Source: Candidatus Electronema aureum
GTDB taxonomy: Bacteria; Desulfobacterota; Desulfobulbia; Desulfobulbales; Desulfobulbaceae
Assembly: GCA_004284765.1 (NCBI GenBank)
Contig: NQJD01000020.1
Location: 1-32,000, forward strand
Direction of reading: 5' to 3'
Length of the DNA stretch: 32,000 nucleotides
Shown here in pieces: positions 1 through 32,000 of this stretch; the stretch's first letter is position 1; every line of letters begins with the position of its first letter. The position numbers and the translations under genes were made by a program. A model generated the notes under the pieces. The model had not been told where the DNA came from and made no database searches. It saw nothing but the letters and a program-made list of their open reading frames with translations.

Positions 1-109
1 GCATTAGTCAGGAAGACATTGTCGTTTTCGAGAAGCATTGAAAACTTAACTGCATCTGTTTGGAGATTTATTAATCACTACAACGATTGTATTTTATTTC
101 ATTGATCAC

Positions 110-481
110 TCACAGATCTCTATTACCCAAACATGAGCACTGACACTCGAAGCCTTCTGCATTAATACAAGATGGTGAGCACACCTCTTTTTCTCGATAG
201 GGCTGAAGTATATACACTTCGCCATGTTTATTTAGGATCATTTCAATGAGTTCATTGAAGCGTGACGCTGGAAGTTCCCAGTATCTTCCATCTGTACTCC
301 AAACTGGCTCTTTCTTTCTAGCACCATTCTTGAGCCATGTTCTGTTATTACGACTGTATGGAACCCTGATTCGTATCGGATTAGATCCTCCACGCCTCAA
401 CACAACGGATATTCTTCCGTTGTCCCATATTGATTTGGCTTCTCGAATATCGTCTTCCATTAGATTACCCAACAGTGTCAA
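110..481 (-). CDS. hypothetical protein with Cys-rich C-terminus, in AT-rich left-edge block
   Basis: 123-codon ORF. The codon at 481 is TTG and the first in-frame ATG is at 460. A GGAGGA lies 13 nt upstream of the TTG, too far for a good SD, so the start is uncertain. The C-terminus carries a CSPSC...CQCSC cysteine cluster. No family recognised. It lies in a visibly AT-rich block (1 to about 490). Confidence 0.35.
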   Translation of the reverse strand: MTLLGNLMEDDIREAKSIWDNGRISVVLRRGGSNPIRIRVPYSRNNRTWLKNGARKKEPVWSTDGRYWELPASRFNELIEMILNKHGEVYILQPYREKEVCSPSCINAEGFECQCSCLGNRDL

Positions 482-526
482 TAATTGAGACCCTTCCTCC
501 TACCGCAGCAGCCCGGATTTCATCAG

Positions 527-628
527 CTACCAGTGAATCCCGTAGGCAAGCAGCAGGACAAAGCCGATCAGCACCAGCGGGCTGGTAGCCAGATGCGGGG
601 CAATTTTTTCAAACCAAGCGTAGTTCAT
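527..628 (-). CDS. candidate 33-aa single-pass membrane peptide
   Basis: ATG at 628 is preceded by AAGGAGG with a 6-nt spacer (minus strand reads aaggaggctgcgcATG). The product MNYAWFEKIAPHLATSPLVLIGFVLLLAYGIHW has one hydrophobic helix. It is the 3' part of the 81-aa track ORF 527..772. Confidence 0.35.
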   Translation of the reverse strand: MNYAWFEKIAPHLATSPLVLIGFVLLLAYGIHW

Positions 629-813
629 GCGCAGCCTCCTTGGACGATAATTTTCTGTTCGCAGAAAATTCACATAATGCGGCGGTGCTGTCAAGCGGAA
701 AAATCCTCTTGTCCGCTGCGGTCTCGTGCTATACATTGTCCATATATAACACATTGAGGAGATTTTATGCACACCGGCTCATTTTATGGCCATACGCTTT
801 GCGCGGGAGCAAC

Positions 814-2616
814 ATGAATAAGACAGTCCAGCGCGTCACCCAGCGCATCATCGAGCGCAGCAAATCCAGCCGGGAAAGCTACTTGGCGCGGATGGCAGCA
901 GCCAAGGGCAGCGTCCCTTTCCGCAAGCAATTGTCGTGCAGCAACTTCGCTCACGACCTCGCGGGCTGCCCCTCCTGCCGCCCTGCCTTGCTTGATGAAA
1001 AAACGCCGAACATCGCTATCATTTCCGCCTACAACGACGTAGTCTCCGCGCATCAGCCGTTGGGCCGCTATCCTGCGCTGATCAAGCAGGCTGTGGCTGA
1101 AGCGGGCGGCACGGCCCAGTTCGCAGGCGGCGTGCCAGCCATGTGCGACGGCATCACTCAAGGCGAGCCGGGCATGGACTTGAGCCTGATGAGCCGCGAC
1201 GTGATCGCGCTCGCCACGGTCATCGCTCTGTCGCACAATGTCTTTGACGGCGCGCTGCTGCTCGGCGTTTGTGACAAGATCGTGCCCGGCTTATTGATGG
1301 GCGGATTGCAATACGGCCATCTGCCGATGCTGCTTGTTCCTGCCGGGCCGATGACTTCCGGCATCGGCAACCGCGAGAAGAATCAGGTGCGCGAACGCTT
1401 CGCCAAGGGCGAGGCCACGCACGAAGAGCTGCTGGCCTCGGAGCTGCAAGCCTATCACAGCCCCGGCACCTGCACCTTCTACGGCACGGCCAATTCCAAC
1501 CAGCTGATGGCCGAGATGCTCGGCCTGCACCTGCCCGGCGCGTCCTTTGTCAACGCGGAGACTCCGCTGCGCGATGCGCTGACCAAGGCCGCCGCAACGC
1601 GGATTACCGCCCTCACTCATCTCGGCAAAGAATACACGCCGCTGGCCGAGGTAATCAGTGAGAAGGCGGTGGTCAACGCGATGGTCGGCCTGCTGGCCAC
1701 TGGCGGTTCCACCAATGAGACCATGCACCTTGTGGGGATTGCCAAGGCCGCTGGCATCCTTATCAACTGGGATGATTTCGCCGAGCTGTCGGATGCGGTG
1801 CCGCTCTTGGTGCGCATCTATCCCAACGGCGCGGGCGACATCAATTCCTTCCAGCAGGCAGGCGGCATGGCTCTGCTCATCCGCGAGCTGCTGACGGGCG
1901 GCTTCCTTCACGAGGACGTGCAGACTGTGGCCGGGCCGGGCTTCAGCAGGTATATGGAAGAGCCTGTGCTTGCGGGAGAAGAAGTCGTCTGGCAGGCAGG
2001 GCCGGAGCAGAGCCGCGACATCAGCATCGTCGCCCCGCTTGCCAAGCCTTTTGCCCAAGTGAGCGGCATTAAGGTGCTGTCTGGCAACTTAGGCCGGATG
2101 ATCATGAAGATATCCGCTTTGGCGGATGGAGAGAATACTTGTGTGGAAGCACCAGCTATGGTCTTCAGCAGCCAGCATGAGCTGGAGCAGGCGTTCAAGG
2201 ACGGGCGGATGAACCGCGACTTGGTGGCCGTGCTGCGCTTCCAAGGGCCGCGCGCCAACGGAATGCCGGAGCTGCACAAGCTGATCACCTTCCTTTCTAT
2301 CCTGATGGATCAGGGGCATAAGGTTGGCTTGGTCACGGACGGACGGCTGTCGGGCGCGTCAGGCAAGGTGCCGTTTGCCATTCACTGCACGCCGGAGGCA
2401 CTGGCAGGCGGGCTGATCGCCAAAGTGCAGGACGGCGACCTCATCCGCATGGATGCGCGGAATAATCTGCTTGAGCTGAAAGTCAGTCAAGAGATATTGG
2501 CAGAACGACAACCAGCTTCGCCGCCGCCTGAATCCACTGCGCCGGGTCATGGAATCTTTGCTGCCCTGCGGAGAGTTTTGTCCGGGGCTGAGGAAGGGGC
2601 AAGTGCGATTCTTTAG
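814..2616 (+). CDS. edd: phosphogluconate dehydratase (Entner-Doudoroff), IlvD/Edd family
   Basis: Near-colinear match from memory to E. coli Edd: MNKTVQRVTQRIIERS.., AMCDGITQG, GVCDKIVPGLLMG, PGTCTFYGTANSNQ, LATGGSTNETMHL, VTDGRLSGASGKVP. Start moved to the ATG at 814 (GGGAG SD 6 nt upstream), because the 58 codons upstream in the track ORF have no homology. Confidence 0.9.
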   Translation: MNKTVQRVTQRIIERSKSSRESYLARMAAAKGSVPFRKQLSCSNFAHDLAGCPSCRPALLDEKTPNIAIISAYNDVVSAHQPLGRYPALIKQAVAEAGGTAQFAGGVPAMCDGITQGEPGMDLSLMSRDVIALATVIALSHNVFDGALLLGVCDKIVPGLLMGGLQYGHLPMLLVPAGPMTSGIGNREKNQVRERFAKGEATHEELLASELQAYHSPGTCTFYGTANSNQLMAEMLGLHLPGASFVNAETPLRDALTKAAATRITALTHLGKEYTPLAEVISEKAVVNAMVGLLATGGSTNETMHLVGIAKAAGILINWDDFAELSDAVPLLVRIYPNGAGDINSFQQAGGMALLIRELLTGGFLHEDVQTVAGPGFSRYMEEPVLAGEEVVWQAGPEQSRDISIVAPLAKPFAQVSGIKVLSGNLGRMIMKISALADGENTCVEAPAMVFSSQHELEQAFKDGRMNRDLVAVLRFQGPRANGMPELHKLITFLSILMDQGHKVGLVTDGRLSGASGKVPFAIHCTPEALAGGLIAKVQDGDLIRMDARNNLLELKVSQEILAERQPASPPPESTAPGHGIFAALRRVLSGAEEGASAIL

Positions 2617-2634
2617 CACATGGAAGGAGAGAAA

Positions 2635-3603
2635 TCAACTGAGGTAGCGGTGGTATGTTAGCGGCAATATGTGTTCGCCTGCCGCTACTGTGCAGTTGTG
2701 TAATACGCTGTGCGCCCCGATCAGCGCACCAACCCCGATTTCGCATCGTCCGCTGATCTGTACTCCGGCGTGAATGATCGTATCTTGGCCGATGCTGCTT
2801 TCCGGCGAAACCAGCACCGTTTCCGGCGAATAAATAGTCACGCCTGCAAGCATCAGCTCTCGGTTACGGCGCATTTGCAGCTCGGTGTGCGCCTGCGCCA
2901 ACTCGACCCCCGAATTCACGCCCAGCACATCTATGGCTGGATTGTGAACGAATTTACCCACGCGACAACCTTGTTGGACTGCAATCCCGACGATATCAGT
3001 TAGATAGACCTCGCCTTGGCTGTTGTTGGTGCCTACTTGCCGCAGGGCCGAGAAGAGAAAGTCCGCCTCAGCTAAATAAATCCCAGCGTTGATCTCTCGA
3101 ATAGCCCGCTGCGTCTCATCTGCTTCTTTTTGCTCAACAATGCGCAGAACGTGACCGCTCGCATTGCTGATAATTCTGCCGTAGCCAAAGGGATTGTCTA
3201 ATTCGGTGGTCATCAGGGTAAGCGTGGCGGCTTGTTCCTGATGCTGCCGAATCATAGCCTGTAAGGTTTCCGGGCGGATGAGCGGGGTGTCGCCGCAGAG
3301 AATCATAATCAGTTCAGCAGAATGGCAAGCTGGCTCGGCACAGAGTACCGCATGGCCGGTACCGAGCTGTTCCTCCTGAATCACCGGAGTGATACGATAT
3401 GCTTTCAGTGAAGCAAGCACTTGCTTCCGTTGATGGCCAACAATCACGGCAGGTTGCTCAATTCCCGTGGCTGCAACTGTATCCAAAACATGGTGCAGCA
3501 TAGGTTTGAAGAACAGCTCGTGCAGAACCTTGGCCTTGGCCGATTTCATCCGTGTGCCTTTGCCTGCGGCAAGGATGATGGCAGAGATATTAGGAGTATT
3601 CAT
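2635..3603 (-). CDS. glmU: GlmU-like sugar-1-phosphate nucleotidyltransferase, short form lacking most of the acetyltransferase left-handed beta-helix
   Basis: N-terminus has AIILAAGKGTRMKS (the LAAGxGTRM pyrophosphorylase signature), QLGTGHAV, CGDTPLI, GYGRI. Only about 60 aa of hexapeptide-repeat region follow before the stop. Full-length GlmU is roughly 130 aa longer. No continuation in other frames, since the edd 3' end starts 18 bp away. Confidence 0.75.
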   Translation of the reverse strand: MNTPNISAIILAAGKGTRMKSAKAKVLHELFFKPMLHHVLDTVAATGIEQPAVIVGHQRKQVLASLKAYRITPVIQEEQLGTGHAVLCAEPACHSAELIMILCGDTPLIRPETLQAMIRQHQEQAATLTLMTTELDNPFGYGRIISNASGHVLRIVEQKEADETQRAIREINAGIYLAEADFLFSALRQVGTNNSQGEVYLTDIVGIAVQQGCRVGKFVHNPAIDVLGVNSGVELAQAHTELQMRRNRELMLAGVTIYSPETVLVSPESSIGQDTIIHAGVQISGRCEIGVGALIGAHSVLHNCTVAAGEHILPLTYHRYLS

Positions 3604-3660
3604 GAAGGATTAAGTGACGGCTTTAATTCTTTGTTATTTGATTAATAATGCTGTCTATGC

Positions 3661-5352
3661 TCACAGCATCTCCTTCGCTTTCTCAATGCCCTCAGCCAAG
3701 GTACGCGAGAACTCTACCTTGCCAATTTTCTTCCGCAGCCCAGCCTTGCGCAGCTTGAGAAGCATCCGGGGTTCTAAGTGGTTAATCACTAAGCCCACCC
3801 CATTCTTCTCTAAATTGCCACTGATGGATTCCATTGCCACTATTGCGCTCATGTCGATCATATTCACCTTGGTCATGTCGAGAATCACCACGCGCACATC
3901 CGGGCTGACCGAGGTGATGTTCTTCATCGACTTCTGAGCCGAGCCGAAGAAGAGCGGCCCGTTGATATCGTAGATGGAAATTGCTGAAGGCAGCTCGCCG
4001 TAGCCATGATCGCGGCTTTCTAACTTGGTGGCGGTGGTCAGACTAATGCTTCGTTGAATAAAGAGGATAGCGGCCAAGCTCATACCCACGCCTACGGCAA
4101 GTGCCATGTCAAACAGCACCGTCAGCGAAAAGCAGATCAGCAACACAGCGATATCACTGCGAGGCGCAATCCTGAGTGTACGAATGAAGTGCTTGGCCTC
4201 GCTCATATTCCACGCGACGATAAACAGCAAGGCTGCCATGGAAGCCATCGGAATGTAGGATAGCAGCGGCGTGATCAGCAGAATCGACAGCAGGATGAAC
4301 AAACTGTGAATAATCGAGGCAACTGGAGTCCGTCCGCCTGCCTTAATGTTAGTTGCTGTTCGAGCAATGGCAGCCGTGGCAGGGATGCCGCCGAAGAAGG
4401 GTGCGATAATATTGCCGATGCCTTGGCCGATCAGCTCGTCGTTGGAATCATGCTTGGTGCCGCTCAAACCATCGGCAATCACCGAGCAGAGCAGCGAAGT
4501 GATCGCGGCCAGCACAGCAATCGCAATGGCAGACGGGAACAAGGTCTGAATCATCTGCCAGCTCAGGCCGACCGGACTGCCGTCTGCGCCGGGCAGATTC
4601 CAAGGCCAGTTCACGTTAGGCAGGACAGGTGGGATGCCGTTGCCAGTGATACCGTTCAAGTCGTAATGAAAGCGACTACCGATAGTGGCGGCGGCAAATT
4701 CTGGGCTGATTCTGCTGCCTGCCCACGCTGCGAATGAGCCGAGCAGCACTGCCACCAAATGTCCCGGCACTTTCGAGCGGAGCTTCGGCCAGAGGATCAG
4801 CACGATCAATGTTAGCATACCAATCAAGAAATCTGCAAGGGTAGCAGTTGGCACAGCGCGAAGGATTGCGCCTACTTGCTCTAAATAATGCCCTTCTACC
4901 GCCTCCACGCTGAGACCAAAGAAGTCTTTGATCTGGAAGGTAGCAATGATCACCGCAATACCAGAGGTAAAGCCAACCGTGACCGGATACGGTACCACTT
5001 CAATCAGCTTGCCGAGCTTGGCTATCCCCATGATGATGAGAATCACGCCTGCCATCATCCCGCTCACTAACAGCCCACCAATGCCGAATTTTTGAACAAT
5101 GGGCAGTAGCACAACCACAAAGGCAGCAGTGGGGCCAGAAATATTGATGGTCGAACCGCCGCTGAGGGATATAACGATACCAGCAACCAAGGCCGTGTAG
5201 AGACCATGCTGCGGGGCAACACCGCTGGCAATGGCAAAGGCCATCGACAGGGGCAGGGCGATGATGCCGATGGTCAGTCCAGATAAGATATCAGCCTGAA
5301 GGGTAGAGAAGGAAGGCTTTGCTTTGACAGTTTGCGTGAGAGCGGAAAACAT
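3661..5352 (-). CDS. SulP-family anion permease with C-terminal STAS domain
   Basis: 563 aa and polytopic. The N-terminus LQADILSGLTIGIIALPLSMAFAIASGV is typical of SulP. The C-terminus has a STAS-like segment (YDINGPLFFGSAQK...VVILDMTKVNMIDMSA). AAGGA SD lies 7 nt upstream of the ATG at 5352. Confidence 0.85.
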   Translation of the reverse strand: MFSALTQTVKAKPSFSTLQADILSGLTIGIIALPLSMAFAIASGVAPQHGLYTALVAGIVISLSGGSTINISGPTAAFVVVLLPIVQKFGIGGLLVSGMMAGVILIIMGIAKLGKLIEVVPYPVTVGFTSGIAVIIATFQIKDFFGLSVEAVEGHYLEQVGAILRAVPTATLADFLIGMLTLIVLILWPKLRSKVPGHLVAVLLGSFAAWAGSRISPEFAAATIGSRFHYDLNGITGNGIPPVLPNVNWPWNLPGADGSPVGLSWQMIQTLFPSAIAIAVLAAITSLLCSVIADGLSGTKHDSNDELIGQGIGNIIAPFFGGIPATAAIARTATNIKAGGRTPVASIIHSLFILLSILLITPLLSYIPMASMAALLFIVAWNMSEAKHFIRTLRIAPRSDIAVLLICFSLTVLFDMALAVGVGMSLAAILFIQRSISLTTATKLESRDHGYGELPSAISIYDINGPLFFGSAQKSMKNITSVSPDVRVVILDMTKVNMIDMSAIVAMESISGNLEKNGVGLVINHLEPRMLLKLRKAGLRKKIGKVEFSRTLAEGIEKAKEML

Positions 5353-5441
5353 GTGGTATCCTTGTGCGATGTTGCGGTGATGAATGCGCGGCAGTCTGAC
5401 CTGTCGGAATACTCCGACATGGCAGGAAAAGGAGAAAAGAA

Positions 5442-5450
5442 TGCTATAAT
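5442..5450 (+). promoter_or_regulatory. candidate extended -10 promoter (TGcTATAAT) for lysC
   Basis: Exact TATAAT at 5445..5450 with TG two bases upstream and no good -35. It would give a leader of about 260 nt before lysC. It sits inside the palindrome GCTATAATAGC. Confidence 0.3.
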
Positions 5451-5715
5451 AGCGCGGCCCATGATACAGGAAAATGAACCTGTAAAGTGAATTGTGAAGA
5501 GAGAAGTAACTTTCAAGAGTGCTGCTTCAGCACAGCACGAATTGCGCTTGCAAAATTGCCCTGCCGCCTTTAAAGTAGTCCCCTTTTGGGGAACTTTGAC
5601 AACCGCAACCGAATGAATGCCTCCACCTGTTCTTTCAAGAGGTTGCGGAATGTTCTCGTGGAGAGAATAGCTGCCCCTCCGCGTTCTCCTCTAACCTCAA
5701 CCAACCGGAACAGCT

Positions 5716-6951
5716 ATGGCACTGATCGTGCAGAAATTCGGCGGAACCTCGGTGGGTTCCACGGAAAAGATAAAGAATGTGGCCAAGCGAGTGCTGCGGT
5801 ATCAGCAGCAAGGCCACCAAATGGTGGTGGTGCTGTCTGCCATGTCTGGTCAGACCGACAAACTGCTGGGTTTCGCGGCGGATATGCAGCGACTGCCTGA
5901 CCTCCGCGAGACCGACATGCTCTTAGCCACCGGCGAGCAGATCACTATTGCCCTCTTGGCAATGGCGATCAAGGAAGCAGGCAGTGATGCTGTCTCGTTG
6001 CTTGGCGATCAGGTGCGGATTATCACGGATGCTATGCACACCAAGGCCCGCATTCGTGAGATCGAGACCGAGCTGATCAAGAAGCACCTTGACGCAGGCC
6101 GGGTGGTGGTCGTGGCAGGCTTCCAAGGTGTAACGACCGAGGGCGACCTCACCACGCTTGGCCGGGGTGGTTCAGATACCACTGCCGTTGCTCTCGCTGC
6201 CGCGCTCAAGGCAGACAGCTGCGAGATTTACACCGATGTTGAGGGAGTGTACACCACCGACCCCAACATCTGCGCTGAGGCGCGCAAGATTGACATGATC
6301 ACCTACGACGAAATGCTGGAATTAGCCAGCCTCGGAGCCAAGGTATTAGAAATCCGCTCAGTGGGTTTAGCCAAACGCTACAAGGTTCCACTGCATGTTC
6401 GTTCAACCTTTTCAGAAAACGAAGGCACTTGGGTTGTCGAGGAGGATAGACTTATGGAGTCCATGCTGGTCTCAGGTATTACCTACAGCAGAAAGGAAGC
6501 GCGTATCACCATCAGAAATGTACCTGATCAACCGGGTGTTGCTTCTAAGATATTCCTGCCGATCTCCAATGCAGGTGTTCTGGTTGATATGATCATCCAG
6601 AATACGCGGGAAGGGCAGATGACTGACATCACCTTTACCGTGCTGCGGGCTGATTATCTGCGGACGATGGAGATTCTGAAGGAGACGGTCAAGGATATCG
6701 GCGCAGAGTCAGTGAACGGCGACGAGTCTATTGCCAAGGTATCCATTGTTGGCGTGGGAATGCGCAATCATTCTGGTATCGCCACTACCATGTTTCAGGT
6801 GATGGCGCATGAGGGCATCAACATCATGATGATCTCTACCTCAGAGATCAAGGTTTCTTGTATCATTGCTGAGAAATACACCGAGCTGGCTGTGCGCACT
6901 CTGCACACAGCCTTTGCCTTGGACAAAAGCAAGCAGCCTGTGGAAGAGTAG
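5716..6951 (+). CDS. lysC: aspartate kinase (monofunctional, two C-terminal ACT domains)
   Basis: MALIVQKFGGTSVGS..VVVLSAMSGQTDKLL, GRGGSDTTAVALAAAL, YTDVEGVYTTDP. The C-terminal ACT-like repeats include AKVSIVGVGM. Confidence 0.92.
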   Translation: MALIVQKFGGTSVGSTEKIKNVAKRVLRYQQQGHQMVVVLSAMSGQTDKLLGFAADMQRLPDLRETDMLLATGEQITIALLAMAIKEAGSDAVSLLGDQVRIITDAMHTKARIREIETELIKKHLDAGRVVVVAGFQGVTTEGDLTTLGRGGSDTTAVALAAALKADSCEIYTDVEGVYTTDPNICAEARKIDMITYDEMLELASLGAKVLEIRSVGLAKRYKVPLHVRSTFSENEGTWVVEEDRLMESMLVSGITYSRKEARITIRNVPDQPGVASKIFLPISNAGVLVDMIIQNTREGQMTDITFTVLRADYLRTMEILKETVKDIGAESVNGDESIAKVSIVGVGMRNHSGIATTMFQVMAHEGINIMMISTSEIKVSCIIAEKYTELAVRTLHTAFALDKSKQPVEE

Positions 6952-6962
6952 TTGCAGCGCAT

Positions 6963-6986
6963 AAGGGCGGTTCAGGAACCGCCCTT
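6963..6986. terminator. bidirectional stem-loop between convergent lysC and lysA
   Basis: AAGGGCGGTT-cagg-AACCGCCCTT is a perfect 10-bp stem with a 4-nt loop. It lies 12 nt after the lysC stop and 27 nt after the lysA stop. The flanking U-tract is weak (gcttcctcttt). Confidence 0.6.
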
Positions 6987-7012
6987 GCTTCCTCTTTCAG
7001 ACCAACCCCGCA

Positions 7013-8275
7013 TCAACACAGCCCGCTCACTGCCTCTCCCCGCACCAGATCATCATAGCACTCGCGCTGACGGATCACCTCAAAGCTGCTGCCGCTCACC
7101 AGCACTTCCGCCACTCTGGGCCGGGAGTTGTAGGTGGAGGACATGGAGAAGCCATAGGCCCCGCTGCTCATCACCGCTAAGAGTTCGCCCGCCTGCACCT
7201 CCGGCATCAGTCTGTCCTTAGCGAGGAAGTCGCCGCTCTCACAGATTGGGCCGACCACATCTGCCTGCTGCTTCTCTGCCGCCGCTGTTTCGCGCACCGG
7301 CAGTATCTCGTGGAACGCACCGTACAACGAAGGCCGCGCCAAGTCGTTCATGGCCGCATCAACCACAATGAACCGCTTCTCGCTGCCGCTGTTGCGCTTG
7401 GTGTATTGCACCTCGGTGACAAGTATGCCTGCATTGCCCACCAGCACCCGGCCAGGCTCCAGAATTAGGGTGCAGTCCATGCCTGCCAGTTCGGCCCGCA
7501 CTGCCGCCGCGTAATCAATCGGATGCGGCGGCTGCTCGTCGTCGTAGGGAATGCCGATGCCGCCGCCCATGTCCACGTATTTGATCTGAATGCCTTCCTG
7601 ATTGAGCTTGGCGATGAAGGCTTTCACCTTGCGCAGGGCCTCAATGAACGGCTCAATCTGGGTGAGCTGCGAGCCGATGTGGCAGCTCACACCGACGATC
7701 TCGATATGCGCCATCGTCTTGGCCCGCAGATACTCCTGCAAGGCCTCAGTCACCGGGATGCCGAACTTGTTCTTCGCCAGGCCGGTGGAGATGTAGGCGT
7801 GCGTCTTCGGGTCAACGTCCGGGTTGATGCGGAAGGCGATGCGGGCGCGGGTCTTCAGCTCCGCCGCGACCTCGTTCAGCCGGTCTAACTCCTGCGGCGA
7901 CTCGACATTGAACATCAGGATGCCCGCCTGCAAGGCCTCAGCCAGCTCGCGGCGGCTCTTGCCTACGCCAGAGTAGATGATCCGCTGCGGCTCAACCCCG
8001 GCCTTGAGCGCCCGGAACAGCTCGCCGCCGGAGACTATGTCTGCGCCGCCGCCCAGCTTGGCGAAGAGGTTGAGAATGGCGATGTTCGAGCAGGCCTTGA
8101 CCGCAAAGCAGGTCTGGTGGGCCATGCCCGCAAAGCCGGACTCGAAGGCGGTGAAATGCCGCCTGAGGGTGGCGGAGCTGTAGAGGTAGAAAGGGGTGCC
8201 GACCTGCGCGGCAATGTCCTTAATCCGCACGTCCTCGCAGCAGAGTTCGCCGTTCTGATAGGTGAAGTGGTTCAT
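7013..8275 (-). CDS. lysA: diaminopimelate decarboxylase
   Basis: Typical LysA: FYLYS, CFAVKACSN (PLP lysine), HIGSQ, DMGGGIGI, EPGR, CESGD, SSGAYG. Start moved to the ATG at 8275 (MNHFTYQNGEL..). The 44 upstream codons of the track ORF run through repeat DNA. Confidence 0.92.
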   Translation of the reverse strand: MNHFTYQNGELCCEDVRIKDIAAQVGTPFYLYSSATLRRHFTAFESGFAGMAHQTCFAVKACSNIAILNLFAKLGGGADIVSGGELFRALKAGVEPQRIIYSGVGKSRRELAEALQAGILMFNVESPQELDRLNEVAAELKTRARIAFRINPDVDPKTHAYISTGLAKNKFGIPVTEALQEYLRAKTMAHIEIVGVSCHIGSQLTQIEPFIEALRKVKAFIAKLNQEGIQIKYVDMGGGIGIPYDDEQPPHPIDYAAAVRAELAGMDCTLILEPGRVLVGNAGILVTEVQYTKRNSGSEKRFIVVDAAMNDLARPSLYGAFHEILPVRETAAAEKQQADVVGPICESGDFLAKDRLMPEVQAGELLAVMSSGAYGFSMSSTYNSRPRVAEVLVSGSSFEVIRQRECYDDLVRGEAVSGLC

Positions 8276-8315
8276 GTTGTTCCAATGTATGAAGAATATT
8301 GACAGGCGCGGTGTG

Positions 8316-8522
8316 CTGCCCGATGGACTGCGGCTGCCGCGCTGCCCGCGCCAGAGTGCAAAGATTGGTTGCACCAGAGTACAACGGTGGATACTTCTCT
8401 CGTGCAACGGAGGCTACTTCGAGAGTACAACGGATCGTTTCACGAGAGTGCAATGGCTGCTTTCACTCTCGTGCAAGTTGCGGGCGGACTATCCTTGCCG
8501 CGCTGCCCGCAGCGGAGTGAGG
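8316..8522. repeat. phase-locked 23-nt tandem array (six clear units at 8339..8476 plus degenerate flanking units; 161-bp higher-order period)
   Basis: Plus-strand units each end in GTRCAA at 8361, 8384, 8407, 8430, 8453 and 8476. Their cores are ccagagtgcaa / ccagagtacaa / ctctcgtgcaa / cgagagtacaa / cgagagtgcaa / ctctcgtgcaa. GGACT-N5-TGCCGCGCTGCCCGC occurs at 8325..8349 and 8486..8510, exactly 7 x 23 = 161 bp apart. Confidence 0.85.
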
Positions 8523-8548
8523 CCGAACGCCCCTGCGCCGTCCCGCCA

Positions 8549-8627
8549 TTGTAGGGGCGATCCTTGTGATCGCCCAATGTGCCGCCATATCGCAACCATG
8601 CGGGGCGAATACAAGATTCGCCCCTAC
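8549..8627. repeat. REP/REPIN-like inverted doublet of GTAG-headed GC-rich hairpins
   Basis: Left copy: GTAG-GGGCGATC-cttgt-GATCGCCC (8551..8575). Right copy on the opposite strand: GTAG-GGGGCGAAT-cttgt-ATTCGCCCC (8602..8627). The heads point outward. The right head supplies the TAG stop of the NLR-like CDS. Confidence 0.75.
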
Positions 8628-10693
8628 CGGCCCTGCCGCGCTGCCTGCAACTGTGCTAAACCTTTGCGGCATGTCTCCAAGGAAGGATGGCCGATGACTT
8701 CCATAATCTGTACGGCCTGGCTGACATGTTCCTCTGCCGGTGCAAGGTTACATCGATCTTCGTAGGTAAGTGCTATCCACCAGCGCGTTACTGCTTCGAG
8801 GAACCTGTCGCCAATATCCAGCCATATCGCCAAGGCTTGTTCATAATACTCCAATGCTTTGGCAGGATTGCCCTGCGCACGGTAAACCACGCCAATGTTG
8901 GTCATGGCTTGTCCCTCTAATATCTTATCCCCAGCCTCCCGGCTGATATGCAGGCACTGCTCATAATATCGCAAGGCTGTCTCGTTATCGCCTTGTTCCC
9001 TATAAAGTATGCCGATATTATTCAGCGTACTGCCTTCCCCCTTCCGGTCGCCAATCTCTCGCTGTATGCTCAGGCTCTGTTGATACTGCTGCAAGGTCAG
9101 CTCATATTTGCCCTGTTGTTGGTAAATCGCGGCGATGTTGTTCAGGGTTACGCCTTCTTCCTGCCTGTCGCCCAACTCGCGGTCTATCGGTAGGCATTGC
9201 TCAAAGTAGGCAATTGCTTTCTCATGCTTCCCGCGCCGCCAGCAGGTGTAGCCTAGGGTACATAGGCACCAGCCTTCATCTTTGCGGTTGCCTGCTTGCT
9301 GGGCGGCTGTCAGGTTCATCTCTACAGCAGCCAGCTTCTCTGCCCAATGCCCCTGCCGGTCAAGGTAGATGTACGTTGCCCCGACCAAGCGGCTCACCTC
9401 CTGCCACAGCTTGCTGGCAAGGCAGCTCTCTATCAGCCGCAGGCAGTGCGCCCGTTCACCATCAAGGCGGGCATATCCCGGCAGGCCAGCCTTGCTCTGC
9501 GCCTCGCACCACTCTATATAATAGGCAGCCAGCCGCTCAAGGCTCTCCTTGCTCATCGCCAGCTCGGTGCGGGCGTAAGTATGCACCAGCGCGTGGCTTA
9601 TCTGCCAGCGTTCATCGAGCTTCTCATCCTGTTTCTTATCGTGCTTATCCAGCAGGCCGTAGTTGACTAACTCACCCAGGGCCTCACTGCTGCGCAGCTC
9701 AAGGTCATCTTGGTCTTCGTCCTCCTTGGACAACACTGCCATGACCGGCTCAAGACTGATGGACGCAAAGGCAAGAATACCCACCAACCGCAGCACTTGC
9801 ACCGCATCAGTGCTTATCTGGGCTACGCTGCGCCGCAGCAGCAAAGCTGCGTTCTCCTGCTGATGCGCCTCCTTTCCCAGCTTCCTGAAAGGCTCCTTCG
9901 CCAGCCACTTCAAGTACGTTGCTGCGCTCTCTTCCGTGCTGCTCACATAGTTGCCCGCAATGCGCAGAGCAACCGGCCAGCCACCGAGTATCTTGCAGAT
10001 GCCCACGACGCTCTCGTCATCACCCGCAACCTTGCTGTACTCCCGGAAGACCTGTGCTGCGGCCTCATCTTCCAGCGGTTTAATATTCAAACGCACACCC
10101 TGCGCATCCTTCCTGCTGCGAGTAGTGATCAGCACACCGCACGAGCTACGCAGCCGCAGCACTGCTGGGAGGTCTTTCGCCTCTTCTGTACCATCAAGGA
10201 AGAGCAAAGCCCTCTTGCCTGCGAGCACCTGCCGCACTGCGCTCTCAAGATCCGCCTTTGCCTCGATCTGAAAGGCTTCGCAAATGGCTCGCAGGGCAGT
10301 CTCCGTTTTAGGATGTCCATAGAAGCTATGGAAGACAATCCCATCCGGGAAGCGGGCTGCGTCCAGCTTACTCACTGCCTGCGCCGCCAGCGCGCTCTTG
10401 CCCATGCCGCCTGGCCCGCATACTGCTACGACCTTGCCCGGATGCAGCCTGTCGTTCAGCCAGACAAGCTCCTCCTCGCGGTGGAGAAAGCAGGGTTCAG
10501 GCGCAGGGGGCTGGCGGGGAATGGGAGGCGGCGCAGGCTGGCTGCCATAGTTGTTGATCTGACATGCTATCGCTCCATCGCCTTGCGCGATATTCTGCGT
10601 TCCGCCGTGGCTGTCAAAGCTGTTGCTCTGCACATCCCCGATGCCGGAGAGGACGTTGCCGTCGCCGTCTATATGCTGGTTGACGGTGCTCAT
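8624..10693 (-). CDS. STAND NTPase, NB-ARC domain plus C-terminal TPR array (NLR-like), with a G/N/Q-rich N-terminal motif and a Pro-rich linker
   Basis: Walker A VCGPGGMGKSALA, Walker B ALLFLDGTEE, the NB-ARC-type GGWPVALRIAG motif, then at least five TPR units (TLNNIAAIYQQQGKYELTLQQYQQSL.., STLNNIGILYREQGDNETALRYYEQCL.., AMTNIGVVYRAQGNPAKALEYYEQAL..). N-terminal 50 aa: STVNQHIDGDGNVLSGIGDVQSNSFDSHGGTQNIAQGDGAIACQINNYG, followed by QPAPPPIPRQPPAPEP. Confidence 0.85.
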   Translation of the reverse strand: MSTVNQHIDGDGNVLSGIGDVQSNSFDSHGGTQNIAQGDGAIACQINNYGSQPAPPPIPRQPPAPEPCFLHREEELVWLNDRLHPGKVVAVCGPGGMGKSALAAQAVSKLDAARFPDGIVFHSFYGHPKTETALRAICEAFQIEAKADLESAVRQVLAGKRALLFLDGTEEAKDLPAVLRLRSSCGVLITTRSRKDAQGVRLNIKPLEDEAAAQVFREYSKVAGDDESVVGICKILGGWPVALRIAGNYVSSTEESAATYLKWLAKEPFRKLGKEAHQQENAALLLRRSVAQISTDAVQVLRLVGILAFASISLEPVMAVLSKEDEDQDDLELRSSEALGELVNYGLLDKHDKKQDEKLDERWQISHALVHTYARTELAMSKESLERLAAYYIEWCEAQSKAGLPGYARLDGERAHCLRLIESCLASKLWQEVSRLVGATYIYLDRQGHWAEKLAAVEMNLTAAQQAGNRKDEGWCLCTLGYTCWRRGKHEKAIAYFEQCLPIDRELGDRQEEGVTLNNIAAIYQQQGKYELTLQQYQQSLSIQREIGDRKGEGSTLNNIGILYREQGDNETALRYYEQCLHISREAGDKILEGQAMTNIGVVYRAQGNPAKALEYYEQALAIWLDIGDRFLEAVTRWWIALTYEDRCNLAPAEEHVSQAVQIMEVIGHPSLETCRKGLAQLQAARQGR

Positions 10694-10705
10694 TTTATCT
10701 GCCTG

Positions 10706-11164
10706 CTATCTTGCAATCTCCTCGCTCCGCTCCATCTTGCCTTCACAGTTGAAACACTCTGTTTTCCCGTCCGTGCTGACTATCCACACTTCCTTGGCCC
10801 CTTTGGCAAGATACAGCTCAATCTTTTCCTCCATCTCGCCTGCGGAGTTTGACGGCGACATGATTTCAACACAGATTTCTGGGGCGCGTTTGTATGGAGT
10901 TTCATAGCTGTAGCGGGCAAAGAAATCATCCGAGGCCCACGCGACATCAGCAACTTTGACTCCCTGCGATGTCTGAATGGAGCATTGCATAATTACCTTA
11001 CCGCGCCCTTTCTTCCCTTCTTTGATCTGCGCACCGATCTCAAACTGAATATGGCCGTGGCTGTTGCTTGCAGGACTCATCAAAATCTTGCCCCACTTGT
11101 TCAGCTCAATCTTGAACGGAAGATTTTGCAGAAACGGATTACTGATCACTCCGGCCCAGTCCAT
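10706..11164 (-). CDS. Uma2-family (PD-(D/E)xK restriction-endonuclease-fold) protein
   Basis: The C-terminal half APEICVEIMSPSNSAGEMEEKIELYLAKGAKEVWIVSTDG matches the Uma2 pattern (P-D/E-h-h-h-E-h-x-S-P-S.., K..x..Y...G..E.W.V). Upstream acidic residue in VADVAWASDD. Strong AAGGAG SD 6 nt upstream of the ATG. Only 12 bp separate it from the downstream STAND gene. Confidence 0.65.
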   Translation of the reverse strand: MDWAGVISNPFLQNLPFKIELNKWGKILMSPASNSHGHIQFEIGAQIKEGKKGRGKVIMQCSIQTSQGVKVADVAWASDDFFARYSYETPYKRAPEICVEIMSPSNSAGEMEEKIELYLAKGAKEVWIVSTDGKTECFNCEGKMERSEEIAR

Positions 11165-11182
11165 GAATCACTCCTTTTGCTG

Positions 11183-11211
11183 AAAAAAAGGGCCACAGCG
11201 GACTGTGACCC
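11183..11211 (-). terminator. rho-independent terminator closing the argG-argH-lipoprotein unit
   Basis: The minus strand reads GGGTCACAG-tccg-CTGTGGCCC followed by TTTTTTT: a 9-bp stem with one G-U pair. It lies 30 nt after the lipoprotein stop and immediately before the SD of the Uma2 gene. Confidence 0.7.
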
Positions 11212-11240
11212 TTGCCAGCTTCCTGTATCGTGGGCAGAAC

Positions 11241-12041
11241 TTACCGTAGGCTTGCCTCGGCAGATGGCTTGCTTTCGTTGGGCGGGCTGCTCTGGTCAAA
11301 GCTGCTGACCGAGTAGAAAACCTTGCTGCCTTTCGCGGGCGGGTTCTTGTCCTCGTACAGGTTGTACGGCTGCTTAATTTCGCCAAGTAGCTCCGGCTTG
11401 CCATCACCAATGCGCCGATATACCTTATGCCCGACTAAGTCCTTGTCCTTGCCTGCGTCCCAGAACACCTTGACTGAGGAAGCAGTGCGGGCAGCAGTGA
11501 CATTGCTCGGCGGCTCCGGCGGGGTATGGTCAGCAACGGCGGCAGGGGCTGCTGCCTGTTTTGGCATGGCTGACGGCTTCTCCCAGATAAAAGAGATCAG
11601 GTTAGAGTCGTCAGACTCAGAGAGCCAGCCGCTCTTGCTCCGCAGCTTAAAGAAATACTTGCGGCCTGCTTGCATCGGAGCGTCTTCCCAGCTCCCCTGC
11701 CTGCTACCTTTGTCCGGCAGGCTGCCGCCCGCCACAGTGATTGGCGTGGTAAAGGGGATCGGACAGGTGTCGCAGTACGACTCTATCGGCACTTCTGCCC
11801 GGTAGAGCTGGAAGGAGTCAAGCTCGGTGATCTTCTCACCGGAAGCCGTGCGGTTGGGCCATGTCCAGTGAAGCACTGCCCCGTTGCTGGTCAGCTCGTA
11901 GCTGAGGTCAGTCACAGGCCGGGGAGTCATGGCCGAGGGAGCAACCGGCAGGGTCTTGTAGCCGCAGCCGGTCAAGCCGCTGGTCAGGAGGAGCAGGGCA
12001 GCCGCAAGGCCGCGAAAAACAGTCGGTGCAATCTTCATCAT
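11241..12041 (-). CDS. lipoprotein with two fibronectin-type-III-like segments
   Basis: Signal peptide plus lipobox MMKIAPTVFRGLAAALLLLTSGLTG|C. FN3-like strands VTDLSYELTSNGAVLHWTWP and PSNVTAARTASSVKVFWDAG..GHKVYRR. Its ATG overlaps the argH stop (ATGA). Confidence 0.65.
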   Translation of the reverse strand: MMKIAPTVFRGLAAALLLLTSGLTGCGYKTLPVAPSAMTPRPVTDLSYELTSNGAVLHWTWPNRTASGEKITELDSFQLYRAEVPIESYCDTCPIPFTTPITVAGGSLPDKGSRQGSWEDAPMQAGRKYFFKLRSKSGWLSESDDSNLISFIWEKPSAMPKQAAAPAAVADHTPPEPPSNVTAARTASSVKVFWDAGKDKDLVGHKVYRRIGDGKPELLGEIKQPYNLYEDKNPPAKGSKVFYSVSSFDQSSPPNESKPSAEASLR

Positions 12042-13453
12042 GCTATCCCCAGTTGTTGTTCCGCACGCGCAAGAGCCTCTGCTACTCTGGCTCCGGCGGT
12101 GCCGCCAGCAGAGACCCGGCTGTTCACCGAGCCTTCCGCAGAAAGGACTGCAAACACATCGTCATCAATCAAAGTGGAGAACTGGCGCAGCTCGGTCAGC
12201 GGCAGCTCGTCCAGCTCAAGACCGCGCTGCTGGCAGAGGGCGACGATCTCTCCCACCACCCGGTGCGCCTGACGGAAGGGTAAGTTCTTTTTCACCAAGT
12301 AATCAGCCAGATCAGTAGCGGTCATGAAGCCGCCGTGCGTGGCCTCGCGCATTCGGTCGCAGGCAAAACTGCTGTTCGCCAGCAGCTCGGCAGTGATGCT
12401 CAGACTGGCCTTGACCGTGTCGAGCGCGTCAAAGAGCTGCTCCTTGTCCTCCTGCATGTCCCGGTTGTAGGTCATGGGCAGGCCCTTCATAGTCATCAGC
12501 ATCGCCATGAGCGAGCCTGTCACCCGACCGCTCTTGCCCCGGATCAGCTCCGGGATGTCCGGGTTCTTCTTCTGCGGCATGATCGACGAGCCAGTGCAGT
12601 ATTTGTCGCCGATCTTGAGGAAGCCGAACTCCTTGGACGACCAGAGGACGAATTCCTCGGCCATCCGGCTGAGGTGGAGCTGAACGACCGTCAGGCAGAA
12701 GAGGAACTCCAAGGCAAAGTCGCGGTCAGCGGTGGTGTCCATTGAGTTAGCCGAGACAGTCGGAAAGCCTAGCTCCTTGGCCACGAATTCCCGATCTATC
12801 GGCAAGCCAGTGCCAGCTAAGGCAGCCGCGCCTAAGGGAAGCACATTCAGCCGCTTCAGGCAGTCGGCCAGCCGCTCGCGGTCTCTGCCGAACATCTCCA
12901 CATAGGCAAGCAGATGGTGCGCGAGGAGCACCGGCTGCGCCCGCTGCATGTGGGTGTAGCCCGGCATGACAGCCCCGAAGTTGGCGCGGGCTTGGCGGAC
13001 AAAGCCGCGCTGCACATCAGCCAGCAGCTGGTCTAAGCAGACGGCTTCGTCACGTAGATACAGGCGGATGTCTAAGGCCACCTGATCGTTGCGGCTGCGG
13101 GCGGTGTGCAGCTTCTCGCCTGCCGCACCAACCTTGTCAGTCAGAGCCTTTTCGATATTCATGTGAATATCTTCCAGCTCCACCCGGAACTGGAAGCGGC
13201 CTTCGCGTATCTCCTGCTCAATCTCGCTCAAACCGGCGATGATTGCATCCCGCTCGTCCGCGCTGATCAGCCCCTGCTTGGCCAGCATCTTGGCATGGGC
13301 CTTGGAACCCATGATGTCGTGCCGGTACAGCCGCCAGTCATAGCTGATGGATTCGGTGAAGCTCTCCACTGAGGCGGCGGTCTGCGCGGCAAAACGCCCG
13401 CCCCAGAGCTTGCCGGAGCACTGCTGCTTCGGGCAATGTGTCTGATCAGCCAT
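12038..13453 (-). CDS. argH: argininosuccinate lyase
   Basis: LWGGRF, SISYDWRLY..DIMGSKAHAKML, TARSRNDQVA, GYTHMQRAQP, GSSIMPQKKNPD (fumarate-lyase signature). Confidence 0.95.
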   Translation of the reverse strand: MADQTHCPKQQCSGKLWGGRFAAQTAASVESFTESISYDWRLYRHDIMGSKAHAKMLAKQGLISADERDAIIAGLSEIEQEIREGRFQFRVELEDIHMNIEKALTDKVGAAGEKLHTARSRNDQVALDIRLYLRDEAVCLDQLLADVQRGFVRQARANFGAVMPGYTHMQRAQPVLLAHHLLAYVEMFGRDRERLADCLKRLNVLPLGAAALAGTGLPIDREFVAKELGFPTVSANSMDTTADRDFALEFLFCLTVVQLHLSRMAEEFVLWSSKEFGFLKIGDKYCTGSSIMPQKKNPDIPELIRGKSGRVTGSLMAMLMTMKGLPMTYNRDMQEDKEQLFDALDTVKASLSITAELLANSSFACDRMREATHGGFMTATDLADYLVKKNLPFRQAHRVVGEIVALCQQRGLELDELPLTELRQFSTLIDDDVFAVLSAEGSVNSRVSAGGTAGARVAEALARAEQQLGIA

Positions 13454-13455
13454 TG

Positions 13456-14652
<1,197 letters not shown>

Positions 14653-14747
14653 GATGGTGTTTAGGTGGTTCAATCTACGCCACGCCGCCTGAGGGCGGGC
14701 GACACGATGATGCGCAGGAAGGCTTAAAACTGCATAGTTTATCAAGC

Positions 14748-14776
14748 AGATTAGACAGCAAGGGGTGTTCTGTCAA
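14748..14776 (-). promoter_or_regulatory. candidate sigma70 promoter facing argG (TTGACA-N17-TAATCT)
   Basis: Minus strand: TTGACA (14776..14771), 17-nt spacer gaacaccccttgctgtc, TAATCT (14753..14748). It lies between the orphan gene stop and the argG start, about 95 nt upstream of the argG ATG. Confidence 0.35.
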
Positions 14777-14854
14777 GGATTTTGCGGCGAGATATACAAC
14801 ACCACCTTGACCAATAGTCCGCCGTAGTTGATGACAGTGTGCTTGATGAAAATG

Positions 14855-15910
14855 TTACGGGTACGATGAAGAGTTGGAAGCACGACTTCCTTCAAGATGT
14901 TTTGGATCGACATCGCTGGGTATTTGAATTCGATAATCATTAATCTTGACGTTGCTGCCCCATCGATCATCTTTGTTTTCAAAAAGTTTCCAAGGAAAAA
15001 GAAACGCATCGACTACCTTCCCCTCTCCAACTGTCAGAACACGTAAGTCAAACATACAATCATTATCTGGGTGATGGTTCTTTATCGCAGAGAGAATGGC
15101 AGCAAGAGTTGGCTTGATAACTGTAGGATCAGGATTCGTAGAATACGCTCGTACTGTTTGGCAGATTGGTTGCCGTTGGCCAAGTGATGACAAGCCATGC
15201 AGTCTGGTTAAGCAGTCCAAATTATGGCGCAATGTTCTCTCATGATATTGATCATCAAGAGACCATATTCTATTGACATAATTGAGAACGCTTACAATGG
15301 TGAAAGCCAGCTTGCTCAACTCAACACGACTAATCTCGAATGGATGATTAACGCAACCACCCTTTACTCTTGAGCTTACCCGGAGGACACCATCGTTAGA
15401 TGTAAAGTGTCTGTCATGAATTATTGTTCCACGAAACGGTTCTAGAATCTTGTACAAACATATAAGCCTCTCCTTCAACCAAGGTCTTGACTCGATTATG
15501 TGGGGAAAGGTTGGTGATGGAGAGCTTTTCAGACTCTTGATCTTCTCCTCAAACCGGAACGTCTTTTTGCAACCGTTCTGTTCAAGAATCCACTCAATGA
15601 GCATATCGAGCAGCTTGAATGTCGTGATAAAAACAAGTGGTGCTCCTGCAGTTAGGAAGCCTGCTTGCCAAGGAATACCTCCTCCTATAACAAAATTCAC
15701 TTCACAATAATTGACAAAGTTGACCTCCGAGCTATCAACTGGACAGATAAATACATCAGGAATCTTGCGGAACCATGGGGTTTCAATGAATTCAGCAATG
15801 TTATAGACAGCTTCTAAAAACCACGCTTCGTACTCCGTCCGTTCATTAAGAAGACGAAGTGCAGATTTGTCATAGTGTGTCATTTTCTTGTTTCCATTCT
15901 TTTCGTGCAA
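14855..15910 (-). CDS. orphan hypothetical protein (351 aa), AT-rich, inserted between argF and argG
   Basis: Uninterrupted 351-codon ORF. TTG start with GGAGG 6 nt upstream (ggaggtgaagaTTG); an alternative ATG lies at codon 10. The protein motif EVNFV occurs twice (EVNFVNYCEVNFV), and all five codons differ at the third position (GAG GTC AAC TTT GTC vs GAA GTG AAT TTT GTT), which argues for real coding under selection. No family recognised. Confidence 0.6.
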   Translation of the reverse strand: MHEKNGNKKMTHYDKSALRLLNERTEYEAWFLEAVYNIAEFIETPWFRKIPDVFICPVDSSEVNFVNYCEVNFVIGGGIPWQAGFLTAGAPLVFITTFKLLDMLIEWILEQNGCKKTFRFEEKIKSLKSSPSPTFPHIIESRPWLKERLICLYKILEPFRGTIIHDRHFTSNDGVLRVSSRVKGGCVNHPFEISRVELSKLAFTIVSVLNYVNRIWSLDDQYHERTLRHNLDCLTRLHGLSSLGQRQPICQTVRAYSTNPDPTVIKPTLAAILSAIKNHHPDNDCMFDLRVLTVGEGKVVDAFLFPWKLFENKDDRWGSNVKINDYRIQIPSDVDPKHLEGSRASNSSSYP

Positions 15911-16086
15911 TCTTCACCTCCAGCACATATCCGCCACCCGTCCGCAATGCTGTCATGTCATGGCGTGGCCAATAATGTGGCGTAATCGTTGCCCCTGATG
16001 CTTTAAAAAAACCGTTAGGCCGTACCGCCGGGTGGTGCTTGCGAAAAAGAAGTGATTGGCGGCACGGTCAGTGTGAGCGATGGAGA

Positions 16087-17007
16087 TCAGGCCACGCCGC
16101 AGATCATGGCCTCCAGAATGGCCTTGTGCATGTGCATCTTGTTCTCGGACTGATCAAACACCACGCTCTGCGGCCCTTCCAGCACCTCTTCGGTGATTTC
16201 CTCATCCCGATGCGCAGGCAGACAGTGGAGGACAACCGCATCGTTGGCCGCACGTGCAAGCAGCTCGGCGTTGAGCTGATACGGGCGGAAAACAGCTAAC
16301 CGCTTCTCCTTCTCCTTCTCTTTGCCCATTGAAGTCCAGACATCAATGTTGATCACATCTGCCCCTTGCACTGCCTCTGCTGGGTCACGTAACAAGGTAA
16401 TCGGCTGCGAAGCAATCTTGCGGGCGGCTTGGAGAATAGCAGGAGCAGGTTCGTAGCCTTCAGGACACGCGAGAGTCAGCGGAAAGCCCAGCACGGCGGC
16501 AGCTTGTATCCATGAGTTAGCCATATTGTTGCCGTCACCCAACCAAACAATCTTCAGCTTTTTCGGATCACCCTTCTTCTCAATCACCGTCATCAAGTCG
16601 CTGAGGACTTGACAGGGGTGGTGCAGATCAGTGAGGGCGTTGATCACCGGCACTTCGGAATAACGGGCCAGTTCTTCCACCACCTGTTGGCCAAAGGTGC
16701 GCACAACCAAAGCATCGGCGTAACGACACAGCACTCGTGCCATATCTTTAAGCGGTTCGCCCCGGTCGAGCTGTGTTTCTTTTGCCTGAAGAAAGATCAC
16801 TTGGCCGCCTAATCCGTACATGGCTGCCTCAAACGACACCCTTGTGCGGGTGGAGGGCTTTTCAAACAACATGCAGATGCTTTTGCCGGCAAGCTGCTGA
16901 TGGCGGAGGCCGGAGGCAGTCTCTTTTTTCAGTGCTGCTGCCCGGTCAAGGAAGGATTGGAGCTGGGCCGGGGTAAAATCTTGTAACGCCAACAAATGGT
17001 TGCTCAT
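16087..17007 (-). CDS. argF: ornithine carbamoyltransferase
   Basis: FEKPSTRTRVSFE (carbamoyl-phosphate motif), the HPCQ motif (DLHHPCQVLSD), LGDGNNMANS, HCLPAHRDEE. Start moved to the ATG at 17007 (MSNHLLALQDF). Confidence 0.92.
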   Translation of the reverse strand: MSNHLLALQDFTPAQLQSFLDRAAALKKETASGLRHQQLAGKSICMLFEKPSTRTRVSFEAAMYGLGGQVIFLQAKETQLDRGEPLKDMARVLCRYADALVVRTFGQQVVEELARYSEVPVINALTDLHHPCQVLSDLMTVIEKKGDPKKLKIVWLGDGNNMANSWIQAAAVLGFPLTLACPEGYEPAPAILQAARKIASQPITLLRDPAEAVQGADVINIDVWTSMGKEKEKEKRLAVFRPYQLNAELLARAANDAVVLHCLPAHRDEEITEEVLEGPQSVVFDQSENKMHMHKAILEAMICGVA

Positions 17008-17100
17008 GATAGAATATCTCGATGTTCTGAAAACAGACTGCGCAGGGCCAGCACCCTGAACCCGCGCCAAGGCGGCGCAGGCTGTGCAGCCGAAAAAAGT

Positions 17101-17130
17101 ATTGATATAAGAAAAAAAGCGGTTTTGCAA
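17101..17130 (-). promoter_or_regulatory. candidate sigma70 promoter for argF (TTGCAA-N17-TATCAA)
   Basis: Minus strand: TTGCAA (17130..17125), 17-nt spacer aaccgctttttttctta, TATCAAT (17107..17101). About 95 nt upstream of the argF ATG. Confidence 0.35.
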
Positions 17131-17217
17131 AGCAATTCTGCTTTTACTTGATCATTTCTTTAGGAGAGAGGCCAAGAACAGTTTTTGCCTTCTGACCAGC
17201 AGCGCGGATGGCTTATC

Positions 17218-18861
17218 TTATTGCTCCAAACTACTGAGGCCTTTTTTCAGGCAAAAATAGGAGGCAAGACCGCCAATCAGGGCGATAAGCACCAAGGTGC
17301 CTATTGAGAGCAACAAAGCCAACGAATCGATCTGACCACCACGTAGCCAGAAGCGCAGCAGGCGATAATTGCCGCTGAAGCCGATGACTAACATCAGCAG
17401 TTCCATTGCCAAGCTGACGAACATGAAGAGCATCATGCCGAAACTGCCTTGCGCAGCGGTCCGGCTTTCAATCTTAAAATCAGCGTACATCGCCCCGAAA
17501 CCAAGAGCTAAGGCCAGCGCACTCCACGTAATCACTAAACTCACGCCGATAGACACCCACCACATCGGCCCGGTGATTTGTAGCAGGGCGTTAGAGGCAA
17601 TGATCAGGAAGAGGATGACCAGCGTAAAGGGGATGCAATAAAAGAGATACTTGCAAAGCAGATATTTTGGCAAAGGCAGCGGCGAAGAACGGATGGCAGC
17701 AAAGGCCATGCCTTCGGCACCGATGGAAGGATAGACGAAACGAGCTGCGAGCGAGGTTGCTAAGAAACCAGCCAAGCCGATATTGGCAAAGGCAATCAGG
17801 TTGGCGAGATATTCGGTGGGCATGGGCGAGCGGTCAAGGGGCAGGGCCTTGAAGTTGTACAAATATACCACAATCAGCGCACCGACCAGAAAGAGCTGCG
17901 ACCACTCGGCTGAATCGCGGAGAAAAAGCTTTGCCTCTTTATGAAAAATGCGGAGCAAAGGCGAGGGACGGTAGTCTTTGCCACCAAAAGTGCGCGAGCC
18001 GCCAAAGGATTCCTGCGCTTTGCTGAAACCGTCGAAGAAGAATTTTTTCATCAGCCATTCCCCGACCCAGAAAAGAATCAACGGAGTGAGCAAAAGCAAC
18101 CCAGCAGCTAACCAGTCAACCGTCTGATCTTGGAGATAGCCGCCAAGGAGTAGATTAGCCCAAGAGGGCGGCAGCAGAGCAGAGCCGGGGGTTTGGAGGT
18201 TAGAGAGGTAATCAACAAAGTCGGGGAACTTTTCCGGGTCAGCTAAATCCTCCGGCTTCAGCAGGCGGATGACCAAATAGAGCAGAATACCAAAGAGCAA
18301 CGACAGATACACCGCGATATCTTTGGTCTGCTTGGCTGGGAAGAGCCTAACCAGTAAAATCGTTGCGCCGAGACCGATGCCGCTGGCAGTCAGAGCGGTG
18401 CTGAGAACGGCAAGCAGCACAAGCAGATGATAGAACCATCCAGCGGCAAAGACCGTGCCGTAAGCGCCGAAGATCGGCAGCGAAAAAATGACCATCATCC
18501 ACGAGGTATAGAGGAACGAGGTCACAAAGCGCATACGAAAGAGCTGCTCTTCTTTGACCGGTGCGCTACACAGGATTTCATTATCCGAAGAAAGATAGAG
18601 CGACGATACTGCCGAAACCATTGATGAAAAAATCAGCATGGCGAACATAATCATCCAAGCCATCTGAAATATCTTCAAGCTGAGGATGATGCCCAGCTCG
18701 CTCTGGCTGTGGAAATAACTAATCGTCCGCAGACTGATCAAATAGAGCGCAACAAAGAGAACTGCGCCGAAGCCAAGTACAGCGGCAGTACGCAGGGAAA
18801 TCCGACTGCCTCGAAAGAAGCGGTTGCGGATGCTGAAAAGGAAGGGGCGGAAGAGAAGCAT
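17218..18861 (-). CDS. polytopic membrane protein, putative ABC-exporter permease
   Basis: 547 aa with at least 10 hydrophobic segments. The N-terminus MLLFRPFLFSIRNRFFRG.. and overall layout resemble the 'putative ABC exporter' permease family. An ABC ATPase sits two genes upstream in the same orientation. Confidence 0.7.
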   Translation of the reverse strand: MLLFRPFLFSIRNRFFRGSRISLRTAAVLGFGAVLFVALYLISLRTISYFHSQSELGIILSLKIFQMAWMIMFAMLIFSSMVSAVSSLYLSSDNEILCSAPVKEEQLFRMRFVTSFLYTSWMMVIFSLPIFGAYGTVFAAGWFYHLLVLLAVLSTALTASGIGLGATILLVRLFPAKQTKDIAVYLSLLFGILLYLVIRLLKPEDLADPEKFPDFVDYLSNLQTPGSALLPPSWANLLLGGYLQDQTVDWLAAGLLLLTPLILFWVGEWLMKKFFFDGFSKAQESFGGSRTFGGKDYRPSPLLRIFHKEAKLFLRDSAEWSQLFLVGALIVVYLYNFKALPLDRSPMPTEYLANLIAFANIGLAGFLATSLAARFVYPSIGAEGMAFAAIRSSPLPLPKYLLCKYLFYCIPFTLVILFLIIASNALLQITGPMWWVSIGVSLVITWSALALALGFGAMYADFKIESRTAAQGSFGMMLFMFVSLAMELLMLVIGFSGNYRLLRFWLRGGQIDSLALLLSIGTLVLIALIGGLASYFCLKKGLSSLEQ

Positions 18862-18930
18862 AGTGCCTTGTCGCCTGTTTTGGGTTGATATTCTCCAGTC
18901 TTATTCCAACCTGCCGGAGCGGATAGCTTA

Positions 18931-19186
18931 CTTTCCCTGCGGCAAAGTCGCCTTGCTTTGCCATAAAGTCGGTTTACTTTGTCACAAAGCAAGCCTGCTT
19001 TATCACGGAGCACACCTGATACGTCTCAAAGAAGACCTACTTTATCGTAAAGCAAGTCTTCTTTGTTGTAAAGTAAGTCTGCTTTGTTGCAAAGAACACC
19101 TACTTTGTCACAGAGCAAACCTGACGCACCTCAAAGTAGACCTGCTTTACGGCAAAGAAAGCCTACTTTTACACAGGCAAAGCCGG
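18931..19186. repeat. 12 tandem units, strictly 21-bp phased from 18956, each with a CTTT-N5-AAAG palindromic core
   Basis: Units start at 18931 (25 bp), then 18956, 18977, 18998, 19019, 19040, 19061, 19082, 19103, 19124, 19145 and 19166. Consensus is roughly CTTTgtcrcAAAGcaagCCTg. Units 4+5 and 9+10 (105 bp apart) are 33/42 identical by hand alignment. The last unit overlaps the metallophosphoesterase stop. Confidence 0.9.
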
Positions 19187-20014
19187 ATTAAGCAACTTTA
19201 ACACCGCGATTTCCGGGTAGCAGTTAAAGCGCACCGGATAAATAGCCCAACCTATGCCTCGGCTGATAAAGAGTTTGGTTTTCTCGGTGATAATCAGGCC
19301 ACTCGAATAGTGCTTGTTCTGCACAGGCAGCACGGGCGGGCCAAAAAAAGGCAGCACTATCTGCCCGCCGTGTGTATGGCCGCTTACCACCAGTGAAAGC
19401 GGCGTTTTGAACGATGTATCCACTGAGTCGGGGTTATGAGCGAGGAGAATCCGGCATTCGTTTTCCTCTGAATTGGCAAAGGCTTGGTCGATCTTCAATT
19501 GATCTTCCCAAAGATCGCCTCCACCGCCAAGGACGAGCCGTTCCTGGCCCCGTTCAATCACTTTGCGCTGATGACGAAGATTCTGCCCGCTCCGTTCCAG
19601 CCAGTAGAGGGAACGTTCCGTGTCTGCCGAATGATCATGATTGCCTAAGACCGAGAATACGCCGTGCCGCGCTTGCAGCTGCATCAAGATTGGCCAGACC
19701 TGATCAATCTCTGCCGTGGTGTTTCTTTTATGCACATAATCGCCAGTGCAAAATATGGCATCAGGACGCAGGGCATTGGTTCGTTCCACTACCTTTTGAA
19801 TAAAGGCGGCAGAAACGAACCGACCGAGATGCAGATCAGTCAGATGGGCAATTGTGAACCCGTGAAAGGAAGGCGGCAAATTGGCAATTGAAATCTGGTA
19901 GCGGTTGACGAGAACAATGTTTCGTTCAATGAAGACCGTGTAGCTGCCTGCCAAGGCAGTAGCAAGGCCATAGGCAGCCAGTCGGAGCACGGCCCTGCGA
20001 CTAATGCCACTCAC
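19169..20014 (-). CDS. calcineurin-like metallophosphoesterase with Tat-like/anchor N-terminus
   Basis: Motifs HLTDLHLG, GDYVH, GNHD, AHNP, GHTHGG. The N-terminus MSGISRRAVLRLAAYGLATALAGS resembles a twin-arginine signal or anchor. Its start overlaps the ABC ATPase stop by 4 nt. Confidence 0.85.
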   Translation of the reverse strand: MSGISRRAVLRLAAYGLATALAGSYTVFIERNIVLVNRYQISIANLPPSFHGFTIAHLTDLHLGRFVSAAFIQKVVERTNALRPDAIFCTGDYVHKRNTTAEIDQVWPILMQLQARHGVFSVLGNHDHSADTERSLYWLERSGQNLRHQRKVIERGQERLVLGGGGDLWEDQLKIDQAFANSEENECRILLAHNPDSVDTSFKTPLSLVVSGHTHGGQIVLPFFGPPVLPVQNKHYSSGLIITEKTKLFISRGIGWAIYPVRFNCYPEIAVLKLLNPALPV

Positions 20015-20787
20015 GCGCTTTTCAATGCCTCAATCACCTGCCGCATCTCCCAAGCACCGGTTAGCTCCAGGAAGATATCCTCCAGATTAAGGCTCTGATC
20101 TGCCTTGCCCGCCTGGTTGCGCAGTTCCTCCATCGTGCCGATGACACGTAGGGTGCCATTGGTGATGATGGCGATCCGACGGCAGAGTTCTTCCGCAATT
20201 TCTAACGAGTGTGTTGAAAGAAAGATCGCCGTACCCGCCGCAGCCTTTTGCTTAAACAGTTCTTTAACAATGCGGGCTGATTTAGGATCAAGGCCGACCA
20301 TTGGTTCGTCAATGATCATCAGCGGTTGGTCAAGCATCAGCACTGAAGTCATGATCAGCTTTTGGCGCATCCCGTGCGAATAGCTCTCAATCAGATGATC
20401 CTGCCACTTGCCGAGATCAAAGATATCTAAATAGTTCTGCGATTCCGCACTGAATCGCTGCTCCGGGAGCTGATAAAGGCTGGCGATGAACTTCAGATAC
20501 TCGCTGCCGGTCAGTTTTTCAAACAGCCAAGGCCGGTCAGGGACGTAGCCGGTGTCCTGTTTGCAAGCAAGAGGCTGTTCAATCAGCGAATGACCGTTGA
20601 TCAGCACTGTGCCGCTATCCGGTTGTAGCAGCCCGGCCAGTATCTTGATCGTCGTGGTCTTGCCTGCGCCGTTTGGGCCAAGGAAACCGAAGATTTCCCC
20701 GGCAGCAACTTCAAGACTGATATCGTTGACAGCGGTGAAGTCAGCGAACGATTTGCACAGATTGTTTATTTGTAGGATGGGGTTCAT
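20011..20787 (-). CDS. ABC transporter ATP-binding protein
   Basis: Walker A GPNGAGKTTT, Q-loop, signature-like YSHGMRQKL, Walker B LMIIDEPMVGLD, H-loop LSTHS. Confidence 0.9.
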   Translation of the reverse strand: MNPILQINNLCKSFADFTAVNDISLEVAAGEIFGFLGPNGAGKTTTIKILAGLLQPDSGTVLINGHSLIEQPLACKQDTGYVPDRPWLFEKLTGSEYLKFIASLYQLPEQRFSAESQNYLDIFDLGKWQDHLIESYSHGMRQKLIMTSVLMLDQPLMIIDEPMVGLDPKSARIVKELFKQKAAAGTAIFLSTHSLEIAEELCRRIAIITNGTLRVIGTMEELRNQAGKADQSLNLEDIFLELTGAWEMRQVIEALKSA

Positions 20788-20798
20788 GATTGCAGCTC

Positions 20799-22253
20799 TT
20801 ACTTATTCGGCAGAATCTCAATCTTTAGCTTACCCAGCAATCCGCCAATCGCAACTTGCCCTTCCACATCAGCACGAGTGAAGCGAATATGGTAAAGATC
20901 AGCAGGGAGCTGGTTAACGGTTGTATCAAGACTGACCCACTGGCCGTTAATACAGACCTCATTCCAAGCATGGTAATAGAATGCACCCTTATGCAGAGTA
21001 ACTCCAACGGCAATGGTAGTAGAAATACCGAGGCTTCTACTCAATGCAGCGAACAACGCCGCGTGTTCATTGCAGTCGCCGACACCGTTTTCCAAGGTGG
21101 TGATAGCATCGGGCAGACCAATGACTGGCCTTTTCTCTATGTTCTTATAGACCCAATCCGCTAACAGTCTGACTTGTGTCGTCGGATCATGCTCTTTACC
21201 GACAATTTCCTTGGCTTTGGCGATAATGGTATCATCTTTAACCTGCACGTAACGGCTGCCTCGCAGGTATTTCTCCTCAGCACAGCCTGCTGCATCCTTC
21301 TGTCCGGTAGTGTTCAGCGGAGGAAAAGCCTCCTGAGTGATAACTAATCTCCCCGCAGCCCATTGCTGCCGTCCGCCGTTCAACTCTACTGCTGCCTCGG
21401 CGGGAAAATGGAGCTGATACACGGCAGTTGCGCTGTTTTCTGGCGATAACGTACCTGAATACTGCACTGCCACCGCTGCTAACAGCTCATCACCGCTATC
21501 TTGGATGTCCATCGCCTTGAACTTAGGCTCTGCTTCAAAGACGAAACCCGCCGGTGACTCCTGTTTGATGATTTTGCCTTCGTCGTCTATCCAAAAAGTA
21601 GTATTCATGCCAGCATACGACTCGGTAAACTCATGCAACTTATGCACTCGCCCGCTGATCAGCTCCTTGTCGCGACCCTTGTATGTGATAATCGATTCGT
21701 GTGGAGTTAAGGTGAGAGGATCAATAAAGGGAATCTTGAGTTTGTCGCCCGCCTTGCTGAGTTTGGTCAACAGATAACCGCGCTGGTTAAGCGGCAACAG
21801 AGGCTTGTCCGGCAGCGAGATGGAATCTTTAATGATCGTCTGGCCTGTGTCTAAGGTAAAATGAACCGTGTTTCCCTCTGTCCGACCTTCAGCTTTGGTG
21901 CTGGAAAAAGGGGAAGAGAAGGTGAACTGGAAACTTTTGAGGCGCATTCCACTGTCTAATTCCGCACTGAGGTTCATCTGCATCGGCTGGACACTCTTAA
22001 CTACCTTGAGCTTGAGCGATGCTTGCTGTTGGACACTGTATCCACCGCTATCAAGAGGGCGGAAATCCTCCATCACATAACCGATGCGTTTGCCGTGCAG
22101 ATACACACCATAATATTGCTGATACTTTGCTGTGAGTAGGACAGCTTGTTCGCTGCTGTCTAAGGAGGAGATAAAGAAATCGCGCTGCACCAATAAACCC
22201 AGCAAGAGCAGCCAGCAAGAGATGCAAACAATTTTGAGAAGACGGGAGGTCAT
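20799..22253 (-). CDS. membrane-anchored transglutaminase-like (Cys-His-Asp) protein
   Basis: C-terminal core GVGDCNEHAALFAALSRSLGI...FYYHAWNEVCINGQWVSLDTT, giving Cys, His and Asp in the transglutaminase-core order. Start set at the ATG at 22253, which gives an N-terminal anchor MTSRLLKIVCISCWLLLLGLLV. The track ORF begins at a TTG 45 codons upstream with no SD. Confidence 0.75.
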   Translation of the reverse strand: MTSRLLKIVCISCWLLLLGLLVQRDFFISSLDSSEQAVLLTAKYQQYYGVYLHGKRIGYVMEDFRPLDSGGYSVQQQASLKLKVVKSVQPMQMNLSAELDSGMRLKSFQFTFSSPFSSTKAEGRTEGNTVHFTLDTGQTIIKDSISLPDKPLLPLNQRGYLLTKLSKAGDKLKIPFIDPLTLTPHESIITYKGRDKELISGRVHKLHEFTESYAGMNTTFWIDDEGKIIKQESPAGFVFEAEPKFKAMDIQDSGDELLAAVAVQYSGTLSPENSATAVYQLHFPAEAAVELNGGRQQWAAGRLVITQEAFPPLNTTGQKDAAGCAEEKYLRGSRYVQVKDDTIIAKAKEIVGKEHDPTTQVRLLADWVYKNIEKRPVIGLPDAITTLENGVGDCNEHAALFAALSRSLGISTTIAVGVTLHKGAFYYHAWNEVCINGQWVSLDTTVNQLPADLYHIRFTRADVEGQVAIGGLLGKLKIEILPNK

Positions 22254-22425
22254 GGCAAGATCACAGAAAGGAATGCTCAAAGTCCCTCGGAAAAGCAGCT
22301 GTTCGCTCAGAGACGACAGAACAGCTGCTTCAAGATGACAAAAATCGGTACGTACCAAAAGAATACAACACGGCTGGCTGGCCGTCAACGTGATGCAGTG
22401 GAAATGCGAAGATCATCTTCTCACT

Positions 22426-25044
22426 TCAAGTCCCCTGCACCATCTTAGTAATCCTCGTGTAATCCGTTTTTCCGCTTCCTAACAGCGGAATAGCCGCCAC
22501 CCGCTGCACGGAGCGGATGTTGTGCAGCGGAGAAAGCCCCGCGTCACGGAGAGCTTGGTTTGCTTCCTGCCGATCTGTGGCTAAGGTGGTCAGCAGAACC
22601 AATTCCGGGTGCTGTTCATCGCCAGCAGCGGCCACTGCCAGCACTGGCCCGTCTCCTGCCGGGTAGTGCGCCTCCAGCACTTGCTCTATCGCGGGCAGAG
22701 AAATCATTTCGCCGCCTAATTTGACAAAGCGTTTCAGCCGTCCGGCAAAGACCAGCACCCCGTTCTGTTCATACACTAAGTCGCCGGTGTCATACCAAGA
22801 GTATCCGTCGAAGCGGACAAAGGGGTTGTTCGCATCACCGAGATAGCCGGAGAACACATTCGGCCCGCGCACCAGCAGCCGACCGTTCTTGCCCGGAGCC
22901 ACGGGCTGGCCGCTCTCCACATCAAGGAGGACATAGTGCATCGAGGGCAGGACTTTCCCTATCGTGCCGGGCCAAGGATCATCAAGCGAGTTGACCGACA
23001 CCACCGGCGAGCACTCGGTCACGCCGTAGCCTTCGCAGAGCACGGCGCGCGGGCACTTCTGGCGCAACGCGGCAAAGATATGATCCGGGCATTTCTCCGC
23101 TCCAGAGAAGATCAGACGCAAAGATTGAAGCAGCTCAGGCTTGCCAGCGCGCAGCATACCCTGTAAAAAGGTCGGCGTGGCGATTAAAGCGGTCACGCCG
23201 TAGGCTCCGGTCATCCGGGCCAGCATCGCGCCCTCAGTCGGATTGGGCCAATAGACCGTGCGCAGGCCAGCGCAGAGCGGCAGAATCACAGTTCCGGCCA
23301 AACCCAGCGAATGAAAGAGCGGCAGAATGCCTAAGAGGCGGTCGTTGGAGGATAAAGACAGCACCTTGGCGAAATCGCGGAGATTGGCAAGGAAATTGGC
23401 GTGCGTGAGCGGCACTGCTTTGGGCCGGGTCTCAGAACCAGAGGTGAAGAGTATGGCTGCACTGTCAGCGATCTCGACTTCGCGGAGCTGCTGCCAGGAA
23501 ATATAGCTCTTGAGCAGGGCGGCGAGCTTCTGGCCCGCTGAAATGCGACCCGCCATATCCTCTAAATACAGCCATTCCACCCCCACCTGCTCTAATTCAA
23601 TCCCCTGCGTGGCTAATCTGCTGGTCAGCGCCCTAACCGTGATCACTTGCGTTGCGCTGACCACACCGAGCGAGTGCTTCATGTTGGCGGTGCCGCTCGT
23701 CCAGTTGACCATTACCGGCTCTTTGCCGCTGAACATCACCGCCAGCCAGCAGATGACCGCGCTGACCGAGCCGGGGATCATAATGCCGATGCGCTTACCC
23801 GGCATTTTTTCGATCTCCGGCAGCAAAGCGTAGATCGACATGACGATCTGCCGCCAGGTTTTATCGCCCCGGATTTGATCAGAAAGGATCACCTGACTCG
23901 GATTTTTCTTTGCCTGGCGCAGAAACAGCTCGGCAATGGTTGCTCCTTCCGGGATGGTCAGCGTTTTTTCCGGCACCGGTTTGAACCAGTGGGCGGAAAC
24001 AGGCTTCAGCTCTGCTCCGGCTAAGGTCGGCATGATGCCGCCAGCGGCCAGAATGCAATCCGCGACCGTTTTCAAGGCTTCCAGATTGTCCGCAGCCACA
24101 CCAAATTCCTGCTGAAGCCATGCGCCGAACTCTGCCAGCACCAAGCTGTCTAAACCAAGGTCTCCGGCGAGGCTGTCGTTCTCATGAAGAGGCCCTGCAC
24201 CGGCCAGCTCCTGCAATTTATCCATCACTAAGGTATGGATGGAGGCAGGAATTTTGCCGAGATCGGTATCCGCGAATTCAGGCTGCGCTTCGTCGTGGTA
24301 GATCGGCGCAGAACCTTGCCACCAAAAGAGCGGCACCTCGGTGTTCCGGTCAGGCGCGCGGTTGTAGAAGTCCTCTAACCAGCGGTTCATCTCCTTTTTG
24401 TCAGCGCGGCGCGGAAATTTTTCCGGCTCAATCAGCTCTAGTTCGACCTTCCGCCGAGGCGTGAAGAGGATGCCGTTCACCAGCACGGCGAAGAGCAGGC
24501 CGCTGATATTTTTCAGCAGCGACGGCAAGCCCTTAGCCCGGCTGTAGCGGCTGCCCCACAGCCCACGGATGCGGATGAGGACAATCCGCGCTTCCGGCAC
24601 CGCATGAACGATGGAGGCCGCGCCGCTGTTGCCGCCGATCACCTCTATCTGGCTCCGGCTGATCCGGCCTGATGGATAAAGAAGGACGTTGTCGCCGCGC
24701 TTCAAGGCTGCGATGATTTCTTCGATCCCAGCAAAAACTTGCTCTTTCACCTGCGCGCCGCCGGTGTTGAGGTCAGGAATGCGGATCGCCCGCATCTGGG
24801 CCATCAGCCAGCGGAACAGCGGGTGGTTCGTCTGCGTCTCGTCCGCGAGCGGGCGCGGCGTGAAGCGGCTCCAAAGTAGGCTCATGACAATCACCGGGTC
24901 AATCAGGGCCTGATGGTTCGGTAAGAAAAGGATCGGGCGGTGATCGTCGCGGCTATTCTTCTTGAGTTCGCGCAACCCCTCCACGCGGATGCGGTAGCGG
25001 AGACGGAGCAGGCAGGCCAGCAGGAGATTGAGCAGGATTTTCAT
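22426..25044 (-). CDS. tri-domain lipid-acylation enzyme: PlsC-type acyltransferase, carrier-protein (PP-binding) domain, acyl-AMP ligase (Aas-like)
   Basis: N-terminus has the HX4D motif (LPNHQALIDP) and LLYPSGRISR. The middle has a phosphopantetheine site (LAGDLGLDSLVLAEF). The C-terminus has adenylation motifs LFTSGSETRPKAV, GYGVTECSP, WYDTGDL, GRLKRFVKLGGEMISL. Confidence 0.85.
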   Translation of the reverse strand: MKILLNLLLACLLRLRYRIRVEGLRELKKNSRDDHRPILFLPNHQALIDPVIVMSLLWSRFTPRPLADETQTNHPLFRWLMAQMRAIRIPDLNTGGAQVKEQVFAGIEEIIAALKRGDNVLLYPSGRISRSQIEVIGGNSGAASIVHAVPEARIVLIRIRGLWGSRYSRAKGLPSLLKNISGLLFAVLVNGILFTPRRKVELELIEPEKFPRRADKKEMNRWLEDFYNRAPDRNTEVPLFWWQGSAPIYHDEAQPEFADTDLGKIPASIHTLVMDKLQELAGAGPLHENDSLAGDLGLDSLVLAEFGAWLQQEFGVAADNLEALKTVADCILAAGGIMPTLAGAELKPVSAHWFKPVPEKTLTIPEGATIAELFLRQAKKNPSQVILSDQIRGDKTWRQIVMSIYALLPEIEKMPGKRIGIMIPGSVSAVICWLAVMFSGKEPVMVNWTSGTANMKHSLGVVSATQVITVRALTSRLATQGIELEQVGVEWLYLEDMAGRISAGQKLAALLKSYISWQQLREVEIADSAAILFTSGSETRPKAVPLTHANFLANLRDFAKVLSLSSNDRLLGILPLFHSLGLAGTVILPLCAGLRTVYWPNPTEGAMLARMTGAYGVTALIATPTFLQGMLRAGKPELLQSLRLIFSGAEKCPDHIFAALRQKCPRAVLCEGYGVTECSPVVSVNSLDDPWPGTIGKVLPSMHYVLLDVESGQPVAPGKNGRLLVRGPNVFSGYLGDANNPFVRFDGYSWYDTGDLVYEQNGVLVFAGRLKRFVKLGGEMISLPAIEQVLEAHYPAGDGPVLAVAAAGDEQHPELVLLTTLATDRQEANQALRDAGLSPLHNIRSVQRVAAIPLLGSGKTDYTRITKMVQGT

Positions 25045-25087
25045 GATCAGACCTCAGAGAAATGGTTGCAGGGCGAGACAGAACCTC

Positions 25088-25152
25088 TGTAGGGGCAGGC
25101 CCCAGTGCCTGTCCTGGCTGCTGTTGGGCAACCACAGGGGGTTGCCCCTACA
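25088..25152. repeat. REP/REPIN-like inverted doublet of GTAG-headed hairpins
   Basis: Left copy: tGTAG-GGGCAGGC-cccagt-GCCTGTCC (25088..25114). Right copy on the opposite strand: tGTAG-GGGCAACC-ccctgt-GGTTGCCC (25126..25152). The heads point outward. It lies in the metF-to-acyltransferase intergenic region. Confidence 0.75.
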
Positions 25153-25367
25153 GCGCATTGCGAAATACGCATCCAGCGATGCGCGGAACCGGTCTCAAAA
25201 CCGGATGAACGGCTCCGGCGGGCCGTTGAACTGATCCCTTGATACCGATGAACAGCACCTCGCATCTGTTCAACGGTATCTTGCACTCTGTTTTTCGGAT
25301 TGCCGTGGCGGTTCAGCGGCAGTCGTGCTGGAAAGAAGCAAGGGCAGGCGCAGAAATTTGCCTCTGC

Positions 25368-26840
25368 CTATTTTGTTTTCCGTACCCTTCCGGTAAATAA
25401 ATTAATCCAGAACGAGGTTTTTTCCAATGCCCAGTCCTTGGGTGGCAGCGGCGGCTGGGCTACCAAGAGAGCAAGGGTGGTTTGTGGAGCAAGGCGTTCA
25501 TAAACTCGCACCCAAAAACACCGACGTTCTGGGAAGACTTCGCAGAAACCAGAACGACTACCACCGCAGGGACCGTTGACTAAACGCTTAGGACAGCCTG
25601 CTTGAGGACAAAGAAAGGTAGCACGTGCCAAAGTGCAGTCGCCGCACATCCGACAGTTGAATAGCACGCGCTTTACTGCCCGTTCTATCAGCGTTAGAGC
25701 CGCTGTTCGCCGTTTTCCTTGAGCGCAGTAAAGGCAAAAATGGGCGAAGAGTCTGCCGGTGAGCTGCTGCTGATCAAACATCAAGCGATGACTCAAAGCA
25801 CGCATTTTGACTGAGCCGGGTTTTAAACCGGGCCGCAGCTGAGTTTCTTCCAGTATACTCGCTTTTTGTCGGTAGAAATACCACGTTTTTCTGAAGGGGA
25901 AATTCCAAGTTGCTGCTGGCAGCTCGGCCTCTTGATCGAATTGGATACATTTATCCAAGACCGTGCTGAGATCAGCAAAGCTCAGGCCGTTACCACCCAA
26001 ATGTACTCCTTGAAAACCACTGCGCTTGAGCCGAGCAATCATCATCGCTGCCCGTTCAAGACGTACCTGACTTTGTCCTGCCGCTGCTTCGTGTTCTATC
26101 TGAGTCAACAGCTCTTCAGCAAGCAGCACGCCTGGCACTTTGCCAGCAGCCATTGCTCGCGCCACGGGCAACGAAGGAATAAAAACATTGGCCAGCACGG
26201 GTAAAGTGATACCACTTCGCCGAACAAAGGTTATCAGCTCATTAAACTTGTGGAGATCAAAGCCCAGTTGACTGATGATGAAGTCTGCTCCAGCCTCTAC
26301 TTTGTGCCGTAGCTGCACGTACTGCCAAACTTGCTCGGCCTCAGTTGCTTTGAAAGGCGAAACCACGCAGCCTTTAAACAGTGGCTGCACCTCTGCATCT
26401 CCGCCAAGGAAACGGCCTTGCTCCATGTCCCGCAGGAGACGAAGAGTCTGGATGCTGTCTAAATCAAACACGGGCCGCGCTTGACCGTAATAGCCCGGCT
26501 TTGGAAAATCACCGCCCAGCACTAAAAGCGAGTGCAGACCTAATCGCTGATAGAGATAGATGTGACTAACCACCTGATCCCGGTTTTTATCCTTGAGGGA
26601 GAAGTGGATCAGCGGCTCAATACCGATGTTGAGCAGCTCTTCGCCAATGGCTGCCGGAGCCAAGGCTGGGCTACCGCCGGGATTATCTGTGACCGACAAA
26701 GCACTGACCCTGCCGTCTGCCTTGACGTGGCGAGCAAAATCAAGCATCCGCTCCACTCGTCTGCCACCGCTGCTTTGTCCAGGTACCAGCTCGTAGGTGA
26801 TGATGAATTCATGCGGACGTTGAAGCGCTGTTTTGAGCAT
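25368..26840 (-). CDS. metF: methylenetetrahydrofolate reductase fused to a Cys-rich C-terminal (MetV/MTHFR_C-like) domain
   Basis: The N-terminal ~300 aa form an MTHFR-like TIM barrel (ELVPG.., SVTDNPGGSPAL, LVLGGDFP). The C-terminal ~190 aa carry CRMCGDCTLARATFLCPQAGCPKRLVNGPCGG, the pattern of the MTHFR C-terminal zinc/FeS-type domain. Confidence 0.8.
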   Translation of the reverse strand: MLKTALQRPHEFIITYELVPGQSSGGRRVERMLDFARHVKADGRVSALSVTDNPGGSPALAPAAIGEELLNIGIEPLIHFSLKDKNRDQVVSHIYLYQRLGLHSLLVLGGDFPKPGYYGQARPVFDLDSIQTLRLLRDMEQGRFLGGDAEVQPLFKGCVVSPFKATEAEQVWQYVQLRHKVEAGADFIISQLGFDLHKFNELITFVRRSGITLPVLANVFIPSLPVARAMAAGKVPGVLLAEELLTQIEHEAAAGQSQVRLERAAMMIARLKRSGFQGVHLGGNGLSFADLSTVLDKCIQFDQEAELPAATWNFPFRKTWYFYRQKASILEETQLRPGLKPGSVKMRALSHRLMFDQQQLTGRLFAHFCLYCAQGKRRTAALTLIERAVKRVLFNCRMCGDCTLARATFLCPQAGCPKRLVNGPCGGSRSGFCEVFPERRCFWVRVYERLAPQTTLALLVAQPPLPPKDWALEKTSFWINLFTGRVRKTK

Positions 26841-26996
26841 AATCTTTGCAGCAAATGGGAAAAAGAACGAGATGCAAGGTCAAGATGCGATACTCTTGCG
26901 CCTGCTCAAGAACGTAGGAATGACAAAAAGAAGCCTGATGAATCAAAAGGAACGTACAACAGAAGTGCTACGCGGGAAGATGATGCTGCGGAATAT

Positions 26997-27072
<76 letters not shown>

Positions 27073-27086
27073 TCCAAACGGAGGCC

Positions 27087-27115
27087 ATAATAGCCTTGAT
27101 TTGTTCTGCTGTCAA
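27087..27115 (-). promoter_or_regulatory. near-consensus sigma70 promoter for tRNA-Ala (TTGACA-N17-TATTAT)
   Basis: Minus strand: TTGACA (27115..27110), 17-nt spacer gcagaacaaatcaaggc, TATTAT (27092..27087). 14 nt lie between the -10 and the mature tRNA 5' end. Confidence 0.5.
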
Positions 27116-27189
27116 GCGGTAATTTCCACAGAAAAGTCGGAATGCAGAAAAAAACAATCAGCTGTTGACCGCCTGCTGCTGAAAAGGGC

Positions 27190-27218
27190 TTGCATTTTTT
27201 GCAGGGGAGATGTATGAA
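27190..27218 (+). promoter_or_regulatory. candidate sigma70 promoter for rpmB (TTGCAT-N17-TATGAA)
   Basis: TTGCAT at 27190..27195, 17-nt spacer, TATGAA at 27213..27218. About 48 nt upstream of the rpmB ATG. Divergent from the tRNA promoter. Confidence 0.4.
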
Positions 27219-27265
27219 TAACAATTCAAAATTTCACGAACAACCCCCTGCAAGGAGAACATATC

Positions 27266-27460
27266 ATGTCGTATAAATGTGAAATCTGTGGAAAAGGCCC
27301 GGCCACTGGCAATATTGTCAGTCATGCACACAACAAAAGCAGACGACGTTGGCTGCCAAATTTGCAGACAGTTCGCTCTGTCAGCGGCAGCGGTCGCACG
27401 GCCCGCATCCGGGTTTGTACCCGCTGTATTCGTTCCGGCGCGGTGGTTAAGCCTGCTTGA
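27266..27460 (+). CDS. rpmB: 50S ribosomal protein L28
   Basis: MSYKCEICGKGPATGNIVSHAHNKSRRRWLPNLQ.. is a typical L28. AAGGAGA SD 7 nt upstream. Confidence 0.95.
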   Translation: MSYKCEICGKGPATGNIVSHAHNKSRRRWLPNLQTVRSVSGSGRTARIRVCTRCIRSGAVVKPA

Positions 27461-27486
27461 TCTTTTGAGAGCGCAGTGTGTGCAAA

Positions 27487-27519
27487 GGGCGCGGAGAGCT
27501 TCTTTCCGGCCCTTTTTTT
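27487..27519 (+). terminator. rho-independent terminator after rpmB
   Basis: GGGC(G)CGGA-gagcttctt-TCCGGCCC (8 bp with one bulged G) followed by TTTTTTT. Confidence 0.7.
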
Positions 27520-27548
27520 ATTTCATGACCTTGTGACAGGAGGAACTT

Positions 27549-27803
27549 GTGAGCAACGAGGAAATACGTTTTTTGCCTTTTGATGAAGCCAGTCAGTTAG
27601 TCGGTGCTATTCAAGAGGAAGAGGATGTTGATGACCCGGATCACCGTATTTTTACGGTGTACTCCAAGGATGATCGCGAACTTTGCTGGTTTGACTTTGA
27701 TGAAGTAGTCAAGGATGTTAAGCCGGTCAAAGGTGACAAGGGGCGGGAGCAGGTGACAGAATACATTCTGCACCGTATTCCCGACTGGGTGCTTGATCTG
27801 TAA
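27549..27803 (+). CDS. small acidic hypothetical protein (84 aa)
   Basis: GTG start with AGGAGGA 4 nt upstream. Asp/Glu-rich (EEEDVDDPD, FDFDEVVKD). Bracketed by its own upstream and downstream terminator-like hairpins. No family recognised. Confidence 0.5.
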   Translation: MSNEEIRFLPFDEASQLVGAIQEEEDVDDPDHRIFTVYSKDDRELCWFDFDEVVKDVKPVKGDKGREQVTEYILHRIPDWVLDL

Positions 27804-27808
27804 TAGAA

Positions 27809-27835
27809 GCCGCTGCTTCCGTAGCAGCGGCGTTT
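27809..27835 (+). terminator. stem-loop after the small acidic ORF
   Basis: GCCGCTGC-ttccgta-GCAGCGGC (perfect 8 bp) followed by gttt. The U-tract is weak. Confidence 0.45.
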
Positions 27836-27979
27836 CCGCAGTTCCCCCGCAGTTGAGGCCAGTTGTGCTATCAGCGTTCTGATGAGAATATTTCCTATTC
27901 CTACCCAGTACGTTCTGTTATACTACCGAGTAGCGCAAAAGGACCATCAGCACAGGAGGAACTCAATCGGCAGGAACTC

Positions 27980-29092
27980 ATGATCATCAAAGGTTATTCA
28001 TCAATTCCTGAACGACTGCATTTAGTCGTTACTGGCGAAACCGGCAAGGCTCTGTCTTTTGTTATTGAGCGGGATCGGGCCGCAGTAATTCTGGCAGTGC
28101 TGCTTTTTCTCATGACTGCTTTAACCGTTGGCACTTGGTTAGGAACACGGTTCTTTCAGGAAAAAAGAGTGCTGGCTGTCAAGGCGGTTAGCCAAGAACG
28201 AGAGCTGAAATCCTTTCACAGCGATTTTGAGGGGCAGCTCCAGCAAGAGCTGGCTATTCGTGAGCGCAATTGGCAGGAACAGGCTGCTGCTTATCAGACC
28301 CAGATCAACTCACTTCAACAGGAAAAAAAAGCTACTGCCCAGCACTTCAGCGCAGAGCAGGAACGATTGATCTGCCGCTACGAAGAAGAACTATCCACTA
28401 TCAGCACCGCTGGTTCAGCGAAAACAGCGCATCTACTGGCCGAGTTGGAGCAGGCGCAACAGGACAAGCAGGAGCTGATCGAGAAAACTGCGGGCCGTTT
28501 AGATGAGCGCAGTCGGATGATCGAAACCATGATGAGCCAGATCGGCGTGGATGTCAAGGTGAGCAAAAAGCCTAACTCCAACAGCGGTGGCCCCTTTGTG
28601 GCGGTAACTTTTGATGAACGCTCCAGCGAGCGGCTCCTAAATCGGAGTGATCGCTATATCAAGGCGATCCAGCAGATGCCCTTAGGTCTGCCCGCACGAG
28701 GCAGAATCACCAGTGGTTTTGGTCGTCGCAGCGATCCTTTCAACGGCCTGCTTGCTTTTCATGCCGGGATTGACTTCAAGGGCGGCATCGGCGACAATGT
28801 CACAGCGACTGCCGAGGGCGTGGTGAAAGAAGCAGGCTGGGATCAGGGTGGATTTGGCAATTATGTGGTTGTGCGACACGGTAATGGCTACGAAACTTTG
28901 TTTGCCCATTTGAGTAAAACGCTGGTCAGTACAGGTGACGCAGTCAGTCGGGGAGATGCAGTCGGACTGTTGGGTAACAGCGGTCGCTCCACCGGCCCCC
29001 ATTTGCATTATGAAGTTCACTACAAAGGCAAAGCGGTTGATCCGGAAAAATATCTTTCCGTCGCCGATCTTTCGTTTATTGTGCCTATGTGA
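27980..29092 (+). CDS. M23-family (LytM-type) peptidase with N-terminal anchor and coiled coil
   Basis: C-terminus has FHAGIDF, GNYVVVRHGNGYETLFAHL, GNSGRSTGPHLHYEV (HxxxD and HxH metal ligands). TM segment AAVILAVLLFLMTALTVGTWLG, then a Q/E-rich coiled coil. The start is uncertain: ATG at 27980 with only a weak GGAA SD, while the track ORF starts at a TTG at 27863. Confidence 0.85.
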   Translation: MIIKGYSSIPERLHLVVTGETGKALSFVIERDRAAVILAVLLFLMTALTVGTWLGTRFFQEKRVLAVKAVSQERELKSFHSDFEGQLQQELAIRERNWQEQAAAYQTQINSLQQEKKATAQHFSAEQERLICRYEEELSTISTAGSAKTAHLLAELEQAQQDKQELIEKTAGRLDERSRMIETMMSQIGVDVKVSKKPNSNSGGPFVAVTFDERSSERLLNRSDRYIKAIQQMPLGLPARGRITSGFGRRSDPFNGLLAFHAGIDFKGGIGDNVTATAEGVVKEAGWDQGGFGNYVVVRHGNGYETLFAHLSKTLVSTGDAVSRGDAVGLLGNSGRSTGPHLHYEVHYKGKAVDPEKYLSVADLSFIVPM

Positions 29093-29114
29093 CAGGTGAT
29101 GAGGAGATTGAACA

Positions 29115-29600
29115 ATGGGTTTATTCAGCAAGGAAGAGAAGGCAAAACCAAAAACAGAACCCGCCGCTGCTGCGCCGCTGCCGGAGAAAAAAATTGTGAA
29201 AAACGACAAAGACCCGATTGAGAGTGTGTTGGCCAAAGAAATGACTATTAAGGGCGAAGTTTCCTTTAAAGGGAAGGCCCGCTTCGATGGCACTATTGAA
29301 GGTAATATAACCGGAGAATACCTCATTCTCAGTGAAACAGCTAATGTCACCGGCAATATCGATGCGGCCACATTAGTTTGCCACGGCAGAGTGCAAGGTA
29401 ATATCACTGCTGAGATCGTCACGGCTCATGCCACCTCCTCAATCAACGGTATTCTTAAATCAGAAAATCTGACTGTGGAATCCGGGGCTTCCTTAGATGG
29501 CGAAATTCATGCCAGTTCCCGTAAGCAGACTCAGGTTTCTGGCCCTGATCGAGCAAAAATTCTGCTAACCCCGCCGATAGCTGAAAATCCGAAGAAATAA
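29115..29600 (+). CDS. bactofilin
   Basis: Central beta-helical repeat pattern typical of bactofilins (MTIKGEVSFKGKARFDGTIEGNITGEYLILSETANVTGNIDAATLVCHGRVQGNITAEIVTAH..LTVESGASLDGEI) with disordered Pro/Lys/Ala-rich termini. GAGGAG SD 8 nt upstream. Confidence 0.9.
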   Translation: MGLFSKEEKAKPKTEPAAAAPLPEKKIVKNDKDPIESVLAKEMTIKGEVSFKGKARFDGTIEGNITGEYLILSETANVTGNIDAATLVCHGRVQGNITAEIVTAHATSSINGILKSENLTVESGASLDGEIHASSRKQTQVSGPDRAKILLTPPIAENPKK

Positions 29601-29634
29601 CGCTGGGCAGCATGACAGCTCCCAGATGAAGGCA

Positions 29635-29672
29635 AGCGGAGGCGGTCCGAAGAGGACGGCTTCCGCTTTTTT
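29635..29672 (+). terminator. rho-independent terminator after the bactofilin gene
   Basis: AGCGGAGGCGGTCC-gaaga-GGACGGCTTCCGCT (14-bp stem with one mismatch and one G-U) followed by TTTTTT. Confidence 0.7.
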
Positions 29673-29736
29673 CTTTGCGGCATTCGCAGTTTTTTTCCGC
29701 CGCTGTCTGTGGTAGAGTATAACCGTGTGAAAACGC

Positions 29737-29766
29737 TGTAGGGGCAACCCCCTGTGGTTGTGTCCC
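29737..29766. repeat. solo, degenerate GTAG-headed REP-like hairpin
   Basis: tGTAG-GGGCAACC-ccctgt-GGTTGtgtCCC has the same head, left arm and loop as the 25126..25152 copy, with a decayed right arm. Confidence 0.6.
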
Positions 29767-29832
29767 GCAGAGCTTCCCGGCTCGCCGGAAAAAAGGCAGG
29801 CGCAGGGGCCTTCCCTTACTGGAATGTGTGCT

Positions 29833-30894
29833 ATGGCGATATTGGACAAGGTGTTCAAAGCGGCGGTTGATCTGAAAGCCTCTGACATTCACGTGCTGCC
29901 CGGCGAGCCGTTTATGGTGCGGCGGCTCGGCAAAATGATCCGGCTGAAAAGCCAGCCGCTCACCGACGCAAGCTGCCGCAAGGTGATTCTGGAGATTTTA
30001 AACCCGGAGCAGCAGCGCGTCCTCCGCGATGAGATGCAGTTAGATTTCGCCTATGACGTGGAAGGCTTGGGTCGTTTTCGAGGCAGTGCTATGTTTCATA
30101 ACAACGGCCTTAGCTGCATCTTCCGAGTTATTCCGGGCAAAATTCCTTCCTTCAAAGAGCTGGGTATCCCGGATGTAATGCACAAAATTTTGGAAAATCA
30201 CCAAGGCATCATCTTGGTGACAGGGGCAACAGGCCACGGCAAGACCACCACGCTGGCTTCAATGGTTGATCACATCAACAGCACCAAGGCGCATCACATC
30301 CTGACTGTTGAAGACCCAATTGAATTTGTCCACCCGCTCAAGAAAGGGGCGGTGAATCAGCGGCAAATCGGCAAGGACACCTTGGCGTATGCTAACGCCC
30401 TGAAAGGTGCGCTGCGCCAAGACCCGGACGTGATTGTGATCGGCGAGCTGCGCGATCTGGAAACGGTCTCCTTGGCTATCTCTGCTTCGGAAACTGGCCA
30501 TTTAGTTATCGGCACTTTGTCCACCTCCAGCGCGCCAAAAACCGTAGATCGGATCATTGACTCCTATCCTTCTGGTGAGCAGAATCAAATCCGGGCTATG
30601 CTCAGTGAATCTCTGAAAGCGGTCTTTACCCAGCGATTAGTGCCCAGCGCGGATGGCTCCTGTATGCATATGGCTGCTGAAATTATGCTCGGCAACCTGT
30701 CTATTGCTAACCTAATCCGTGACAACAAAACCTACCAGATTCGCTCCACTATGCAGATGGGCAGGGCTTCTGGCATGAAGCTGATGGATGAGTCGGTGCT
30801 GGAGATGTTGCAGCAGGGGAAGATCACCTATGACACTGCTAAGGCCAACATCGACAAGAAAGAGCTGCTAAAGCCCTTTGCACCCAAAGCCTGA
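29833..30894 (+). CDS. pilT: type IV pilus retraction ATPase, PilT family (paralogue 1)
   Basis: ASDIHV, GRFRGSAMF, Walker A GATGHGKTTT, TVEDPIEF, Walker B/Asp box VIVIGELRD, His box GHLVIGTLST. Start set at the ATG at 29833 (MAILDKVF..); an ATG at 29824 is also possible. Confidence 0.88.
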   Translation: MAILDKVFKAAVDLKASDIHVLPGEPFMVRRLGKMIRLKSQPLTDASCRKVILEILNPEQQRVLRDEMQLDFAYDVEGLGRFRGSAMFHNNGLSCIFRVIPGKIPSFKELGIPDVMHKILENHQGIILVTGATGHGKTTTLASMVDHINSTKAHHILTVEDPIEFVHPLKKGAVNQRQIGKDTLAYANALKGALRQDPDVIVIGELRDLETVSLAISASETGHLVIGTLSTSSAPKTVDRIIDSYPSGEQNQIRAMLSESLKAVFTQRLVPSADGSCMHMAAEIMLGNLSIANLIRDNKTYQIRSTMQMGRASGMKLMDESVLEMLQQGKITYDTAKANIDKKELLKPFAPKA

Positions 30895-30938
30895 AACCAG
30901 ATCATCACGAGCGGGACAGAAATCCACGGTAAAACATC

Positions 30939-32000
30939 ATGGCACAGATTGATTCATATTTCAACCAGATGAAAGAACGCGGGGCCAGCGACCTGCACAT
31001 GGTTATCGGCTTCCCGCCAATGCTGCGCTTGCGGGGCGAGCTGGTGCCGTTAGACGAACCAGTACTCACCCCGGAAAGCAACAAGCGTATTCTCTTTGAA
31101 ATCCTTGATCAGGATCAGCAGGCGATTATTGACAAAAACCGGGATTTCGACAAGGCGTATGCGCTGGAAGGCGTGGGTCGTTTCCGTTGCAACTTCTTCT
31201 ATCAGCAGCGAGGTCTCGGCGCGGTCTTCCGCATCATTCCGACCAAGATTTTGACCCTTGACCAGTTAGGAATGCCGGACGTGGTGAAGGGCATTGCCGA
31301 CTACGTGCGCGGCATGGTTTTAGTCACCGGGCCAACTGGCAGCGGTAAATCAACCACGATGGCGGCGATCATCGACCTGATTAACGACAAGCATCCCAAG
31401 CACATCATCACTATTGAAGACCCGCTGGAGTTTGTTCATCCTAACAAGCAGTGCGTCTTTTCTCAGCGAGAAATCGGTAGTCATGCCAAGAGCTTTGCCC
31501 AAGCCCTGAAGGTTGCCAACCGCGAGAATCCTGATGTCATTCTCGTCGGTGAAATGCGCGATCTGGAAACCATCTCGGCGGCCCTGACCTGCGCCGAACT
31601 GGGCATTCTGATCTTCGGCACGCTGCACACCAACAGCGCGGCCAAGACCATCGACCGGATCATTAATGCTTTCCCGGCTGAGGAGCAGGCCCAAACCCGC
31701 ACCATGCTGGCGGATTCACTCAAGGGCGTTATCGCCCAGCAGCTGCTCAAGACCAAAGACGGCAAAGGTCGCTGCGCTGCGGTTGAAATCCTGATCGGCT
31801 CGAACGCATTGGCCAGCATCATCCGCGAAGGCAAAATTAACCAGATTGAGTCGATGATTCAGACTGGCACCTCGCAAGGTATGCAGACAATGGATCAGTG
31901 CTTGCAGCGGCTGATTGACGAGGGCAAGATAACGGTTGAGGCAGCACGAGAGAAAGCGATCAACAAAGGCTTGTTCCCGCTGCCGGATGACGCAATGGGA
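30939..32000 (+). CDS. pilT: type IV pilus retraction ATPase, PilT family (paralogue 2), 3' end runs off the window
   Basis: Not in the ORF track because no stop is reached. Hand translation from the ATG at 30939 gives MAQIDSYFNQMKERGASDLHMVIGFPPMLRLRGEL.., Walker A GPTGSGKSTT, IEDPLEFVH, VILVGEMRD, ILIFGTLHTNSA, ASIIREGKINQI. There are 354 codons in frame to position 32000. Confidence 0.9.
   Translation, partial: MAQIDSYFNQMKERGASDLHMVIGFPPMLRLRGELVPLDEPVLTPESNKRILFEILDQDQQAIIDKNRDFDKAYALEGVGRFRCNFFYQQRGLGAVFRIIPTKILTLDQLGMPDVVKGIADYVRGMVLVTGPTGSGKSTTMAAIIDLINDKHPKHIITIEDPLEFVHPNKQCVFSQREIGSHAKSFAQALKVANRENPDVILVGEMRDLETISAALTCAELGILIFGTLHTNSAAKTIDRIINAFPAEEQAQTRTMLADSLKGVIAQQLLKTKDGKGRCAAVEILIGSNALASIIREGKINQIESMIQTGTSQGMQTMDQCLQRLIDEGKITVEAAREKAINKGLFPLPDDAMG

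Follow-up and report, generated by a model that had tools for sequence, protein, structure and literature searches.

The 32-kb window, i.e., the whole stretch of DNA analysed here, belongs to Candidatus Electronema aureum, a cable bacterium. The window carries the gene string argF-[islet]-argG-argH-lipoprotein-[islet]-lysA, a conserved gene order with variable slots, and one of these slots is occupied by a Uma2 gene and a gene for an NLR-like STAND ATPase. The insertion into the arg-lys string described in the initial annotation is borne out. The slot contains the following features.

11183..11213, minus strand: terminator-like hairpin (11 pairs, loop of 4) and T-run, closing the argG-argH-lipoprotein unit
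11171..11176, minus strand: Shine-Dalgarno sequence AAGGAG, 6 nt ahead of the Uma2 ATG at 11164
10706..11164, minus strand: Uma2 gene, 152 aa; open reading frame, apparently intact; Pfam Uma2
8624..10693, minus strand: NB-ARC/TPR STAND (NLR-like) ATPase gene, 689 aa; open reading frame; Pfam NB-ARC and TPR
8285..8623, no strand assigned: repeat DNA travelling with the STAND gene, between its stop codon and lysA

Both open reading frames were confirmed on the minus strand with the 12-nt gap noted before. The hairpin, at 11213..11188, has six G-C among its 11 pairs, and its T-run then extends to 11183. By itself it is statistically unremarkable, given that the region has 6 terminator-like matches versus 3.6 in shuffles; it is credible as a terminator because it sits directly after the lipoprotein stop codon (11241). 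The AAGGAG follows just behind, as had been reported, leaving no room for a promoter between the T-run and 11176..11171. DNA homology to the Uma2 gene in other loci starts at this Shine-Dalgarno sequence (window 11174-11180). At the other end, the STAND gene runs into the described repeat DNA, which is made up of 23-nt periodic hairpin units (8353-8476) and REP-like GC hairpins (8551-8627) and matches no Rfam family. The repeats are found after the STAND gene in Electronema sp. V4 and after a paralogue at locus L102; they are absent at L100, where Uma2 abuts lysA.

The STAND ATPase and its N-terminal motif

The NB-ARC/TPR architecture first read from the translation was supported by Pfam matches to NB-ARC (PF00931, residues 84-289, E = 5.2e-11, 42.7 bits vs a cut-off of 23.5) and TPR_12 (E = 1.6e-41). 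The AF2 model has a pLDDT of 84.8 overall, falling below 50 for residues 1-55, and shows paired helices from 382 to 686. Its best full-length fold match is 6mfv (PH0952 STAND-TPR), followed by Apaf-1, CED-4 and NRC1. The elements of the protein are listed below, with invariance judged over 34 homologues.

10631..10672, minus strand: first G/D/N-rich segment, residues 8-21 (IDGDGNVLSGIGDV), weakly like motif B
10544..10630, minus strand: motif A, residues 22-50 (QSNSFDSHGGTQNIAQGDGAIACQINNYG); family consensus NxFxSxGGxQNIAQGDxAIGKQxN
10394..10417, minus strand: Walker A GPGGMGKS, residues 93-100, from the translation; G96, G98 and K99 invariant
10190..10207, minus strand: Walker B LLFLDG, residues 163-168, from the translation; L163, D167 and G168 invariant
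9965..9985, minus strand: GGWPVAL, residues 237-243, a GxP/GLPL-type NB-ARC motif, from the translation; G238 and P240 invariant
8636..9550, minus strand: TPR helical-repeat sensor array, residues 382-686 (Pfam TPR_12/TPR_1/TPR_10; AF2)

Homologues number 411 at E <= 1e-10, and those with names are nearly all from Electronema or Electrothrix; the family is expanded in cable bacteria, with many paralogues per genome. Some homologues have a caspase (P0105, P0120), a HetE-N-like domain (L047, L074, L078) or a TM helix fused at the N-terminus.

The STAND gene is hypervariable and evolves like an immune receptor. Between the window and V4 its dN is 0.244, as compared with 0.025-0.133 for the neighbouring genes at comparable dS, and exceeds the values for argH and lysA 5-8-fold. 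Between V4 and Electronema sp. VV, identity is 62% for the STAND proteins, against 96-97% for argH and lysA. A mosaic pattern is seen in sp. PJ, whose copy has 86-98% identity to the window over residues 100-450 and 56-68% over residues 451-689, and the TPR array is the most divergent part of the protein between alleles.

The N-terminus had been taken for a short low-complexity motif. What is found instead is a conserved G/N/Q-rich motif (N 16%, G 16%, Q 13%, L 0.1%) that lies within the low-pLDDT segment and is common to TIR and HetE-N-like proteins. Of 1.84 billion proteins searched with a profile of this motif A, 100 matched at E <= 1e-3, including TIR_2 (P0296, P0298), HetE-N (P0329, 28.7 bits vs a cut-off of 25), NACHT (P0268), TM and TPR-only proteins. 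All five motif-A proteins with organism names trace to cable bacteria or to a MAG named Desulfobulbus; P0335, among these five, is from Electronema sp. VV. Paralogues carry a different type, motif B (GDGNxFSGxGDVHV), which residues 8-21 of the window copy resemble weakly in the alignment; against the motif-B HMM, the window copy does not reach E <= 1 and the V4 orthologue gives 0.12. Motif B matches the published BASS1 with scores of 63-77, and the pair motifs of relatives match BASS1, BASS3 and BASS9 with scores of 63-89; in both cases none of 200 shuffles scored as high. Motif A had no match when set against one-sixth of the published BASS sequences (score 29, lower than shuffles), and its amyloid nature therefore rests on analogy. 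By that analogy, motif A is probably a receptor-side homotypic, amyloid-type signalling motif.

Two other readings of the protein were weighed. It is unlikely, if well worth considering, that the N-terminal motif is a non-amyloid adaptor or targeting tag, either a localisation peptide or a homotypic module like the effector-associated domains, which serve as a model for a non-fibrillar reading (Kaur et al. 2020, eLife, PMC7159879). Such a tag would fit the position of motif A at the extreme N-terminus of many different architectures, the lack of a match in the sampled BASS families, and the N-terminal motif of one class of partner (the H-domain proteins, below) where Bell/BASS effectors have theirs at the C-terminus. 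It fits less well with a composition of 45% N+G+Q and almost no L or P, which is the bias reported for BASS motifs, with the matches to BASS1, BASS3 and BASS9 of sister motif types that occupy this position elsewhere in the family, or with the Bell/HetE-N-like partners, whose C-terminal motif is exactly as in published pairs. That the STAND protein is a housekeeping regulatory or signal-transduction ATPase of the AfsR or MalT kind, controlling lysA or the arg genes, seems to us hardly credible, even though AfsR is the best PDB sequence match to its NB-ARC part (E = 1.4e-30) and its gene immediately precedes lysA on the same strand. No DNA-binding domain was found in the protein, the gene is missing from the same slot at L100, and paralogues are many; moreover, its dN exceeds that of argH and lysA as given above, its alleles differ by 38% between near-identical strains, and its N-terminal motif recurs in TIR and HetE-N-like proteins.

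Upstream neighbours of the STAND genes

A census of 78 STAND-ascertained relatives, each with at least 600 nt of upstream sequence, showed what precedes these genes: a new ~95-aa helical domain (H-domain) in 16 copies, a Bell/HetE-N-like partner or fusion in 13, a small motif ORF in 2, Uma2 in 3 (all Electronema), and nothing recognisable in 44. The motif type of the upstream partner is that of the STAND gene beside it, and the two co-vary over 13 loci. The mean local motif score is 80 for cognate and 26 for non-cognate pairs, the best-scoring STAND is the own neighbour for 11 of the 13 partners, and the observed cognate total was reached by none of 100,000 permutations. The motif is C-terminal in Bell/HetE-N-like partners, which start with a hydrophobic helix bearing an acidic residue at position 2-3 and have a Pfam HetE-N match, and N-terminal in H-domain partners. 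Uma2 scored against its own STAND N-terminus gives 23, which is background, with no common motif. A motif-A effector was found neither in the 32-kb window nor beside the Electronema copies, which weighs against the mechanism proposed below.

The PD-(D/E)xK-fold assignment of the Uma2 protein holds. It matches PF05685 (E = 7.4e-18, 65 bits vs a cut-off of 27) and the PADLOC defence candidate PDC-S03 (E = 2.6e-11), and its AF2 model (pLDDT 81.5) has the DUF820 structures 1wdj (TT1808), 6okh, 9y1l and 3ot2 (Ava_3926) as top Foldseek matches (probability 1.00). The presence of the conserved D, E and K core residues, which had been left to a proper alignment, is confirmed: across 20 homologues, D73, E96, E100 and K114 are invariant. 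What is lacking is the canonical Lys two positions past the beta-3 acid (E100-I-M), as in the aligned 9y1l. Unlike these restriction-endonuclease-like DUF820 proteins, the window protein belongs to a compact 152-aa subfamily, whose genes typically lie just downstream of a co-directional gene at an islet edge. We know of no biochemical function for any member.

The initial annotation had proposed a split sensor/effector system with the nuclease supplied in trans by Uma2, and had named a lack of conserved adjacency among homologues as evidence against it. Adjacency was found in only 3 of the 78 relatives, two at a syntenic locus common to sp. V4 and sp. VV and one in a paralogous block (L102). 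Uma2 lies upstream of none of the 75 evaluated copies outside these three, and no fused Uma2 domain occurs among the 120 STAND homologues listed. Elsewhere Uma2 is found on its own: relatives 75-88% identical stand alone in toxin-antitoxin islets, and solo genes occur at L009, L011 and L093. We conclude that the NLR-like ATPase probably does not have the Uma2 nuclease as its partner; Uma2 would instead be a stand-alone PD-(D/E)xK-fold gene that lacks its own promoter. Counting against this, the Uma2-STAND order is kept in three Electronema genomes despite STAND turnover, and a conserved effector with a diversifying sensor would look the same.

A co-transcribed, Electronema-restricted two-gene system, in which the NLR oligomer activates the Uma2 nuclease without a common motif, is distinctly improbable in our judgement. 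In its favour, three Electronema genomes have the two genes at the same locus, separated by 12 nt (window, V4) or 31 nt (VV) that hold no terminator, and Uma2 is conserved (93-95% aa) while STAND diverges (58-65%), as expected for an effector and its sensor. Furthermore, the paralogous block, in an Electronema genome that already holds the syntenic pair, again has Uma2 upstream of STAND, and Uma2 matches a PADLOC defence candidate. A distance of 1.3-2.1 kb separates Uma2 or a relative from a STAND gene at L096/L097 (2.1 kb, in a different context, at L097) and from a TIR-motif-A gene at L103, which points to some non-random association at the islet level. However, the three genomes are congeneric and their flanking genes 90-97% identical, so that the common order is not independent evidence. 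The paralogous Uma2 at L102 is cut off at residue 117 and mutated at invariant positions (E96K, S103L) while its adjoining STAND ORF is intact, and L100/L101 have Uma2 directly ahead of lysA with no STAND gene. The 0 of 75 outside the three Electronema cases and the lack of a fusion among the listed homologues weigh in the same direction, as does the lack of a motif in Uma2 when the STAND family has well-supported motif-matched partners. We give still less credence to the idea that Uma2 is a nuclease gene of a selfish or mobile kind, one that flags insertion hot spots or contributes to their formation, with conflict cargo gathering beside it. Uma2 does sit at the edge between housekeeping genes and variable cargo (toxin-antitoxin pairs, STAND, TIR) in the window and at L100, L097, L009 and L103; its subfamily includes proteins with 67-73% identity that are named as Gammaproteobacteria, Thiocystis violacea and Desulfobulbus; its dS versus V4 is 0.18, below the flanks (0.35-0.53); and inter-locus homology starts at the Shine-Dalgarno sequence. 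Against this, no phage copies were found, plasmid matches were few, and defence-island clustering alone could give the same pattern.

Proposed mechanism and comparison with known systems

The reading we favour, with moderate confidence, is that the small variable islet separating lysA from the argG-argH-lipoprotein unit holds two conflict-type genes that are independent of each other, the STAND protein being an orphan NLR of amyloid type. By analogy with known receptors, its rapidly diversifying TPR array would bind a foreign or danger ligand, and nucleotide-dependent NB-ARC oligomerisation would gather the disordered N-terminal 55 residues. Motif A might then nucleate a homotypic, probably cross-beta (amyloid-type) assembly, which would template the same motif on HetE-N/Bell-like membrane-targeting helical proteins, ~95-aa helical-domain proteins, TM mini-proteins or TIR proteins. 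The affected cell in the filament would likely die. With no cognate neighbour, the window copy would either act in trans on a motif-A protein encoded elsewhere or be an orphan.

The NB-ARC core, winged helix and repeat sensor are shared with the NB-ARC/AP-ATPase STANDs of solved structure, namely PH0952 (6mfv; aligned over 666 columns, TM 0.57-0.61), AfsR (the closest in NB-ARC sequence), Apaf-1, CED-4 and the plant NRC NLRs. Unlike these proteins, the window protein has no CARD, CC or DNA-binding N-terminal domain, but a disordered 55-residue segment with a motif. Like the Avs antiviral STAND NTPases, it joins a STAND ATPase to a C-terminal helical-repeat sensor and shows conflict-type evolution. 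Nevertheless, it matches no PADLOC Avs model, solely the generic TPR model PDLC01169; Avs3 ranks only 40th by fold (TM 0.21); and a fused N-terminal enzymatic effector is lacking.

A close parallel is with the Bell/NLR pairs of BASS1-10, for which the effector/NLR pair logic has been described and amyloid formation shown for BASS1 and BASS3 (Dyrka et al. 2020, bioRxiv 10.1101/2020.01.06.895854). Like these, the cable-bacterial NB-ARC/TPR receptors have a ~25-aa G/N/Q-rich motif ahead of NB-ARC, some motif types match BASS1, BASS3 and BASS9, the neighbouring gene in relatives is collinear and encodes a small helical protein with the matching C-terminal motif, and the host is a filamentous multicellular bacterium. 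The differences are that the window STAND has no adjacent effector, that the sampled BASS families include no match to its motif A, and that the second, H-domain class of partner has its motif at the N-terminus. The mechanism proposed here follows the signalling logic of the amyloid-based Bab/Agp abortive-infection system of E. coli, for which an antiphage role has been demonstrated (Ibarlosa et al. 2024, bioRxiv 10.1101/2024.11.07.622273); the cable-bacterial family is not known to have a phage phenotype. BASS motifs were reported mainly from Actinobacteria and Cyanobacteria, with some in Archaea, and the text of Dyrka et al. (10.1101/2020.01.06.895854) contains 'Desulfo' and 'Deltaproteobacteria' 0 times each and never names the cable-bacterial lineage (Desulfobulbaceae).

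The gene pair and its setting

As the initial annotation had it, the two CDSs lie 12 nt apart on the minus strand, and the signals placed ahead of the first one, an AAGGAG SD right after a terminator hairpin, were both found. The features concerned are the following:

11213..11188, minus strand: terminator-like hairpin and T-run, 3′ of the stop codon of a 266-aa lipoprotein-like gene
11176..11171, minus strand: AAGGAG SD, 6 nt ahead of the Uma2 ATG
10706..11164, minus strand: Uma2 ORF, 152 aa
8624..10693, minus strand: STAND ORF, 689 aa

The neighbours in the window are housekeeping genes (aspartate kinase, lysA, argH, argG and OTCase). The reading we favour for Uma2 is that of a separate gene without its own promoter, expressed via read-through; genes of the 152-aa Uma2 subfamily usually lie 13–183 nt 3′ of a co-directional gene.

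The repeat DNA noted earlier between the STAND gene and lysA fills 8285-8623, with TTGCACGAGAG/CTCTCGTGCAA hairpin units at a period of 23 nt, along with REP-like GC hairpins. Like repeats occur in Electronema sp. V4 (L002 10215-10429) and in a second E. aureum block (L102 10010-10228), only 3′ of the STAND gene and its paralogue, and are absent where Uma2 abuts lysA; the repeat DNA seems to travel together with the STAND gene. An Rfam search over 7900-11400 returned nothing credible at E ≤ 1, and the repeat DNA is therefore not a known riboswitch or sRNA.

The arg string has a second variable islet, since the gap between the OTCase gene and argG differs between the window and its relatives. 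In the window the gap holds a 351-aa ORF (14855-15910, minus strand) with no match in Pfam, PADLOC or NCBIfam, surrounded by a low-GC patch (~14500-16000; GC 0.44–0.46 vs ~0.60 in the flanks); in Electronema sp. V4 and sp. VV it is filled by another gene, of 607–608 aa (DUF7380 + EMARD_N).

The PD-(D/E)xK fold assigned to Uma2 stands: the Pfam profile PF05685 matches at E = 7.4e-18 (65.1 bits vs a cut-off of 27), and the AF2 model (pLDDT 81.5) retrieves the DUF820 structures 1wdj, 6okh, 9y1l and 3ot2 in Foldseek with E = 3e-8 to 1e-7. Among 20 homologues there is no variation at the candidate catalytic residues D73 (beta-2), E96 and E100 (beta-3) and K114 (in the helix after it), and the gene therefore looks intact; there is no Lys at +2, the position of the canonical (D/E)xK Lys. 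The subfamily has 2643 database relatives and is still 67–73% identical in proteins named Gammaproteobacteria, Thiocystis violacea and Desulfobulbus. Searched with Uma2, the phage collection gave no match, and plasmids gave 5 distant matches only, at less than 45% identity. On scoring with a defence tool, as proposed earlier, Uma2 matches the single-gene candidate PDC-S03 in PADLOC; STAND has no Avs match there and hits only a generic TPR model, PDLC01169.

The STAND family, its N-terminal motifs and their partners

Profile search bore out the NB-ARC/TPR architecture, with PF00931 at residues 84–289 (Pfam, E = 5.2e-11, 42.7 bits vs a cut-off of 23.5) and strong TPR matches C-terminal to it; the NCBIfam matches are generic TPR models, all below threshold. 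The Walker A, Walker B and GGWPVAL motifs read from the sequence are all present, and key residues, K99, D167 and P240 among them, are invariant in 34 homologues. Candidates for the MHD-type sensor His of the winged-helix region are the two His of ‘WQISHALVH’, H367 without variation and H371 with a conservation of at least 90%.

Motifs of the window STAND protein and of its family
Walker A: residues 93-100, GPGGMGKS
Walker B: residues 163-168, LLFLDG
GxP (GLPL-type) motif: residues 237-243, GGWPVAL
Motif A: window residues 22-50, consensus NxFxSxGGxQNIAQGDxAIGKQxN
Motif B: GDGNxFSGxGDVHV(EEHHHH)

The AF2 model (pLDDT 84.8) has the tripartite fold of NBD, helical/winged-helix region and C-terminal repeat sensor, with the TPR array at 382-686. 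Its best Foldseek match is the STAND-TPR protein PH0952 (6mfv, E = 7.6e-17), with Apaf-1, CED-4 and the NB-ARC of plant NRC1 next; in sequence, AfsR and Apaf-1 are nearest to the NB-ARC part. There are 411 homologues at E ≤ 1e-10, and the named ones are almost all from Electronema or Electrothrix, several per genome. Some paralogues carry a fused N-terminal caspase or TM helix. In the former (P0105 and P0120, ~1195 aa; L027 3440-7022) an N-terminal, caspase-like Peptidase_C14 domain is joined to the STAND-family protein, and these are all-in-one versions, effector included.

Residues 1–55 of the window protein are disordered in the model (pLDDT below 50). The initial annotation took this N-terminus for a mere short low-complexity stretch; instead, two recurring short modules, motif A and motif B, precede a Pro-rich linker in the aligned family. 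Motif A is a short G/N/Q-rich motif directly N-terminal of the NOD domain and conserved across the family, with 16% N, 16% G and 13% Q (45% N+G+Q) and only 0.1% L and 1.5% P. A sequence search with the 55-aa N-terminus returned a single 59-aa fragment, the word index failing on a motif so short; a motif-A profile run against 1.84 billion representative proteins found 100 proteins at E ≤ 1e-3. Besides STAND proteins, these include TIR_2 proteins (P0296, P0298), small proteins that begin with a helical HetE-N-like domain and have motif A at the C-terminus (P0329, P0339 and P0284; P0329 matches PF20701 with 28.7 bits, cut-off 25), a NACHT protein (P0268), TM mini-proteins (P0271) and motif-TM-helical-TPR proteins without NB-ARC. 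Five of the motif-A proteins carry an organism name: three belong to Electrothrix, one (P0335) to Electronema sp. VV and one to a MAG with the name Desulfobulbus sp. TB.

Two kinds of partner are commonly encoded immediately upstream of the STAND genes of relatives: a ~130-aa protein that joins a short motif at the N-terminus to a helical ‘H-domain’ of ~95 aa with a hydrophobic tail, and a Bell/HetE-N-like protein that bears the motif C-terminally. H-domain proteins, of ~130–180 aa with a conserved core P-(D/E)-R/K-x-K-I, are found directly upstream of STAND, sometimes with a 4-nt overlap (for example L018 4585-4974, L023 535-927, L024 at ~4470-4852, L057 274-672 and L080-L086). The H-domain family has no Pfam or PDB relative, and PDB profile searches with the Bell/HetE-N-like and H-domain alignments gave nothing significant. 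The motif type of a partner tracks that of its own STAND neighbour, such that at L017 the partner carries VDARGAQIGVLGDHAEVKGGIHF and the STAND protein IDARKADIGIIGDKATVEGGLHF, and at L018 they carry MSDIKIIHGDNYENKDGNQYNFKG and MSDAKIISGDNYECSDGDQYNLKD, respectively. Across 13 loci, local alignment scores average 80.3 for cognate vs 26.1 for non-cognate combinations, the own neighbour is the best-matching STAND for 11 of the 13 partners, and the observed cognate sum exceeded those of all 100,000 permutations.

Small ORFs with a TM helix, motif A, motif B and a stop codon lie just upstream of STAND genes at L030 3-248, L032 506-874 and L034 505-840. These ORFs would be TM mini-effectors, or else N-terminal modules that were split off or duplicated. 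We do not take them for mere frameshift fragments of STAND: at L032 the downstream STAND is itself complete at the N-terminus, with TM helix and motif A, though at L030 and L034 the gene may be split.

The effector/NLR pair logic was defined by Dyrka et al. (bioRxiv 10.1101/2020.01.06.895854), where BASS1 and BASS3, two of the published bacterial amyloid signalling sequence families, are reported to form amyloid. We compared the motifs with 152 BASS sequences from the supplement of PMC8086366, ~1/6 of the published set. Motif B matches BASS1 (scores 63–77), the L017/L020 motif type matches BASS3 (up to 74) and the L019/L077 type matches BASS9 (88–89), the top score of each being reached by 0/200 shuffles; a weaker L017 match, of 45, was reached by 2/200. 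Motif A matched no family in this sample, its best score of 29 falling below the shuffles.

For the window STAND gene, no other ORF with motif A or B is present in the 32-kb window or at the loci of V4 (L002), the second E. aureum block (L102) and VV (L104). Trans arrangements do occur, since in Ca. Electrothrix laxa a TIR_2 protein (L103 8001-8804) bears motif A C-terminally, as well as a TM helix, and STAND is missing within 8 kb of its gene. Adjoining gatB, 1.25 kb 3′ of this TIR_2 gene, is a Uma2 gene (L103 10060-10536) with 45% identity to that of the window.

Uma2 beside the STAND family

The proposal under examination was that Uma2 could supply in trans the effector of the STAND sensor, in a split two-gene system; the check suggested was whether it is a conserved neighbour of the ATPase homologues. 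The order argG-argH-lipoprotein-Uma2-STAND-lysA is indeed repeated in Electronema sp. V4 and sp. VV, where 12 and 31 nt separate Uma2 from STAND. As the genomes are of one genus and 90–97% identical in the flanking genes, the shared order reflects shared ancestry and is not independent evidence. The nearest STAND homologue (78% identical, Electronema sp. PJ) follows an aminotransferase gene without Uma2, as do the copy of E. halotolerans and a second paralogue in V4 lack it, and Uma2 is absent from all 80 metagenomic loci with STAND relatives. The census below covers the 78 STAND-ascertained copies having at least 600 nt of upstream sequence.

Upstream neighbour of STAND in the census (copies of 78)
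H-domain partner: 16
Bell/HetE-N-like partner or fusion: 13
Small motif ORF: 2
Uma2: 3 (V4, VV and L102; all Electronema, related by DNA homology)
Nothing recognisable: 44

The third of the Uma2-bearing copies, L102, belongs to a second E. aureum paralogue (P0016) and is by DNA homology a diverged copy of the window block, including the 3′ repeat DNA. Its Uma2 is 93% identical over residues 1–117 and truncated beyond, with E96K and S103L at invariant positions, and adjoins an intact STAND ORF. Solo relatives of Uma2, 75–88% identical, follow dnaK in E. aestuarii (L009) and a nucleotidyltransferase gene at L093, and occur in PIN/Phd toxin-antitoxin islets at L011. At two loci (L100, L101) the arg-lys slot itself reads lipoprotein-Phd-YoeB-111 aa-CHAP-Uma2-lysA, without a STAND gene; the variable piece is therefore the STAND gene with its repeat DNA (~window 8277-10729). 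The cargo upstream of Uma2 in L100, a related metagenomic genome, is a Phd/YoeB toxin-antitoxin pair, the 111-aa ORF and a 519-aa CHAP-domain protein (3180-5987). Uma2 genes (L009, L097, L100, L103 and the window) recur where variable cargo borders on a housekeeping gene (dnaK, lysA, gatB or a phosphoribosyltransferase gene), and DNA homology between Uma2 loci begins at the SD.

That Uma2 is the effector of STAND appears improbable to us. In its favour, three Electronema genomes keep the Uma2–STAND order despite turnover of the sensor, and Uma2 relatives recur near STAND and TIR-motif-A genes. Indeed, the two are found together in islets more often than expected by chance, with some non-random association; at L096/L097 they share one neighbourhood, with 2.1 kb and six small genes between them. 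However, adjacency fails elsewhere, and they are thus not a conserved pair: it amounts to 3 of 78 copies, all from Electronema, at one of which (L102) a decayed Uma2 adjoins an intact STAND gene, and the L100 slot keeps Uma2 without STAND. Neither fusion nor a shared motif links the two, PF05685 being absent among the 120 STAND homologues listed, no extra domain being present among the 120 Uma2 homologues listed, and the local alignment of Uma2 with the window STAND N-terminus scoring at background (23). Other partners of the STAND family, moreover, are well supported, with a matching motif on an adjacent collinear effector gene, and motif co-variation, in 31 of 78 related copies. The Uma2 and NLR pairing is not a new system, and on present evidence it should not be catalogued as a defence system, which spares the cloning of the wrong partner.

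Receptor divergence and comparison with known systems

The STAND gene is the most divergent in the slot. Between V4 and VV, argH and lysA are 96–97% identical and the STAND proteins only 62% (L002 8001-10025 vs L104 6001-8049), and the comparison of the window with V4 gave the following values.

Divergence between the window and V4
argH: dN 0.054, dS 0.48
Lipoprotein: dN 0.133, dS 0.53
Uma2: dN 0.025, dS 0.18
STAND: dN 0.244, dS 0.65
lysA: dN 0.032, dS 0.35

The non-syntenic PJ copy is 86–98% identical to the window protein at residues 100–450 and 56–68% in the TPR array, a mosaic that suggests recombination among paralogues. The arg-lys STAND slot is a hypervariable receptor locus, diverging as one would expect for immunity or allorecognition, and its 62% STAND vs 96–97% flank identity makes it a natural experiment in receptor diversification. 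The dS of Uma2 (window 10706-11164 vs L002 7530-7988), 0.18, is well under the flanking 0.35–0.53; recent exchange or gene conversion among Uma2 copies is possible.

By analogy with NLRs and BASS systems, the TPR array would bind a ligand and the NB-ARC domain would oligomerise, whereupon motif A would nucleate a homotypic, probably cross-beta, assembly; this would template a motif-A effector encoded elsewhere, and the cell would die. On a broader reading, which we offer tentatively and with less than even confidence, motif A might define a many-to-many amyloid-type network specific to cable bacteria, in which orphan hypervariable NLRs activate unlinked TIR, HetE-N/Bell-like, TM mini-protein and ~95-aa helical effectors for programmed cell death or allorecognition in the conductive filament, with a new motif family and an N-terminal/N-terminal pairing geometry. 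Apart from this broader reading, the NLR leads to a testable point, namely that cable bacteria hold a large, fast-evolving NB-ARC/TPR family wired by short matching motifs to TIR, HetE-N/Bell-like and other effectors. The amyloid-signalling NLR paradigm would thereby extend to a lineage whose electron-conducting filament is affected when one of its cells dies. Our literature search found no account of NB-ARC in cable bacteria, of STAND in Electronema or of the string QNIAQG. Reports of amyloid-signalling NLRs are so far mainly from Actinobacteria and Cyanobacteria, with some from Archaea (Dyrka et al., bioRxiv 10.1101/2020.01.06.895854).

Among known systems, Avs proteins usually carry a fused effector at the N-terminus, whereas residues 1–67 of the window STAND hold motifs and a Pro-rich linker only, and the Avs3 structure ranks 40th among its Foldseek matches. 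Motif A has the same composition bias as the BASS motifs (45% N+G+Q, almost no L or P), and the multicellular habit looked for in the host of a BASS-type pair is that of Ca. Electronema aureum, cable bacteria being filamentous and multicellular. Unlike those pairs, in which a motif-bearing effector is adjacent, the window copy has none beside it. The window NLR is probably of the amyloid-signalling bacterial kind, and what is new is the motif family, the partner domain with N-terminal pairing, the orphan (trans) arrangement and, among the papers searched, the host lineage.
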